64,000 nucleotides of DNA, from assembly GCA_965228855.1 (NCBI GenBank), contig CBDDIJ010000003.1, positions 1,280,001-1,344,000 of the forward strand. The letters are read 5' to 3'. The position numbers and the translations under genes were made by a program. Below, piece by piece: positions 1-64,000 of this stretch (the stretch's first letter is position 1; every line of letters starts with the position of its first letter). The notes under the pieces were generated by a model that worked only from the letters and a program-made list of their open reading frames with translations, ran no database searches and was not told the DNA's origin. The DNA is from Candidatus Obscuribacterales bacterium. GTDB taxonomy: Bacteria > Cyanobacteriota > Vampirovibrionia > Obscuribacterales > Obscuribacteraceae.

Positions 1-1
1 T

Positions 2-562
2 GACTATATGACGATCTCCAACAATATGAGAGTCGGCATAAACAATGCAGCTAATCAGATTCAATCGAGGGTGTCGTCCGGACAGTTGAGCCCTTATCAG
101 GCTTCTGCTCTTCAAAACCAACTGTCGAACATTCAAGCTATGACGTCTCAAGCCGGTGCGGACCGTGTGTTCAGCACAGCCGAAGTTCAGAATTTGTTGG
201 GTAACCTGCAGCAAGTTAACAGTGCGATTGAGAGTTCAAACGGCCTCGCACTCAATCCATACTTCAACGGTGGGTACGTCAACCCTGTGTTCAATAACTA
301 TGGCGCGGTCTCAACCTATCAACAGCAGTTGTTAAACCAGATCAACTCGGCTCGGGTCTCAGACGCTCAACGTCGGGCATGGTTGAATGAATACAATGGT
401 TTTTCACCATACATCAGCCAGAGATACATGCGTGGCGACTATGGAAATAACAAGTATGTGAAGCGTATGGTCCGGTTGCAGCAACAAATTCGTGATAATC
501 AGCGAGTAGCGCATCGCTATGACCGTAACGGCGACGGACGTGTTGACCGGAAATGGAGATAG
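2..562 (+). CDS. Hypothetical Gln/Asn-rich protein, probably 5'-truncated by the window edge
   Basis: Frame is open from position 2; C-terminal DRNGDGRVD resembles a DxDxDG Ca-binding loop. Confidence 0.7.
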   Translation, partial: DYMTISNNMRVGINNAANQIQSRVSSGQLSPYQASALQNQLSNIQAMTSQAGADRVFSTAEVQNLLGNLQQVNSAIESSNGLALNPYFNGGYVNPVFNNYGAVSTYQQQLLNQINSARVSDAQRRAWLNEYNGFSPYISQRYMRGDYGNNKYVKRMVRLQQQIRDNQRVAHRYDRNGDGRVDRKWR

Positions 563-622
563 CCTACAGGCGGACGGTTGTCTAGTGTTTAGTCGATGTC
601 CGTTTGATAGCCAGACAGTTTG

Positions 623-660
623 ACAGAGGCGCGTTTTTCAAAGCGTGCCTCTGTTGTTTA
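623..660. terminator. Intrinsic terminator-like hairpin between convergent genes
   Basis: ACAGAGGCGCGTTT / AAAGCGTGCCTCTGT stem (with G-U pairs) followed by TGTTT. Confidence 0.6.
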
Positions 661-740
661 TTACCCGGTAACCGTATATGGTGGCAGGCTAGTCGCTCGC
701 TCGTGTTCGCACTAGCTGTACACAATACCTGGTTTTACCC

Positions 741-1595
741 TTACGCAGTCAGTACTGTTCTCAATGCCCAGAGATCAGGGAAGCACTTCTTTGTCAGAGT
801 TGAGCGCAGGTAGCCGACGCCTTCGCTTCCGCCTGTTCCCTGCTTGAAGCCGATGATGCGCTCCACCACTGTGACGTGGTGAGTTCGCCACAACATAATT
901 AGCTCGTCGAGATCGATTAGCCTCTCCGCAAAATCGTGGAGGTCTAGATACTTGTCGGGTTCGTCATAGAGCTTCGTTAGTTCGTTAATACGAATCTCCT
1001 GGTTTGGATCCGGCGCACCAGGTTCGATATCAACGCTTCTGGGAAGGTTGAAACCTTTTCGCTCAAGGGCTCTGTAAAACAACTCGCCTAGTGATGGATC
1101 GTTAAACCGTTTCTGAAGTATTTCATAAGCCTCAGTGTCGCGGCTAAAATGCTGGAGCATTCTGGGTTCGCGCAAGCCGGCCATGAATTCTATCTCTCTA
1201 AATTGACTGGATTGAAAACCGCTTGCCGGATTCAGTAAATTTCTGAAACCAAGAAAGTCCTTGGGCGACATCGTTTCCAATATATGAATTTGATTGACCA
1301 ACACGCGGAGAATCTGAACGACACGGCGCATGTAGAACGTCGCTTTTCGAGGGTTATCGTTATTGATCAGGTCAACAACAGTATCCAGTTCGTGCAAGAT
1401 CAATTTAAACCAGAGCTCGTATGTCTGGTGAATTATGATGAACAGTGGTTCATCATGATGCGCTGGATCCGATTTGCAGATTTGCAGTTTCTTTAACTGT
1501 TCGACCATCAAATAACTATTGTAAGTCAGGGGCGTATGCCCGGCACCATATTCGGAACCAGCCGGTTTCGGTGCGTTATCTGAAGTCTTAGTCAT
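741..1595 (-). CDS. kynA: Tryptophan 2,3-dioxygenase
   Basis: HDEPLFIIIHQTYELWFK, ASGFQSSQFREIEF and ERIIGFKQGTGGSEGVGYL are TDO hallmark motifs. Confidence 0.95.
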   Translation of the reverse strand: MTKTSDNAPKPAGSEYGAGHTPLTYNSYLMVEQLKKLQICKSDPAHHDEPLFIIIHQTYELWFKLILHELDTVVDLINNDNPRKATFYMRRVVQILRVLVNQIHILETMSPKDFLGFRNLLNPASGFQSSQFREIEFMAGLREPRMLQHFSRDTEAYEILQKRFNDPSLGELFYRALERKGFNLPRSVDIEPGAPDPNQEIRINELTKLYDEPDKYLDLHDFAERLIDLDELIMLWRTHHVTVVERIIGFKQGTGGSEGVGYLRSTLTKKCFPDLWALRTVLTA

Positions 1596-1617
1596 TTAGT
1601 GGCGTCCTCCGCATTGT

Positions 1618-2814
1618 CTAATTTTTCTTTTTGGTGCCGTACCAGGTTTTCTTCGATTTCTCAACTTTCTTAGCGTCGGTTGATTGTGCTTCAGGTTGAT
1701 CGCCGGATGATGAATCGGCTGCGCCTGATTTGTTCGAATGCTTTTTATCTGCTTTGCCTTTATGAGGGCGGTATGGCTGTGGTGTCATGCCACCATACAA
1801 GGGCAGGACGGAGTCTTTATCTATAGGAGTTCCTTCACAGAGTTTTATGAAATCGTGTGGATTCTTCTTGTGATAGCTATAAGCGAAGGATGACTCAAGA
1901 AGGGCTTTTTCAGCCTTTTTTACTAGAGCCTTGTACGAGATGTGGTGAGTTTCCATCCGAATTTCATTGTTGTTTACTCTAAACACCTTGAAGGCGCAGG
2001 GGTAAGCTATCAGGCTCGGGCAGGAAGCGTAGAATATGCTGCTTTCTTTCTGAATGGCGTTGACCGGTACGTGACCACTGATAACCAGTTTTACATCCGA
2101 GGAACCGGCGAGGATCTCCCGGACACTGGCACCATTGGTGATGTCATGGTCGCTGAACGGTGGACCACCATCGTAGGGGCTCGGCGGCAGTGTCGGGTGG
2201 TGGCTGAAGACAATCGTAAATTGCGAGGCGTGCGTCGCAAGATCCTTTTTCAACCATTGCAATTGCTCATCGCTCACGAAACCGCTTTTGGAATTGTACT
2301 TTGAGGTGTCCAGTCCGATGAGATGGACGTTGTCCGCCAAGTTGTATGACCAGTATGGAGCGCTTATATCGAAGTCTCGACCCTTCCAGTCGGGTCCGAA
2401 CATGCGCATCTTTTCTTGTTCGCTTGATGACGTGATGTCGCATTCCCCAAGAACAAAATCCCATCTGCAATTCAGCGTTTGCATGATGTCGATAAAGAGA
2501 TTCCAATTGACTTCGTCTTTACCCGGTGATTCGATCATGTCGCCCACGAAAACGACGAAATCAAGATTTAAAGAATTGATTGTCTTTACTGCGTCTTGAA
2601 GAAACAGTTGGCTTTCGTTGTACAGGTAATAAGTGTCGTCTACACCGTGTGTGAGGTGCACGTCGCTGATAACAGCGAACGAAAATGGTTTGATTGCAGT
2701 CAACGCCGCGCGAGCTTTTTGTGGAAATCCCAAAGTCGCCGCGGCGAGCATAGATCCCAAAAAATCTCGGCGGCTTATTGCAATTTTGGAGTAACCTTTT
2801 CTCTCAGTTTGCAC
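1618..2814 (-). CDS. Tat-exported calcineurin-like metallophosphoesterase with variant motifs
   Basis: SRRDFL twin-arginine signal; DVH, GD and SHH motifs present; GECD and GHVP replace GNH[DE] and GHxH. Confidence 0.85.
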   Translation of the reverse strand: MQTERKGYSKIAISRRDFLGSMLAAATLGFPQKARAALTAIKPFSFAVISDVHLTHGVDDTYYLYNESQLFLQDAVKTINSLNLDFVVFVGDMIESPGKDEVNWNLFIDIMQTLNCRWDFVLGECDITSSSEQEKMRMFGPDWKGRDFDISAPYWSYNLADNVHLIGLDTSKYNSKSGFVSDEQLQWLKKDLATHASQFTIVFSHHPTLPPSPYDGGPPFSDHDITNGASVREILAGSSDVKLVISGHVPVNAIQKESSIFYASCPSLIAYPCAFKVFRVNNNEIRMETHHISYKALVKKAEKALLESSFAYSYHKKNPHDFIKLCEGTPIDKDSVLPLYGGMTPQPYRPHKGKADKKHSNKSGAADSSSGDQPEAQSTDAKKVEKSKKTWYGTKKKN

Positions 2815-3102
2815 CGTGAACGATTCCTTGTAACTGCTTCAACGGCATTGCAGACCCAATGCTTAACGTCTCTAAACAAGTCAGGAGCAGCGCAGCGATT
2901 TTCGGATCTCTCGCAGGAGCATAGTTTACTTGATTGTGCGCGTTTTTTTTGAACTGCTAATACGAGTTATTCGAGTTGGTCATGAATGTCAGGAATTACC
3001 CTGAGCCCAATCGGAAATCATGCGGTTAGAATTGGAGAATTGATTGCCGCTAAACTGGCAGTTAGGCGTTGGAGTGCAACATCATTCTTTGAGGTAGTCG
3101 TT

Positions 3103-3621
3103 TTGTCAAAAATAGCGGTCGCTGCACTTTTTGCTTCAGTAATAGCTTTCGGTCCGGCTCTAAATGCTGATGCTCAAAAGGGAGTCGGTGTAAAAGTTCA
3201 CGATGGTATCACTGTCAAAGACACCAAGAAGGCTAAGCTCGAAGCGAACACGTATCTTAACGAGGCAGATAAGCTCCGGGTGGCGAATCAGCTGGATCAA
3301 GCGGTCCAAAAGTATCAGAAGGCTATGCGGACTTACCCGATGGAAGCCGATATATACAAAAACCTTGGCGGTACTTATGCGCAAATGGGCAAGTTTCAAG
3401 ATGCTGAAACTACGCTGAAGCAAGGTACCAAACTGTTTCCTAAAGAGTGGTTGATGTGGAACAACTATGCAGTTGTTCTTTTGAACCTCAACAAGAAGGA
3501 AGAGTGTAAAGCGGCTATCAAACAGGCTATGGCGTGCCATCCTCCCGCAGATAAAATCGAGGAGATGAACATAACCTTGAAAACACTGGAAGGCACGAAG
3601 AGCAAAACTGCGACGAAATAG
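3103..3621 (+). CDS. Secreted TPR protein
   Basis: Signal peptide (LSKIAVAALF...ADA) plus about 3 TPR helices; start is probably TTG at 3103 rather than 2986. Confidence 0.8.
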   Translation: MSKIAVAALFASVIAFGPALNADAQKGVGVKVHDGITVKDTKKAKLEANTYLNEADKLRVANQLDQAVQKYQKAMRTYPMEADIYKNLGGTYAQMGKFQDAETTLKQGTKLFPKEWLMWNNYAVVLLNLNKKEECKAAIKQAMACHPPADKIEEMNITLKTLEGTKSKTATK

Positions 3622-3669
3622 TCGCACCTGCTTCAGTTTCGTCTTGTGAAGCGAGCGCTAATTTGTGAG

Positions 3670-4383
3670 TTAGCGCTCCAGAAGTTGCATAATCTCGAGC
3701 CGAGCATTGCGGTCTTCTTTCAAAAGACCGCGTGTCGTCATTGTCGTGGTCATGCTGCCGGGCTTCTTAATGCCTCGGATCGACATACACAGATGCTCGG
3801 CATTCAGGATTACGAGCACACCCTGTGGTTGCAAAGCCTCAACCATTGCATCAGCGATCTCCGCTGTCATGCGCTCCTGAACCTGCAAACGGCGGGCTGC
3901 CAACTCCACTACTCTAGCAATCTTCGATAGACCGGTTATGCGACCATCCTTTGGAATGTAGGCTACATCCGCTTTCCCGACGAAGGGAACCATGTGATGT
4001 TCGCATACGGTCGCAAACGGGATGCCTTTGACGATTACCGGATCTTCGCTGCCCTCTTCGAATTCGCATGTCACTTCCGATGCCGGATTGATGCCGGTTC
4101 CGTACAAAAGCTCACGGTACATGCGTGCCACGCGTGAAGGTGTGTCCAGCAGTCCCGGACGATTGACATCCTCGCCGACTGCCTCAAGTATTAGTTTGAC
4201 TCCCAGAGCCATTTTTTCCATATCTGGTAACTGCTGCGTCTTCGGTAGCTCATTTTTGCCCGGAATCGGCGCACCGGAAGAGTTTGGAGCGAACGAGATG
4301 CAGGTGTTTATGCGCTTGTGACCCTCGCGAGTCGCAGAGTGCTTGGCTTCTGAAAAGATAGTAGAGTCTGGAATTTTGTTCAT
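3670..4383 (-). CDS. folE: GTP cyclohydrolase I
   Basis: CEHH, GLSKIARVV, LQVQER and HLCMSIRG motifs. Confidence 0.95.
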   Translation of the reverse strand: MNKIPDSTIFSEAKHSATREGHKRINTCISFAPNSSGAPIPGKNELPKTQQLPDMEKMALGVKLILEAVGEDVNRPGLLDTPSRVARMYRELLYGTGINPASEVTCEFEEGSEDPVIVKGIPFATVCEHHMVPFVGKADVAYIPKDGRITGLSKIARVVELAARRLQVQERMTAEIADAMVEALQPQGVLVILNAEHLCMSIRGIKKPGSMTTTMTTRGLLKEDRNARLEIMQLLER

Positions 4384-4710
4384 TTGTAGGCTCCTGGTGG
4401 CTTAGTAACCACACGGACAGTTTATCCCTTCTTGGCATCAAAAAAAATTGGATTCGTCGAACTTCATATCAACTGTTAAGCAATTTCACGCATATCGATT
4501 GCATGTTCGGTCGATGCTTAGCAGATTTTAAGCGGTCCTTGGATCATGTCCACGTAAAGTCGCGCTTTTGATCAACGATCCGCTCGAATAGCTTTCTCTC
4601 ATCCTCACAAAAATCGCGCCGCCTCTAGGTATACTGAATACGCCCTTACATGGGCAGGCACTAGGTTGTGTGCGGATAGATATTTCAAAGTTTAGTAAGG
4701 GGATATTGGG

Positions 4711-5196
4711 ATGACGACTGAAACGGCTATGGAGCCTATACATGGATTGGACATTTGCGAAATTAAGGAATTGATTCCGCACCGTTATCCCTTCCTTCTT
4801 GTCGACAGAGTTACCTATGCAGAGCCAGGCGTCAAAGCAATCGGCTACAAAAATTTGACAGCGAACGAGCAATTCTTCGAGGGACATTTCCCGTTCAAAC
4901 CGATTATGCCTGGAGTGCTCATGGTAGAGGCACTGGCGCAACTGGCTTGTATCGCGATTCTCTTGAAGCCCGAATATAAGGATAGCCTCGGTGTCTTCAC
5001 CGGTATCGACGGATTCAAATTCAGAGCGATGGTTGAACCGGGCGATCGGCTCGATATGGAAGTCGAACTTTTGAAGATGAAGGGGCCACTCGGCAAGCTG
5101 AAAGGCATTGCCAAGGTCGGCGACAAAATTGCCTGCCAGGGTGAAATCTCTTTCTCGATTCTCGATAAGAGTAAATTGAAAACCATCAAAGCTTAA
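4711..5196 (+). CDS. fabZ: 3-hydroxyacyl-ACP dehydratase
   Basis: IPHRYPFLLVDRV, FFEGHFP, PGVLMVEALAQ. Confidence 0.97.
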   Translation: MTTETAMEPIHGLDICEIKELIPHRYPFLLVDRVTYAEPGVKAIGYKNLTANEQFFEGHFPFKPIMPGVLMVEALAQLACIAILLKPEYKDSLGVFTGIDGFKFRAMVEPGDRLDMEVELLKMKGPLGKLKGIAKVGDKIACQGEISFSILDKSKLKTIKA

Positions 5197-5260
5197 ACAA
5201 ACCGAGGCGCTAAACCGCCTCTACTTGCCCTTCGAAACACACTCTAGAGGAACAAAGATA

Positions 5261-6130
5261 ATGAGCATTCATCCATCTGCCATCATCAGCGATGGCGCCC
5301 AAATTCATGAAAGCGCAGTCATAGGACCTGGAGTCGTAATCGGTCCAAACGTCAAAATCGGCAAGGGGACTAAGATTGGGCCGCATGCCATCATAGATGG
5401 TGTGACGACGATCGGAGAGGATTGCAATATCTTCGCTGGCGCGAGTATCGGTTTAGAGCCTCAAGATTTGAGCTACAAAGATGAGCCTACCGGTGTAATA
5501 ATCGGCGACCGCTGCACGATTCGCGAGTATGTCACCATTCACAGAGCGACCAAGGAAGGGTTCACCACACTCGGTGACGACAGCTTCTTGATGAACTATG
5601 TTCACCTTGCTCATAACTGCCAGGTCGGTAAGCATGTGATCATGGCTAATGCCGCTTCTCTTGCCGGTTACGTGGAGGTCGGCGACTATACGGTCATGTC
5701 CGGATTCGTGATCATGCACCAGTTTATTCGCATTGGGCGATTCTGCATGTTGAGCGGCATGACCGGTTCGCGTCTGGACTTGCCGCCATTCAGCACACTC
5801 GATGGTCGTCCGGCCATGTTCCGCGGAGTTAATTCCGTCGGCATGAAGCGCGCCAGAATTGCTCCTAACGTCCGTACCGCGATCAAGGAAGCTTACCGGA
5901 TTATTTATCGCTCCGGACTCAATATCTCCAATGCGCTTGCGCGCGTAGAAGAAGAAATCGAGCAGCACGATGAAGTGAAGGAAATTATCGCGTTCTTCCG
6001 CACCACCAAGCGTGGTGTCGCCGGAGCCATGGCCGAAGGCGAAGGTGAAGATGAGGAGGGTGGGATAGTGCCCAGCAAACAGCGCCGTGATTACGGAGCC
6101 CTGACCGAGAGCGGAGCGGGAGCGGTTTAG
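5261..6130 (+). CDS. lpxA: UDP-N-acetylglucosamine O-acyltransferase
   Basis: Hexapeptide repeats, PQDL, IREYVTIHRAT, HLAHNC; follows fabZ; RBS (GAGG) before ATG 5261. Confidence 0.95.
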   Translation: MSIHPSAIISDGAQIHESAVIGPGVVIGPNVKIGKGTKIGPHAIIDGVTTIGEDCNIFAGASIGLEPQDLSYKDEPTGVIIGDRCTIREYVTIHRATKEGFTTLGDDSFLMNYVHLAHNCQVGKHVIMANAASLAGYVEVGDYTVMSGFVIMHQFIRIGRFCMLSGMTGSRLDLPPFSTLDGRPAMFRGVNSVGMKRARIAPNVRTAIKEAYRIIYRSGLNISNALARVEEEIEQHDEVKEIIAFFRTTKRGVAGAMAEGEGEDEEGGIVPSKQRRDYGALTESGAGAV

Positions 6131-6185
6131 CGTTCACGAACAAAGAATTGTTCGAGCTTCCATAAGTTTTTCCGACTAAATGCTG

Positions 6186-6215
6186 AAGACCGGCGTCACG
6201 GCGCCGGTTTTTCTT
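6186..6215 (+). terminator. Intrinsic terminator after lpxA
   Basis: AAGACCGGCGTC / GGCGCCGGTTTT stem followed by a T-run. Confidence 0.7.
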
Positions 6216-6315
6216 ATCCTGGAATATATTAGTCTGCACGAAACCAGTTCGATCCGGCAAGCGAGGATGGGGCTTCGGGTGGTAAAGTAAGTTCTGAGTA
6301 TATGGAATCCGATAC

Positions 6316-7710
6316 GTGACATCTGAACCGACCAACGAGGGCTCTAAAGACGCCCCAACAGGCTACGCCGCGGTCTTGCGCAACCCGCAGTTTATGTCGC
6401 TGTGGATTGCGCAAATCTTCTCTCAGTTTGCTGATCGGGCTGTTTTCGTTCTCTTCGTAGCCGTATTGACGACCATTCAGCATTCGACGATTGCCGGTCA
6501 TTACGTCGGTGCTGCCCAGATTACAAGCTTCCTCTACGTAGCGTTCACCATACCCGCGATTATCTTGAGCCCTATTGCAGGCGTCTATGTCGACCGCTGG
6601 TCAAACAAAGCAGTTCTGGTCGGTTCCAACATCGCGCGCGGCGTTTTTGTCACCATGATTACTTTGTCGTTAGTGCAGAAGTCTCCAATGGCCGCACTGT
6701 CGCTGGCATTTTTGCTGTCAATCGGCAGTCAGTTCTTCGCTCCTGCCGAAGCCGCCGCGATCCCTCGGTTAGTTAAAAAGGACGATTTGTACAGCGCGAA
6801 CTCACTGTTTTTCACGACTATGATGATCGCGCTCGGTTTCGGATTCGCCGTAGGCGACCCAATCATCGCCTCAAGCGGTATTGGTAAGGCACCGTATGCA
6901 GTGGCGGCTGGATTTTTCATTGCCGCCGTTTTGCTCCTATTCGTTCCCGATAGTAAAAAGAAGGTTGTTGTAGACGAAGACGAGAAAGAGCCGTGGTGGG
7001 AAGAATTGCGATTTGGTCTTGCATATATTGCGACCAGTCGAACTGTGTTTCGTGCGATCTTCAAAATCACCATTTTGTTCAGCACGATCATTACGCTGAA
7101 TATCATCGCGGTCGGGCTTGCTGAGCAGGTCTTGGACTTGAAGCCGCAGCAATTCGGCTACATCGTAGCGGCCGCCGGATTGGGTATGGGTGTTGGGAAT
7201 GTTCTTGTTGCGCAGTTCTGTACGCGCATGCGTCCCACCATACTTGCTTATCGTGGATTCATTTGCCTTGGGCTGTTCATGAGCGTTTTGGGCACGCTCG
7301 GTTTTGTTAAAGATCACGCGCCTGCCGTATTGCACATTCCAAACTTCACTTATCAAAACTCTCTGATTGCGGTTCCTTTATTGATAGCCATGCTGATTGG
7401 CGCTTCCTGTGCAATGGTTGCGGTGCCGACGTATGCCGCTCTGCAAGCTGCTGTGCCTGAGGATTTGCGCGGCAAAGTTTTCGGCGCTCAAAACACGGCC
7501 ATGTCATTTGCATCTACAATTCCGGTCGTTCTTGTCGGCGTGGCAGCAGATAACTTGCCGGGTGGGGTTTCGACGACCTTGTTCATGATTGGCTTACCGA
7601 CACTGTTTGCGGGTTGGCACTTCCTGCGCGATGAAATCAAACACTATCAGCTCGAAGCCAAAGAAGCAGAGGAAACCGCGCACGCCCATTCCAACGCCGA
7701 GACCGGCTAA
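6316..7710 (+). CDS. MFS transporter (H+ antiporter/DHA3-like, cyanobacterial type)
   Basis: About 12 hydrophobic segments; AGVYVDRW; QFFAPAE; VPEDLRGKVFG. Confidence 0.9.
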   Translation: MTSEPTNEGSKDAPTGYAAVLRNPQFMSLWIAQIFSQFADRAVFVLFVAVLTTIQHSTIAGHYVGAAQITSFLYVAFTIPAIILSPIAGVYVDRWSNKAVLVGSNIARGVFVTMITLSLVQKSPMAALSLAFLLSIGSQFFAPAEAAAIPRLVKKDDLYSANSLFFTTMMIALGFGFAVGDPIIASSGIGKAPYAVAAGFFIAAVLLLFVPDSKKKVVVDEDEKEPWWEELRFGLAYIATSRTVFRAIFKITILFSTIITLNIIAVGLAEQVLDLKPQQFGYIVAAAGLGMGVGNVLVAQFCTRMRPTILAYRGFICLGLFMSVLGTLGFVKDHAPAVLHIPNFTYQNSLIAVPLLIAMLIGASCAMVAVPTYAALQAAVPEDLRGKVFGAQNTAMSFASTIPVVLVGVAADNLPGGVSTTLFMIGLPTLFAGWHFLRDEIKHYQLEAKEAEETAHAHSNAETG

Positions 7711-7985
7711 AGCCTGGCTAAAACCTGCTTCGGAACGATTTTCGGATTCGGCGACTCGGACCGCGCACCTTGCCGAGGTGAGTTTGAATTCTTAAACGGA
7801 GTTTAATTTAAGGGACGTCTGAATATTTCAACGTGGTTTCAGGTCCCAGGCTGATCTCAAGACATTGTTAAGGCTGAGCGCGAAACCCTTAATGGTGCTT
7901 AAGATCTGAAAATGTATTGGTTTTAAAGCGGCATCTGTCTTTACACTATATAGGCGTGGGATAGTCCCTGTTTGCTTCGGTCATT

Positions 7986-9365
7986 ATGCGAAATAGAATC
8001 ATCTTAATAACACTGGCAGTGCTCGTCTGGGCAGGTTTGAAGACAATCGATAACCTGGTAACAGGGCCGGAGTTGCTCTTCCTGCTTGCTGGTCTTGTAG
8101 TGATGATGATCAGCCATAGCGTATGGCTCTTTGGCGCTCAGGACGAATGGCAGAAGAAAGCTCGCAGGTATGTGCGCACGACAGTGCGAAAGCAGTATCC
8201 GCGGGTCCGTAAGCTGCTGAAAAACAAAACCCGCGTTGAAGACGGTGATTGGCACCCGTGGGTGGACATCTTCATATCGGCTAAGAACGAAGGTCGGGTC
8301 ATCGGAAACACCGTGAAGCGGATGTTCGAGATTGATTATGACCAGTTTTACCTCTGGGTTATTGACGATATGTCGGACGATGACATGCCGGAGGTCCTGA
8401 ATGAACTGCGGAAGCAATACCCGCGCTTGCGTGTGGTCACTCGTCCTCCGGGCTCGTTCCCCGGTAAATCGGCGGCTTTGAATGACGCTCTTGCTCTTTC
8501 GAGGGGCGAGGTAGTCGCCGTATTCGATGCTGATGCTTATGTGGACCCGGACTTCTTCAAGAAAGTATTGCCTACTCTGGCTCCCGAGCATGTTGGAGCC
8601 GTACAGGCTCAAAAACGGATTTTCGAGCGGCAGACCGAGGCGCTGCCTCGATTCCAGGACGCGGAGTACGCGCTCGACACTTACTTCCAGGTCGGACGAG
8701 ATTTGATTGGTGGAGCAGTCGAACTGCGTGGAAACGGTCAGCTGATCAAACGTAATGCGCTTATTGACGTAAACGGCTGGAATAACAAATCAATTACTGA
8801 CGACCTCGACCTGAGTATGCGTCTGTTGATCAACAACTGGGATATTCGATTCTGTCCGCAGGCAGCGGTTTGGGAAGAAGGTGTGACGACCGTCAAGGCG
8901 TTGATGCGTCAGCGTCGCAGATGGGCTGAGGGCAGCATAAGACGCTACCTCGATTACATCTTCCCTTTGAATTCGCCTACCAGACTGTCTCTAGTCGAGC
9001 GGCTTGATACCCTGGTGTTTACTGTTTATTTCCTGGTACCCGCAGTAGTGTTTCTGGAATTCACAAATAACGTCATTCGATTTATGACCGGAACTCAGAC
9101 CTATGGCAGTTTCCTGGCCCTGGGCTATTTCTTCGTGCTCCTTATCAGTCAGGTCAATCTCTTTATCGCAGTTCGTCTATATAGAGGAATGCCCCCAGTC
9201 AAGGCGTATTTTCATTCGATAGCCGTGACGCTCTATGTTTACGCGCACTGGGTGCCGTGCATCCTGGCCTCGTTCAGTCAGATTCTTTTCGGTAAGCAGG
9301 TCTCGACCTGGCATAGAACTGCGCATCACGGTCATGCAGCAGAAGAAATGGAAGTTGCTGCCTAG
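7986..9365 (+). CDS. mgdA: GT2 glycosyltransferase, monoglucosyldiacylglycerol synthase-like
   Basis: GKSAALN, FDADA, ELRGNGQ, ITDDLDL and QRRRWAEG..RYLDY match cyanobacterial MgdA as I recall it; N- and C-terminal TM segments. Confidence 0.75.
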   Translation: MRNRIILITLAVLVWAGLKTIDNLVTGPELLFLLAGLVVMMISHSVWLFGAQDEWQKKARRYVRTTVRKQYPRVRKLLKNKTRVEDGDWHPWVDIFISAKNEGRVIGNTVKRMFEIDYDQFYLWVIDDMSDDDMPEVLNELRKQYPRLRVVTRPPGSFPGKSAALNDALALSRGEVVAVFDADAYVDPDFFKKVLPTLAPEHVGAVQAQKRIFERQTEALPRFQDAEYALDTYFQVGRDLIGGAVELRGNGQLIKRNALIDVNGWNNKSITDDLDLSMRLLINNWDIRFCPQAAVWEEGVTTVKALMRQRRRWAEGSIRRYLDYIFPLNSPTRLSLVERLDTLVFTVYFLVPAVVFLEFTNNVIRFMTGTQTYGSFLALGYFFVLLISQVNLFIAVRLYRGMPPVKAYFHSIAVTLYVYAHWVPCILASFSQILFGKQVSTWHRTAHHGHAAEEMEVAA

Positions 9366-10184
9366 GTCAGGTACTGTTAAAACACAGTTGCAAAACTCTG
9401 ATTGCTGCGGTTTCTTCGGCTGGTCAACCGGACTTGTGGTGGCACCTCCATTGCCATTACGGATGGTGTGACAAAGACATTTGTGAGTTTCCGAACCGGC
9501 ATCATCTGCGGTATCAACTGCTATCCATAGCGATGGTGTCACTGCGGCTTCGCCGGCGGTATCACATGCTTACCTTCGACCTTGCCAAGCGAAGCCTGTC
9601 TGCTCTGATGTCTGATGTGCTTGATATCTTCTGGCGGAATTTTTAAGCCGGAAACTATCTGTTGAAAACATATTGTCATGAGGTCCGATGCGCTTTTGAG
9701 TCTCTGGTTTTTGACGACTTCGTTACAAGAGTCCAGGACGGGAAAAAATTGAAAGGTTTGGCTGCCAAGCATCTAAAACGCCCATAGGGAAGGGGCTCAG
9801 AATGTTTTAGAGCTGCGGATAATATTGCCTGCTGATTAATTTTCAAAATTCTTTTTTGCGAGTTTTCGCGAAAAAACGGAATACTTGGCATCGCCCGTGG
9901 AGTCATGAAAAGGCCGACTGTATCACTACTATGACATCCGAAAGTATGTCAGCGTGCCGCCTTGCGGACATACCACTTTGAAAGTGCATCCGAGCAAACA
10001 AACTTTTTACATGCCCGCGAAATGCTTAAATGGCAGCATTGATGAGGATTCCTGCGACATATTTGCAAAATTCAAAATAGTGAATATGGACCTATAGAAG
10101 AAAATGGGTACAATTGTTGGGTCCGGGACTGAAAGGTTCCAGCGGAAAGTTGGTCAATCCTTTACTAGATAGATGGAGAAGTGC

Positions 10185-10574
10185 ATGTTCAAGAAGATCG
10201 CGTCCTCTTTTTTAATCGCATCGGCCCTCGTTGGCTCGATTGCAGCACCGTCACTCGCCGATGACAGCACCTTCCAGACGATCGTGTACTTCCCCGTGAG
10301 AGTACTCGGTGCTGGAGTAGGTTCCGTAGTGGGCGTTCCGCTCGGCTTCACGAAAGACGGTACACGTGGCTATATCAAAGGCACCCAATGGGTAGCCGGC
10401 AAACTCGGTAACGAAGACGGCAAATATCATCAAATCGCCGGCGGAATCCTCGGTGGTCCTTTCGGACTCGTCGGTGGTGGCGCATACGGTGTATTCGATG
10501 GCACATGGCACGGTCTCAAGACCGGTTTCGATCAACCGTTCAGCAAAGAAGCATTCACATTCAAAGACGAGTAA
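10185..10574 (+). CDS. Secreted glycine-zipper protein, paralogue 1 of 4
   Basis: Signal peptide, GxxxG runs, HGxKTGFDQPFS; GGAG RBS. Confidence 0.85.
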   Translation: MFKKIASSFLIASALVGSIAAPSLADDSTFQTIVYFPVRVLGAGVGSVVGVPLGFTKDGTRGYIKGTQWVAGKLGNEDGKYHQIAGGILGGPFGLVGGGAYGVFDGTWHGLKTGFDQPFSKEAFTFKDE

Positions 10575-10670
10575 GTTGTAACTCGTTTACAGAATCTGCA
10601 ATAAGTTAGGTTGCGCGGGTATTGATACCTTAGTAGAAACCTAATAACAGTAATTCCAGGTGGAGAGATT

Positions 10671-11051
10671 ATGAAAAAACAGGTATTAGCAATGGCTGCG
10701 GCAGCAGCGATAGCGATGGGTTCAACCGCCCCGGCAATGGCTGGTGACTCGCCGCTCGGTCAAGTTGGTTCCTTGATGGGCTCGACTTCGGCTGTCATCG
10801 TTGACACTCCGGAAGGTGTTCTTTGGCACTCTCTTTGGAACTGCCCATACAAAACACAACGTACGTTGGCTGAGCACTTCGGTGATTCCAACGGCATGGG
10901 CCAAAACCTCGTTGGCGCAGTACTAGGTATTCCAGTCGGATTCGTCTGGGGAATTCCGTACGGCGCAATCGCTGGTATGAAGCACGGTATGACCACGGGC
11001 TGGGACAAACCTTTCAGCACCGAGTCGTATCTCGTGATGGAAGAGAAGTAA
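10671..11051 (+). CDS. Secreted glycine-zipper protein, paralogue 2 of 4
   Basis: Signal peptide (APAMA), HGMTTGWDKPFS...MEEK. Confidence 0.85.
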   Translation: MKKQVLAMAAAAAIAMGSTAPAMAGDSPLGQVGSLMGSTSAVIVDTPEGVLWHSLWNCPYKTQRTLAEHFGDSNGMGQNLVGAVLGIPVGFVWGIPYGAIAGMKHGMTTGWDKPFSTESYLVMEEK

Positions 11052-11118
11052 GTACAGAAAATCACACTGATGTCGGGAGAAGCCAAGCTCCCGACGTCAT
11101 TTGGAGAGTGGGGGAAAA

Positions 11119-11523
11119 ATGACAAAGAAAACTCTAGGTCAAGTTATGCTGTCGTTGACGCTCCTCGCGTCGGCTGCAGCGCCAGCGATGGCCATTGATT
11201 ATGAAGCAAAACCCGTTATGTGGGTTCTGCAGGCTCCGTTCCGCACTGTTGGCGCAGTGACGGGCGCCGCTGTTTCCGGTGGCGTAAGCGGACCGATTGA
11301 CGATAGTTACCATTGGTTCCTAAAAGGTACCAACCATGTTGCCGGTAAATTCGGCGATGAAGAAGGTGCTGGACAAATTGCAGCAGCTGTTCCGATCGGT
11401 GGCTCCGTAGGGATGGTATTGGGCAGCGGTCATGGCGTTTACCGCGGTTTCTTCCATGGTTGGAAGAAGGGCTGGGAAAAGCCGCTTAGCCGTTGGTCCT
11501 ACATCACAATGGAAGAGAAATAA
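11119..11523 (+). CDS. Secreted glycine-zipper protein, paralogue 3 of 4
   Basis: Signal peptide (APAMA), KGTNHVAGKFGDEEG, HGWKKGWEKPLS...MEEK. Confidence 0.85.
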   Translation: MTKKTLGQVMLSLTLLASAAAPAMAIDYEAKPVMWVLQAPFRTVGAVTGAAVSGGVSGPIDDSYHWFLKGTNHVAGKFGDEEGAGQIAAAVPIGGSVGMVLGSGHGVYRGFFHGWKKGWEKPLSRWSYITMEEK

Positions 11524-11568
11524 GCCACGGTCGTACACATAAGTTTCTAGGAAAGATGGTGAATAGAA

Positions 11569-12018
11569 ATGCGTAAAAATGCACTATTGATGATGCTCAT
11601 TCTAGGGCTCACAATGGGTATGGCAGCTCCGAGCTTCGCATATCCAGAGCGTCCAGAATCAGCTCGCGTGATTTATGAAATGTGGTACTTCCCATGCCGC
11701 GTAGTCAGCATGGCAGCGACCACAGTTTGGGATGTTCCCACGGCTGCGTTCCAAGATGGAATCAAGGGCGCAATCGGCGGAACCAAGATGGTGGCTCGCA
11801 ACCTCGGCAAAGAAGACGGCGCGTATGAAACCGTTGCTGGCGCTCTTGTCGGAGCTCCTGTTGGATTGGTTGCTGGCGGACTCTACGGTGGACTCATCCA
11901 CGGACCGACATACGGCATGTATCACGGTTTCGTCGGATACCCGAGCCCCCACAGTGGCAGCCACAGCATGATCTTCCAAGGAAAAGGCTTCGTCGTTCCT
12001 TACGACGACAACTACTAA
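11569..12018 (+). CDS. Secreted glycine-zipper protein, paralogue 4 of 4
   Basis: Signal peptide (APSFA), YFPCRV, GTKMVARNLGKEDG, GxxxG runs. Confidence 0.85.
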   Translation: MRKNALLMMLILGLTMGMAAPSFAYPERPESARVIYEMWYFPCRVVSMAATTVWDVPTAAFQDGIKGAIGGTKMVARNLGKEDGAYETVAGALVGAPVGLVAGGLYGGLIHGPTYGMYHGFVGYPSPHSGSHSMIFQGKGFVVPYDDNY

Positions 12019-12059
12019 AGCCTGCGATCGACCGACCTAGAGTAACTTGGCTCGTAACG

Positions 12060-12100
12060 AGGATAAGCGACACCCCAGCGGTTCGCTTATCCTTTTGTTT
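12060..12100 (+). terminator. Intrinsic terminator closing the four-gene array
   Basis: Perfect 11-bp stem AGGATAAGCGA / TCGCTTATCCT followed by TTTGTTT. Confidence 0.8.
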
Positions 12101-12222
12101 GCGCCATTTTGCTCTTGTTGACTGCCTGGACTGTTAATTTTGAAGAAATCGCGCATGAGCGCTTGAGTGGATGCCTGTTGAGGGCATAGTAGAGACATGA
12201 TTGTGGCCGGGGAATCTTTTGA

Positions 12223-13524
12223 ATGGAGATTGCGAGGGACCGAAGAGCCGGAGCTAAACGGATTGGTGAGCTTCTGGTTGCGGCGGGTGTAATTAGACAA
12301 GAAGTTCTCGCTGAGGCGCTGCAGATCGCCAAGAAATCGAGCACGCCGGTTGGTCGCGTTTTGCTGACCATCGGCGAGTTGAGCGAGCGCGATTTGTTGG
12401 CTGCCATCGAAATTCAGTCGATGCTTCGCGAGAATCTTATTTCTAACGAATTTGGAATCCGGGCTCTATCGATTTGTATTACCAGCAAGGTTCCTCTCGA
12501 GGAGGCTTTTCGCCGGCTCGGGTTCAAAGCGCCTGCCGAACGGGAGGTTCTTGCCACAGGCGAACTTGGGGAAATGCTCATTGCTGCCGGAATAATCACA
12601 AAGCCGGTGCTTGAAGAATGTCTGCGTCAGAGTGAGGAGAACAATCTGCCGCTCGGACGCTGTCTCGTACTGGCACGAGCTGTTTCATCCAATCTTTTGA
12701 CCTCGGCTCTCACTGCGCAGGTGCTGGTGCGGGACGGCAAGATTACTTACGACCAGGCGGTCGCTGGTCTCCAGGCGGCGTACCGGAAGCAGCAAACGAT
12801 CGAGGTGTCGCTTTCAGAGAGTGGCGCTCTGCGTGTCCAACAGGAAGATAAGTCGGTTAAGGTCGGAGATCTCCTCACTAAAGCTGGTTTGGTTTCCGAA
12901 AGCGATAAGGTTTCGGCAATCGAAAAAGGACTCGTCGAAAACATTCCGGTCGGCCAGGTTTTTGTCCAACTTGGAATGGTATCGCCAACGGTGCTGGATG
13001 AAGCACTGAAATTGCAGCGACAAGTCAATGAGGGCACCGTAAGTATCCTTCAAGCCGCCGAAATACTTCGGCAGGCGAATACTCGCGGCGTGCCGGTCGA
13101 CGTCGTGATGAACGAGAAATCAAACAAAACTCAGGAGGCGGACAACCTCAATCGGATGATGGCGCTTATCAAGAAAGCGGAGTTGATTGGACCGACAGAA
13201 ATGCAACGCGCGGAAGTGCTGGCACGCGACCTGAAGATGAGTTTGGGCGAGATTATAATTTCCAAAGACCTTATGCCAAACAAATTGATTGAAGCAACTC
13301 AACAGGCGAAGAAACTGATTGATGATGGTATCGTTTCCGAGGCGCATGGCATAAAAATCTTGATCTTTTGCAAACGTTCGGGTGTGATTTTCAACGAAGC
13401 CCTCAAATCAGTTCCTCCTGACCTTGAACATGAAGACCTTGATGATGTCGATATAAATGATGATAAGGAAGAAAACAAAGGTGGCTTCCTTGGTGGCATC
13501 TTCGGAATGTTCAAGAAAAAATAG
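12223..13524 (+). CDS. Stand-alone multi-MshEN (putative c-di-GMP-binding) repeat protein
   Basis: RIGELLVAAGVI, LGEMLIAAGII and VGDLLTKAGLV modules; no ATPase domain. Confidence 0.8.
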   Translation: MEIARDRRAGAKRIGELLVAAGVIRQEVLAEALQIAKKSSTPVGRVLLTIGELSERDLLAAIEIQSMLRENLISNEFGIRALSICITSKVPLEEAFRRLGFKAPAEREVLATGELGEMLIAAGIITKPVLEECLRQSEENNLPLGRCLVLARAVSSNLLTSALTAQVLVRDGKITYDQAVAGLQAAYRKQQTIEVSLSESGALRVQQEDKSVKVGDLLTKAGLVSESDKVSAIEKGLVENIPVGQVFVQLGMVSPTVLDEALKLQRQVNEGTVSILQAAEILRQANTRGVPVDVVMNEKSNKTQEADNLNRMMALIKKAELIGPTEMQRAEVLARDLKMSLGEIIISKDLMPNKLIEATQQAKKLIDDGIVSEAHGIKILIFCKRSGVIFNEALKSVPPDLEHEDLDDVDINDDKEENKGGFLGGIFGMFKKK

Positions 13525-13559
13525 ATTATTACGCACGTACTCTGGTCTCAACTTTTGCG

Positions 13560-16100
13560 ATGGCCGATAGCAAGCAAAACCGGTGTCCACGCTGCGGCGC
13601 TCCCAAGACAACGGATGCCACCGGAAGCTTGACACAGTGGATTGCAGTTTGTCGTTGCGATATGAAAGCGCTTGCACCGATAGATCATGCGGAGACGATG
13701 CACTTTTGCGCAACTTGCGGCAAGCGTATCAACCCTGGGCGAGCCGGCAGTCTAACTCAATGGATTTTGCGCGGGGACATCTGTAGTTGCCAGAATCCTG
13801 CGCCGACTGTTTTCGGTCAGGGAAAACTTGGTGGCCGAGGTATGATGGGGCGGCCTGCTGCCTCACAGGCGGGCGCCTCAGACGACGCAGGAATGGCGGT
13901 TGTCGGTGGTTTAGAACCGGAACCCGAGCTGGAGGTTTCCCCAGAGTCATTTCCGCGAGAAAGGTACAAGGCGCTGGAACTAATCGGCGAAGGAGGTAGC
14001 GGTCGAGTGTATCGTTGCCTGGACAGGCTTCTCGAAAACCAGGTCGCCATTAAACTTTTGCTGTCGTTGAGTAGAGAGCAGGTAATTAGCTTCCAGAAAG
14101 AGGCTAAAGCCGGCTCGGTACTCCAACATGAGGGACTGGTGTCGGTTCGGGATTTCGGTGTCACCGCCAGTGGTGCACCATTTATGGTCATGGATTTCGT
14201 GCCGGGCATAAGTCTGGACAGATACATCGAACAGGAAGGACCTCTGACCGAGATTGAAGCAGTTGATGTTTTCTCGAAGGTCGCCGATGCGTTGTCTTAC
14301 GCTCACCAGAAAAATATTTTTCATCGCGATATGAAGACTTCTAACATCATAGTGTCACTGGGCAAAGATAACGAAGCAGTTGCAAATGTGATCGATTTCG
14401 GGATATCCAGTTTTTCTCAAGAGCAGACCATGGTCAGTGGCAACACTCTGACCGGCACGCCTGCATACATGCCACCGGATCAAGCAAGCGGCCTGCCATT
14501 CGACGCGCGCTCGGAGGTATACGCTCTTGGTTGTGTAATTTTCGAGGCACTGACCGGTCAGGTTCCATTCAGCGGTGATACTGCTCTTGCTACTATCGGA
14601 ATGCATGCAAACAAGCCTGCTCCCAGACTTGTCGATATGGCGGAGCATATCCAGTTTTCTGAAAAATTCGAGAACATTGTCGCTCGCTGCCTTGCAAAAA
14701 ATCCTGAGAATCGTTTTCAATCCATGCAAGCGCTTCGCGAGGCGCTTTTACGTGAGCCGGACGATCTGTCAGTTTCTGATGCTGGCGCAGCATCGTCACT
14801 CTTTGCCTTGCCGGAACGAGCGGAACATTTCGCAGGTGGAAGTGGTGCGGACAAAAAGGTTTTGATGATTGCGTTTGGTGTGATCGCCGTCCTAGTCCTT
14901 TTCGTCGTTGGCTTGTGCGGACTCGTTAATGTAATTGCGTCCAGGTCGCCCGAGAACGAAATGAAAATTAAGTCGTCTATGGACGACACCGATATGACAG
15001 AGTTCACCGCGGCGGTGAGGAAACACATCGACGATAGCGTTATAAATGATACGGAGCGCGTGCAGTGGAAAGGCCCTGGCGTTGTCAAAATTCGCGATGG
15101 CATTGATCAAGACATCAATTATCTTCTTACTCAAAAGGAGCAGCCGCTCAGTGTCGTCAATATGGTGGGCGGAAACTTCTCTGATGAAGCTTTAAAAAGT
15201 ATCTCTCGTCTACCGCTGGCTGTCTGGTTTGTGACCGATGTTGATTTTTCGAATGTGGGCGAAATGAAAATGAATAAATTGAAGTACGCTAATTTTACTG
15301 CGTGCAAGTTTCCGCAGAATAATCCATTTAAAATGCTTGACGGTTCACCGTTGAAGTCGCTAGTGATAAGCAATTCAGTGATTGATAACAGCGCCTTTGA
15401 AACGCTTCAGCATCTCAAGCAGCTTACGCATCTGTCTTTGCACGGCTGTGCCGGCGTCACTGATGGTTGGCAAAATGGCGTTAATCTCGTCAACGCCTCC
15501 TGGCTCGCTAAGAACTTTTCCACCTATCCCGAGAAAGGGCTCAGACATCTAACGGGGCTTCCTCATCTGACAGCATTGAGTCTCAGTTCCGACTGTTTGA
15601 ACGATGAGCAGTTCGATCAACTCTCCAAATTGAAGCTGGATTCATTACTACTTGTTGGTGGTAAGCGTGTCTCCAATGAGAACCTGAAGAAGCTTTCAAA
15701 CTCGCCCGATCCGGACTTCAAATTGTCATTCAAGTTTGATTGCATCGATATGAAATCGTTTAGGGCATTGTCCGGACGCAAATGGAAACAACTAGGATTT
15801 TACGAAACTAACCTTCGGGATGCGGATGTAGAGCGCCTGGCAGTATTGGATTGCGACGAATTTATTTTTGACGAACCAAGCATTACGTTCTCAGGAATAT
15901 CAAAGCTAATGAAGATGCGTCCTTTGAAGTTGTTATCGCTGGGCAAACTTTGCACGAATTTTAGCCGAGATCAAATGTTTGAAGTTCAGAAACTTCAACC
16001 GAATTGCGTTGTGAGATATGCAAACGAGCACGGCGACCTGGTTGAATTGCGCAACAAAGGACAGACCATGCAGCGCCTTCCCGAGTCACTGCAACAATAA
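13560..16100 (+). CDS. Ser/Thr kinase with N-terminal Cys-rich repeats, TM helix and LRR-like C-terminus
   Basis: GEGGSG, VAIK, HRDMKTSN, DFG; one TM helix; LxxLxL repeats. Confidence 0.9.
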   Translation: MADSKQNRCPRCGAPKTTDATGSLTQWIAVCRCDMKALAPIDHAETMHFCATCGKRINPGRAGSLTQWILRGDICSCQNPAPTVFGQGKLGGRGMMGRPAASQAGASDDAGMAVVGGLEPEPELEVSPESFPRERYKALELIGEGGSGRVYRCLDRLLENQVAIKLLLSLSREQVISFQKEAKAGSVLQHEGLVSVRDFGVTASGAPFMVMDFVPGISLDRYIEQEGPLTEIEAVDVFSKVADALSYAHQKNIFHRDMKTSNIIVSLGKDNEAVANVIDFGISSFSQEQTMVSGNTLTGTPAYMPPDQASGLPFDARSEVYALGCVIFEALTGQVPFSGDTALATIGMHANKPAPRLVDMAEHIQFSEKFENIVARCLAKNPENRFQSMQALREALLREPDDLSVSDAGAASSLFALPERAEHFAGGSGADKKVLMIAFGVIAVLVLFVVGLCGLVNVIASRSPENEMKIKSSMDDTDMTEFTAAVRKHIDDSVINDTERVQWKGPGVVKIRDGIDQDINYLLTQKEQPLSVVNMVGGNFSDEALKSISRLPLAVWFVTDVDFSNVGEMKMNKLKYANFTACKFPQNNPFKMLDGSPLKSLVISNSVIDNSAFETLQHLKQLTHLSLHGCAGVTDGWQNGVNLVNASWLAKNFSTYPEKGLRHLTGLPHLTALSLSSDCLNDEQFDQLSKLKLDSLLLVGGKRVSNENLKKLSNSPDPDFKLSFKFDCIDMKSFRALSGRKWKQLGFYETNLRDADVERLAVLDCDEFIFDEPSITFSGISKLMKMRPLKLLSLGKLCTNFSRDQMFEVQKLQPNCVVRYANEHGDLVELRNKGQTMQRLPESLQQ

Positions 16101-16135
16101 TGAGGACGGATTCCAGAGCCGGCGGAGATTGCGAT

Positions 16136-17185
16136 CTAGTTGGCTGGCGCAGCCGTGTGCGTGGGTCTGGCGCCTGCAAGACAGCAGGTGGGGGCACATT
16201 GTTCTTCGACCAAGCCCATCATCCCAATAACCTTAGGAGTCGCGCCTTCGGTTTTCTCCAGTATCAGATCGCGAATCATATTGACGAAGGCTGGGTGCGT
16301 GCCGGCTGTGGCAGCTCGAATCATGTTTAAACCGATCTCTTCAGAAAGTTCTTTCGCCTGCGTATCGATGTCGAATATCACTTCGAGATGATCGCAAATA
16401 AAACCCACTGGCAGAACGACAACATCCGTATAGCCACTAGCCTTAAGTTCTTTCAAATAGTCACAGATATCTGGCACCAGCCATGGTTGCGTCGGCGGTC
16501 CTGAGCGACTCTGAAAAACCAACTCCCAATCGTCGTGATGTACTTGCTCACATATCAGGCGGCTCGTCTCTCTGAGCTGTTTCTCGTATCCGCAGCTTTC
16601 CGCCATCGATGTAGGGATGCTATGTGCGCTGAACACGACTTTAGCTTTTTCGCGTCTGTCTGTATCCAGCTGATAGAGAGCGGTCGAGAGATGGTCGACG
16701 TTGGCTGTAATAAAACCGGGGTGATTGAAAAATATACGCAGTTTTTCGATCACGGGCGCATCATCACCGACCTTCGATCGCGCCTCATCTATGTTCTCAC
16801 GATACTGCCGGCAGCCGCTGTAGGAGCCGTATGCCGAGGTTATGAATGCGAGCGCTTTTTTGATACCATCGTCTCGCATCTTGCCAATCGTGTCTTCCAG
16901 CATGGGATGCCAGTTGCGATTTCCCCAGTAGACCGGCAGATCCGGACCGTTCTCTTTCAGAACCGCTTGTAATGCTGCTATGAGGTCGCGGTTGTGCTGA
17001 TTGATCGGGGAAACTCCGCCGAATTGGTCGTAATGCGTCGCCACCTCGGCCATTCGCTCAGGGGGGACGTTTCGCCCTCTGAGCACATTAGTTAAAAATG
17101 GAATTACATCCTCGGGACCTTCGGGTCCGCCGAAGGATACGAATAGGATTGCGTCGTAATCGGTCACCATGAGTGCTACCTTCAC
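16136..17185 (-). CDS. hemH: Ferrochelatase
   Basis: SFGGPE, GGVSPIN, FSAHSIP, FQSRSG..PWL, GFICDHLEV. Confidence 0.95.
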   Translation of the reverse strand: MKVALMVTDYDAILFVSFGGPEGPEDVIPFLTNVLRGRNVPPERMAEVATHYDQFGGVSPINQHNRDLIAALQAVLKENGPDLPVYWGNRNWHPMLEDTIGKMRDDGIKKALAFITSAYGSYSGCRQYRENIDEARSKVGDDAPVIEKLRIFFNHPGFITANVDHLSTALYQLDTDRREKAKVVFSAHSIPTSMAESCGYEKQLRETSRLICEQVHHDDWELVFQSRSGPPTQPWLVPDICDYLKELKASGYTDVVVLPVGFICDHLEVIFDIDTQAKELSEEIGLNMIRAATAGTHPAFVNMIRDLILEKTEGATPKVIGMMGLVEEQCAPTCCLAGARPTHTAAPAN

Positions 17186-17261
17186 CAGGGAAACTGTTGC
17201 AGCTTCTGGGTTTCTAAGCCTCCCATACTAGGCTGCTGGCGTGAACTTCGGGTGAATCGCG

Positions 17262-18845
17262 CTACACCTTTTTGACGAGATTCTCCCAATACTTGTCTCG
17301 AAGCGCCTTTTTGAAAATCTTACCGCTGCCAGTCTTTGGAAGTTCGTCTACGAATTCAACTGATTTTGGCGCTTTGTAGTGAGCCAGACGCTGTTTTACA
17401 AAATCGATGATATCGTCTTCGGTCGCTTCGATTTTTCCGTGCCGAACTATAACAGCTTTTATCGACTCACCCCACTTTTCATCAGGGATTCCAAAGATTG
17501 CGCACTCGAAGACTGCCGGGTGTTCGTACAAAACGTGTTCTACTTCCGTTGAGTACACGTTTTCGCCGCCGGTAATGATCATGTCCTTTTTGCGATCTAC
17601 GATGTTCAAGTATCCATCATTATCTACGACGGCGAGGTCACCAGTGTAAATCCAACCGTTTTTGATCGTGTCGGCGGTGATTTCCGGCTTGTTCCAATAG
17701 CCCTTCGTGACATTCGGACCTCGCGCAATAATTTCACCGACGTCTTCGCTGTTGCGCCTTACGTCCTTGCCGTCCGGATCTACGACTCTCACATCCACGC
17801 CTATGAAGGGGCGTCCCGTCTTCGCCTTTAATTCGAGCAACTTATGTTCGGGCAAATTCTTATGGCTGTCCATCGGAAGAGAGATAGTTAAAAACGGGCT
17901 GGTCTCTGTCATTCCATAGAACTGCGCATAATCACAACGAAACACTTCAGCGACCTGACGCACCAGTTCTGGTGCCACTGGCGAACCGGCGGTGAGAATA
18001 TACCTTAAACTGTTGTATGTGTACTCCCAGACGTTGTGAGCTTCTAGCAATGTATTCAGCATCGTGGGTACAAGAGCCGTCATGGTCACGTTCTCGCGCT
18101 CAATAGCCTGCATGACTTCGGTAGGCTTGAACTGGGGCAGAAAAACGTGCTTCCCTCCAGCCCAGGTGATAGCCCATATCGCCCAGGCGTCGACAAGGTG
18201 AAACATCGGGGCTACGTGCAACCAGACGTCCGAATCCCTGATGTTCAGTTCCGATACTGCTCCAAGCGCGTTGAACGCCGCATTCATCTGGGTCAGCATG
18301 ACTCCTTTGGCTGTTCCTGTGGTGCCACTTGTGTAGTACAACTGCGCAAGGTCATCACTGGTGGCAACAGGTTCTGGCAACGAAGCGCCCCATTTTGACA
18401 TCAAGAACGGCTCATACTTTTGCGAGTCGGTCGACAGTGCTGGCGGTGCTCCGGCACCCAGCCATAAAATCTGCTTGACAGTCGGGGCACCGGCATCGAA
18501 GACCGCTTTGATCTGCTGGCCGAATTCAGTGTGACCCACGAAAATCTTGGCATCGGAGTCTTTAAGAATGGCCCGTATCTCTTCTGTTTTCAATCTGTAA
18601 TTCAAAGGGTTTAAAACTGCTGCCATAAAGGACGCGGCATAGTAGAGTTCCAAGTATTCGTGGCAGTTCAACGTCATGCAGGCGATTACATCGCCCTTCT
18701 TCACACCAGCCTCAGATAGAGCTGCGATCAGAGCTGCGACACGTTTGCCAAGCTCTTCGTAGTTCATTTTCTTTTGACCGTCTGCGATAGCTTCGCGTTC
18801 CGGCCAGAGCGCGACGGCGCGCATCAACGATTGGTTTAGATGCAT
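17262..18845 (-). CDS. Long-chain acyl-CoA ligase (AMP-binding)
   Basis: YTSGTTGTAKG, YGMTET, TGDL, RKKDMIITGGENV, LPKTGSGK. Confidence 0.93.
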   Translation of the reverse strand: MHLNQSLMRAVALWPEREAIADGQKKMNYEELGKRVAALIAALSEAGVKKGDVIACMTLNCHEYLELYYAASFMAAVLNPLNYRLKTEEIRAILKDSDAKIFVGHTEFGQQIKAVFDAGAPTVKQILWLGAGAPPALSTDSQKYEPFLMSKWGASLPEPVATSDDLAQLYYTSGTTGTAKGVMLTQMNAAFNALGAVSELNIRDSDVWLHVAPMFHLVDAWAIWAITWAGGKHVFLPQFKPTEVMQAIERENVTMTALVPTMLNTLLEAHNVWEYTYNSLRYILTAGSPVAPELVRQVAEVFRCDYAQFYGMTETSPFLTISLPMDSHKNLPEHKLLELKAKTGRPFIGVDVRVVDPDGKDVRRNSEDVGEIIARGPNVTKGYWNKPEITADTIKNGWIYTGDLAVVDNDGYLNIVDRKKDMIITGGENVYSTEVEHVLYEHPAVFECAIFGIPDEKWGESIKAVIVRHGKIEATEDDIIDFVKQRLAHYKAPKSVEFVDELPKTGSGKIFKKALRDKYWENLVKKV

Positions 18846-19075
18846 GAGTTGTCAATGTCCGATTGAAGGGCGTAGAAAGGGAATTTTAGACTTAATGCAG
18901 TCTGTTTGTTCGCGGATTGAAGAAAGTCATTAGTATTTAATGATCATTGCCAGCCGTGCGGTTTTCAGCTGGTATCCTATGCAGATACCGCGATTCACGC
19001 CCCGCCGGGCGACTCGAGCGGATCGTCAGCTTAGGCTGCGCGATTAGTATTACAACGGGTAGAAGGTGTTCGAAA

Positions 19076-20335
19076 ATGAGTCAAGTAAAAGAGAAAATGT
19101 ATAACGGAATCAAAGTCCCGGAAGGCGAGATCGTCAAATTCCAAGACGGCAAACCGGTCGTTCCGGCAAAGCCGATTATTCCGTTTATCGAAGGCGACGG
19201 CACCGGCCGCGACATCTGGAAAGCTTCGAAACTGGTATTTGATGCAGCCGTGAAAAAAGCATACAAAGGCGAGCGCGAAATCGCTTGGTTTGAAGTTCTT
19301 GCTGGCGAGAAAGCATTCGACCAAACTAAAGATTGGCTTCCGCAAGACACCATCGCAGCCCTCAAAGAATTCGGCGTTGCCATCAAAGGACCGCTCACGA
19401 CACCCGTTGGTGGTGGCATTCGTAGTTTGAACGTTTCGCTCCGTCAAATTTTCGATCTCTATGCTTGCGTCCGTCCAGTCAAATGGTATACCGGTGTGCC
19501 ATCGCCCGTGACATCACCTGAAAAACTAGATGTCGTCATCTTCCGCGAAAACACCGAAGACGTATACGCGGGAATCGAGTATCCATCGGGTTCTCCTGAA
19601 GCTAAGAAAATAATCGAAGCAATCGAAAGCGTTAGTCCGGACAAAAAGATTCGTCCGGACTCCGGCATCGGTATCAAGCCGGTTTCAAAAACCGGTTCGC
19701 AACGACTCGTTCGTCGCGCTATCGAGTACGCAATCGAACACAACAAACCATCAGTGACCTTGATGCACAAAGGAAACATCATGAAGTTCACCGAAGGCGC
19801 ATTCAAGGATTGGGGCTACGAAGTAGCGGAGAAAGAATTCGGCGATAAGACCATCTCCGAGGAAAAGCTCTGGGCTGAACACGACGGCAAAATGCCTGCC
19901 GGCAAGGTTCTTATCAAAGACCGGATCGCCGATTCGATGTTCCAACAAATCTTGTTGAGACCTGATGAGTACTCAGTAATCGCAACCACTAACTTGAACG
20001 GTGACTATCTTTCCGATGCTTGCGCTGCTCAAGTCGGCGGGCTCGGAATCGCTCCTGGTGCCAACATCGGTGACAATTGCGCAATCTTCGAAGCTACCCA
20101 CGGTACCGCTCCGAAGTACGCAGACAAAGACGTAATCAATCCAGGTTCCGTAATTCTGTCAGGCGTCATGATGTTTGAGTTCCTCGGCTGGACCGAAGCC
20201 TCTGAGATGATCAAAGCGGCTCTCGCGAAGACCATCCAACAGAAGAAAGTAACGTACGACATGGAACGTTTGATGACCGGAGCAACCAAAGTAAAAACTT
20301 CGGAATTTGCTCAGCACATCATCGAAAACATGTAA
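19076..20335 (+). CDS. icd: NADP-dependent isocitrate dehydrogenase
   Basis: [46 protein letters not shown] 19076 is the likely start. Confidence 0.97.
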
Positions 20336-20397
20336 TCAGGTTTAATTACTTGATTGCTCGAAGCATCGAGAAATCACAGTGAAAGCAAACCTACGAG

Positions 20398-20427
20398 AGG
20401 GCGGCCGATGGTCGCCCTTTTGCTTTT
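20398..20427 (+). terminator. Intrinsic terminator after icd
   Basis: AGGGCGGCC-GAT-GGTCGCCCT followed by TTTGCTTTT. Confidence 0.75.
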
Positions 20428-20506
20428 GGATTTGCAACATCAGTGAACTTTTGCGCTACTTTGTTGATACTAGTGAGCTACTGCGAATCCCGTCACCGGA
20501 GTTGAT

Positions 20507-21763
20507 ATGAAGAGAGCTGTTGGATCTATTCTCGCCTTGTCGTTTATCTTGTGCGGCTGTGCGAGCCAGAAGACTCCCGAGCATCTGAGCTCACAAGCTG
20601 ATACGAATATCGCTGCCGGCAAGTACAGAAAAGCGCTCGCTCAATATAATGAAGCAATTGCGGTCAGTGATAAAGACTCAGCACTCTTCGCCAAGCGAGC
20701 CACGGTGAAGTCTCTATTGATGGACTACGATTCCGCTCTTGTGGACTACAATCGGGCGATCGTGTTGCGACCGAGTGTTGGTTGGTATTACTCGAAGCGC
20801 GCAATGGTGCTGGGCGAATTAAACAGACCACAGGACGCGATCGTCAGTGCAAATCGGGCACTGGAGCTGGAGGGAAATGATCCTCAGACTCTTGCTTATC
20901 GTGCAAATGCCTATGCGCAAATGGGTCAGTACGATCGCGGACTCGCTGATGCGCTTCAAGCCAAACATGGCGGTGACCTTGTCTACACATACAAAGTTTT
21001 GGGAACTTGCTACATCCATTTAGGAAAACCGGACGAAGCCATCGACTGCCTGCAGAAAGCTATCGATCTCAATCAGAAGGAACCGAGCTTATTGTGCTTG
21101 AAAGCCGAAGCCGAGATGCAAAAGCTGGATTTGAAGCAGGCGATAAACACAGCAAAGCGTGCTCAAGCTCTGAACCCGAATGCAATCGAGCCATATTCGT
21201 GTCTTGCCCGGGCCTATTTGCTCTCTGGCGATTTCTCCAGAGCCAAAGAGAACATCGATAGAGTTTCTGCGCAGTCGGAAAGGGACGGCAAAGCGCTGCG
21301 AACTGTTTACCTCATGGCTTCGAATGAGATGGAGAAGGCCCTTGCTTCAGCACTTGCGGTGGTCGAGGACCGACCTACGCCGGAGTCAAAGCAGACTCTG
21401 GCCGAAGCGTATATATTCAATGGGCGAGCTAAAGAAGCGTTGGATATCTGTGATGGACTCGCAAAAGAGCATCCGAAGCTGGCCTCGATTCAACGTGGAC
21501 GAGCGATGGCGTTGCTGGCTTTAAATCGCAACCAAGAAGCGCGCGATGCAGCGTCCCAATCAATCGCGATGCTGAGCTACAACCCTATCGCGTTTCGACT
21601 TAGAGCAGAGGCGCTTCAACGCATGGGCAACAGCGTCGATGCTCATGCCGACCGCTTGATGGCCGAAAGGCTGGGATATGCAAATAGCTTGCCGCAGGAG
21701 AGAATCCTGACGAGTTTGAAGAGCACAATCGCTAATAGACGAGAGGATGCCGGTGCGCTGTAA
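20507..21763 (+). CDS. TPR lipoprotein
   Basis: Lipobox LCGC followed by about 10 TPR-like repeats. Confidence 0.85.
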   Translation: MKRAVGSILALSFILCGCASQKTPEHLSSQADTNIAAGKYRKALAQYNEAIAVSDKDSALFAKRATVKSLLMDYDSALVDYNRAIVLRPSVGWYYSKRAMVLGELNRPQDAIVSANRALELEGNDPQTLAYRANAYAQMGQYDRGLADALQAKHGGDLVYTYKVLGTCYIHLGKPDEAIDCLQKAIDLNQKEPSLLCLKAEAEMQKLDLKQAINTAKRAQALNPNAIEPYSCLARAYLLSGDFSRAKENIDRVSAQSERDGKALRTVYLMASNEMEKALASALAVVEDRPTPESKQTLAEAYIFNGRAKEALDICDGLAKEHPKLASIQRGRAMALLALNRNQEARDAASQSIAMLSYNPIAFRLRAEALQRMGNSVDAHADRLMAERLGYANSLPQERILTSLKSTIANRREDAGAL

Positions 21764-21853
21764 AGATGCTCTGCGTCAGGCAGGAGGTTTCTGGGAATAA
21801 AACCTTAGCGACTGCGTCCTCACTGGAGTCATGGCTTTTCGCCGAATCAAACG

Positions 21854-24250
21854 TTGCTTGAAACTAACAATCCTGATAGTCCCGAAACGTGCGACAAGTG
21901 CGGGAAATCGCGCTCGTTGGGGAACGGCTCGCTGACGCAGTGGATTGTCGCTTGCCAATGTTTTGAAAATTCTTCCTCCATTCCGACGCTTGGCACCGTC
22001 ACCAAACTTTGTTCAACTTGCGGAAAGGCAGTTTCGGAAGGGCGGCAAGGTTCGATGACGCAATGGATCTTTCGTATCGACACATGTCAGTGCGCAAATC
22101 CCACCGTTATCTTTGGTAAGGCTTCCGGAATTCCGTCTGTCAGCGCTTTCGACCTGCCGGGGGTGGAATCGGCAGCGCGATATGGGGAGTTGAATTCAGT
22201 CATCACCGGCGGTGTCGTATTGAATGACGAGCCGGCCCTCGAGGTTGACCCTGATAAATTTCCGTCGGACCGATACAAAGCCCTAGAGCTTCTTGGAGAA
22301 GGGATGAACGGAATTGTTTTCCGCGCACACGATACCCTCCTGGCAAGAACTGTTGCGATCAAATCCGTACGCGTATCCACCAGATTGACAGCTGAACAGG
22401 TATTGCAATTTCAACGGGAAGCTAAAGCGACGAGCCAATTGGAGCACCGTAATCTAATTCAGGTTTTTGATTTTGGTATTACTACCGGCGGTGTCCCCTT
22501 TCTGGTGATGGAATTCTTCCGAGGATACACGCTGACTTCGCTGATCGAACGCGAAAAATGCTTGCCTGTCATATTAGCCGTTCAGCTTCTGATTGAAATT
22601 TGCCGGGGGATCGAACATGCGCATCAACGTGGTGTCATGCACCGCGATCTCAAGTCGAACAACATCTTGCTTTTACCTCCCGACCACGACGATTATTGGA
22701 GTTGTAAAATAATTGATTTTGGACTAGCCGCTTTACCGGCAACTTCCCTCGACTCTGCTGATAGACGTGAGAGCGCGATGATCGGCTCCCCCGCCTATAT
22801 GTCGCCTGAGCAGGTTCGAGGATACTCTATTGATTATCGCAGCGATATTTATGCTCTCGGTTGCATTCTTTTTGAAATGCTCACCGGCGAGGTTCCTTTC
22901 GTCGGTGATTCAGCTCTTGCCACTATGATGATGCACATTGACCAGGTGCCACCGCTGGTAAGTGATCGTAAGACCGGCTTGCTATGCGGAGAAACTATCG
23001 ATGCAATAGTTTCTAAAACTCTTCAAAAGAATGCAGCGGACCGGTTTGAATCGGTTACTGAACTAAAAGAGGAACTCAAGAATTTGCTGGTCCAGATAGA
23101 GTCAGAGGAGAGTTCAAAACTCGCTACAGTTGAATCGGAACCAATAATCGCAGGATTGAAATCGAACGAAAGGCGCAAACCTAAGTTCGTTTATTCTCTC
23201 CTGTTTGGTTGCGTAAGCATAGTCTTGCTGGCGGTTCTTGGTCTCAATGCCATACGATTGAGACCAGCTCCAAAACCTGAACCAAATATGACTGCCACTA
23301 TGCACAGTGATAAAGACTTCTTCGGACTTCCTCCGGTACCGGAAGATGAATTGAAAGCTCACAGCTATCCCATGACTCCTCGCGATAGGCATCAAGCGGG
23401 ACTTATTGAACAGGACAACCTCTACCTGTCGAAAAACCAAAACCTCTACATCAAGGGCTATACGCTAAGAGGTGGTGCGGACGCAGATGACGAGTCGTTA
23501 AGTGTCTTGGAAGACCCGGGTAAATTCCCTGAGGTGGAGGAACTCGTGATGAGGGGAACCAGCTTTCATGGACCCGGATTGCGCTTCCTAAGCAACCGGC
23601 GAATCAAATATGTCGACCTTTCTGAGAACCAATTGTCACTATCAGCGATACCACTACTTGCGAAGTTACCTGAACTGACTCGTGCCTCACTCAATCATTG
23701 CGTTATTGCTGATGGAAGTGATTTCACACCACTTGCAGGCTGCAAAAAACTACAGGAACTTTCAGTAAGTGACTCCAAGTTGAGCGATCGTATGGTAGAG
23801 CAACTGTGTAAGACAAAATCGCTGCTCAGCCTCAATTTGGCTGAAAATCCAGGCGTTTCAGATTCAGTTGTACCGGACTTGTGTTCACTGCCCAGTCTCG
23901 GCAGTTTAGACATCGGCGATACATCTATTAGCAGCAGAGGCTTCCTTCAACTAACAAGGAAAGGGTCGCTTCTCATGCTGAACGGAAATACTATTCCGCT
24001 GTCTGATGGAGAGCTTCTTCAATTAATCGATATCTTGAATACGAAAAACATGCAGTCGCTGTCGATCAATTGCAATCTGATAAGCGATGACGCTGCGCTC
24101 AAGCTACTGTCTGTGCGATCATCCTGCGCCGCGCTCGACCTGCGAGGTGGACGTAATTTCAAGGGAGGCACGCGCGCAAAGTTAAAGTCGGTTTGGCCAT
24201 CCTGTTTCGATTTTGATGACACTCTCTCCCCGAGGACGGGTCGTGACTGA
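21854..24250 (+). CDS. Ser/Thr kinase with N-terminal Cys-rich repeats, TM helix and LRR C-terminus
   Basis: GEGMNG, VAIK, HRDLKSNN, DFG, YMSPEQ; TM helix; LxxLxLxxN repeats. Confidence 0.9.
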   Translation: MLETNNPDSPETCDKCGKSRSLGNGSLTQWIVACQCFENSSSIPTLGTVTKLCSTCGKAVSEGRQGSMTQWIFRIDTCQCANPTVIFGKASGIPSVSAFDLPGVESAARYGELNSVITGGVVLNDEPALEVDPDKFPSDRYKALELLGEGMNGIVFRAHDTLLARTVAIKSVRVSTRLTAEQVLQFQREAKATSQLEHRNLIQVFDFGITTGGVPFLVMEFFRGYTLTSLIEREKCLPVILAVQLLIEICRGIEHAHQRGVMHRDLKSNNILLLPPDHDDYWSCKIIDFGLAALPATSLDSADRRESAMIGSPAYMSPEQVRGYSIDYRSDIYALGCILFEMLTGEVPFVGDSALATMMMHIDQVPPLVSDRKTGLLCGETIDAIVSKTLQKNAADRFESVTELKEELKNLLVQIESEESSKLATVESEPIIAGLKSNERRKPKFVYSLLFGCVSIVLLAVLGLNAIRLRPAPKPEPNMTATMHSDKDFFGLPPVPEDELKAHSYPMTPRDRHQAGLIEQDNLYLSKNQNLYIKGYTLRGGADADDESLSVLEDPGKFPEVEELVMRGTSFHGPGLRFLSNRRIKYVDLSENQLSLSAIPLLAKLPELTRASLNHCVIADGSDFTPLAGCKKLQELSVSDSKLSDRMVEQLCKTKSLLSLNLAENPGVSDSVVPDLCSLPSLGSLDIGDTSISSRGFLQLTRKGSLLMLNGNTIPLSDGELLQLIDILNTKNMQSLSINCNLISDDAALKLLSVRSSCAALDLRGGRNFKGGTRAKLKSVWPSCFDFDDTLSPRTGRD

Positions 24251-24260
24251 GGTTTTCAAT

Positions 24261-25688
24261 TTACTTGTTGAGATTCGGCCAGCTCATAATCTCTTGATCG
24301 CTAATATTTGCGAATGGATCAAAGTTAGGACTTGCCGGTGTCAGTTTTTGTTTTTGCAATTTCGGATCTGCCAGAGACATGGCAACGGCATCCAGTTCTA
24401 CCGGCTTGATGGCAGGCAGTACCACACCGGATACGTCCGTCTTAATCTGTTGCAATTCGAGAAGTCTGGCCTTGGCTCGCGCAATCTGTTTTTCTCTTAG
24501 AGCTTTGAGTTTAGCCGCTTTTGCATCAAGCTCTCTTTTCTTTTGCGCAAGCAGAAGTGCTTCAGTTTGTTTCTTGATGATTTCTTCCTGGGCTGCTTTC
24601 TCAAGCATAGCTTTGCGGGCGCGATATGCGCGGATGTATGCGAGAATCTTTCCGTAGTTCCAGGTCATGCGAAAATTCCAGCCTGTTACCTTCGACTCTG
24701 CGGGAAATTCCAGTATGCGAGAATGATTCAAGGTCTGAATGGTTTTGAGAAGTGCTTTGTTCAAGACACCATCACCGGTGCTTGCATAAATGTGTCCGCG
24801 CAGATTCCCGCGTCGGTCGATGCTGAAAATACAAGCGGCCCGACCAGTCACCTGATTTTTAGCGTCTTGTCCCAGATACGCGGTCAAGACGTGCTGGAAT
24901 GAGCGGGTAAAGCGAGCTATCCAGGCGTCCCACGCTGGTGTGTTTTCTGGAGATTGGCGAAACTTTGTCAGTCCATCGGAATGGCTTGCCCATTTTGAAG
25001 CATAGATTCCTTTGCTCTTGTCCACAAGATCCATCATGTCTTCCATCGGCATTGAATTGGCCGCCCAGCTTTTGTACGTTTTCTTTCCTTGCATCTCTTT
25101 TGCTTTGTCTACACCCTGGCGAACCATGTTGCGACCTTGCTTCCAGATATCGTCCATCGACCCGAAAAATACCGGCGGCGGCATTTCGATGTCACCAGAG
25201 GTGGTGACCTTGGCCGTCGGCTTTTCTTTGCTGAACATTTGCCCGAAACTGTTTCCCAACATGCCGAACCAATCGGTCTTTGGCGTGACCACAGAGGGAA
25301 CTTTGGGAAGTCGCTCTCCGTCACTTTCTGCAACTTGCTTAGCCAGGCTGGTGAGCACCTCCGGCGGGCAAAGTCGAGCGGCCCACTCCAACTGATCTAG
25401 AGCACCTGCATCATCACCAATGTGTTGTTTGAGTAGACCAAGATAGTAATGTGAAATTCCGTCACCTGGATTTTTCTCTAAATCATCTTGCAAAAGAGCT
25501 GCTGCCTTTTCGACGTTGCCGGCCTTATACTCTTTTATTGCTTGTTTAATTATGGGATTTGAAGCCGCTCCCGATAAGAGTTCCGCCTCATTATCCGCTG
25601 CGAAACATCGTTGTTCACTAAGTGCGAACTGTCCGCACAGTAGAATGCTGATTGTGAACGCGATAGACTTTGTTCGGATAGACAACAT
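24261..25688 (-). CDS. Secreted TPR + TonB/TolA C-terminal-like protein with coiled coil
   Basis: Signal peptide, N-terminal TPR, FSIDRRGNL...STGDGVLNKALL segment, Lys/Ala-rich coil. Confidence 0.65.
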   Translation of the reverse strand: MLSIRTKSIAFTISILLCGQFALSEQRCFAADNEAELLSGAASNPIIKQAIKEYKAGNVEKAAALLQDDLEKNPGDGISHYYLGLLKQHIGDDAGALDQLEWAARLCPPEVLTSLAKQVAESDGERLPKVPSVVTPKTDWFGMLGNSFGQMFSKEKPTAKVTTSGDIEMPPPVFFGSMDDIWKQGRNMVRQGVDKAKEMQGKKTYKSWAANSMPMEDMMDLVDKSKGIYASKWASHSDGLTKFRQSPENTPAWDAWIARFTRSFQHVLTAYLGQDAKNQVTGRAACIFSIDRRGNLRGHIYASTGDGVLNKALLKTIQTLNHSRILEFPAESKVTGWNFRMTWNYGKILAYIRAYRARKAMLEKAAQEEIIKKQTEALLLAQKKRELDAKAAKLKALREKQIARAKARLLELQQIKTDVSGVVLPAIKPVELDAVAMSLADPKLQKQKLTPASPNFDPFANISDQEIMSWPNLNK

Positions 25689-25696
25689 CTGTTTTT

Positions 25697-26908
25697 CTAA
25701 CTATGACCGCGAATTACGCCGAGCTCCTGCAGCGCGTCGTCGACGCTGATACCACTCTGTTGGCTGTAGTTGAATGCTATAAACGCTTGCTCTGTTCCGA
25801 GGATTCGCTCTCTGACAAGTGAGTAGCAGCGCAATGCCGATTTTAACGTTGATTCGTCTATGCAGCCGGCGACAAGCAGCATTCGACCAAGGATTTGCGG
25901 ATTGTCCACGCTAACTTCGATGGCGCGCTTTATGTCATCATCGCTAACTACACCTACCAAAGTCAGGAACTGACTTAAGGAAACTGATACCGGTGGCAGT
26001 GGCATCTCCTCTTCGGAAGCTTTTCTCGCCGTACCACCGGCGCCGTAGTGGTCAATTTCTGTTAAACGACTTGCTGCCCACAGAGGAGTAATCTCCCCGG
26101 AGGAGACCGAACGCTGGTAGTTAAGTGCTGCGTCCAGAACGTCCTTACTGATGTATTGAAGTTCGACGAGAACTTGCCCAATAGGTTTTTTATTCAACAA
26201 ACCAACTTCTACTGCGTACATCAAATCTGATTCGCTCATCAGACCGGCCAGTACGAGCAATTCCCCAAGGCGAATGGTGTGACGAGCCGGAAGGCGATAA
26301 TAACCGCGTTCGATTAGCGGCAGTTCGACCGCGACCTGCCGTTCCTTCGCTGCACGCAAACCCTGGATCGCTTGTTCCTTGGTGACCTTTCCATCACGAA
26401 TTAAAATCTGAGCATTCAAAGCGGACGACAACAGGGCTTCCGATAGCACCAGATTCAGTACCAGAAGTCGGCCGAACGGGACACCGGAAGAACGGCTTTT
26501 CATAAGAGCATCTTGCAGTTGTTCGTTTGTCACATATCCGGCTTCGATCAACAACTCACCGAGCTTGTTGGTACTAACTTCTCCAGGGCGTGACCAGCCG
26601 ATCTGTTCAAGGGCTTGCTCCAGACTCAGTTTGGTCCTCAGCAGAATCGCCGCTACCTGTTTTGCCGCCACCTGATCTATCAGATTGTCTTTGAGCAACG
26701 ACTGCAATTGCACAGCTGCCTGTAGATTTTCTTCCGTGACAAAGGATGACATAATGAGAACGCGACCCACGGGAAGACCCACTTCTCGTGCCAGGTTCAG
26801 CGCCTGAGTCAGATCTTGACCGGAAATCATTCCGATATCGATCAGCACTTGCCCGAGTCTATGATCCGCTTTAACGTCTTTTTCGTCTAGCTTTGGGTTG
26901 TCTACCAC
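25697..26908 (-). CDS. Stand-alone multi-MshEN repeat protein (paralogue of 12223-13524)
   Basis: RLGQVLIDIGMI, KLGELLIEAGYV, RLGELLVLAGLM; shares SALxAQxLxRDGKxTxxQA with the first copy. Confidence 0.82.
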   Translation of the reverse strand: MVDNPKLDEKDVKADHRLGQVLIDIGMISGQDLTQALNLAREVGLPVGRVLIMSSFVTEENLQAAVQLQSLLKDNLIDQVAAKQVAAILLRTKLSLEQALEQIGWSRPGEVSTNKLGELLIEAGYVTNEQLQDALMKSRSSGVPFGRLLVLNLVLSEALLSSALNAQILIRDGKVTKEQAIQGLRAAKERQVAVELPLIERGYYRLPARHTIRLGELLVLAGLMSESDLMYAVEVGLLNKKPIGQVLVELQYISKDVLDAALNYQRSVSSGEITPLWAASRLTEIDHYGAGGTARKASEEEMPLPPVSVSLSQFLTLVGVVSDDDIKRAIEVSVDNPQILGRMLLVAGCIDESTLKSALRCYSLVRERILGTEQAFIAFNYSQQSGISVDDALQELGVIRGHS

Positions 26909-26923
26909 GATATGCTTCCTGAG

Positions 26924-28141
26924 TTAATTCTGCTTGCTCGTCGACAAAGTCGGATTCTCTTCGAGACCCGGTAAGGTGATTATTCCACTCCCGGTGAGTT
27001 TATCGATTTCCTCCGGACCATAACCGGCATTTTTAAGGAAACTCAGGAGGTCACTCAGGCGACGGTCTTCAGATTCAGGCGCATGATTCTTGCGCAATTG
27101 CCTGTCTACCGGCATGAGGATCTGGGGGACGTTGCCGAGGACAGGGTGATGGAGCCCGCCAAGCATTCCTCGTTCCGCAAGTGGATAGGTTTCAAACGTC
27201 TCATTGAGAGTCTTAACAGGCGAGACGCAGCAGTTTGTGCCGTCGAAAATCCGAGTCCAATCTGCCAGCGTTTTAGCCTTTATCTCTTCGGCGATCGTCT
27301 CCTTAAGGGTGTCTTCCTTAGTCGGATCGTCTATAAGTGGTTCGATGTCTGGTCTGTTTATGGTTTGACAAAAGACTTTCCAAAATGGTCGCTCCAGGCT
27401 GGCTACGGCCAGGAATCTACCGTCTTTGCACTCGTATGTGTTGTAGTTTGGAAGTTCCCGGGGATAAGCGAAGCCACCCTCATCCGGTGTTTTCCTGGTG
27501 TATAGAACCATTGAGCCGAGTACATTCAGGGACGATAATGAAGCGTCAAACATGCTTATGTCCAGCTGCTTTCCGCCGCCGCCGTTCTGTCGCTCCAACA
27601 GTGCACCGAGGACGGAAAGTGCTCCCAGGGTGCCCGACATATAATCTGAAATCGGAATGGAAGGGAGGACCGGACGCTCATTCTCTCGGCGATTCAGGCT
27701 TAATAAACCTGTTTCCGCAATTAAGTTTAAATCGTGAACCGGTTCGTCTTTTCGGTCTGAGTCCTGACCGTGACCGGTCACGGAAATATATATCAGTTCC
27801 GGGTTAATTGTGGAGAGTGTTTTATAACCGAGCCCGAGTCGGTCCATCACCCCGGTTCGGAAGTTCTCTATAACGACGTCGCACTGCGGAATCAGCTTCT
27901 TTATCAATGTAAGTCCAGGTTCGGTCTTGAGGTCGACCTTAATTCGAGATTTGTCGCGCTGAATGCTCCAGTAGAACAAACTTTCGCCATCAACAATCGG
28001 CGGCAGTTTATGGGCTAACCCAGGGGTGTGTGATTCTACTCGTATAACTGTGGCGCCCATGTCGCTTAGAGTGGCGGTGCAGAGTTCGCCGGGCAACATA
28101 TGCGTGAAATCGAGGATTGTAATTCCGGTTAGAGGTGGCAT
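26924..28141 (-). CDS. CaiB/BaiF family (class III) CoA-transferase
   Basis: LTGITILDF..LPG, DMGATVIRVE, DVVIENFRTGVMDRLGLGY, YECKDGR. Confidence 0.92.
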   Translation of the reverse strand: MPPLTGITILDFTHMLPGELCTATLSDMGATVIRVESHTPGLAHKLPPIVDGESLFYWSIQRDKSRIKVDLKTEPGLTLIKKLIPQCDVVIENFRTGVMDRLGLGYKTLSTINPELIYISVTGHGQDSDRKDEPVHDLNLIAETGLLSLNRRENERPVLPSIPISDYMSGTLGALSVLGALLERQNGGGGKQLDISMFDASLSSLNVLGSMVLYTRKTPDEGGFAYPRELPNYNTYECKDGRFLAVASLERPFWKVFCQTINRPDIEPLIDDPTKEDTLKETIAEEIKAKTLADWTRIFDGTNCCVSPVKTLNETFETYPLAERGMLGGLHHPVLGNVPQILMPVDRQLRKNHAPESEDRRLSDLLSFLKNAGYGPEEIDKLTGSGIITLPGLEENPTLSTSKQN

Positions 28142-28177
28142 GTTCGATGATTCCTGAGACCAAACGTACAGAATACC

Positions 28178-29173
28178 TCAAGCAAACTCTATAGACACTG
28201 GAATTCCTTCAAAGTTATGTATTGCTGCAACGACTTGCAATTTCTGAGCGAACGCTTTTGTTGTGTCGCTGGGGAGTTCTATAATGAGAGCAGTGTCTTC
28301 GATGCTGAAGGACTCAATGCTTGCGGTCCTAAAAACAATTTTGCAATCTGAACCATTCAATGTCAGCTCAAAACCATTCAAAACCCTCTCCATAAGCTGT
28401 TTCTTCAGCGGGTCAATAACTGAGACGGGCAGGCAAACCGATGCGCGGGTCATGAAATACCACTCAGCGGTTGGACAAGATATGGCGCCAAGAGAGTCAC
28501 AAGCAGATGAATCTGATTGCTGCAACAAAGTCTTTGTACTTTGATCTTCGAGATACGATTGACGGTTTAAATCTAGAATCAACAGTTGACCCGAACCTTT
28601 GCGAGCGATGCTGAAGAAGTGGTCTGGTTGTGAGCGTTTCAGAAGATCCAGCTCGTCGAGCGTTAGCCCGACAACTTGTAGAAACGCCACTGTCCCGTTT
28701 GCTGTTTTGATCGATCGAAGCTCTGGGTCTTCGACAATAGCGAACGCATGAATGGCTGTGCCAGAACCGGGCGCTATGGGATTGTCCAGCGGTAGTGCTG
28801 TACCCGGTTTAAGTACAGTATCCATTTGGAATACGGCACGGGCTAAATCGTTGAGTAAATCGCAAGGCCATGTAGCTGCGCTTTTGGAATCTTCATCGAC
28901 ACGCAAGCGAAGTGTAAGCTCGAATCCGTAACCGCTTAAACCAGGGGCTTCTGACTCTTTTTCGTTCAAGTCGCTGAAACCATAAGAAACGTAGAGCCAG
29001 TGAGGATGTTCGCTCGTTGATGAGTAAACGCCGATACCTTCGAGTAAATTGTCCGAGCCCCTGGTGAAACCGTTGTTTGCGTCGAAATACGCGACTTGGT
29101 GGTTCCCGTACCGTTTGTTCAAGGCTGTGGTGATTGCTGCGAAGCCGGTCGCTTCGTCTCGTTTTATCGGCAT
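28178..29173 (-). CDS. Suppressor-of-fused (SUFU) family protein
   Basis: HWLYVSYGFSDL, SGYGFELTLRL, WPCDLLNDLAR, DPEL...NGTVAFLQVVG. Confidence 0.85.
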   Translation of the reverse strand: MPIKRDEATGFAAITTALNKRYGNHQVAYFDANNGFTRGSDNLLEGIGVYSSTSEHPHWLYVSYGFSDLNEKESEAPGLSGYGFELTLRLRVDEDSKSAATWPCDLLNDLARAVFQMDTVLKPGTALPLDNPIAPGSGTAIHAFAIVEDPELRSIKTANGTVAFLQVVGLTLDELDLLKRSQPDHFFSIARKGSGQLLILDLNRQSYLEDQSTKTLLQQSDSSACDSLGAISCPTAEWYFMTRASVCLPVSVIDPLKKQLMERVLNGFELTLNGSDCKIVFRTASIESFSIEDTALIIELPSDTTKAFAQKLQVVAAIHNFEGIPVSIEFA

Positions 29174-29305
29174 TGTGCATACATCCGTTGACCTGCGGCA
29201 TCTTATCACGGCGGCGCCTTTGCCTGCTCATTGTCTAAATGCGTGATATGACATATAGTAGCAGTGCTCCAGTAGCGACATTTACTAGCACTAAAAGGTC
29301 GACCA

Positions 29306-31189
29306 GTGTCGTCAGTAAGAGTTCTTGCCATCGGGTTTGGTATCGCGATTTTCGTCGTTGGTACGGCTCCTGATGTGCTGGCTGAGAAGAATCCGGACAG
29401 CGCTGACGTGAGCGGGGACGTCGCGGTTACGTCCGACGAGAAGACCGATCTGCGTAAACTCAGCGACCCTGTTAGAAGTAGCACCGATGGTGGTGCTCTG
29501 TCCGATGGCGACCAGCAGGACAAGGACCTTGCGCAAGTCACCAGGGCTATCGAATCAAGCGACAAAGAGGTCTCCGCCGGCAAGCTCGACAAAGCCGTCA
29601 TAATGTTAATCAGCGCACTGAAAGATTTTGGCGAAAATCCCCAACTGCGCGAACGACTTTCACGCGTTTACTACATGCAAGGAAAGGTCGATGATGCGAT
29701 ATCCGAGTTGGAAGTCGCGGTGTCGTTGGACCCTACTAACTTCGACTATCACGCAGGTGTTGCCTGGTTATACTCGATTGCCGGGAAATATTCCGAATCG
29801 GTAAAATACGCGAAGCAGGCGATAGTGTTGGACTCAACAAGAGCCTATCCGCTCGTGGTCATGGGCTTCTCGCTCGCTTGCATGGGCAAGCGTTCACAGG
29901 CTGCGGAACTCTTAAAGAAGGCGATAGCGATTGAGCCTGAGAATGCGACAGCCTACTTGTATCTTGCGGATGTTTTGCTCGCTGATGGTGATTATAAGCA
30001 GGCATTGCCGCTGTATCAGAAGAGTCTGAAGTTAGACTCGCGGACCTCCAGCGCGTTTGTCGGTCTGGGAGACTGTTTTCAGAAGCTCGGGCACCATAAG
30101 GAGGCAATTGCAGCATACACGAAAGCTGTCGATTTGGCTCCCCAGGACGCGACTGCTCGCGGGCACCTCGGATTTGCTCTTTCGCAGTCCGGCGATGTAA
30201 TGGGTTCCATGCGTCAGGGGTTCGCAGCAAATTCCATTCGGATTGGGCAATATTGGGGCAAGTTCATGGGAATGTTTGTTGCCGTTTGGGCAGGAATATT
30301 CATTTTCTTTGGTACCATATTTGGTGCTATGTTCATGAGCTCGCGCTTTCATCCTTTGGCCGGAGAGCAGGTTCTGAACGAGTTCTTGCTGGTCTTCTAT
30401 CGAGATCGTCCTGGGCGTTTCGTAATTACCGACAGGCGGCTGGTGTTTATTCCCGAGCTGGTTTCACGCTGGTTCGGTGCGACTCGCGTCAGTATTCAGA
30501 GAGAGCAGATCCTTGCGAGCCGCATGGACAAGGCTCAGGACATCACGGTCCTCGTGCTCACCACCACAAGCGGTGCTGATCTGTCATTCAGAATCCCTGC
30601 GCCGATAGCCGAGCCATTGCGAAACGTGTTGAGTGAGCAAGGTTTGTTCGGTGAAGGGCTACAATCACTCGAGGCAACTGGCGCGAATAGAGCACTCGTT
30701 ATTGATGGCGTGGGGGATGCTAATCAGGGGTCTGGTCGCGTAGGTTCGTCATCCGGCGATGCGAAAGCGAATTCAATAAAACCGCAAGATATATCACAGG
30801 AAGTATCGCAAGAACTGCCGAATTCATTCATTGCAGCAAGTTTTGATTTTCGAACGCCGGAAGCGGCAGAAGAAACAGATAATGCTTCTACATTGAAGTT
30901 ATCTGCAATCGAGCCAGGCGGCGCCGCTGTGGAGGAATCGATAGCTGCTTTAGAACGGCCTAAGTCATTTGAGCGGCAAGGTGGGCCTAGAGTCCCTCAG
31001 CCAAAGGAAGGCAAAAATGCTGCTCCGAAAGCGAAGCAGAAAAAATCGCAGCCAGGTAAACCCTCAGATAGCGACGTTTTAAAGGGGGGGCAGACGTCGT
31101 CTGCCAGACCTGCTCACAATCGCAGGGCTGAAGACAAGCCTGCGCACAATCGGCGCGCCGAGGACAAAAAGGGCGACGAGAGCCAATAA
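29306..31189 (+). CDS. TPR ectodomain + TM helix + PH-like domain + disordered tail
   Basis: Signal-like N-terminus, about 7 TPRs, TM helix, GRFVITDRRLVF PH/GRAM-like motif. Confidence 0.75.
   Translation: MSSVRVLAIGFGIAIFVVGTAPDVLAEKNPDSADVSGDVAVTSDEKTDLRKLSDPVRSSTDGGALSDGDQQDKDLAQVTRAIESSDKEVSAGKLDKAVIMLISALKDFGENPQLRERLSRVYYMQGKVDDAISELEVAVSLDPTNFDYHAGVAWLYSIAGKYSESVKYAKQAIVLDSTRAYPLVVMGFSLACMGKRSQAAELLKKAIAIEPENATAYLYLADVLLADGDYKQALPLYQKSLKLDSRTSSAFVGLGDCFQKLGHHKEAIAAYTKAVDLAPQDATARGHLGFALSQSGDVMGSMRQGFAANSIRIGQYWGKFMGMFVAVWAGIFIFFGTIFGAMFMSSRFHPLAGEQVLNEFLLVFYRDRPGRFVITDRRLVFIPELVSRWFGATRVSIQREQILASRMDKAQDITVLVLTTTSGADLSFRIPAPIAEPLRNVLSEQGLFGEGLQSLEATGANRALVIDGVGDANQGSGRVGSSSGDAKANSIKPQDISQEVSQELPNSFIAASFDFRTPEAAEETDNASTLKLSAIEPGGAAVEESIAALERPKSFERQGGPRVPQPKEGKNAAPKAKQKKSQPGKPSDSDVLKGGQTSSARPAHNRRAEDKPAHNRRAEDKKGDESQ
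31109..31168 (+). repeat. 2 x 30-nt in-frame repeat encoding PAHNRRAEDK
   Basis: Identical peptide; 7 nucleotide differences, all synonymous. Confidence 0.9.
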
Positions 31190-31194
31190 GGTTT

Positions 31195-33291
31195 CTACCT
31201 TCCGACATCACTGAACATAACTCTCGTTACATTTTTGCGAATTGCTTCTTGCATCGCCTTCTGGGCATTTGAAACTACTGATTCAAGATCCTTCGCGTCC
31301 GTTGGAACGTTGGCTATGCCAAAGAAAAATGATGGTCGTGTTTGTGCCAGTTCCGGTGCGAATTTGGACAGATTGGTTGTAATCTTGTCGACGAGTGTTG
31401 CTGCCTGGCCGCTGTTCGAGTTAGGCAAAATCAGCGCATATCCCTTTTCGCCAAAGTGACCGAAGATGTCTACATCATGTTTGATTTTGCCAATCGCCGA
31501 GGTCGTCAGGGAGACGATCTTCGACGCCTGCATAGTCGGTCGCTCTTTGGTCTGTAGTTTCATGCAAAAGACCATTAGAGAAAAAGTGGTGCCGAATCGG
31601 AAAGATCTGGCAAATTCACGCTCGAGAAAAAATTGAACTGCTTCGAAGGTGAGAATACCCGTCTCCGTATTCGTCAAAGCCGCCATCACCTGTTTAGGAG
31701 TGACCCTGTTGTAGAAAACTTCCGAGGTCTGTATGCCAACATGAACTGTGTCCACATCCAGCGTTGTGGTGGCGTTTGACATAAACGCCTGCACCGCAGG
31801 TGATGGCAGGTTGTCGCCGCCTCCTACACCGCCGCCGCCTGCACCGAACATCGCCGATGGTGGCAAAAGTGGTGCCGAACTTTGCTGCGGTTGTGCTTGC
31901 TGAGCGCCCCAACTACCAGCCTGTGCCGCGGGTGGAGCTTTAGTCGTGAATGTTCCACTGGTGGCTTGTGGGTTGGTTGGAAATGTTCCACTCGTACCTT
32001 GATTGGTGGTAAACGAACCGCTTGTGCTTTGCGGGGGAAGCTGGTTTTGCTGACCATTAGCATTGAACTGATTCTGCTGGAACTGTGCTACCGAATTTTG
32101 CATATGTGGCGGGATGCTATTGCCGCTGTTAGCCTGCTGCTGGTTGCCTGTGGTGCTCAGCGGATCTGGGCGACCAAGTCTGTCGTTGCTGTTTTGTTCC
32201 AGATAGAAGCTGCCTGTGATTTGCTGCGCCGTCTTGGGCTCGGCGTACGGGTCGTGCATAACACTCTGTCCGTCCGGGGTTAGTGCTAACCCTAACTTCA
32301 GAAGGTTGGTTGCAATTGCTATCCATTGACTGGGGTTGAGAGACAGGAGTAGCGAAATGTCCTTGAGAGTTCTGTTGCCATCGAGATTTTGAAAGAATCG
32401 CTTTTGGAGATCGAGTCCAAGCGGTGGACCGTCGAGGATCCTTTTCTCGAATGCCTGTTCTGAAATATTGCTGGTCGCTCTGCTGAGAACGGACATATCG
32501 TCAATCCCGTGATCTTGCAGAAACGCTATATTCTCGATCAGTTCAGCCGATAGATATAGAATTTGTTCGATCGGTTGGTGGATCGTATTGGTATCAGCCT
32601 TGGTGCCCTGAACAAAAGAAACTTTGCCCTGCATCCATGTGCAAAGCTCCAGCATGGCTTCTAAACCGCTCTGAGTCGGCGTGGTTGCATGGACAGGTCT
32701 GCCGTGCAAGAACACCACAATGCCTTCGCCTTCCGGTGATTCTATGGTCAATTTCCCTGAGGCATCTTCTTTGGCTGCGAGCTGAAGAAGCGAGTTCATA
32801 GGTACTGTTTCCAATGAACCGCTCAGAAGTTTTGTAATTGGCGGTCTGTTCGACTGTTGTTGCTGTTGTTGTGACGTCAGGGTGCTGCCGGGAGAGACGT
32901 ATCGATTGCCTGGAGTTGTGTGCTTCAGGGTACCAAGCGAATCAAGAATCGTACCTGATTGCTCTACGGGTTCGTCGGCCGTTGGGTCTGGGGCGCCAAC
33001 CCCCTGCAATATTTGCGGATAGATCACACCGAGGTCCATGGTCCGGTAGAACCAGAGCATGCGTTGGCCCATCTCCGATGACTCATGCATCCACCATTGC
33101 ATCTCGTCGTTTGCTTTCTTGAGATAAAGCGTGAGTGTGAATTGGCGAGCTTTCTCGTCGACCCAGTAAAAGCAGTGTTTGATACCTTTGATCTTTTGCG
33201 CTTGTTCTATGAATTTCGCCAATTCAGGGAGACCGGGATAGGTATCCACTCGGTAGTGCTGTTTAGGGATGTTGTGTTGGTAACTGAACAT
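31195..33291 (-). CDS. DUF4388-like domain + Gln-rich linker + degenerate GGDEF domain
   Basis: SGSLETVPMNSLLQLAA...GKLTI...GRPVHA; TGILT...LEREFAR; HFGEKGY in place of GGDEF. Confidence 0.8.
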   Translation of the reverse strand: MFSYQHNIPKQHYRVDTYPGLPELAKFIEQAQKIKGIKHCFYWVDEKARQFTLTLYLKKANDEMQWWMHESSEMGQRMLWFYRTMDLGVIYPQILQGVGAPDPTADEPVEQSGTILDSLGTLKHTTPGNRYVSPGSTLTSQQQQQQSNRPPITKLLSGSLETVPMNSLLQLAAKEDASGKLTIESPEGEGIVVFLHGRPVHATTPTQSGLEAMLELCTWMQGKVSFVQGTKADTNTIHQPIEQILYLSAELIENIAFLQDHGIDDMSVLSRATSNISEQAFEKRILDGPPLGLDLQKRFFQNLDGNRTLKDISLLLSLNPSQWIAIATNLLKLGLALTPDGQSVMHDPYAEPKTAQQITGSFYLEQNSNDRLGRPDPLSTTGNQQQANSGNSIPPHMQNSVAQFQQNQFNANGQQNQLPPQSTSGSFTTNQGTSGTFPTNPQATSGTFTTKAPPAAQAGSWGAQQAQPQQSSAPLLPPSAMFGAGGGGVGGGDNLPSPAVQAFMSNATTTLDVDTVHVGIQTSEVFYNRVTPKQVMAALTNTETGILTFEAVQFFLEREFARSFRFGTTFSLMVFCMKLQTKERPTMQASKIVSLTTSAIGKIKHDVDIFGHFGEKGYALILPNSNSGQAATLVDKITTNLSKFAPELAQTRPSFFFGIANVPTDAKDLESVVSNAQKAMQEAIRKNVTRVMFSDVGR

Positions 33292-33391
33292 TCGCTATTG
33301 AAGCTGATCAACGCACAAGAACTCGGAAATTACAGGCGCCCTCGCGAGATCTGAGGCCCCATAATAATTGTGCACACATTGGGAATTGTGA

Positions 33392-33995
33392 AACCTGAAC
33401 TATTATCGGCTGTTTGCGCCTTTTGACATTCCGTATGTCCAACAATAACACTTGTCGACAATTAAACAAGTGGTATTGTCGACAAAATTTCCAATTGCAT
33501 TCCCTCAGGGAAATTTTTTCACGGATGGCTACGAGTTTCGCGGTCATCAAAACTTTGACTTAATTGGCGTCTATCGTAGGATGACGGAATTTCGCAAATT
33601 CGGCATTCCGAGATAGACAGCCAATTGCGATTGGAGCATGCCGCAACAGGAGCCCATCTTGAAGTGCACCTGAACGAATACAATGAGTTTATTGCATTCG
33701 TTCAGGTTAATTTGAAGCTGAACTCGTCGCGGTTTCCGTGGCGCAGAAGACCGAATGCAATCTCTGTCTATCTCTCAATGACGGAATATCCAAAATCCGT
33801 CTTCGTGCCATAGACAGCCATTGGACGACTCGTCTCAAGTGACAGACGAACACAGAACCTGCCGGCACTGGCCTCGCTCAAGGCGCAACCGGAGCGGAGT
33901 TCGGAATACCTGAGCGAATGCTATGAGTCTACTTACTCTATTCAGGGAACCTGAACAAACGCAATAAGACCTTTCGAGTGGTCGACAATACGAAT
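33392..33995. repeat. Cluster of duplicated long imperfect palindromes (families A, B, C)
   Basis: A: 33562-33626 and 33764-33817; B: 33668-33707, 33908-33947 plus half-copies; C: TTGTCGACAA at 33452 and 33476, partial at 33981. Confidence 0.85.
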
Positions 33996-34215
33996 GTTCA
34001 AATTGTGTGACACGAAACTTCCACAAATTATCCCTATACTCAGTGAACTCACTTGTCCTATGGACGTTACTGTAAAAATGACGACGCTGCCCACTTCTAG
34101 TTCTTTTGCTCCTTGCGGTGAAGTCGCGACTGCGAGCTTTGGTCTTCTGGTTCAGAAAATCGTTCAGTCCAATTCCGGTAGACACACGGCTCTACGTCAG
34201 TCTCCGGAAGTTGAC

Positions 34216-34824
34216 ATGGATGACAACTGGGCAGATTTCCGAACCCGCGCCGAGCAATCTGAAAACGCGGGCAACTTCGCGCACGCCGAGGGAATGTGGT
34301 TAAAGGCGATATTTGAAACTCACGCCTTCGACGATCGAGATTGGCGAACGGCCTATTCACTGGATAGGCTTGCCGGTCTGTACTATTCGCTAGAGCGTTT
34401 CGATGAGGCTGAGGTTTTTGCGGAGCGCGCGCTGACCGCAACGCGTTTAGCATATGGCTCCGATCACCTCAAGACAGCCGAGAGCGAATCACTCGCCGGC
34501 GCGGTTTCTTATTGCCTCGGAAAACTCGAAGAGGCCTGCAGCCACGTCCACAAGTCGTTAACGATTAACGAGCACCTTCTCGACCCGATTCATACGAAAA
34601 CAGCTGCGACCTGCTTGAACCTGGCTTACATCTATCATGCCAAAGGTGACTTCGATTTATCTGAGCCGTTCTATCAGAGAGCCTTTAAAATTCGCGCTCA
34701 AATCTTCGGATGGGATCACGAAATGACGTCGAAGGTCTCGAAGGCTTACGCCGAAATGGCGATTGACAGAAAGTGCCATCTCGAAGCCAAACAGATGGTC
34801 GATCTGCTCATGGAAGCAGTTTAG
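34216..34824 (+). CDS. TPR (kinesin-light-chain-like repeat) protein
   Basis: SLDRLAGLY, GSDHLKTA, CLNLAYIY..YQRAFKIR; ATG 34216 follows a GGAAG RBS. Confidence 0.8.
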   Translation: MDDNWADFRTRAEQSENAGNFAHAEGMWLKAIFETHAFDDRDWRTAYSLDRLAGLYYSLERFDEAEVFAERALTATRLAYGSDHLKTAESESLAGAVSYCLGKLEEACSHVHKSLTINEHLLDPIHTKTAATCLNLAYIYHAKGDFDLSEPFYQRAFKIRAQIFGWDHEMTSKVSKAYAEMAIDRKCHLEAKQMVDLLMEAV

Positions 34825-35092
34825 AGACTGAAGCACAGGGGTCGAAACTTCACGGAGCAAACAGTGGATTTCTGGCGGTTTCGCCGGTGGTGCTCCAGTC
34901 TGATAATGTATATTATGTTTCATCGGGGCGTCTGGAGGTCTGAGACCTTTGCCAGAGTAGCGTTTCGGGACTTGGAATTTTTAGGCGTTTTTAGCGCCTT
35001 TTCGTTTTCCGAAGGACGGATTTCTAGTCGCCGCGATTTCGACCGCCTTATTTCGGATGACTTCATATAATTGAAGAGTCAGTTCTATTTTT

Positions 35093-35587
35093 TTGCGAGT
35101 CTTCTCAAAATTGCTGTTTCGAACCTTGCTAACTCTCTTTCTCCTGGTGAACTTCGCGTCACCGCCAGCGGTGCAGGCTAAAACTGCTAGCAATGCAGCG
35201 CTACTGAAGCAAGGCCGTAAGCTGGTCAACGAGAAAAAACACAAAGAGGCGCAGGCAGTTTTTGAAAAGATCTTGCTGACTGAACCCAGAAACGCGGAAG
35301 CTTGTGCCGGTTTAGCCTGGTCGCTCTTCAGTCAGGGGCAACGCGATAAAGCCGAAATCTATGCCAAGAAGTCGATCGAGATTGATGACAAATTTCCGAT
35401 GGCGCACAACGTCATGGGCGCCATCTACTTCGCTCAGGGAAAGGTGGAGGAGGCAAAGAACGAGTTTAGAACAGTTCTTCGAATCGATCCCAAGCGACGA
35501 TGCGGTGGTTGCGCAGACTTGCGGGGGCTGCTTGGTAATGATATCCCTCCGGTTCAGAATACCAAGGGCATTAAATACAAGGATTGA
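35093..35587 (+). CDS. Secreted TPR protein with C-terminal CGGC
   Basis: Signal peptide (VQA), 3 TPRs. Confidence 0.8.
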   Translation: MRVFSKLLFRTLLTLFLLVNFASPPAVQAKTASNAALLKQGRKLVNEKKHKEAQAVFEKILLTEPRNAEACAGLAWSLFSQGQRDKAEIYAKKSIEIDDKFPMAHNVMGAIYFAQGKVEEAKNEFRTVLRIDPKRRCGGCADLRGLLGNDIPPVQNTKGIKYKD

Positions 35588-36184
35588 TCAAGCAAAAAGT
35601 GCGTCAGCGATTTCCCTGGTTAGCCAGCCGTGACGAATGAAAGCGTCAACCAGCGAGGCATTCTCCTGCCACTTCATCTCCATCTGCGCGATAAGCACCA
35701 TGTCCAGTGTAGCCAGGTTGAGTGCAATCAAACGCTGGGCGATTGGGTCGTTGCGCTCACCATCCACATCGATCAAACCCTGGCCCAGTAGCAGTCCCTC
35801 GAGTTGAACCCGAGATAGAAACTGTTTATCTTCCAAAACTTCACCGAGCGGCAAGCCGGTTCTGATCTGTTCCTGAACCGCTTCCTCTAATTGCTCCATC
35901 GATATAATGCCGGTTGCCACGCACATTTGCCCCAAACGTGGGTGAGTGGTTTCATTGCTTCGGGAGCTCTGATGGCTGGCTCGCGCGGATTCTGCAGAGC
36001 CGCCGGAGGTCAAACTTCGGTAGGCTTCGTCGATTGCAGTCACGCATTTTGCGGCCTGGTCTCGTGCCGGACCGGTCTGAAAGGATTCAGGCGCCAATCT
36101 GGTTGAGAGGCTTTTATAAGCTTTGTCAATTTCGGCTGGCTCGGTGTCTTCGGGTATTCCGAGCACCTGATAAGGGCTGTACAT
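35588..36184 (-). CDS. Degenerate J-domain + MshEN protein
   Basis: SPYQVLGI...IDKAYKSL; HPD replaced by APE; RLGQMCVATGII...LGEVL. Confidence 0.8.
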   Translation of the reverse strand: MYSPYQVLGIPEDTEPAEIDKAYKSLSTRLAPESFQTGPARDQAAKCVTAIDEAYRSLTSGGSAESARASHQSSRSNETTHPRLGQMCVATGIISMEQLEEAVQEQIRTGLPLGEVLEDKQFLSRVQLEGLLLGQGLIDVDGERNDPIAQRLIALNLATLDMVLIAQMEMKWQENASLVDAFIRHGWLTREIADALFA

Positions 36185-36343
36185 TTGGCAACAATCCGCT
36201 GCTGAGCACTAAAACGACCTTCAGATTAACACAAGCGAATGTATGCAGATATATGACATCTGAAAAGCACTTAAAGACCCCGGCTAGATGACCGGCCTAT
36301 GATAGTCAAGCATTGCCTGAAAGCCTAATTGGCGCGGTGTTCT

Positions 36344-37795
36344 TTGGTATTTAACTCACTTCAGTACCTGCTTTTCCTTCCGACCGTACTGGTCCTGTTC
36401 TGGCTGTGTCCATTTAAATGGCGCATTCCGATATTGCTCGTTGCAAGTTACATCTTCTATGCGTCCTGGCGCCCGATCTACTTGTTCTTGATTCTGGGCA
36501 TGACGATCGCCAACTATTTCCTGGGCATTAAAATTGCCGATTCTAAGGACCATAAGAAGGCCTGGATGATCACGGGCGTCGTCGGTAACCTTCTGACGCT
36601 GGCATATTTCAAGTACTTCTACCTTTTAGAAGAAACATTCATCTGGGCAGCGAAACCTTTTGTCGGAGAATTGCCAAAGCTCGATCTCAAGATTGTATTG
36701 CCGCTTGCAATCTCGTTCTTCGTGTTCGAGTTCATCCATTATCTTGTTGACGTCTATAAGGGCAAATCGGAGCCGGTAAAAGACCCTCTGTCCTTCGCGC
36801 TGTTCCCTGCTTTTTTCCCTACGCAGGTTGCTGGTCCTATCAAACGTGTCCAGGACTTCCTTCCGCAGTTGAAGATCGAATCAAAATTCAAACGTGAAGA
36901 CCTCGACCAGGGCTGCTTCTTGATTTTGAACGGTCTCTTCAAAAAAGTATTGCTTGCCGACAACCTGGCGCTGTTCGTCACCGGCGGCTTTTCGAATCCG
37001 GAACTGATGACGTCTCTGGATGTCTGGATTTGCGCCGCGGCCTTTTCGTTCCAGGTGTATTTCGACTTCAGTGGTTATGCCGATATCGCCCGCGGTTCCG
37101 CACAACTCTTCGGATACAAAGTTCCTCTGAACTTCAAATTCCCTTATCTGTCAGGCAGCATCACTGATTTCTGGCGGCGTTGGCACATTACGCTCGGAAG
37201 TTGGCTGCGTGACTACTTGTACTTTCCGATGGGCGGGTCCAAAAATGGTCGTTTTCGCGCTTCATTGAACCTCATCATAACCATGACCCTGTGCGGACTC
37301 TGGCACGGTGCAGGATGGCATCTGGTAGCTTGGGGCTTCTATCATGGACTCTTGCTGACTGCTCATCGTGAATTCTCACACTTCAGGGAGCATCATCCAA
37401 AGTTCCTCACTGTGCTGGATACAAAGGTCGGTCATATGTTCTCTGTGGCTCTGACGTTTGCTTCATTCTGCGTGGGTATCGTTATATTCCGCTCTGACAA
37501 TATCTTCATCGGTCTGCAGATGGTGCAGAAGATGCTGTTTTTGAACGGATTGTTCAACGCCGACCATAACTTGAGCACCATTGCCGGTATCAACTACCCG
37601 CTCATCTTCTCTAGCATTTTGTTTGTTCTTCCAGTCTTCTGGGTCGGTCAATTGGTGTGTCAGGAAGTGATTAAACGTTTTCCGCCAACCCAAGTACCAC
37701 AAGTCGTTCGGGTCGTTTACGCTACCGCGCTCATTTTTATGATCGTTGCGTTTGCGCCTGATTCTTCTCCTCGTTTCATCTACTACCAATTCTGA
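36344..37795 (+). CDS. MBOAT O-acyltransferase (AlgI/DltB-like) no. 1
   Basis: FFPTQVAGPI, YFDFSGY, FWRRWHITL, GLWHG, C-terminal FIYYQF. Confidence 0.93.
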   Translation: MVFNSLQYLLFLPTVLVLFWLCPFKWRIPILLVASYIFYASWRPIYLFLILGMTIANYFLGIKIADSKDHKKAWMITGVVGNLLTLAYFKYFYLLEETFIWAAKPFVGELPKLDLKIVLPLAISFFVFEFIHYLVDVYKGKSEPVKDPLSFALFPAFFPTQVAGPIKRVQDFLPQLKIESKFKREDLDQGCFLILNGLFKKVLLADNLALFVTGGFSNPELMTSLDVWICAAAFSFQVYFDFSGYADIARGSAQLFGYKVPLNFKFPYLSGSITDFWRRWHITLGSWLRDYLYFPMGGSKNGRFRASLNLIITMTLCGLWHGAGWHLVAWGFYHGLLLTAHREFSHFREHHPKFLTVLDTKVGHMFSVALTFASFCVGIVIFRSDNIFIGLQMVQKMLFLNGLFNADHNLSTIAGINYPLIFSSILFVLPVFWVGQLVCQEVIKRFPPTQVPQVVRVVYATALIFMIVAFAPDSSPRFIYYQF

Positions 37796-37810
37796 TCGAG
37801 GCAACCGAAA

Positions 37811-39016
37811 GTGAAACCGTTTAATTGGTCAGCATTTCTCAGTGGAGCTCGAAAGAGTGACGTGGTGCTGGCTTTGCTTTTGTTTGTCATTGTTGATGCT
37901 GCCGTCGGGATTGGGATTGCTCTCAACCAAAAACCGCTTGCGTTCAACTACGACGTCCCGTTTCGCAGTAGAACCTGGTACGCGTTGACCGATTTAGCTC
38001 AACAGAAACAGACACCCGATCTCGTTCTCCTTGGTGCTTCCGACATGACGTGCGCCCTGTATGGTGCCGAAGCGACGTATCAGAAGAAAACGGTAAGCCA
38101 GCTGACTAACCACCGAAGTACTTATCTTGAAAGTCAACTGGAGAAAGCATCTGCTCCCTACAAATCAACTTTCTGTCTGGCTATTCCAGGCCAGATGCCT
38201 TCCGATCAGTATTTCATGCTTCGTACTCTGGTATCGAATAAGGTGAAACCAAAGGCACTCTATTGCACGATGGTGCCGAGAAACTTTGTCGATGCAACAT
38301 TCAAAAACCCAAGCACCAGCGACGTTTACAAGAACGCTGCCAGAGTGAACGGCGTTGGAATCGCCGACGAGATTGCTTGCCGGAAAAAAGATGTATTTTC
38401 TCTTTTCGACTGGGGGCTCAGCAGACTTTCATCAGTCTACGGGCATACACAGACATTCAAGAGCATCCAGCATCACCTCGTTCAGAGCATCTGTCGACCA
38501 GGCGATTCTCGTTTTGAAACAGTAGAAATGCCGGTGACCATGCGGAAATTGGCGCTTATGGACTTGCCGGAGGACTTTGCTCCGACAGAGGTAGGGCAAG
38601 ATCCGTTCGACCCGAACAATAACGTTTTCGTTGATAACCTTCACGAGTATCGCGTCCGATATTCTCAATTCAGCCCCAAAATCTGGGCTCAGCAACTCGA
38701 CTACTTCAAGCGCACTTGTGAGCTTGCTAAAGCAGAGGGAATAGACCTGGTGGTAGGCAACTCTCCGTTGACGGCAGAAAACCTCGCCATGGTGCCGTCA
38801 GATACCTATAAACGATATCTAGACCAGGTATCATCCACGGTGCGAGCAAATGGTGGCGTCTTTGTTGACCTCAACTTGCCCGGTCTGTTCCAGCACGATG
38901 ATTTCTTCGACAGCGTGCACCTTAACGGTAAGGGCGGCCAAAAGTTCCTATCCTACGTTGCTGACGCAATGTCATCGCGGTCCCTGGCTCAAAGCGCGAC
39001 TCAGCAGACTAAGTAA
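37811..39016 (+). CDS. SGNH/DltD-like extracytoplasmic acyltransferase partner no. 1
   Basis: N-terminal TM helix, LLGASD, C-terminal FDSVHLN (DxxH); follows an MBOAT gene. Confidence 0.75.
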   Translation: MKPFNWSAFLSGARKSDVVLALLLFVIVDAAVGIGIALNQKPLAFNYDVPFRSRTWYALTDLAQQKQTPDLVLLGASDMTCALYGAEATYQKKTVSQLTNHRSTYLESQLEKASAPYKSTFCLAIPGQMPSDQYFMLRTLVSNKVKPKALYCTMVPRNFVDATFKNPSTSDVYKNAARVNGVGIADEIACRKKDVFSLFDWGLSRLSSVYGHTQTFKSIQHHLVQSICRPGDSRFETVEMPVTMRKLALMDLPEDFAPTEVGQDPFDPNNNVFVDNLHEYRVRYSQFSPKIWAQQLDYFKRTCELAKAEGIDLVVGNSPLTAENLAMVPSDTYKRYLDQVSSTVRANGGVFVDLNLPGLFQHDDFFDSVHLNGKGGQKFLSYVADAMSSRSLAQSATQQTK

Positions 39017-39017
39017 C

Positions 39018-39887
39018 CTATTCCTTGGCCAGAACGAAATTCAGTCCCTTCGCGAAGCTCTTGTGCGAAGGCGGCAATTCGTGTCCGCAGTCGATTTCTT
39101 CGAGTTCTACCTTGATTCCCTGTTTCCTCAATGCTTCAGCCAGAGACTTTTGCAATGGCGGTGGAATCGTAGCGTCAGCTTTTGCCGACATCATGTACAC
39201 GCGGGTTTGTTTTGGAAATTTTTCTATCTTTGGCATGATGCTCATGTCCAAATATCGCTGCTTAACTTCCTCGGTGTCCGGCGGACCGCCGAAACACTGT
39301 TCGAGCGCCGAGCGAACAAGCGCCGTTGTTGTTTTCTCGTGAAGTTCCACGAAATCGCCGGCCGGATACATCGCAATAACTCCGATGATTTTTCTGCGAA
39401 TTTCTTCCGGCGCTGTCGCCGAATAACTGAGGGCAGTTGAAGCACCCATGGAACATCCGCACAAAACAATGTCTCTGGATGGATACTTCTTCAAAATAGC
39501 ATTGATACTATTGGTAATATCATTCGAAGAGTCTTCGTCCGCCCATTTCCCGCCGGCTCCGAACTGGGTGGACATAAACGTGATGCCGGGTTTGAAGTGA
39601 GTGACCGTATCAGCATAAGTGTGTCGCCAGGGAAGGGAAAAAGGCTGTTGCCAGTTTGCTCCCAGTCCGTGCAGGTAGACGACTAGGAGAGATTCGTCAC
39701 CTATTCCGAAAATGCCGGACGTAGGCGCGATATAACCGACAGTCAGGTCGCGCTTGCCGCTTCGTACCTGCGTTTGTTCACAATCTGTAGTAGCGTGTTT
39801 CTTTCCGCAGGCGGAGAGAAAGAACGGCACCGATAGTAGTGTCACGCCGGATACGAGAACTGGAAGAAAGCGTTTTCTTAAAAACAT
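39018..39887 (-). CDS. Alpha/beta hydrolase lipoprotein
   Basis: Lipobox LSAC, YLHGLG, GCSMG nucleophile elbow, D and H triad residues. Confidence 0.85.
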   Translation of the reverse strand: MFLRKRFLPVLVSGVTLLSVPFFLSACGKKHATTDCEQTQVRSGKRDLTVGYIAPTSGIFGIGDESLLVVYLHGLGANWQQPFSLPWRHTYADTVTHFKPGITFMSTQFGAGGKWADEDSSNDITNSINAILKKYPSRDIVLCGCSMGASTALSYSATAPEEIRRKIIGVIAMYPAGDFVELHEKTTTALVRSALEQCFGGPPDTEEVKQRYLDMSIMPKIEKFPKQTRVYMMSAKADATIPPPLQKSLAEALRKQGIKVELEEIDCGHELPPSHKSFAKGLNFVLAKE

Positions 39888-40055
39888 CGTAAATAACTTA
39901 ACAGGCAGATCCCGGATTGGGACCTCGCAATGCCCACACATTAGCACGCTTGCCGTTTCATCAAGTTGCCATATAGAGATAAAAAGAGTTTCAGAGCGCC
40001 CGTTCTCTTGTCTACTTGGAATACGATCTAGCGATTGTCTCTCAGCGAGAACGAT

Positions 40056-41507
40056 TTGTTATTTAATAGCGTCGCCTACCTCATATTTCTGCCCCTGGTG
40101 CTCTGCCTGTACTGGCTAGTGCCGAGCAAGTGGCGAACGCTACTGCTATTGGCTGCGAGTTACGTGTTTTACATGAGCTGGAAGCCAGTCTACGGGCTTC
40201 TAATTCTTGGTCTGACGGCGATGAACTATTGCCTCGGTCTCTGGCTTGCGCGCAGCACCAAGCACAAGAAGTTGTTGCTGGTCGGGACGATTTTCGCGAA
40301 TTTGCTAGTTCTTGCCATATTCAAATACGCCTATTTCACAGTCGATGTAATGAATCAGGCTCTAGAACCCGTAGGCGCTCACGTTCCCAATATTACCTGG
40401 CAAATCATTCTGCCGCTCGGCATCTCGTTTTTCGTATTCGAATTTATTCATTACATAAGCGATGTTTATCGCGGCGATAAACCAATAAAGTCTTTCTGGC
40501 AATTCGCATTGTTTCCCAGCTTCTTTCCGACACAAATCGCCGGTCCCATCAAGCGCTACCAGGATTTCATACCTCAGTTGAACGAGGAGAAACACTTCAA
40601 GCTGAAAGACCTCGATGAGGGATTCAAGCTGATTATCTTCGGTTTGTTCAAGAAGGTGATTTTCGCCGATAACCTCGCTGTCGCCGTTGCCAGTGCGTTC
40701 TCACATCCAGAGCTTCTCAGCGGAGCAGACCTTTGGTTGGCTGTTTATGCCTTTGCTTTCCAAATCTACTTCGATTTCTCCGGATACACTGACATTGCCC
40801 GGGGCTCGGCCCAGCTCTTTGGATTTAAGGTCCCGATAAACTTTTCCTTGCCTTATCTCGCAGGCAGCATCACGGAGTTTTGGCATCGCTGGCATATCTC
40901 GTTGTCGACGTGGCTCCGTGACTATCTCTACATTCCGTTGGGTGGCAGCAAAGGCAAGACTAAGTGGTTTACCTACAGAAATCTATTTCTGACTATGCTG
41001 TTGGGTGGTCTCTGGCATGGCGCTGCGATGAACTTTGTTGTGTGGGGAGCGTATCAGGGGATTCTTCTAATACTTCACAAAGAATTTCGGCTTGTTGCAG
41101 AACGCATCTCTCCGCTTAGACGAATCCTCGATAATCCCGTCGGCAAGCTCCTTTCGATTGTCGTGACCTTCAATTTGGTTTGTATCGGTTGGGTATTCTT
41201 CCGAGCGGAAACATTCGATACTGCTTGTCGGATTATCGCAAAACTAACTTTCATACCTCAGCTCATGTCTGCTCCGGAGACTGCTTTCACCGTCAACCTT
41301 CCGACAATCACAGACCCTGCAATATTCATGGTCTTGCCGCTTCTGCTGCTGCTTTTGCTTGCGGGGCAGATTGCCAGTGGAATCACACAGCAAAAGGTAG
41401 TTCAGCTCCCGAGGTTGGTGGACATTGCTTATGTCGCATCAATGGTGCTTCTGCTGCTAATTTTTTCGCCTGATACGTCGCCAAAATTTATTTACTTCCA
41501 GTTCTAG
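40056..41507 (+). CDS. MBOAT O-acyltransferase (AlgI/DltB-like) no. 2
   Basis: FFPTQIAGPI, YFDFSGY, FWHRWHISL, GLWHG, FIYFQF. Confidence 0.93.
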   Translation: MLFNSVAYLIFLPLVLCLYWLVPSKWRTLLLLAASYVFYMSWKPVYGLLILGLTAMNYCLGLWLARSTKHKKLLLVGTIFANLLVLAIFKYAYFTVDVMNQALEPVGAHVPNITWQIILPLGISFFVFEFIHYISDVYRGDKPIKSFWQFALFPSFFPTQIAGPIKRYQDFIPQLNEEKHFKLKDLDEGFKLIIFGLFKKVIFADNLAVAVASAFSHPELLSGADLWLAVYAFAFQIYFDFSGYTDIARGSAQLFGFKVPINFSLPYLAGSITEFWHRWHISLSTWLRDYLYIPLGGSKGKTKWFTYRNLFLTMLLGGLWHGAAMNFVVWGAYQGILLILHKEFRLVAERISPLRRILDNPVGKLLSIVVTFNLVCIGWVFFRAETFDTACRIIAKLTFIPQLMSAPETAFTVNLPTITDPAIFMVLPLLLLLLLAGQIASGITQQKVVQLPRLVDIAYVASMVLLLLIFSPDTSPKFIYFQF

Positions 41508-41520
41508 TTCTTCAATAACC

Positions 41521-42750
41521 ATGACCAAACCTGAGCCAGACAACCTGAAGTCCGTGATTGCGAAGAGTAACGCAGTGGCGGTTATTGTCGTGGTTTTGCT
41601 GGTCAACTTTGCGTTTGCGTCTTTAAATCCCTTCGGTAAAACCACGTTAGCTGATTTGCCTAAAGACCATAGCTGGATATCCTGGACCACGAGTGACTTC
41701 GTCGGTCAACCGGCGACTCCCGATATCGTCTTTCTAGGGTCATCCCTGCTTTTGCATCCGCTGACGATGCTCGATGCGCACCATTTGAAAAGGACCGTCG
41801 ACTACGCTGATTACCATCGCAGTGCATACACTGAAGAGCGAATTGCGGCGAGCATGGGCGTTAAGAAGCCTATTGCCTTCAACTTCGCAATGCCTGGTGG
41901 CATGATATCGGACGATTGGATTATCACAGAGGCGATGGTTCGTTCTAGCAAGAAACCTAAGCTTATAGTTCTTGGTATTTGTGCTCGCGACTTCATGGAT
42001 TGCAAGGTTCGCTGTCCAGGCGTGATGCCGACCTTCAAATATCTGAGTAAGGCAATCGATATGCAGCCTGTTCTTGATCTTGCCCTCCCAAATCTTACTG
42101 ATAGAACCGACTTTGTAATTGGCAAGATAGCTTATTTGTGGGATGTAAAACCCGCTATCCAAGAACTTCTTCGGGGGCAGACCAGAAGTGCCTTTGCTGC
42201 CTGTGGTGTTACAAATGGTGCTTCGCAGTTTACACCTGAGCAACTAGACAAACTGTTGACGGCTGACATGTCGGCCGAATTAGAACGAGGAATGATGGTT
42301 GAAGAGCCAGACAAAGAGCGGCCTTTCTCTGACAATACGCTTGAGTATCTTCAAAGGTATAAGCATCGTCATGAATCCCTTTTTGCTTCCGAAAAGAAAT
42401 TTTTCGAGAAGCTTCTGATTGCAGCAAAGTCCAATGATATCAAAGTCGTAGTCGTGAATATGCCGCTTACAACACTCAACGTCAAACTCATGCCGCCTGG
42501 TACTTACAATGATTATCTAAATACAGTGCAGACTCTGACATCCAAGCATGATGCCGTTTTTGCTGATTTTAACGATGATGATCGATTCCCCTCGAGTTTG
42601 TTTTACGACACCGTTCACATGAATTCCGCCGGCGGAAAGAGGTTCGTAGACGCGCTTGTAGAACTGATTTCCGCAGATAAGGTTTGTATTGAGAAGTTGT
42701 CGTCACCCGGAGCGGATGGTATCGCAGCTGGTGGCGGCCCGCCACTCTGA
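41521..42750 (+). CDS. SGNH/DltD-like partner no. 2
   Basis: FLGSSL, FYDTVHMN; paralogue of 37811-39016. Confidence 0.75.
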   Translation: MTKPEPDNLKSVIAKSNAVAVIVVVLLVNFAFASLNPFGKTTLADLPKDHSWISWTTSDFVGQPATPDIVFLGSSLLLHPLTMLDAHHLKRTVDYADYHRSAYTEERIAASMGVKKPIAFNFAMPGGMISDDWIITEAMVRSSKKPKLIVLGICARDFMDCKVRCPGVMPTFKYLSKAIDMQPVLDLALPNLTDRTDFVIGKIAYLWDVKPAIQELLRGQTRSAFAACGVTNGASQFTPEQLDKLLTADMSAELERGMMVEEPDKERPFSDNTLEYLQRYKHRHESLFASEKKFFEKLLIAAKSNDIKVVVVNMPLTTLNVKLMPPGTYNDYLNTVQTLTSKHDAVFADFNDDDRFPSSLFYDTVHMNSAGGKRFVDALVELISADKVCIEKLSSPGADGIAAGGGPPL

Positions 42751-42907
42751 CGTAAGCGAACCGGGCTGCTTGAACATACGGATGGTCGTATTGTCGACTG
42801 TTTGTATTATTGGCAATTTCGGTCCGAAAGCGCTAAAAATCCGACGGAGCCTGTGATTCAGGCGATGTAGACAGTTCGCTACTCCCAGCCAATGTATTTG
42901 TCGTATG

Positions 42908-42945
42908 TACGACCATTCAACAAGAGAACTTGTGGAACGGTCGTA
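42908..42945. repeat. Long imperfect palindrome
   Basis: TACGACCATTCAACAAG-AGAA-CTTGTGGAACGGTCGTA, 15/17 complementary. Confidence 0.8.
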
Positions 42946-43185
42946 TATCCGTATTTACATATTTAGGTAAGTCCGTAAATTGGAATGCTCATCAATCCGG
43001 TTTTGTTTTTACTCTGAATTTGTAGAATGCGTCGCGCTTAAGCGGAGCGTCTAGAGACGCTCTACGCGTTCGTTCCCGTCAGTAAGTAGAGAAGCTTTTA
43101 ACATAACGCTTGATGAATGAAAGCAAGAATTGGAGCCCATTCCGACTATACTTTTAGCTTGTCAGGAATACGGAGCTGACGATAG

Positions 43186-44307
43186 ATGAACTCACGGAAA
43201 CTCTCAATCGGCGCACTTGTTGTGGTTATCTCTGCGGCGTTTTTGTCGTACTTTTGCAAGTATTCGCCGGATATGACGCCGACAGTCGACCCGAAGTACG
43301 AGACAAGCGCGCCTGAACTGCAAACGGTTCCAAATCCGAAGTTCGCTGAGGGAATTCTCAACTCCAACATTGCAATGGTGCTGATCCACTCGGACTTCTC
43401 CGACAAGAACGCGCTGGCGCTAGATGCTCTTCGCACATGGGCGAAAGAACAGTTCAGTCAGGATATCCAGTATCTTCACCCCGTATCTTGGACAGTCGAC
43501 GAGAGTCAAAATACAATTTTTTCTGCCTTCGTGACTAACCTCATGGGACCCGCTCGTGGACTACTTGAAGGTGGCATCAAGCAGTTTCTCAGGTGGCGTG
43601 TGGATGAGTTTCACGGCTCTGATGCATATCAGAGTTTCCGCCTCGATTATTACAACCTGTTTGGCGTAGACCCTGAAGCTGCAACGCTTCTAGTGCGCTA
43701 CCAGGAAGAGCGAGCTAAGTTGGCAACCGAAGTTATTACCGGACTTCTCTATGTGATCACAGCATTCGCTGGCTGTCTGACCTACTACTTCGTTTCAACG
43801 CAATGGCTCTGCCGCGGTCGCCTGGCTTTGTCATACGGATGGTTGTCCGTTGCATTCATGTACACTGCCTGCGCCTGGTACGCGAATGAAGTCTCGTTTA
43901 TGGTATCGGCTGCGGTATCATGTCTGATCGGATTGTACCTTCGTTATCCGGTTTCGCTGTCGTTTGATGAGGCTGGTTATCTTGATGTGCGCGCCATTGA
44001 AATAAGTAGAAGAGTGGTTGCGGCCGTAGCCTGGATCTCGCTCACTCTGGTAGGAATTCAGATATTGACCTGGGTCAAAAGCGGAAGCTTAATGGAGCCC
44101 GATCCAGTGACTCTGTTGGTTTGCAGTGCAACTGGTAACTTCTTCCATGATCCATCAAACATCAAGAAAACCATCTCGCATGTTGTCGGAGTCATCTGGA
44201 TCCTTTCCAGTCTATCCACACTCTATGTCCTCAAGCAGGGCGCACCGGCGACTCCCGATCTTGAAAAACAACTCGAGTCACTCGAGAACACCGGCGTAGT
44301 CAGATAG
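43186..44307 (+). CDS. Hypothetical membrane protein
   Basis: N-terminal TM helix, soluble domain, about 5 C-terminal TM helices. Confidence 0.7.
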   Translation: MNSRKLSIGALVVVISAAFLSYFCKYSPDMTPTVDPKYETSAPELQTVPNPKFAEGILNSNIAMVLIHSDFSDKNALALDALRTWAKEQFSQDIQYLHPVSWTVDESQNTIFSAFVTNLMGPARGLLEGGIKQFLRWRVDEFHGSDAYQSFRLDYYNLFGVDPEAATLLVRYQEERAKLATEVITGLLYVITAFAGCLTYYFVSTQWLCRGRLALSYGWLSVAFMYTACAWYANEVSFMVSAAVSCLIGLYLRYPVSLSFDEAGYLDVRAIEISRRVVAAVAWISLTLVGIQILTWVKSGSLMEPDPVTLLVCSATGNFFHDPSNIKKTISHVVGVIWILSSLSTLYVLKQGAPATPDLEKQLESLENTGVVR

Positions 44308-44324
44308 GCATATCACTTGATTCC

Positions 44325-44993
44325 CTATTCATCAGGAGATGGATGAGGAAGACCGGGGCAACCGTATTCTTCAAGCGAAGGTAAGTCTTTGACTTCCGGC
44401 TCCAGCCAATGAGGAATCACCTCACGGTTTTGAATTGAGTTTAAAACTCGCGCTGAGATATATCTGTCCGCTGCCCCGCCGGTGAGATTTTTCTGGCGAG
44501 CCTCCATACCGATCGAACGACCGATCATGTTGTTGTAGAGGTCTTTTCGCGTGTCCATATAGTGTGAGTACCTTCTGCCATCACCGGATAGGTATGCTTC
44601 GACGTACTCATTTGCTCTGAAGAGTAGATCCGCGATCTGCTCTCCGAATTCATAAGCCACAAGACCGGATCCAAAGGCATGTTGAAATCCGTTGATGACT
44701 TGCTTGTGGACTCGAAGCGGTTTGTGGTTGACCTGGATGTCGTAAGTAAACGCGCCGTACGTCTCCATCGATGGAATCTCAGTGAACTTGCGAGGCTGGA
44801 GCGACATTGGAATTAGTTCGCTTCTACCGAAAACCTTTTGTTCGTAAGCGCTTACTCGCCATATGACGCTGAAGACGTACAGAGCCAGTAATGCGATCGG
44901 TATCATGGCGATTGCCACCACACTCTTCAGCTTCGACTTCTCACATTTTAGGGGAGTACTAACTGCTGGTTTCTGCCGGACCGCTGTGGTCAT
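44325..44993 (-). CDS. Hypothetical membrane-anchored protein (HA...DLYNNxxG motif, DUF6973-like)
   Basis: TM helix; NGFQHAFGS...KDLYNNMIGR. Confidence 0.65.
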   Translation of the reverse strand: MTTAVRQKPAVSTPLKCEKSKLKSVVAIAMIPIALLALYVFSVIWRVSAYEQKVFGRSELIPMSLQPRKFTEIPSMETYGAFTYDIQVNHKPLRVHKQVINGFQHAFGSGLVAYEFGEQIADLLFRANEYVEAYLSGDGRRYSHYMDTRKDLYNNMIGRSIGMEARQKNLTGGAADRYISARVLNSIQNREVIPHWLEPEVKDLPSLEEYGCPGLPHPSPDE

Positions 44994-45176
44994 ATTGGTG
45001 CCCCTTGATAACAACTGGTGTCTGCCATAAGGTCTATGACAATGATGAGTCAGAAGTGTTCCTGATGAGAAGTAAGAGTTGCGTTAAGCGACCGTGAACC
45101 ATGTCATAAATTGTGCACCGCAGGCAGTGCCCAAGCTGGTTTGGTAGAATGTGCTAACCGGAGAGAAATTAGGGAA

Positions 45177-45914
45177 ATGCGTTTACTCATCACAGTTATC
45201 AGTCTAGTGTCGTGTGTCATCGTTGGTGTCTGCGGTGCCGCATATGGTGGCTCGACCGGCAACGGTTTGTCAGTTTCGTCTGTTAAAGGCGACAGTGGGA
45301 CGAGCTATCACCTTTACGAGAGGGGGGCAGACCTGGATGTTGCCTGGCAAGTAAAAAGACCTTCCAAGAGCGATCCCAGGATAAGACTTTGTATCCCTGC
45401 TGCATTTACCACGACGACAGGCACCGTGGTCGGTATCTATTGTGTGAACGGCAAAATCGGCCATCGTAATCAAATTTCCAGACCAATTGGCGGTGTCCTG
45501 GAAATAGTGAATGGAAAGTTCAAGATTTTCCCGAGTAACAAAGGTGCTAAATTTACGCCCGAGTTTCTTGCCTCTCTGGAAAACAGCAAGGCATCTCTGT
45601 TTCAGCAATTTCAGCTAGTCGAGAACGGAACGCCTGCCAAGTTCAAAGACAAAAAACACTTTCAAATGCGTGCGATTGCAAAGTTCAGCAGTGGTCTAGA
45701 GGCCATTGTCGAGAGCGATACTGCAATTGATTTTAAAACTTTCAATTCCGATTTGGCGTTGATGGGTGTGAAAGACGCCATATATACCGATATGGGTGCC
45801 TGGGATGAAGGTTGGTATCGCGATTCGAAGACCGGCAACCTGGTTGCGATCGGTCTGGATCGTTCTAAGACCGACAAGCAAACTAACTGGGTGACCTTTG
45901 TTCAGCGTCCCTAA
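45177..45914 (+). CDS. Secreted hypothetical protein (phosphodiester-glycosidase-like fold possible)
   Basis: Signal peptide; FQQFQLVENG, AIYTDMG. Confidence 0.65.
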   Translation: MRLLITVISLVSCVIVGVCGAAYGGSTGNGLSVSSVKGDSGTSYHLYERGADLDVAWQVKRPSKSDPRIRLCIPAAFTTTTGTVVGIYCVNGKIGHRNQISRPIGGVLEIVNGKFKIFPSNKGAKFTPEFLASLENSKASLFQQFQLVENGTPAKFKDKKHFQMRAIAKFSSGLEAIVESDTAIDFKTFNSDLALMGVKDAIYTDMGAWDEGWYRDSKTGNLVAIGLDRSKTDKQTNWVTFVQRP

Positions 45915-47212
45915 CGGTTCAGTCGCTGCAGTTTCGAGATTGCATGACCAAAATATCTAATTGGCACGTTTGCATGTTCATCTTTTGTGTTCGCGAACAC
46001 AATCGGCGTGCCGGCTAGGTCTTGCGGTCCTAGAGGTCCACGGCCTCTCCTGCCATAATCTATGCTTATTAGATTCGGATTTCTGCGAACCAGAGCGGCG
46101 GCACTTTCTGCTTGCACTCCGCTCAGGCTGGCTGTTTCACCAGTCCACAAATTCAGAAACGCCGCTTTGCCGCTGGCGAACTTTCCGTTTCTCACATTAT
46201 GCTCAATCCAATCATCGACAGCTTGTTTGGTTTCATACTGCGAATCGAAACTGGCGAGAGTAGTGACTTTTTCGTATAACGGACTTGTTCTGAGTTGGTT
46301 AAGCTCGTGAGCGACAGCATTGTAGCCGGCAGAATGTGAGACGATCGTGATGTTGGAGATGTCACCTAATGTCTTTCCGTTTAGCCGCATTGACGCATCT
46401 ATTGCGCCGATGAAACCGGTTTTGAATTTACTGTTCGAAACACCATTGGCGGCACCGTCCACTTTTTGCCAGGAAGGGACGATGAGGATACTGTTCGGCG
46501 GAGCTTGAGCCATTTGTTCTTGCAGTCGGGCATTTCTGAATGCACTGCCTATGGTGTCATTCCATCCATGGTTGTAAACGATAACGTTAACCGGTTTTGA
46601 TGGATCGAAATTTGGATTGACGTAAACCTTCGCGTCTGGGATTCTGCCCATCGTGCGAGCATCCAGGCGGTCGCTCAGATTGAATGTTTGTGCGCTGCGG
46701 ACTACCTGGCGCTCAGGCGCTTGTTGTCGATCGCTTGGTGCGTTTCTTTGCTCTCCTGGCTGCTGCGGTCTCACTGTATCTTGAGGAACGGGCGCTTCTC
46801 TCCTGCGCAGTTGAGGTTGATCCCAGCCGGGTCTCGATGGATCCCATACTGGTGACCGATTTCGTTGCTCGTTAGGAGCAGAGAAACGTTCGGTTTGACG
46901 CTCCGGAACCGTCGCACGTTGAGTTTCAGGCACCTTTGCCGACGGCTCCTGCGACCTTATCCAGCGACGGTCGTCAGCCGTGTCGATTGTAAGCCTGGAC
47001 CGGCCGAGTTCGGATGTAGTTGCCTGAGCAACTTCAATTGGTATCTGCGGTGACGCTTGCGTATTTAATGGCACAGTGAAATCCAGGGTCGGCGGTTCAA
47101 GACGACCTGTGGTTTGACCCCTGGGCGCCTCTAAGTACGCCGGCTCGAAGGGAATCGAAGTTAGCGACTTCGATTCTGTTGACTTTGCAGGCTGATCAAG
47201 GCCTGAAGGCAT
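45911..47212 (-). CDS. Alpha/beta hydrolase-like protein with long disordered N-terminus
   Basis: VYNHGWN, SHSAG elbow; Pro/Gln/Arg-rich N-terminal half. Confidence 0.7.
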   Translation of the reverse strand: MPSGLDQPAKSTESKSLTSIPFEPAYLEAPRGQTTGRLEPPTLDFTVPLNTQASPQIPIEVAQATTSELGRSRLTIDTADDRRWIRSQEPSAKVPETQRATVPERQTERFSAPNEQRNRSPVWDPSRPGWDQPQLRRREAPVPQDTVRPQQPGEQRNAPSDRQQAPERQVVRSAQTFNLSDRLDARTMGRIPDAKVYVNPNFDPSKPVNVIVYNHGWNDTIGSAFRNARLQEQMAQAPPNSILIVPSWQKVDGAANGVSNSKFKTGFIGAIDASMRLNGKTLGDISNITIVSHSAGYNAVAHELNQLRTSPLYEKVTTLASFDSQYETKQAVDDWIEHNVRNGKFASGKAAFLNLWTGETASLSGVQAESAAALVRRNPNLISIDYGRRGRGPLGPQDLAGTPIVFANTKDEHANVPIRYFGHAISKLQRLNR

Positions 47213-47444
47213 AGTGACTTCCTCGATTACCTGGGCTCAAATCCGTTTCTGCATACATGCAGAAAGACTTGAACTCTAGACATGTTTACTAAACCAGTTC
47301 ACTCCTTCCGAACCGGAAGGTCACTGATCGCTCTAGTGGTGGCGAAGTTCATAGGGTTAGGGGAGTCACCACATTCATGGAGTATGAAGCATCAACGTCA
47401 TCGTTTTGTGACATAGTCTCCAAGCTGATATGATTAACCCTCAC

Positions 47445-47528
47445 GCCCTTGTGTCGGAACTGGTATACGAGCCGCACTTAAAATGCGGTGCCCGTAAGGG
47501 ATTGAGGGTTCGATTCCCTCCGAGGGCA
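47445..47528 (+). tRNA. tRNA-Leu (anticodon TAA)
   Basis: Acceptor stem GCCCTTG/CGAGGGC, anticodon arm CCGCA-CTTAAAA-TGCGG, long variable arm, GAGGG-TTCGATT-CCCTC T-arm; CCA not encoded. Confidence 0.96.
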
Positions 47529-47550
47529 GTTCTTTGAAACTTTTATATCT

Positions 47551-48378
47551 TCAGTGCAGCCCCAGGCTGTGCAAACATGATCTTGTGATAGTTCTGGCCA
47601 CCCGACCCGTGGCTTTATCCTCCGCAGAAATATTTGTGGCGAAGATATAGGGGTTGTCGTCTTCAACGACGTAACCCACGAACCATCCCATCGTTGTCTT
47701 CTTGTTTTTCATGTCCGTACCCGTCTTGCCTCGGAGCACGCTTGAGCCATCATCTGAGACGACTATCAGTTTCTTGACGGTTTCCATTGCGTCCTTGGAA
47801 AAGGGCAGTTCGTTCTTATAAAGCCGGGTCAGGAACTTGACTTGCTCGTCAGGCGAAATCTTCAGTGAATCACCGAGCCAAAACTTTGTGATACCGCCGG
47901 ATATATCTTCGTTGCCATAGCCTACTTTGTGGATGTATTCCTTCATGCGAGCTTCGCCGATATCTTTGGCGACTTCCTGGAAGTACCAGACCGTTGAATC
48001 TTGAATCGCACTTTGTAGCGTGTGGTCATGGTTCCACGAGTCCAACCAGCGCCTGGTACCATCCCATTTCTTTTTGTCATCCGGTCCGGACAGGACTTTG
48101 CTGTCGAGTCCGGCAAGTGAATTGAAAATTTTGAAAGTGGAGCAGGGTGAAAACCGCTCTGCGCAACGTTTCTCATTGAATCGAATGTATTTGTCATTTT
48201 TCAAATCGTAGAGAACGAAAGCTCCCTGGTAGCCCTTGAACTTATGTTTTAAATCGACGTTGCTTTTCAACGTGACCGCTTGAGCCGGTTTCTGATCCAA
48301 ACCGAGCGCCGCGGCCGTTGCCAGCGCGATAGATGCAATGGCTGTCACGATAAGCTTCTTTGTCAATCTATTTTTCAT
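47551..48378 (-). CDS. Class D (OXA-like) beta-lactamase
   Basis: Signal peptide; PCSTFK, STV, YGN, FWLG, KTG and GWFVG motifs. Confidence 0.88.
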   Translation of the reverse strand: MKNRLTKKLIVTAIASIALATAAALGLDQKPAQAVTLKSNVDLKHKFKGYQGAFVLYDLKNDKYIRFNEKRCAERFSPCSTFKIFNSLAGLDSKVLSGPDDKKKWDGTRRWLDSWNHDHTLQSAIQDSTVWYFQEVAKDIGEARMKEYIHKVGYGNEDISGGITKFWLGDSLKISPDEQVKFLTRLYKNELPFSKDAMETVKKLIVVSDDGSSVLRGKTGTDMKNKKTTMGWFVGYVVEDDNPYIFATNISAEDKATGRVARTITRSCLHSLGLH

Positions 48379-48486
48379 TGATTCCTCATTGTTCTGAATT
48401 GGATGCCACCGGAGATGGTGGCATCCAGAACTCATAGCTCACGACGCCGCTACTTCAATTTCCGCGCTTTTGCATCAGATGCGATA

Positions 48487-49332
48487 TTACTGCTTGGAGG
48501 CTGCGAGCTGTTTGATCTTGACCTTATTCTCTAAAACGCCGATGCCTTCTACTTCCATCCTTACGACGTCGCCGTCTTTGAGCCAACCATACTTTGCCGG
48601 CTCAATTTCTTTGTTGGTTTCAGGATCAATTTTGGCGGAATGTTCCGCGATGCAGCCATTACCTACGGTGCCGGAGCCGATTATATATCCTGGTTCAATG
48701 CCGATGTTTTGCTGACCAAGCCAGGCCATAATGCGCGGAAAGCTCCAAGCCGCTTTCGACTTGGTTTCCGGATGCGTGTGATAAAGGGTGTTGGCGTTGG
48801 TTCTCGAGCGTTCCTCACCGTTCACAGTCAAAACCATTTCCATTTCGAGAACGCCGTGCTCGTCCATTTTTATGTCTTTGGCTGCCACCAGCTTCGGACC
48901 AATGCTGTTGCCAATAACGAATTTGCTGTTTGCTGGACCCAAACCCAGCATGTCTTTTTTCTGAATATCGCGAGCCGACCAGTCATTAAGAATAGTCAGG
49001 TAGCAGTGGTCTTTGAAAAACTTGAGAGCTTCTTCTTCGGTTTTGAGCAAAGCCTTTTGAGTGACGTAGCAACCGATTTCGAATTCAAAGTCAGGAGCTT
49101 TGACGCATTCCGGAATAGTTACCTCATCACCAGGTCCGAAAAGTTTGTCGGCGGTGATGTCGACTATGTAGTACGACCCGTGGTCGTACCATGCCGGCCA
49201 TATGCTGGTGCCGCGCTTGTCTCTGATTTGTTTGACGTGGGTTTCGAAGCCGAGGAAATCGAGCAGGACTCGAGGTTCTGGCACTTTCGTTCCAAATATC
49301 TCGACCATATTTTGGCTTTGTGTGTAAAGCAT
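48487..49332 (-). CDS. Fumarylacetoacetate hydrolase family protein
   Basis: DFEFEIG, LNDWSARDIQ, GSGTV, LKDGDVVRMEVEGIGVLEN; GGAGG RBS. Confidence 0.9.
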   Translation of the reverse strand: MLYTQSQNMVEIFGTKVPEPRVLLDFLGFETHVKQIRDKRGTSIWPAWYDHGSYYIVDITADKLFGPGDEVTIPECVKAPDFEFEIGCYVTQKALLKTEEEALKFFKDHCYLTILNDWSARDIQKKDMLGLGPANSKFVIGNSIGPKLVAAKDIKMDEHGVLEMEMVLTVNGEERSRTNANTLYHTHPETKSKAAWSFPRIMAWLGQQNIGIEPGYIIGSGTVGNGCIAEHSAKIDPETNKEIEPAKYGWLKDGDVVRMEVEGIGVLENKVKIKQLAASKQ

Positions 49333-49538
49333 GTTGCCTCCGCTTTGCGACCGGGTGTCAAGAGAACCGCAGGGTGTCCCTGGCTTCGATGATTTGACGT
49401 TCGAAGCCGACAAATTATCGCAGCTCTGCTGCTGTTTCCTTTATTTCTCAATATTGCCCTTATAAATCCGGTTTGACAGATTCAAGAACGGTTTAAAGGC
49501 GATAAACTGTTGATTTGAGACTTGGCAGCGAGGTGTAT

Positions 49539-49973
49539 ATGGACGACGAGGAACTCTTGAAGGTCGGTTCCCTGCTCAACCAGCGTTGCATGGGTGGTGT
49601 TCCTGACTTGATGCAAGAGGAGCTTGATTACATGCTTCTCTGGGAGTTGAACTGCGAAATCGATCGGGGCACTTTCGATCAGTATCTGACGGTCGCAGCA
49701 GGCGATCGAGTTCTGGATGTTGCATCCGCACTGGAGCGCCTGGGCTCTACGCAAATGGTTGCGGTGTTGAATCAGGTTATCGGCTTGTTGCCAGGCGGAT
49801 GGTGCGAAGACCTGAACGAAAGGCGCATTCGGGTCGCTGCCGTCCCAAACGGCCCGGCCATGTTCAAAGCGCTGACTCAGGCATACTATGACGCCCTCGA
49901 AGCAGAGCAGACCGTGAGTGAGCGTATGATGGGGCGAATTCACGAAGCTTACATTAGACGCGGGCTAATTTAG
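49539..49973 (+). CDS. DMP19/DUF4375-like protein
   Basis: Acidic helical protein with EIDRGTFDQY (resembles EVxNGGFxQY). Confidence 0.6.
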   Translation: MDDEELLKVGSLLNQRCMGGVPDLMQEELDYMLLWELNCEIDRGTFDQYLTVAAGDRVLDVASALERLGSTQMVAVLNQVIGLLPGGWCEDLNERRIRVAAVPNGPAMFKALTQAYYDALEAEQTVSERMMGRIHEAYIRRGLI

Positions 49974-50065
49974 TTTTTAAACATAACTGCGTGGTTTTTG
50001 CCTCGGTTCAAAACTGCTTGAGCTGTTATACTCTGGGCTTGTCTTTTGGCGCGGAGTCAGCAGCT

Positions 50066-50452
50066 ATGAAACATTCCGAGGCATTCGTCAAACTCGTCGA
50101 CGAGGTCAGACCTCACATCACCGAGACCACTCCTGAAAAGGTTCTGCCGCGTTTGCAGGCCGGGGAGAAGTTCCATTTTGTCGATGTGCGGGAGGACAGC
50201 GAGTGGGAAGCGGGACATGCTCAGGGCGCTATCCACATAGGTCGTGGTGTGCTTGAACGCGACGTCGAAGGTATCATACTCGATAAGTCCGATGAAGTGA
50301 TTCTCTACTGCGGAGGAGGCTATCGATCGGCGCTGGCCGCATTCAATATGCAGAAGATGGGCTACACAAACGTGGTTTCAATGGACGGAGGCATTCGTCG
50401 CTGGCGCGAATTGGCTTATCCGGAGGAGAAACCTCAGCATGCGAAAGTATAG
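50066..50452 (+). CDS. Single-domain rhodanese/sulfurtransferase
   Basis: DVREDSEW..GH, YCGGGYRS, MDGG. Confidence 0.92.
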   Translation: MKHSEAFVKLVDEVRPHITETTPEKVLPRLQAGEKFHFVDVREDSEWEAGHAQGAIHIGRGVLERDVEGIILDKSDEVILYCGGGYRSALAAFNMQKMGYTNVVSMDGGIRRWRELAYPEEKPQHAKV

Positions 50453-50690
50453 CCCCGTCATCGCCTTTGGTATCAGTATCGCATGCGGTGCTGCCGCTCT
50501 GGCCGGAGAAGCGTCGGACGCATTCGTTCCGATTCAGGATTCGACCTCCCGAGATCCAGCCGGTATGCAGCTTATGTTCATATCGATTGGAATTCTCGTG
50601 ACTATGGTGGTTGCAATTTTTACAGTGACCACAATCTACATGGTTAAGGGGAGCAAAAAGAATCGCCGGCAAAACGAGAGCTCAGACTGA
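50439..50690 (+). CDS. Small membrane protein
   Basis: Signal-like segment plus one TM helix and a basic tail; overlaps the rhodanese stop. Confidence 0.55.
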   Translation: MRKYSPVIAFGISIACGAAALAGEASDAFVPIQDSTSRDPAGMQLMFISIGILVTMVVAIFTVTTIYMVKGSKKNRRQNESSD

Positions 50691-50837
50691 TTGACGGAGC
50701 CTCCGACTCTACGATTAATGGCAGTATCTGAAACCGTCAGCCTGCTATCGTTTTCGGTGCTTCTGGTAGTCAAGTATTGTGCTAATGCCAGGCACCACCG
50801 ATAATATCATCGGAGTGGCGAACGCTAGAAAGCAAAA

Positions 50838-51275
50838 TTGATGAACAGTAAAAAGAAGGTATCACCGAAAGCTGATCCCATCGCACTGAACGGTTTCGAA
50901 GCCCTTCTGGATAAGGCTCATGTTGAAGTCGCAGAGCCAATCCAGCCGCAGAAGCCGGATGGAGTTCAGCTCGAGAAAACGACGACGTACTACGAGACGA
51001 GAACGTTACTTGAGCTCCTCGGGCAAGTGCAGAAGGTGCACGAGCTTCTGAATGAAACCAATAAACGTTTAACCAGTGCCTATTCGCGCGTACAGCATAT
51101 GGAGAAAGTTGTGGAAGATCAAGAGAAGAAACTCGAAGTAATTCCCGCTCTCGAGAAGCAAGCACAGAGAGCGATTGAACTGCAAGACAAGCTCGATAAG
51201 GCTATCGCCGAACTAGAGAAGTTGCGCCAACCCTGGTGGCATCGTCTCTCCAATAATGGAGTCAACAAGATCTAG
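50838..51275 (+). CDS. Coiled-coil protein with C-terminal PWW motif
   Basis: Heptad-rich sequence; ends LRQPWWHRL. Confidence 0.7.
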   Translation: MMNSKKKVSPKADPIALNGFEALLDKAHVEVAEPIQPQKPDGVQLEKTTTYYETRTLLELLGQVQKVHELLNETNKRLTSAYSRVQHMEKVVEDQEKKLEVIPALEKQAQRAIELQDKLDKAIAELEKLRQPWWHRLSNNGVNKI

Positions 51276-51330
51276 TTCATGCGAAACTGATATTGCCAGA
51301 GGCGAGATGCATTATGTATCTCGCCTTTTA

Positions 51331-52743
51331 TTATGCTTTGGAGCAGCTGGTGGCGTTCTCTTCCACTACGACTTCATATCCGGCTGTCCGCCAGGCATTG
51401 GTACCGCCTACGGTGTTATAGAGATACGCGACCCCACCGCTCTTGAGGATGTGCGTTGATACGCTCGAGCGATATCCGCTGGCACAAATTATCGCTGTGG
51501 GACGATGTTTGTCGACCTTGTCCAGATTTCTTTTCAGTTCAGCCAGCGGGATATTGATCGCGCCTGGAACATGACCGGCTTCATACTCGCCTTTGCGTCG
51601 AACATCTATAACCTGAAGATCTTTCACTTCCGTCATTTTTTCTTTGAGCTGATCGATTGTGATCTGTGGCGTTTCTCCAGTGTCGTGACCGCTCTTGATC
51701 CAGGCATAAATTCCGCCTTCAAGATAACCTACGACCGACTCATGACCGGCTCGAGCCAAACGTGTGATTGCTTCGTCGATTTGTTCTTTTTCTTCGACGA
51801 CAAGAATCAAAGGTGTTCCTATCGGAATCAGTGCACCTGCCCAGGATGCGAACTGTCCTCCCAAGCCGATGTTTATCGAGCCTGGAACGTGCCCGCCACC
51901 ATAGAGAGTGTTAGTGCGCGTGTCGACTACCAGATGACCTTTATTCATAGCCTCGTGGACTTCCTGAGGATTCATTGGCTTCGGTTGAGAGAGCCTGTCT
52001 AAAGATTGCGCGCCTTCTCTGTTTTTTGCGACGGCGGTCGGAAAATAGGCGGGGACCTCGGGAAGATCGGTGCACATCATGGCGATGAAATCATCTTTGC
52101 TCATATCTTTGAGCGCGTAGTTAAACTGTCGCTGCTGTCCGATTGTAGAGAAGCGCTCTGTCGACATGTTCTTACCACACAAAGAACCCGCTCCGTGCGC
52201 TGGATAGACGATAACCTGGTCGTCCAGCTTCAGCAGCTTTTGTCGCAGGCTGTCGTAAAGTAAGCCTGCCATCTCTTCTGAGCTGAAGCCTTTTGCGCTC
52301 ACCAGGTCCGGGCGGCCGACATCACCAATGAATAATGTGTCGCCGGTAAGCACCATCGCGGGTTTGTCGGATTGCTCCTTGTCCGTAACCAGAATGCAAA
52401 TGCTCTCGGGAGTATGCCCGGGCGTTGCGAGGATGTCGAGTTTGACTTTCCCGAATTCGATAGAGTCGCCGTCATCCACGGCTCGATGAGCAAAGGACGC
52501 CTCCGCGCGTTTGCTGAAAACAATCTCTGCTCCTGTTTTTTCTGCCAACTCGCGGTGACCTCCCACAAAGTCGGCGTGCACATGGGTCTCGATGATGTAC
52601 TTGATTTGCAAACCTTCCTTCTCAGCTGTCTCTAGATACTGGTCTACATCGCGTTGCGGGTCTACAACGCATGCTTCGCCTTCTGAACCAATCATGTAAG
52701 AAGCGTGTGCCAGGCATGCAAGAAAAAATTGTTTGAAGAACAT
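51331..52743 (-). CDS. Persulfide dioxygenase-like MBL fold fused to two rhodanese domains
   Basis: THVHADF, TPGHTPE, TGDTLF..GRPDL, PAHGAGSLCG; second rhodanese has CASGYRS. Confidence 0.92.
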   Translation of the reverse strand: MFFKQFFLACLAHASYMIGSEGEACVVDPQRDVDQYLETAEKEGLQIKYIIETHVHADFVGGHRELAEKTGAEIVFSKRAEASFAHRAVDDGDSIEFGKVKLDILATPGHTPESICILVTDKEQSDKPAMVLTGDTLFIGDVGRPDLVSAKGFSSEEMAGLLYDSLRQKLLKLDDQVIVYPAHGAGSLCGKNMSTERFSTIGQQRQFNYALKDMSKDDFIAMMCTDLPEVPAYFPTAVAKNREGAQSLDRLSQPKPMNPQEVHEAMNKGHLVVDTRTNTLYGGGHVPGSINIGLGGQFASWAGALIPIGTPLILVVEEKEQIDEAITRLARAGHESVVGYLEGGIYAWIKSGHDTGETPQITIDQLKEKMTEVKDLQVIDVRRKGEYEAGHVPGAINIPLAELKRNLDKVDKHRPTAIICASGYRSSVSTHILKSGGVAYLYNTVGGTNAWRTAGYEVVVEENATSCSKA

Positions 52744-52905
52744 CGCTCAATCCCCAAGTAATTCAACCAATAGGCTAACCCGTCCGCGCGCAGAGCGCCT
52801 AAATCAACACAGTGATTTAATGATATCCGATACCTTGGCTTCTCTGGCAGTCGCTCTTTGGAGTCTGTATGATTGTCGATTCGATCGGTATGTCTCGGAG
52901 AAGTC

Positions 52906-55755
52906 ATGTTAAATCCTGTTGTTTTGCGTTATTCCAGGTTTTGGTCTACATTGCTGGCATCTACATTGCTGATTCAGTTTCCGGTCACCGCCAGGGAGAA
53001 TTCAGACCCGGCTAAGGCTGGCAAGAGTGCCATCAGGTCGCAAACCAAACCTCGAAAGACGAAAGATGTAGGGTCCATCAAACACGCTGTGCGCCTACCC
53101 AGAACAGTTCTTCCCGACACTTACCGAATCTTCATCGAGCCCGATCTCGAGAATGGGCAATTCACGGGCGAGGAGACCATCTTCATCAACGTGAACTCGG
53201 CCACCAAAGATGTCGTATTGAACGCAGTGGGTTTAGAAATTGGTGAAGTCGAGATTGCTCAAAACGGCGAGGATGGGCACGGTAAGTGGATTGCGCCGGA
53301 GCAGACAATCGAGAACCCGGAAAAACAGCAGATAACCTTTCGTTTTCAGCAAACGCTTAAACCCGGTAAGCATGAGTTACGCATCAAGTTTGGCGGGAAA
53401 CTGAACGAAAAGTTGGAAGGTTTCTACCTGTCAGGTTATACCGATAGCAGCGGTGAGAAGCGCAAAATAGCCTGCACTCAGATGGAGCCGACCGATGCTC
53501 GAAAGGTTTTTCCATGTTTTGATGAGCCGGACATGAAGGCGACCTTCAAAGTAACTCTTGCTGTTGACGAGAGTATGACGGCGATTTCAAATGCTGCGGT
53601 CCAATTCGACAAAACTGAAGGGCGAAGCGGAAAACGCCAAATCACTTTTGCTGAAACTCCGAAGATGTCTACTTATCTAGTGTGTTTCGTCGTCGGCGCA
53701 TTTGAAGCGACGGAAGCCGTGCGAGTCAACAACGTCGACATCCGTGTGTGGGCGACGCCGGGGCGGAAGGCGCAGTGCGCGTTTGCCAGCGATGCCGCTC
53801 AAAAGATGTTGCCGTATTTCGAGAAGTATTTCGGTGTTAAGTATCCACTGGCAAAGCTGGATTTGATTGCCGTACCTGATTTTTCCGCTGGTGCAATGGA
53901 AAATCTCGGTGCCGTTACCTTCCGTGAAACGCGCCTGCTTGTAGACGAGAAAACCGCTTCAACTGTCGCAAAGCAGGACGTGGCTTCAGTAATCGCACAT
54001 GAAATGGCCCATATGTGGTTTGGCGACGTAGTAACAATGAAATGGTGGGATGACCTCTGGCTCAACGAGGCATTTGCCACTTGGATGTCCGTCAAGGCAC
54101 TGGAGTCGTACAAGCCGGAATGGAATCCCTGGGATTTGTTCGTGAAGGATAGAGCGCCGGCACTGGCATCCGACTCTCTGAGTTCGACAAAACCAATCTA
54201 CAACGAAGTATTAAATCCGAGTGAAGCCGAAGAGATGTTCGACGAAATTACCTATGAGAAGGGCGCTTCCGTACTCCGGATGCTGGAGCGATTTCTAGGC
54301 GAAGAGACTTACATGAAAGGCATTCAAAAATACATTGCGGACCATCAGTTCGGTAACGCCGAGACCAGGGAGCTTTGGGATGCTCTAGAAAACGTCTCGG
54401 GTAAACCTGTGGCGTCGATAATGCAAAATTGGGTTTATTCTCCGGGCTATCCCGTCGTGAAAGTGGGAGAACGCTCGTCTTCTAAGAAAGGCACGGGAAC
54501 CGGGGTAACGCTCGGCCTGACCCAGGAATATTTCACAATTTCGCCGGTGGATGATTCCGGAAGCAAGGCTCAAAAAGCGGCGACCGAAAAAGAGAAGAAA
54601 CTGAAACTGTGGCAAGTGCCTGTTACCAGCCGGATTTTGAGTGACTCGATAAACCCGCCTGCGGACTCTTCCGGATTTTTGAAGCTTCTTCTGACGGAGC
54701 GAAAATCTGATTTACTGAATGTACCAGCTCAAGATCCAATCGTTGTAAACGCCCTTGCCGACGGCTATTATCGGGTTCAATATCCGAGAGAAATGAGCGA
54801 GTCTATTGGCAAAGTAGCTCAACAGGCTATGACTCCTGCTGAGCGCTATCAGTTTTTAAACGACTCGTGGGCTTTCGTAGAAGCCGGGACAATGCCGGTT
54901 TCGCAATACCTTGCTCTGACTGCTTATTTTCGCGATGAAACTGATCCAAACGTCATTGAGCTCCTGGTCTCACAAATTGCCACTCTCGACTGGTTTGTGA
55001 AAGACGCGTCTCGTGCTGAATTCGCTGCGTTCGTCAGGGACCGTTTTGGACCAATGGCTCGCAAACTGGGTTGGGAGCCCAAAGATGATGAAACAGAGTT
55101 GACGCAAGTATTGCGTTCTCACGTTCTAACAGCGATTGGTACCTATGGACAGGACCGCGGCACCATCGCAGAGGCAAGAAAGTTCTGGGATATCTATCAG
55201 GAGCAGCCGGAGGAGATCAACCCCAATCTGTACGAAGCGATCGTTGCCATAATGGCTTATAACGGAGATAAAGGCGTTTATGATGAGATGGAACATCTGT
55301 TCAAAAGCGCTACGACACCCGAGGCAAAGCTCCGAAATTTATACGGTTTGGCATACTTCCGTGATCCCGAGCTTCAGAAACGAACGCTGGAGCTTTCCTT
55401 AACGGATGAAGTAAAAACGCAGGATGCACCACATGTGATCCTACACGTTTTGAAGACGACGGCTGGCCGAGAGCTGGGATGGAGCTTCGTTAAACAGAAT
55501 TGGAAAGAAATGGAGACCCGTTATCCGGTTCATCTGTTCCCGCGCATTGTAGGCGGCGCTGCATCATTCGTTTCCAAATCACAATCCGATGACCTTGAGC
55601 AATTTCTCGCCAGTCATCCGATTAAATCCGGAAATCGAGTGGCTGGTAAAGTCATTGAGAGGGTGCGTTCTAATGTCAAAATCAACGAACGTAGTGGTGA
55701 TTCTCTAGACACCTGGCTGAAGGACTTTCGCTCCAGGGAGAGCGCGAGCCGATAG
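52906..55755 (+). CDS. M1 family aminopeptidase (ERAP1/PSA-like), probably exported
   Basis: GAMEN, HEMAH-x18-E, YEKG; signal-like N-terminus. Confidence 0.95.
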   Translation: MLNPVVLRYSRFWSTLLASTLLIQFPVTARENSDPAKAGKSAIRSQTKPRKTKDVGSIKHAVRLPRTVLPDTYRIFIEPDLENGQFTGEETIFINVNSATKDVVLNAVGLEIGEVEIAQNGEDGHGKWIAPEQTIENPEKQQITFRFQQTLKPGKHELRIKFGGKLNEKLEGFYLSGYTDSSGEKRKIACTQMEPTDARKVFPCFDEPDMKATFKVTLAVDESMTAISNAAVQFDKTEGRSGKRQITFAETPKMSTYLVCFVVGAFEATEAVRVNNVDIRVWATPGRKAQCAFASDAAQKMLPYFEKYFGVKYPLAKLDLIAVPDFSAGAMENLGAVTFRETRLLVDEKTASTVAKQDVASVIAHEMAHMWFGDVVTMKWWDDLWLNEAFATWMSVKALESYKPEWNPWDLFVKDRAPALASDSLSSTKPIYNEVLNPSEAEEMFDEITYEKGASVLRMLERFLGEETYMKGIQKYIADHQFGNAETRELWDALENVSGKPVASIMQNWVYSPGYPVVKVGERSSSKKGTGTGVTLGLTQEYFTISPVDDSGSKAQKAATEKEKKLKLWQVPVTSRILSDSINPPADSSGFLKLLLTERKSDLLNVPAQDPIVVNALADGYYRVQYPREMSESIGKVAQQAMTPAERYQFLNDSWAFVEAGTMPVSQYLALTAYFRDETDPNVIELLVSQIATLDWFVKDASRAEFAAFVRDRFGPMARKLGWEPKDDETELTQVLRSHVLTAIGTYGQDRGTIAEARKFWDIYQEQPEEINPNLYEAIVAIMAYNGDKGVYDEMEHLFKSATTPEAKLRNLYGLAYFRDPELQKRTLELSLTDEVKTQDAPHVILHVLKTTAGRELGWSFVKQNWKEMETRYPVHLFPRIVGGAASFVSKSQSDDLEQFLASHPIKSGNRVAGKVIERVRSNVKINERSGDSLDTWLKDFRSRESASR

Positions 55756-55861
55756 CAACTACATCACATAATTTGCAGTTTTTTGATTTTTAGGTAAAGT
55801 AGGAAAGGAGCCTGATGCCGGGAAAGACTCCTTACCGCAGACCTAAGAGTTCTCATTAAAA

Positions 55862-56893
55862 ATGGTAAGCAGCGCAAATCGGGAGGCAACTCCCCCTGTC
55901 CGGGCACTCGTCCTTTCGGGCGGTGGCGGTCGCGGCGCTTATGAAGCCGGCGTGGCTAAAGCATGTTTCGAACGAGACTTTCATTTTGATTGGATTGTCG
56001 GCACCAGTATTGGAGCGCTGAACGCCGCACTCGTGGGGCAAAATGACCTGGTAATACTGGAAGAAATGTGGCAGCGAATTAAATCGTCGGATGTTTATAG
56101 ACTGCCGTCCCCTGCCCATCTGCGTCGAGTATTTTTCGGACAACAGCTCGGGTTGTTAAACACGGCTCCGTTGGAAAGCCTCTTGAGGAGCTGCGTCAGC
56201 TTAGAAAGGCTCAAGGCCGGCAGATCGAAAGTCGGCTTCGTAACCACTGATCTTTGCGGTTTGGGAACCAGAGTCTTTACCGGAGATGAAATAGAGACTC
56301 AGGATGATCTTATCGATATTTTGATGGCATCATCTGCGATACCGCTTCTATTTCCTCCCAGATCGCTCAATGGTGAGGGGTGTTGGATGGATGGAGGGCT
56401 GGTCAGGAATACTCCGATTCAGGCGGCTATAAACCTTGGTGCAACTGAGATTTATGCGGTGCTAGTCGAGCCTAATTCAGCTGAAGCTTGCCCGTCCTCG
56501 TTAACGCAGTTGATTTCGCGTGTGCTGGAAATCGTTTTCGATCACTCCGCCCGCAGTGGCATTGCCCACGTCACTCAGCACAATCGAATCCTTGATGCCG
56601 GTCGTTTGCGCGGCGGAAACGGCAATTGGTGCTTACTGGAAGAAAAAGAAGTTGCTTCCGCCAGTGGAGACGGTACCGGCAATGGAAATGGCAAACGTCC
56701 CCAGGGATGCGCGTTCGAATTCGTCGACCTGTCAAAACAGGCAGGCACCGGAAAGCGAGTTAGTTTGTACATAGTAAAGCCGGAGCGCCAGATCCTGGGC
56801 TCTTTACTGGAGATTGATCCGCATGTTTCAAACTGGCTGCTCAAGCTTGGGTATGAAGACGTAATTCGCAAGTGCGAGCCTGCTGTTGTTTAA
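55862..56893 (+). CDS. Patatin-like phospholipase
   Basis: GGGGRG, GTSIG, DGG motifs. Confidence 0.92.
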   Translation: MVSSANREATPPVRALVLSGGGGRGAYEAGVAKACFERDFHFDWIVGTSIGALNAALVGQNDLVILEEMWQRIKSSDVYRLPSPAHLRRVFFGQQLGLLNTAPLESLLRSCVSLERLKAGRSKVGFVTTDLCGLGTRVFTGDEIETQDDLIDILMASSAIPLLFPPRSLNGEGCWMDGGLVRNTPIQAAINLGATEIYAVLVEPNSAEACPSSLTQLISRVLEIVFDHSARSGIAHVTQHNRILDAGRLRGGNGNWCLLEEKEVASASGDGTGNGNGKRPQGCAFEFVDLSKQAGTGKRVSLYIVKPERQILGSLLEIDPHVSNWLLKLGYEDVIRKCEPAVV

Positions 56894-56934
56894 GCACGCA
56901 GTTGTTTCCCAGCCTGTTGTTTAAAAACGTCGTT

Positions 56935-58065
56935 TTACATTGATTCGATGGCGCGCTGCCTGTCTCGTTTAGCCTTGTCCGGCTGCCCCAGTTTTTCATA
57001 AACCAGAGCACGTTGCCTGTATGTATCGGGAGATGGGAACGCTGAGTTTTCCAGGGCGTTTGTGTAATCCGCAAGTGCCTGAGGGTACTGTTTTGTCGCT
57101 AAATAGCAATCTCCCCGAAAGCGATATGCATCGCTGTTGTCGGTTTCACGCTTTAGTAGTTTCGAGTATAGTGCGATCGCTTCGTCGTACTTCTTGATTT
57201 TGCGAAGCAGGTTTCCGTATCGGTAAACATAACCTACTGCATTTTTCGTCGATTCAAGAGCACGTTCAAAATATTTGCATGCGCGCTCGCCCTCGTTAAG
57301 ATTCTCGAGGCAACTCGCTGCCGACGCATAGGAGCTTGCATCTCCCGGATTATTCTTGATAGCTCTTACGTAGTCTTCGTAAGCATGTTTATAGTCTCCG
57401 GCATAAAAGTAAAGGTTGGCTCGATACTGATAAGCACATGCTGCGCCTGGAAACCGTTTAATGTAATTGTTGTACACCTTCAGTGCTTCTGCGCTCTTGC
57501 CCTTCTTCTCGAGCGCTACAGCGTGCCAGAGATCGTTGTTTTGAAGTACGGTTTTATCGTGATCGCGAGGCAGCCGAGCTTGACTGTACAATTTGCGCAG
57601 AGTAAGGACGATTTTGTCGTCTGTCGGGTCTAGACCGTAAGCATATTCGTAGGCCGCGGCTGCCCTTCGATAATCCTGTCTCGATTTAAAAATATCGCCT
57701 CTGGCATTCGCGGCTGGTTTAAATGCTTGGTTCAGTTGAAGCGCTTTCTGGTAGTCGGCTTCTGCTTTTGCGTACTCTCGTTTTCTGCTGTGCAGTCGAC
57801 CACGAAGTTGATAGACATTGGGATTATTCGGATATCGCTTGAGCAGGGTCTCTATTTCCGCTTCAGCTTTTGAAATCTCTTTGTGATCGAGCAATTTGTC
57901 GCATGTATAGATATCCTGGATTTCCGGATCTGTCAGCACGTCGCCGCGCGCGGACGAAGCGCAAATCAGGTTGCAAGCAATGGACAGTAAGATTGTCTGT
58001 CTTCGTGGGTAAACGTGCATTTTCGTCGACGGAAAGTTTTTCCATCCTAGCACGCGTGTGACCAT
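56935..58065 (-). CDS. TPR protein, probably exported
   Basis: Multiple TPRs; 14 bp downstream of the SelN-like gene on the same strand. Confidence 0.85.
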   Translation of the reverse strand: MVTRVLGWKNFPSTKMHVYPRRQTILLSIACNLICASSARGDVLTDPEIQDIYTCDKLLDHKEISKAEAEIETLLKRYPNNPNVYQLRGRLHSRKREYAKAEADYQKALQLNQAFKPAANARGDIFKSRQDYRRAAAAYEYAYGLDPTDDKIVLTLRKLYSQARLPRDHDKTVLQNNDLWHAVALEKKGKSAEALKVYNNYIKRFPGAACAYQYRANLYFYAGDYKHAYEDYVRAIKNNPGDASSYASAASCLENLNEGERACKYFERALESTKNAVGYVYRYGNLLRKIKKYDEAIALYSKLLKRETDNSDAYRFRGDCYLATKQYPQALADYTNALENSAFPSPDTYRQRALVYEKLGQPDKAKRDRQRAIESM

Positions 58066-58079
58066 GACTCGAATGCAAC

Positions 58080-59270
58080 TTAGCCGCCAAAATCCTCGTT
58101 CGCAAACGGGTATGTCTGGGTCAGGATTCGATCGAATCCCAGGTAAGGGTCGTCGAGGTCTGCATGTAGAACTTCGCGATATAGCCAGCCTTTCATATCG
58201 TCCGGTTTGAGCGTCCTGTTTGTCTTGACGAGCGAGTCACGAAGATAGGCGTGAATCAGCGGTCTTCTTTCGGACTCGTTCAAGTCTGAATCAGACTGTA
58301 GCGCCGCGTTTAAAGCCGACCTGGTTGTAGCAGTCGTTTCAAGCGGCACCGCAGGTGGTGAAGACGTACTTGCAAGTACTTTCACCGCAGGGACCAGAGG
58401 AGGCGCCGAAAGGCTGTGATAAGCGATTAGCTTACGGTTCATCTGCTCTGGGTTGGACGTCAAGTCAGCAAATTGGTTCTTGATCAACGAAAGCGCCGAC
58501 AAGTATCGAGATTGACTGTAGATTCCGGGAATTACATCGATCACGCTTCCGTCACTTGTACATATGTACGTGGCAATATTTCCATTCACTGTTCTGGTTA
58601 TTGTTTTTCCCGTTCCAAAATCTATTGTGATTTTCGGAACAGGTCGGACCGAGACCCAGGTCGGTTCAAAGTTCTGGTTTATGTAGTTGGAAACTTCCGG
58701 CGACGAGAACAACACGGTTCTCGCAAGTCTTGCGTTCGTTCAGCAGAAACGATCGTCCAGTGCTCCCATCATGTGAAATACAAGTACCGGTTTGCCTGAT
58801 TTCGACGCACTGTTCATTGCCGCTGTTAAGTCTTTATGCCATGAGACCAGTCCGGGTTTGACCTTGACCATAGCCACTGCCGGCGGTGCTGAAATCGGGA
58901 TGCCGCTATCAAGTTTCTGCAACTCGCCTCTGGTCTCCAGACTTTTAAAAAGATCCGGCGCTGTACTTGTTTTCAGCATCGACTTTAACGGCGCCTCGAT
59001 TCGAATTTTGCTGAAGTCGGGCCTTCGCGGAGCGGCTGGTACATACTCCGATCTGATCATCCGCTTCAGCGGAATTTCGATTGCCGCCTTACTCATGTCC
59101 ATCCGGCGCGTCGTCTTCAGCGTTTGATTTGACAGATTTTGAGCCGATGCTGCAGACATTACGCAAAGTCCCGCAATGAGGGACGCTGCAACAGTCAGGC
59201 AGACACTGGTTGAGGTGCGCCGTGATATCGACGGCTGTTTTGCACGCGACCAATTATCGTTGAGATTCAC
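58080..59270 (-). CDS. Putative selenoprotein-N-like thioredoxin-fold protein with in-frame UGA (codon 177)
   Basis: TGA at 58742-58740 is followed by an open frame (TNARLARTV) continuous with the 58080-58715 ORF; GALDDRFC-U motif; 396 aa in total. Confidence 0.75.
58703..58724 (-). promoter_or_regulatory. Candidate bacterial SECIS hairpin
   Basis: GCGAGAAC-CGUGUU-GUUCUCGU begins 16 nt after the UGA; G is the second loop base. Confidence 0.55.
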
Positions 59271-59509
59271 GGTTTAATCCTCTGTCTGCGCCGGAAACGG
59301 ATGACTATGGATGTGCAAATTCAATTCGAGCCATCTGGACCTATTCTGATCAAGTAACGCCGTTTTTGATCTGGTGTAAACCCTGAAGTTCTGCAGGAAG
59401 TTTCCCGGAACTTTTGTGACAGAGCGTAATAATCCCCTTTGCAACTCGCCTTAATGGAAGTATCTTTGATGCTGTAAAAGAGGGGTATCCATGCAACAGG
59501 TCAACGATT

Positions 59510-60100
59510 ATGCATCCCTACTGGATTCAGAAAATTGAGGAGAGCCGAAAGACGTCTGTGACCAAATTCTGGGTCGTGATTGTGCTCATAATCGTACTTC
59601 CGTTGTTGTTAGTCATGAAGCATGACCACTTTATGATTCTGGGAGTTCTGTGTTTTGCAGGTGCCGGATTGCGGCTTTACTGGCTGGGGCGAGATTTACC
59701 GTCGACTCCCAAAGATCAACTGCCGGCGTCGGCAGACCTGACCAATCAAACGGAGATGCAGTTTCCCCCGCAGTGTCCGTCGAACACCACTCCAAACATC
59801 TTTGGCACTCCTCAGACACACTCTGACTTCGCCTCGGCACCTATGCCGCATATGGGTGTTCAAACACATCCGTTTCCAGAACAAGCTCAGGTTGTCTCAG
59901 GTCAGTACGTGACCGGAGCGCAACCGCAAATAGCAGGTGGAGTGCCTACTCAATTTCCAAATGGTTTGCCGCCAAATCCGTTCCCTCAGAGTCAATCTGT
60001 GCCGTCGTTGACGGGCGAGGAAGATTTGCCCGGATTACAGACTGGTGTCGAAACCGCAGCGCCGCAGAGACCGCTTCACTTCCACGACATGGCTCGCTGA
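59510..60100 (+). CDS. Membrane protein with Pro/Gln-rich tail
   Basis: Two TM helices followed by a low-complexity region. Confidence 0.65.
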   Translation: MHPYWIQKIEESRKTSVTKFWVVIVLIIVLPLLLVMKHDHFMILGVLCFAGAGLRLYWLGRDLPSTPKDQLPASADLTNQTEMQFPPQCPSNTTPNIFGTPQTHSDFASAPMPHMGVQTHPFPEQAQVVSGQYVTGAQPQIAGGVPTQFPNGLPPNPFPQSQSVPSLTGEEDLPGLQTGVETAAPQRPLHFHDMAR

Positions 60101-60125
60101 CGAGTTTCGCAGGGCTATCGTCGTC

Positions 60126-61160
60126 TCACTGGCTTGACGTACTTACCTTACTGTTCTTCTTCGGCGGGTGCTCTTTCAAATAGCGCTTGGCTCCGTCTGA
60201 CAGTAAATCTCTGTGCATTCTCCACGGGTCCTTGAAGAAATAAACCGCGATGTCCTTGTCCAGCATGTGTGTCGAGACCAATTCGATGGCGTAGAGCTCT
60301 TCGTTTTTTCCCTCTCCGTAAATTATGTTTTGTCCCTCACGTTTTTGCTTTAGCAGCTTCTGGAAATAGAGCATGGCGCTGTTCTGCTCACGCGGCATAT
60401 GACCAGACATGACTGCGATGTGAAGACGTTTCCACTCATTTTCCGGAATGGTCGCTTGCCACTTCTTCATTTGTTCGTCGATTGCTTTGAGTTCGAAACT
60501 GATTGCCTCATAAGCATTTTCTAGAACCAGGGGCCCAGCTTGCCTTGTGTATTCCAGGAGCCGCGTACTATTTACGGCGCCCGCTTTCTCAATTTCATCG
60601 ATGAATTGAGAAGTCTTATCTATGAGGAGATGCTGGCGCTTCAGGCATTTATCAGATAAATTCCATTGCTCTAGATTTTTCGAAGCAGTCGAATATGTTT
60701 TTCTAAAATTATTCAGGCGCTCCAGAGTTGGCTTGGAAAGAGCCTTTCCGTCTGTCCCCTCGAGGATAACAAATATCGTCAGTGGGATGTGGGCAACCGA
60801 CTTCAATAGAGAATACTCAGCCGGAATGATATTCGTCTCCTCGCGTTTGCCCTTGTAATCGAGGATAAGCTTGTCTTCCTTTTGAATTATCAATGGTCCG
60901 CTGGTCGAGTATTTGTCGGACCTGGCGAGTGCATATGCGCTTCGGAATTGCTGGTTCATCTCGTTCCACGGAACAAGCAAGTCTTGTTTTGTTGATGCTG
61001 TATTCGTCTCTGACTTCGCTTCTGGATTTAGCTCGGCTCCGGTTTGCGCAGACCCGGTATTTGAAACGCTCGAATCAGGTGTGCTTTCAGCGTTCACTGC
61101 ATGAATGAGTCCAGTTGAGATTGCCAGTGAGATTGCCAGGGCAAATATTCTCTTATTCAA
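60126..61160 (-). CDS. Secreted hypothetical protein
   Basis: TTG start at 61160 gives a signal peptide; LLKSVAHIPL, HMPRE, RMHRDLL. Confidence 0.7.
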   Translation of the reverse strand: MNKRIFALAISLAISTGLIHAVNAESTPDSSVSNTGSAQTGAELNPEAKSETNTASTKQDLLVPWNEMNQQFRSAYALARSDKYSTSGPLIIQKEDKLILDYKGKREETNIIPAEYSLLKSVAHIPLTIFVILEGTDGKALSKPTLERLNNFRKTYSTASKNLEQWNLSDKCLKRQHLLIDKTSQFIDEIEKAGAVNSTRLLEYTRQAGPLVLENAYEAISFELKAIDEQMKKWQATIPENEWKRLHIAVMSGHMPREQNSAMLYFQKLLKQKREGQNIIYGEGKNEELYAIELVSTHMLDKDIAVYFFKDPWRMHRDLLSDGAKRYLKEHPPKKNSKVSTSSQ

Positions 61161-61173
61161 CTCTCGCGACCTT

Positions 61174-62145
61174 CTATTCTTCTTCAACTCTGACGCAAAC
61201 AGCCGCACGTCCGTCTGAGAACGCGAGACCCTCGTTGTATTTCGGCTTGATGACCAGCTTTCCATTCTTGTTGATGTAACCGAATTTCGAGTTGAGCTTC
61301 ACCAGGGCCCGGCCTTCTGAAAATTTCTCGGCCTCGTCGAACTTATATTTGATAACCACATCGCCCTTTCTGTCGACGTAGCCCCATAGACCCTCTTTCT
61401 TGACAGGTGCAAGTCCTTCCGAATACGCAGATCTCGATGCCAATTCAGGTCTAAGCTGGAAATTGCCGTTTGAATCGGCAAAACCAAACTGACCATTTTG
61501 CCTGACTTCAGAAACACCATCCGTGTAACTTTCCGCTGTCTCGAAAGCGGGTTCTACTTTCAGTGTCCCAGATGTGTCCACAAAACCCCATTTGTCCTTC
61601 ACCAGAACAGGTGCCAGACCGTCTCCGAATGGCTTAGCGTCGTCATAGGTCGGTTTTACGACCAGGTTGCCGGTCTTGTCGACAAAACCCCACTTGTCTC
61701 CCTGCTTAACGGGACCGAGACCGTCGCCCCAGGACTTCACATCGTCGAACTCAGCTTTGACGATTTGCGTACCAGAGGCATCGATGAAGCCCCACTTCCA
61801 GTTATCGGCGCGCACCGGTGCTACTTCATTCTTGAAAGGACGAGCCTCCAGGAACTGAGGCTTTATCACGAGTTCTCCTGATTTGTCGATAAAACCCCAC
61901 TTGCCACCCTGCTTGACCGCAGCGAAACCGTCTGAATAAGAGAGCGCTCTTTCGTACTTGGGCTCGATTAGAACGGCTCCTTTCCAATCTATATAACCCC
62001 AGCGTTTTCCGATATCGGCCGGGTCAACCTGAGCAGCTTCCTGCTGGGCACTATCGGCGGTACTATCACTGTTGCCACCACCGGCGGAGCAACCTGAAAG
62101 TGTGAGCGCGAGCCAGAGAAGCAGTATGGTAAGGATTAATTGCAT
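61174..62145 (-). CDS. WG-repeat lipoprotein
   Basis: Lipobox LSGC; about 8 repeats of KWGFIDxxG...F/YSEGLAxV. Confidence 0.92.
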   Translation of the reverse strand: MQLILTILLLWLALTLSGCSAGGGNSDSTADSAQQEAAQVDPADIGKRWGYIDWKGAVLIEPKYERALSYSDGFAAVKQGGKWGFIDKSGELVIKPQFLEARPFKNEVAPVRADNWKWGFIDASGTQIVKAEFDDVKSWGDGLGPVKQGDKWGFVDKTGNLVVKPTYDDAKPFGDGLAPVLVKDKWGFVDTSGTLKVEPAFETAESYTDGVSEVRQNGQFGFADSNGNFQLRPELASRSAYSEGLAPVKKEGLWGYVDRKGDVVIKYKFDEAEKFSEGRALVKLNSKFGYINKNGKLVIKPKYNEGLAFSDGRAAVCVRVEEE

Positions 62146-62255
62146 TACGTGATATTATCGGACGTTATTGGGGAGCCGAAGGCAGTTTGACAATCAGCCC
62201 TACTAGCATAGTGCGGTATAGCGCTCGATGCAAGGCGACGAGATATTTGAACCGG

Positions 62256-64000
62256 TCAGACGGAGTTCAACTCGGCTTTTACTTCATCCAACTTTTGCCT
62301 GTCACCAGTCTGTTCCAGGTAGTTCGAGTATGTTGATAAAACTTGAAGCTTTGTCTCTCGCGGGATATTAACGCCCTCTTCCGAATGCAGAATCTTGACG
62401 GCATCGGAAAGTAGAGGACCGGCCTTATCGGTTTTCTTGTCCTTCAAATAGTCGTCAGCCAGGAGACCCATGAGAGAACAAGACTCAGCGCTTTTAAGAC
62501 CATTGAACGTTTCGCTCAAACTTAAAGCTCTTTCGATACTCTTAGCAGCCGCTTTGAAATCATGCTGATCTCGATAATACATCCCGATGAGCCGCCGATC
62601 TTCGATCACCCCTCGCGTCTTTCCAGTGCTTTTATCGACGTTTTCGGCGATATTGTAGATAGCCAAAACATCAGCGCTCTTTTCTGCATTCTCGTACATT
62701 TTGCTCAGCTTCCCAAGCACGTAAAGCACCCGAGACTCTTCTCTTGCTCGCGAGCGAAACATCAGCGCAAGCGCACGCTTGTAGAAACCTTCGGCAGTCT
62801 CGAATTCAGCTGGGGATTCGCTTGCTTTGGCTGAATGGATATCGCCCAAGTCTGTCAGTGCGCGCGCCAGAAGAAGGACCTGATTATCGTTAGCCTCTTT
62901 CAACAGGTCGCGTGCAGTATCGAAATCTTTTGCTGCGTCCGTGAATTTGTCATTCATTGCTTTTGCTTCGCCAATCAGGATATGGCATCGCGCCTGTTCC
63001 ACATCGTCTGATTCTTTCAGTTGATCCATCGATGCCAGGGCGCTTGTCGCGTTAGCGGCAGCCGGGTTTGGCTTGTGTCTCGACAAATCCACATCAGCGA
63101 GCTGGCATTTCATTAGAGCAGCTTGCGAACTGTTCGACCGAAACGCATTTCGCGCTATCGACAATGCTTTCGACGCATTTGCTCTTGCATCTTCCAGTTT
63201 GCCTCTCCGCCGTTGAACCTCGGAAAGCGCGTCTAGTGTTCGGATCAATCCGGTACTCTCTCCGCCTGCAACTTCCTGTCTGCTCGATACTGCATCCGAG
63301 AGGTTCTTCTCGAGCACATCATATTTTTCATCCAGATTGTCCTTGAGGTCAAGCAGAGTCAGATTATCCACCAGACCCGCAACGACTAAACTTTTTTCGC
63401 CCAGCGACTTTCTTGCTATTTTCAAAGTTCGTTTGAGGACGCTGCGAGCAGCGCTCCATTGCTGGTTGTCTATGTAGTTTTGCGCGACGTCGATCAGTTG
63501 AAAACAAATATCCTCGATTTCCTCGACTTCTTCACTGTCCGAACTCGTGTTTTCAAGACGAGTTAGAAGCTTCTTTTCTGTTTTCGCAATTGTTTTAAAC
63601 TTGGCCTGCTGCAGATCATTTATTTGCGATTCCAGTTTCTCGGAATCCTTTATTCTTCCCTGGATTCGGTAAAGGTCTACAAGATTTTTCATGGCCGGAA
63701 TTTGCCATTGTTTCCGCTCTTCGGATGCCACTTGCAGCGCTTTGTTTGCCTCTGCCTCCGCAACATCATACGAGCCTGCGTCGAAAGCGTTTCGATAAGC
63801 GACTATGGCGCTGTTGAAGCGCTGATCGGCAGGTACGATTATTTGCTTGATACGATCCTGGAAGAGAAAAACGCAGGCTATTACAACTACCGCCGTCACG
63901 GAAGCCGCGACTACAGCCGGAATTCCCTTGCCTTTGGATGCACGCTCGCGAATTTTTCTTTGTTGGTAGCCGGTAATGAGTTTGTTGATACCACTGCCTG
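62256..64000 (-). CDS. TPR-containing membrane protein, N-terminus outside the window
   Basis: Frame appears to continue past the window end; TM helix followed by kinesin-light-chain-like TPRs. Confidence 0.75.
   Translation of the reverse strand, partial: GSGINKLITGYQQRKIRERASKGKGIPAVVAASVTAVVVIACVFLFQDRIKQIIVPADQRFNSAIVAYRNAFDAGSYDVAEAEANKALQVASEERKQWQIPAMKNLVDLYRIQGRIKDSEKLESQINDLQQAKFKTIAKTEKKLLTRLENTSSDSEEVEEIEDICFQLIDVAQNYIDNQQWSAARSVLKRTLKIARKSLGEKSLVVAGLVDNLTLLDLKDNLDEKYDVLEKNLSDAVSSRQEVAGGESTGLIRTLDALSEVQRRRGKLEDARANASKALSIARNAFRSNSSQAALMKCQLADVDLSRHKPNPAAANATSALASMDQLKESDDVEQARCHILIGEAKAMNDKFTDAAKDFDTARDLLKEANDNQVLLLARALTDLGDIHSAKASESPAEFETAEGFYKRALALMFRSRAREESRVLYVLGKLSKMYENAEKSADVLAIYNIAENVDKSTGKTRGVIEDRRLIGMYYRDQHDFKAAAKSIERALSLSETFNGLKSAESCSLMGLLADDYLKDKKTDKAGPLLSDAVKILHSEEGVNIPRETKLQVLSTYSNYLEQTGDRQKLDEVKAELNSV

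Follow-up and report, generated by a model that had tools for sequence, protein, structure and literature searches.

A predicted selenoprotein of a large thioredoxin-fold family in a Candidatus Obscuribacterales bacterium

Results

A gene read through an in-frame TGA codon

The gene described here lies on the reverse strand of a 64,000-nucleotide stretch of contig CBDDIJ010000003.1 (the window) from a Candidatus Obscuribacterales bacterium. Read through one internal TGA, it occupies 58080..59270 (-), with a GTG start, 396 codons and a TAA stop, and a Shine-Dalgarno-like AGAGGA (59278..59283, -) is found 7 nt upstream of the start, at a spacing identical to that in an orthologue of 88% identity (L021). 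ORF calling with table 11 splits the gene from 59270 to 58080 into two ORFs of 176 and 211 aa, and the halves join in frame as an earlier note on this DNA had claimed. The TGA (58740..58742, -) is codon 177, preceded by Cys176 in the context ...MMGALDDRFC-TGA-TNARLARTVLFS...; the orthologue column and the Cys homologues mark it as a putative Sec177, with which the first helix of a thioredoxin fold begins in the predicted structure. Contigs from 3 of 4 runs span the codon, and all carry the same letters (two of these runs may be the source of the DNA). A sequencing error at 58742-58740 is unlikely given this agreement, and more decisively because the TGA is common to orthologues at 37-88% identity.

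The contigs of one run (X4) break inside the gene at window positions 58126, 59000 and 59267 and continue with unrelated letters, which may stem from insertions carried by a subpopulation or from faulty assembly. A gene encoding a TPR-repeat protein (window 56935-58065, -) begins 15 nt past the stop of the selenoprotein gene, with which it is possibly co-transcribed; it is common only to the closest relative. In the flanks examined (1.5-4 kb), no neighbour gene was conserved beyond the genus that could point to a substrate, and a promoter and terminator scan for the selenoprotein gene gave results at chance level.

Selenocysteine machinery in the genome and its relatives

The selenocysteine reading put forward in the earlier note called for selA, selB, selC (tRNA-Sec) and selD, and all four scored over their cut-offs in this genome: tRNA-Sec with 73.5 bits (cut-off 47), selA with 520, selD with 371, and selB with 267.5 (cut-off 242), the last when the scores of two pieces lying in one frame are added up, neither passing by itself. 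SelD of this genome has Cys, not Sec, and there is no stop inside the matches of its 3 molybdopterin enzymes. Outside the window, two dense tRNA gene arrays (G000:C3:724518-727973 and 1529761-1530653) include some odd anticodons (Ile-TAT, Cys-ACA and one unassigned).

The genome was compared with 40 relatives, giving a set of 41 genomes which are related, so that the following counts are not independent. selA exceeded its cut-off in 26/41 genomes and tRNA-Sec in 24/41. A profile built from two subfamilies detected the protein family in 23/41, all 23 of which have selA and 22 tRNA-Sec; selA without the family occurred in 3/41 genomes, and neither selA nor the family in 15/41. When homologue records were collected, 6 loci were confirmed of 97 candidates, and the closest named record was Ca. 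Obscuribacterales with 92% identity, which agrees with the earlier suggestion of a cyanobacterial sister lineage, these being non-photosynthetic cyanobacterial relatives. The other named records were Ca. Obscuribacter, Ca. Melainabacteria and three Planctomycetota. A full-text literature search, as far as its listings and accessible texts extend, returned no paper on Sec use in the Obscuribacterales lineage.

Conservation of the TGA codon

The TGA was found at the same column in 13/13 strong loci (this gene and 12 close orthologues; 37-88% identity), and the orthologues are single open frames of 296-441 codons with one TGA each. The two-subfamily profile gave 87 rows over the 41 genomes, and 68/68 matches at E<1e-45 carried one TGA, one of them with a TAG in addition, the TGA column itself having been checked in the loci fetched from among these rows. 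A family copy at G020:C16:9109-9627 has TGA plus TAG inside the match and is possibly a pseudogene.

The Sec column is covered by 53 of the database hits stored (263 in all); Cys occurs there in 49 and Trp, Ser, Glu and Gly once each. Exact look-up recovered 10/10 proteins tested, including all seven Cys-Cys forms sent, so the Cys at the Sec column of these seven is real. Across 200 genomes drawn from the phylum there were 12 hits, all with TGT or TGC; 11 of the 12 genomes were without selA and one (G138) had it. The homologues at codon 177, which the earlier note had named as the place to look, therefore speak for its proposal of Sec recoding within one gene: the 12/12 close orthologues keep TGA, 49/53 sense-codon homologues have Cys, and the Sec machinery is present.

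A SECIS hairpin downstream of the codon

Downstream of the TGA, a hairpin at 58703..58724 (-) has the core stem GAGAAC/GUUCUC and the loop CGUGUU at 58716-58711, as indicated by folding and conservation. The stem is 8 bp, the 6-nt loop starts 23 nt after the TGA, and the energy of the hairpin is -10.3 kcal/mol. The bacterial SECIS model in the available text of PMC13188914 has a loop of 3-9 nt with G among its two leading positions, a stem of 4-16 bp, a distance of 16-37 nt from the UGA and an energy of at most -7.5 kcal/mol, and hairpin 58724-58703 fits these published constraints, with the loop G in second position.

The folding energy alone was not significant: in a 31-nt window 9/200 shuffles reached an equally good fold, z was about 0 in windows of 53 and 83 nt, and under a loose generic rule a stem of >=6 bp follows 2120/19696 flanked TGAs genome-wide. 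We judged the hairpin real on conservation rather than on energy. RNAalifold analysis of 28 TGA-bearing sequences gave a common 7-pair stem with 95.9% of cells paired, compared with 36-57% in slid controls, and 13/28 sequences have a compensatory A-U to G-C change, which is essentially one event between two subfamilies. Among the 12 orthologues, 5/7 hairpin codons were fully invariant vs 0/66 conserved codons elsewhere. The 6-bp core stem is whole in 26/28 TGA forms and has 5 pairs in the other two, while all 13 sense-codon forms have <=4 pairs. On this comparative evidence, hairpin 58724-58703 is a SECIS under selection; the structure that the earlier note called SECIS-like thus proved to be present, to lie within the published constraints, to have frozen synonymous sites and to be absent from Cys forms.

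These data bear on two other ways of reading the codon. If the TGA were a true stop, the locus would hold two separate genes or a pseudogene. This would suit the first database search, in which 116/120 best hits were annotated as C-terminal halves starting just past the codon, and an in-frame GTG at 58715 could start a second half; but that GTG is a frozen codon of the SECIS loop, the break would fall inside one compact domain of the predicted structure, the Cys homologues are single proteins, and among the 41 genomes TGA forms occur only alongside selA. We regard a true stop as highly improbable. Still less credible is a variant code or a suppressor tRNA that would insert Trp or Cys at UGA. 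One database homologue with Trp (P0124) and one with Ser (P0125) at the Sec column, both seen at the protein level only, would be in line with it, yet a search at default stringency found a single tRNA with a TCA anticodon, which scores as tRNA-Sec, and a variant code gives no reason for the SECIS constraint or for the co-occurrence with selA. A coding-potential (dicodon) scan ranked TGA177 1568 of 31668 and gave no support for recoding; as a scan for the selenoproteome of the genome it discriminated poorly, and the selenoproteins counted here are a lower bound.

The gene thus has the features of bacterial selenoprotein genes, namely a conserved in-frame UGA with Cys homologues, selA, selB, selC and selD in the genome, and a SECIS. 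Judged from sequence comparison, TGA177 is almost certainly decoded as selenocysteine. The decoding mechanism is standard: UGA177 would be decoded by SelB and tRNA-Sec, with the in-frame SECIS as guide.

Family members and the exchange of Sec and Cys

The family is large. In a library of representatives at 50% identity, 1975 protein clusters matched at E<=0.001, those listed being mostly unnamed halves or Cys forms, and the profile search of the 41 genomes gave up to 8 family matches per genome. This genome has three more TGA genes (L056:2504-3775, +; L057, TGA at 2892, -; L058, TGA at 2859, -; on its C3 and C5), which belong to a sister subfamily, B (hhalign probability 98.9). They have Thr-Sec, the same SECIS geometry as the Sec177 gene and two extra invariant Cys downstream. 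Subfamilies C (hhalign probability 96.5) and D were found in relatives, both with TGA, and Obscuribacterales alone has at least 4 Sec subfamilies of this superfamily. Two more distant TGA-bearing subfamilies occur in the relatives: L060-L064 have about 626-659 aa and an N-terminal part that weakly resembles PsbP, and L065-L068 have about 245-292 aa and Cys-Sec. In the members scanned, no family exceeded its cut-off.

An intact paralogue (L059 / L038; G000:C5, about 354440-355420, -), also present in G007, carries Cys-Glu where Cys-Sec would stand and lacks the hairpin; among its relatives in the database, P0005 and P0134 show Glu or Gly. It is possibly a non-catalytic form. As it is intact in both genomes, the fold can persist without the Sec nucleophile.

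A 66-row tree placed Cys forms among Sec forms, with 4 changes needed, 3 of them forced by well-supported branches. The tree has a midpoint root and some long branches, and its Sec rows are mostly from one family; it was built without the near-duplicates L021, L024, L048, L050, L062 and L064, without L049, L051 and L052, and without 6 of the 12 Cys loci from across the phylum, the Glu, Gly, Trp and Ser forms and most database hits. Since subfamily B is one column off in the MAFFT alignment (A2), its counts near Sec were unused, and its Sec-to-Sec register was taken from an ungapped DNA alignment and hhalign. On the sequences compared, Sec is likely to be ancestral and Cys derived, and the tree suggests repeated Sec-to-Cys change in the family; such change is called rare in bacteria in the available text of PMC13188914.

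Protein architecture and predicted fold

Residues 1-43 (59142..59270, -) are a probable signal peptide, basic, then hydrophobic, then A-S-A, with a putative cleavage site. The best 13-residue hydropathy is 2.33 here and >=1.43 in 12/13 orthologue frames, the 13th being cut by a contig end. The export-signal-like N-terminus seen in the earlier note is therefore a shared feature, and export of the protein is very probable from its sequence. Two copies of a family repeat follow. Copy 1, with the pattern D-x-x-K-x-x-I-E-x-P-L-K (residues 58-69; 59064..59099, -), was recognized by motif count and has low model confidence; copy 2 (residues 85-96; 58983..59018, -) is a predicted helix with pLDDT about 50-57. 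The motif K..[IVL]E.P occurs in 83/264 stored proteins vs 47/5280 shuffles. The N-terminal region is mostly of low confidence and unstructured in the model, which does not support docking of the N-terminal repeats into the C-terminal helices (pLDDT about 40-57).

The predicted structure has a thioredoxin-fold domain at about residues 136-271 (58458..58865, -), in which the active-site loop is long and a beta-hairpin is inserted. After a low-confidence linker, conservation and the model indicate a helical C-terminal region at about residues 313-396 (58083..58334, -) with an LHADLDDPYLG motif. The predicted fold is a DsbH/Trx7-type strand-helix core whose active-site helix begins with Cys-Sec, in agreement with the thioredoxin-type redox site proposed before. 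The protein is without CxxC, its motif being C-U, and strand order in the model would put Gly-Asn at the usual cis-Pro position. Seven residues, G169, R181, R184, W205, R209, D245 and G249, are invariant in 40 sequences. The residue at the Cys176 position varies: subfamilies B and D, like L054, have Thr there, and the main Cys clade has Ser.

Comparison with known protein families

No Pfam or NCBIfam model reaches its cut-off for this protein. In a structure search, the top matches of the model were periplasmic disulfide oxidoreductase domains, and the closest folds also include the non-catalytic AGR and UAS domains. Among the nearest known systems are the periplasmic thioredoxin domains of the Trx7, DsbH and DsbD-gamma type (PF13899, PF03190; PDB 3f9u, 3ira, 2lst, 2ju5), from which the protein differs: PF13899 gives 16.7 bits against a cut-off of 27, and the protein has Sec, a longer active-site loop and an inserted hairpin, and no CxxC. 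It is thus not a CxxC oxidoreductase of the Trx7/DsbH type by motif or Pfam cut-off. A weak N-terminal segment is shared with the VPGUxxT (NF041383/NF041382) and Trx7/PDZ (NF041199) selenoproteins (E 0.019 and 0.18), but their scores of 14.6 and 10.7 bits stand against NCBIfam cut-offs of 275 and 300, and their motifs, VPGU and CxxU, differ, which sets the protein outside both. A vicinal Cys-Sec is likewise described for the CU-motif selenoproteins SaoL, SaoC, SaoB, HgcA, MbdU and KCU-star in the available part of PMC13188914; none of these gave an NCBIfam match among 40 family members at E<=0.1.

The available text of the 2026 survey of 119 prokaryotic selenoprotein families (PMC13188914) holds none that is SELENON-like and does not contain the term 'SelN'. 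The text of BSepDB describes no such family, and the part of its supplement examined has no Obscuribacterales row and 18 Vampirovibrionia rows that are otherwise named. The family was not found in the deep-Sep supplements, and nothing on it appears in the accessible portions of PMC10298544, PMC4807772, PMC5029168 and bioRxiv 716472. Within its listings and accessible texts, a full-text literature search gave no paper on a bacterial SELENON-like family. By sequence comparison, the gene is an unannotated selenoprotein gene of a large, uncatalogued thioredoxin-fold family, the families of Haft and Tolstoy 2025 being compared through a review table only.

Relation to SELENON

The earlier note had likened the motif to that of SELENON and called the family best known from animals. 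In the available sections of PMC12839072, PMC3541580, PMC8148124 and PMC8639696, SELENON is described as having Sec462 in an SCUG motif, a CU domain that is thioredoxin-like, a type II anchor and an EF-hand, with G463V, R466Q, R469Q and R469W as pathogenic variants; it also occurs in a few algae, according to the part available of PMC7539508. Four of six published positions match here (Cys-1, Sec, Arg+4 and Arg+7), and Ser-2 and Gly+1 do not, the motif being FCUT. The resemblance comprises the Cys-Sec dyad in a thioredoxin-like domain, the two Arg, the extracytoplasmic location (predicted here) and a coding-region RNA element just after the UGA, termed SRE in SELENON (PMC12839072, PMC3541580 and PMC8148124, as far as available). 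SELENON, with calcium-gated reductase activity on protein partners, has 590 aa, a type II membrane topology, an EF-hand, SCUG and a SECIS in the 3' UTR, whereas the protein here, compared by published residues, has 396 aa, a probable cleaved signal, FCUT, an in-frame bacterial SECIS and a C-terminal helical region. Its hydrophobic N-terminal segment ends in A-S-A and looks like a cleaved signal, unlike the type II anchor of SELENON, and no EF-hand was hit. As it differs in architecture, we do not file it as a SELENON member. The likeness holds at Cys-1, Sec, Arg+4 and Arg+7 and does not extend to Ser-2, Gly+1, the EF-hand or the type II architecture; the words "best known from animals" undersell bacteria, given the 1975 matching clusters.

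Descent as the source of the likeness was weighed against convergence, in which a Cys-Sec motif arose separately in two proteins of thioredoxin fold, the Sec reading being right in either case. Convergence would explain Phe and Thr in place of Ser-2 and Gly+1, the lack of an EF-hand hit and the lack of any eukaryotic or SELENON-named sequence from any search. PDB sequence searches with two profiles returned no SELENON chain, a search among proteins of 504-2000 aa gave nothing at E<=0.1 and also missed known bacterial members of that length such as P0207 and P0264, which makes it uninformative, and the fold searches did not list SELENON among their matches. Two natural Cys homologues used as atlas queries matched unnamed bacterial clusters at 0.92-0.93 and Trx7-type clusters at under 0.8. 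However, none of the searches was shown able to return eukaryotic SELENON, Gly occurs at +1 or +3 in sister subfamilies, and the pathogenic Arg466 and Arg469, at +4 and +7 from Sec462 in the published accounts available, correspond to R181 and R184, the two family Arg invariant in 40/40. We consider convergence the less likely reading and common ancestry with the SELENON thioredoxin domain plausible and moderately probable. By analogy, the protein may work like the SELENON catalytic domain.

Discussion

Redox catalysis at Sec177 is very probable, and the best reading of the protein is a periplasmic selenol reductase. Its direction, reduction or repair, is only slightly favoured over others. 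Export would probably proceed via Sec and signal peptidase I. Sec177, at the N-terminus of the active-site helix, would be the nucleophile, with its selenolate held by Arg181 and Arg184. As a periplasmic reductase or repair enzyme, the protein would act on oxidised cysteines or disulfides of envelope proteins, and Cys176, a residue dispensable across the family, could where present resolve the intermediate as a vicinal selenenyl-sulfide. A DsbD/CcdA-type membrane protein might supply the electrons, perhaps with the Sec TlpA-like lipoprotein of this genome as a hypothetical intermediary; DsbD_TM has 3 matches in the genome.

Two further UGA genes of this genome were observed. One (L093:1075-1707, -) encodes MsrA (PF01625, E 1e-44); an in-frame TGA occupies its catalytic position (GUFWG), there is a hairpin of 9 bp, and the N-terminus has a hydrophobic segment. 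The other (L072:1932-2888, -) encodes a lipoprotein that is TlpA/redoxin-like and has a UxxC motif, and its hairpin has the loop CGUGA. With four family members, MsrA and the TlpA-like lipoprotein, this looks like an exported selenoproteome, and an exported selenium redox network would fit the hydrophobic segment of MsrA and the lipoprotein, both from UGA genes.

Alternatively, the selenoprotein may act on a small molecule (a peroxide, sulfoxide, metalloid or anion) held by the two Arg, or may serve as a redox switch, with a partner bound by its short repeats and its helical C-terminal part. The missing CxxC, the specific pocket suggested by the seven invariant residues, the AGR and UAS domains among the closest folds, the retention of the inactive-looking Glu paralogue and the up to 8 family matches per genome would all suit such a role. 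Yet the structure search ranked domains of periplasmic disulfide oxidoreductases highest, and the SELENON CU domain is described, in the available part of PMC8148124, as a reductase of protein partners. We see this role, including its switch version, as a serious rival, though the weaker candidate. For the gene as a whole, a Sec-decoded, exported, thioredoxin-fold redox enzyme of the envelope is the reading that we hold with good confidence.

The finding would add to the known selenoproteins a very large, unlisted family whose members stand in databases as half-proteins (116/120 top hits), and it points to a whole lineage of non-photosynthetic relatives of cyanobacteria in which Sec is decoded, with selA in 26/41 genomes. 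A SelN orthologue in Poribacteria was reportedly described in a doctoral thesis; if so, a bacterial SELENON is not wholly new. Tentatively, the SELENON catalytic domain could descend, Sec-bearing, from a large and old bacterial superfamily of Sec-thioredoxins that underwent several Sec-to-Cys changes, and the SRE could perhaps be a relic of an in-frame SECIS. If the common ancestry is true, the small soluble bacterial members would make SELENON chemistry and the disease positions R466 and R469 directly testable, and the family could serve as an experimentally accessible model of a human protein linked to myopathy, for which our PDB searches found no chain.
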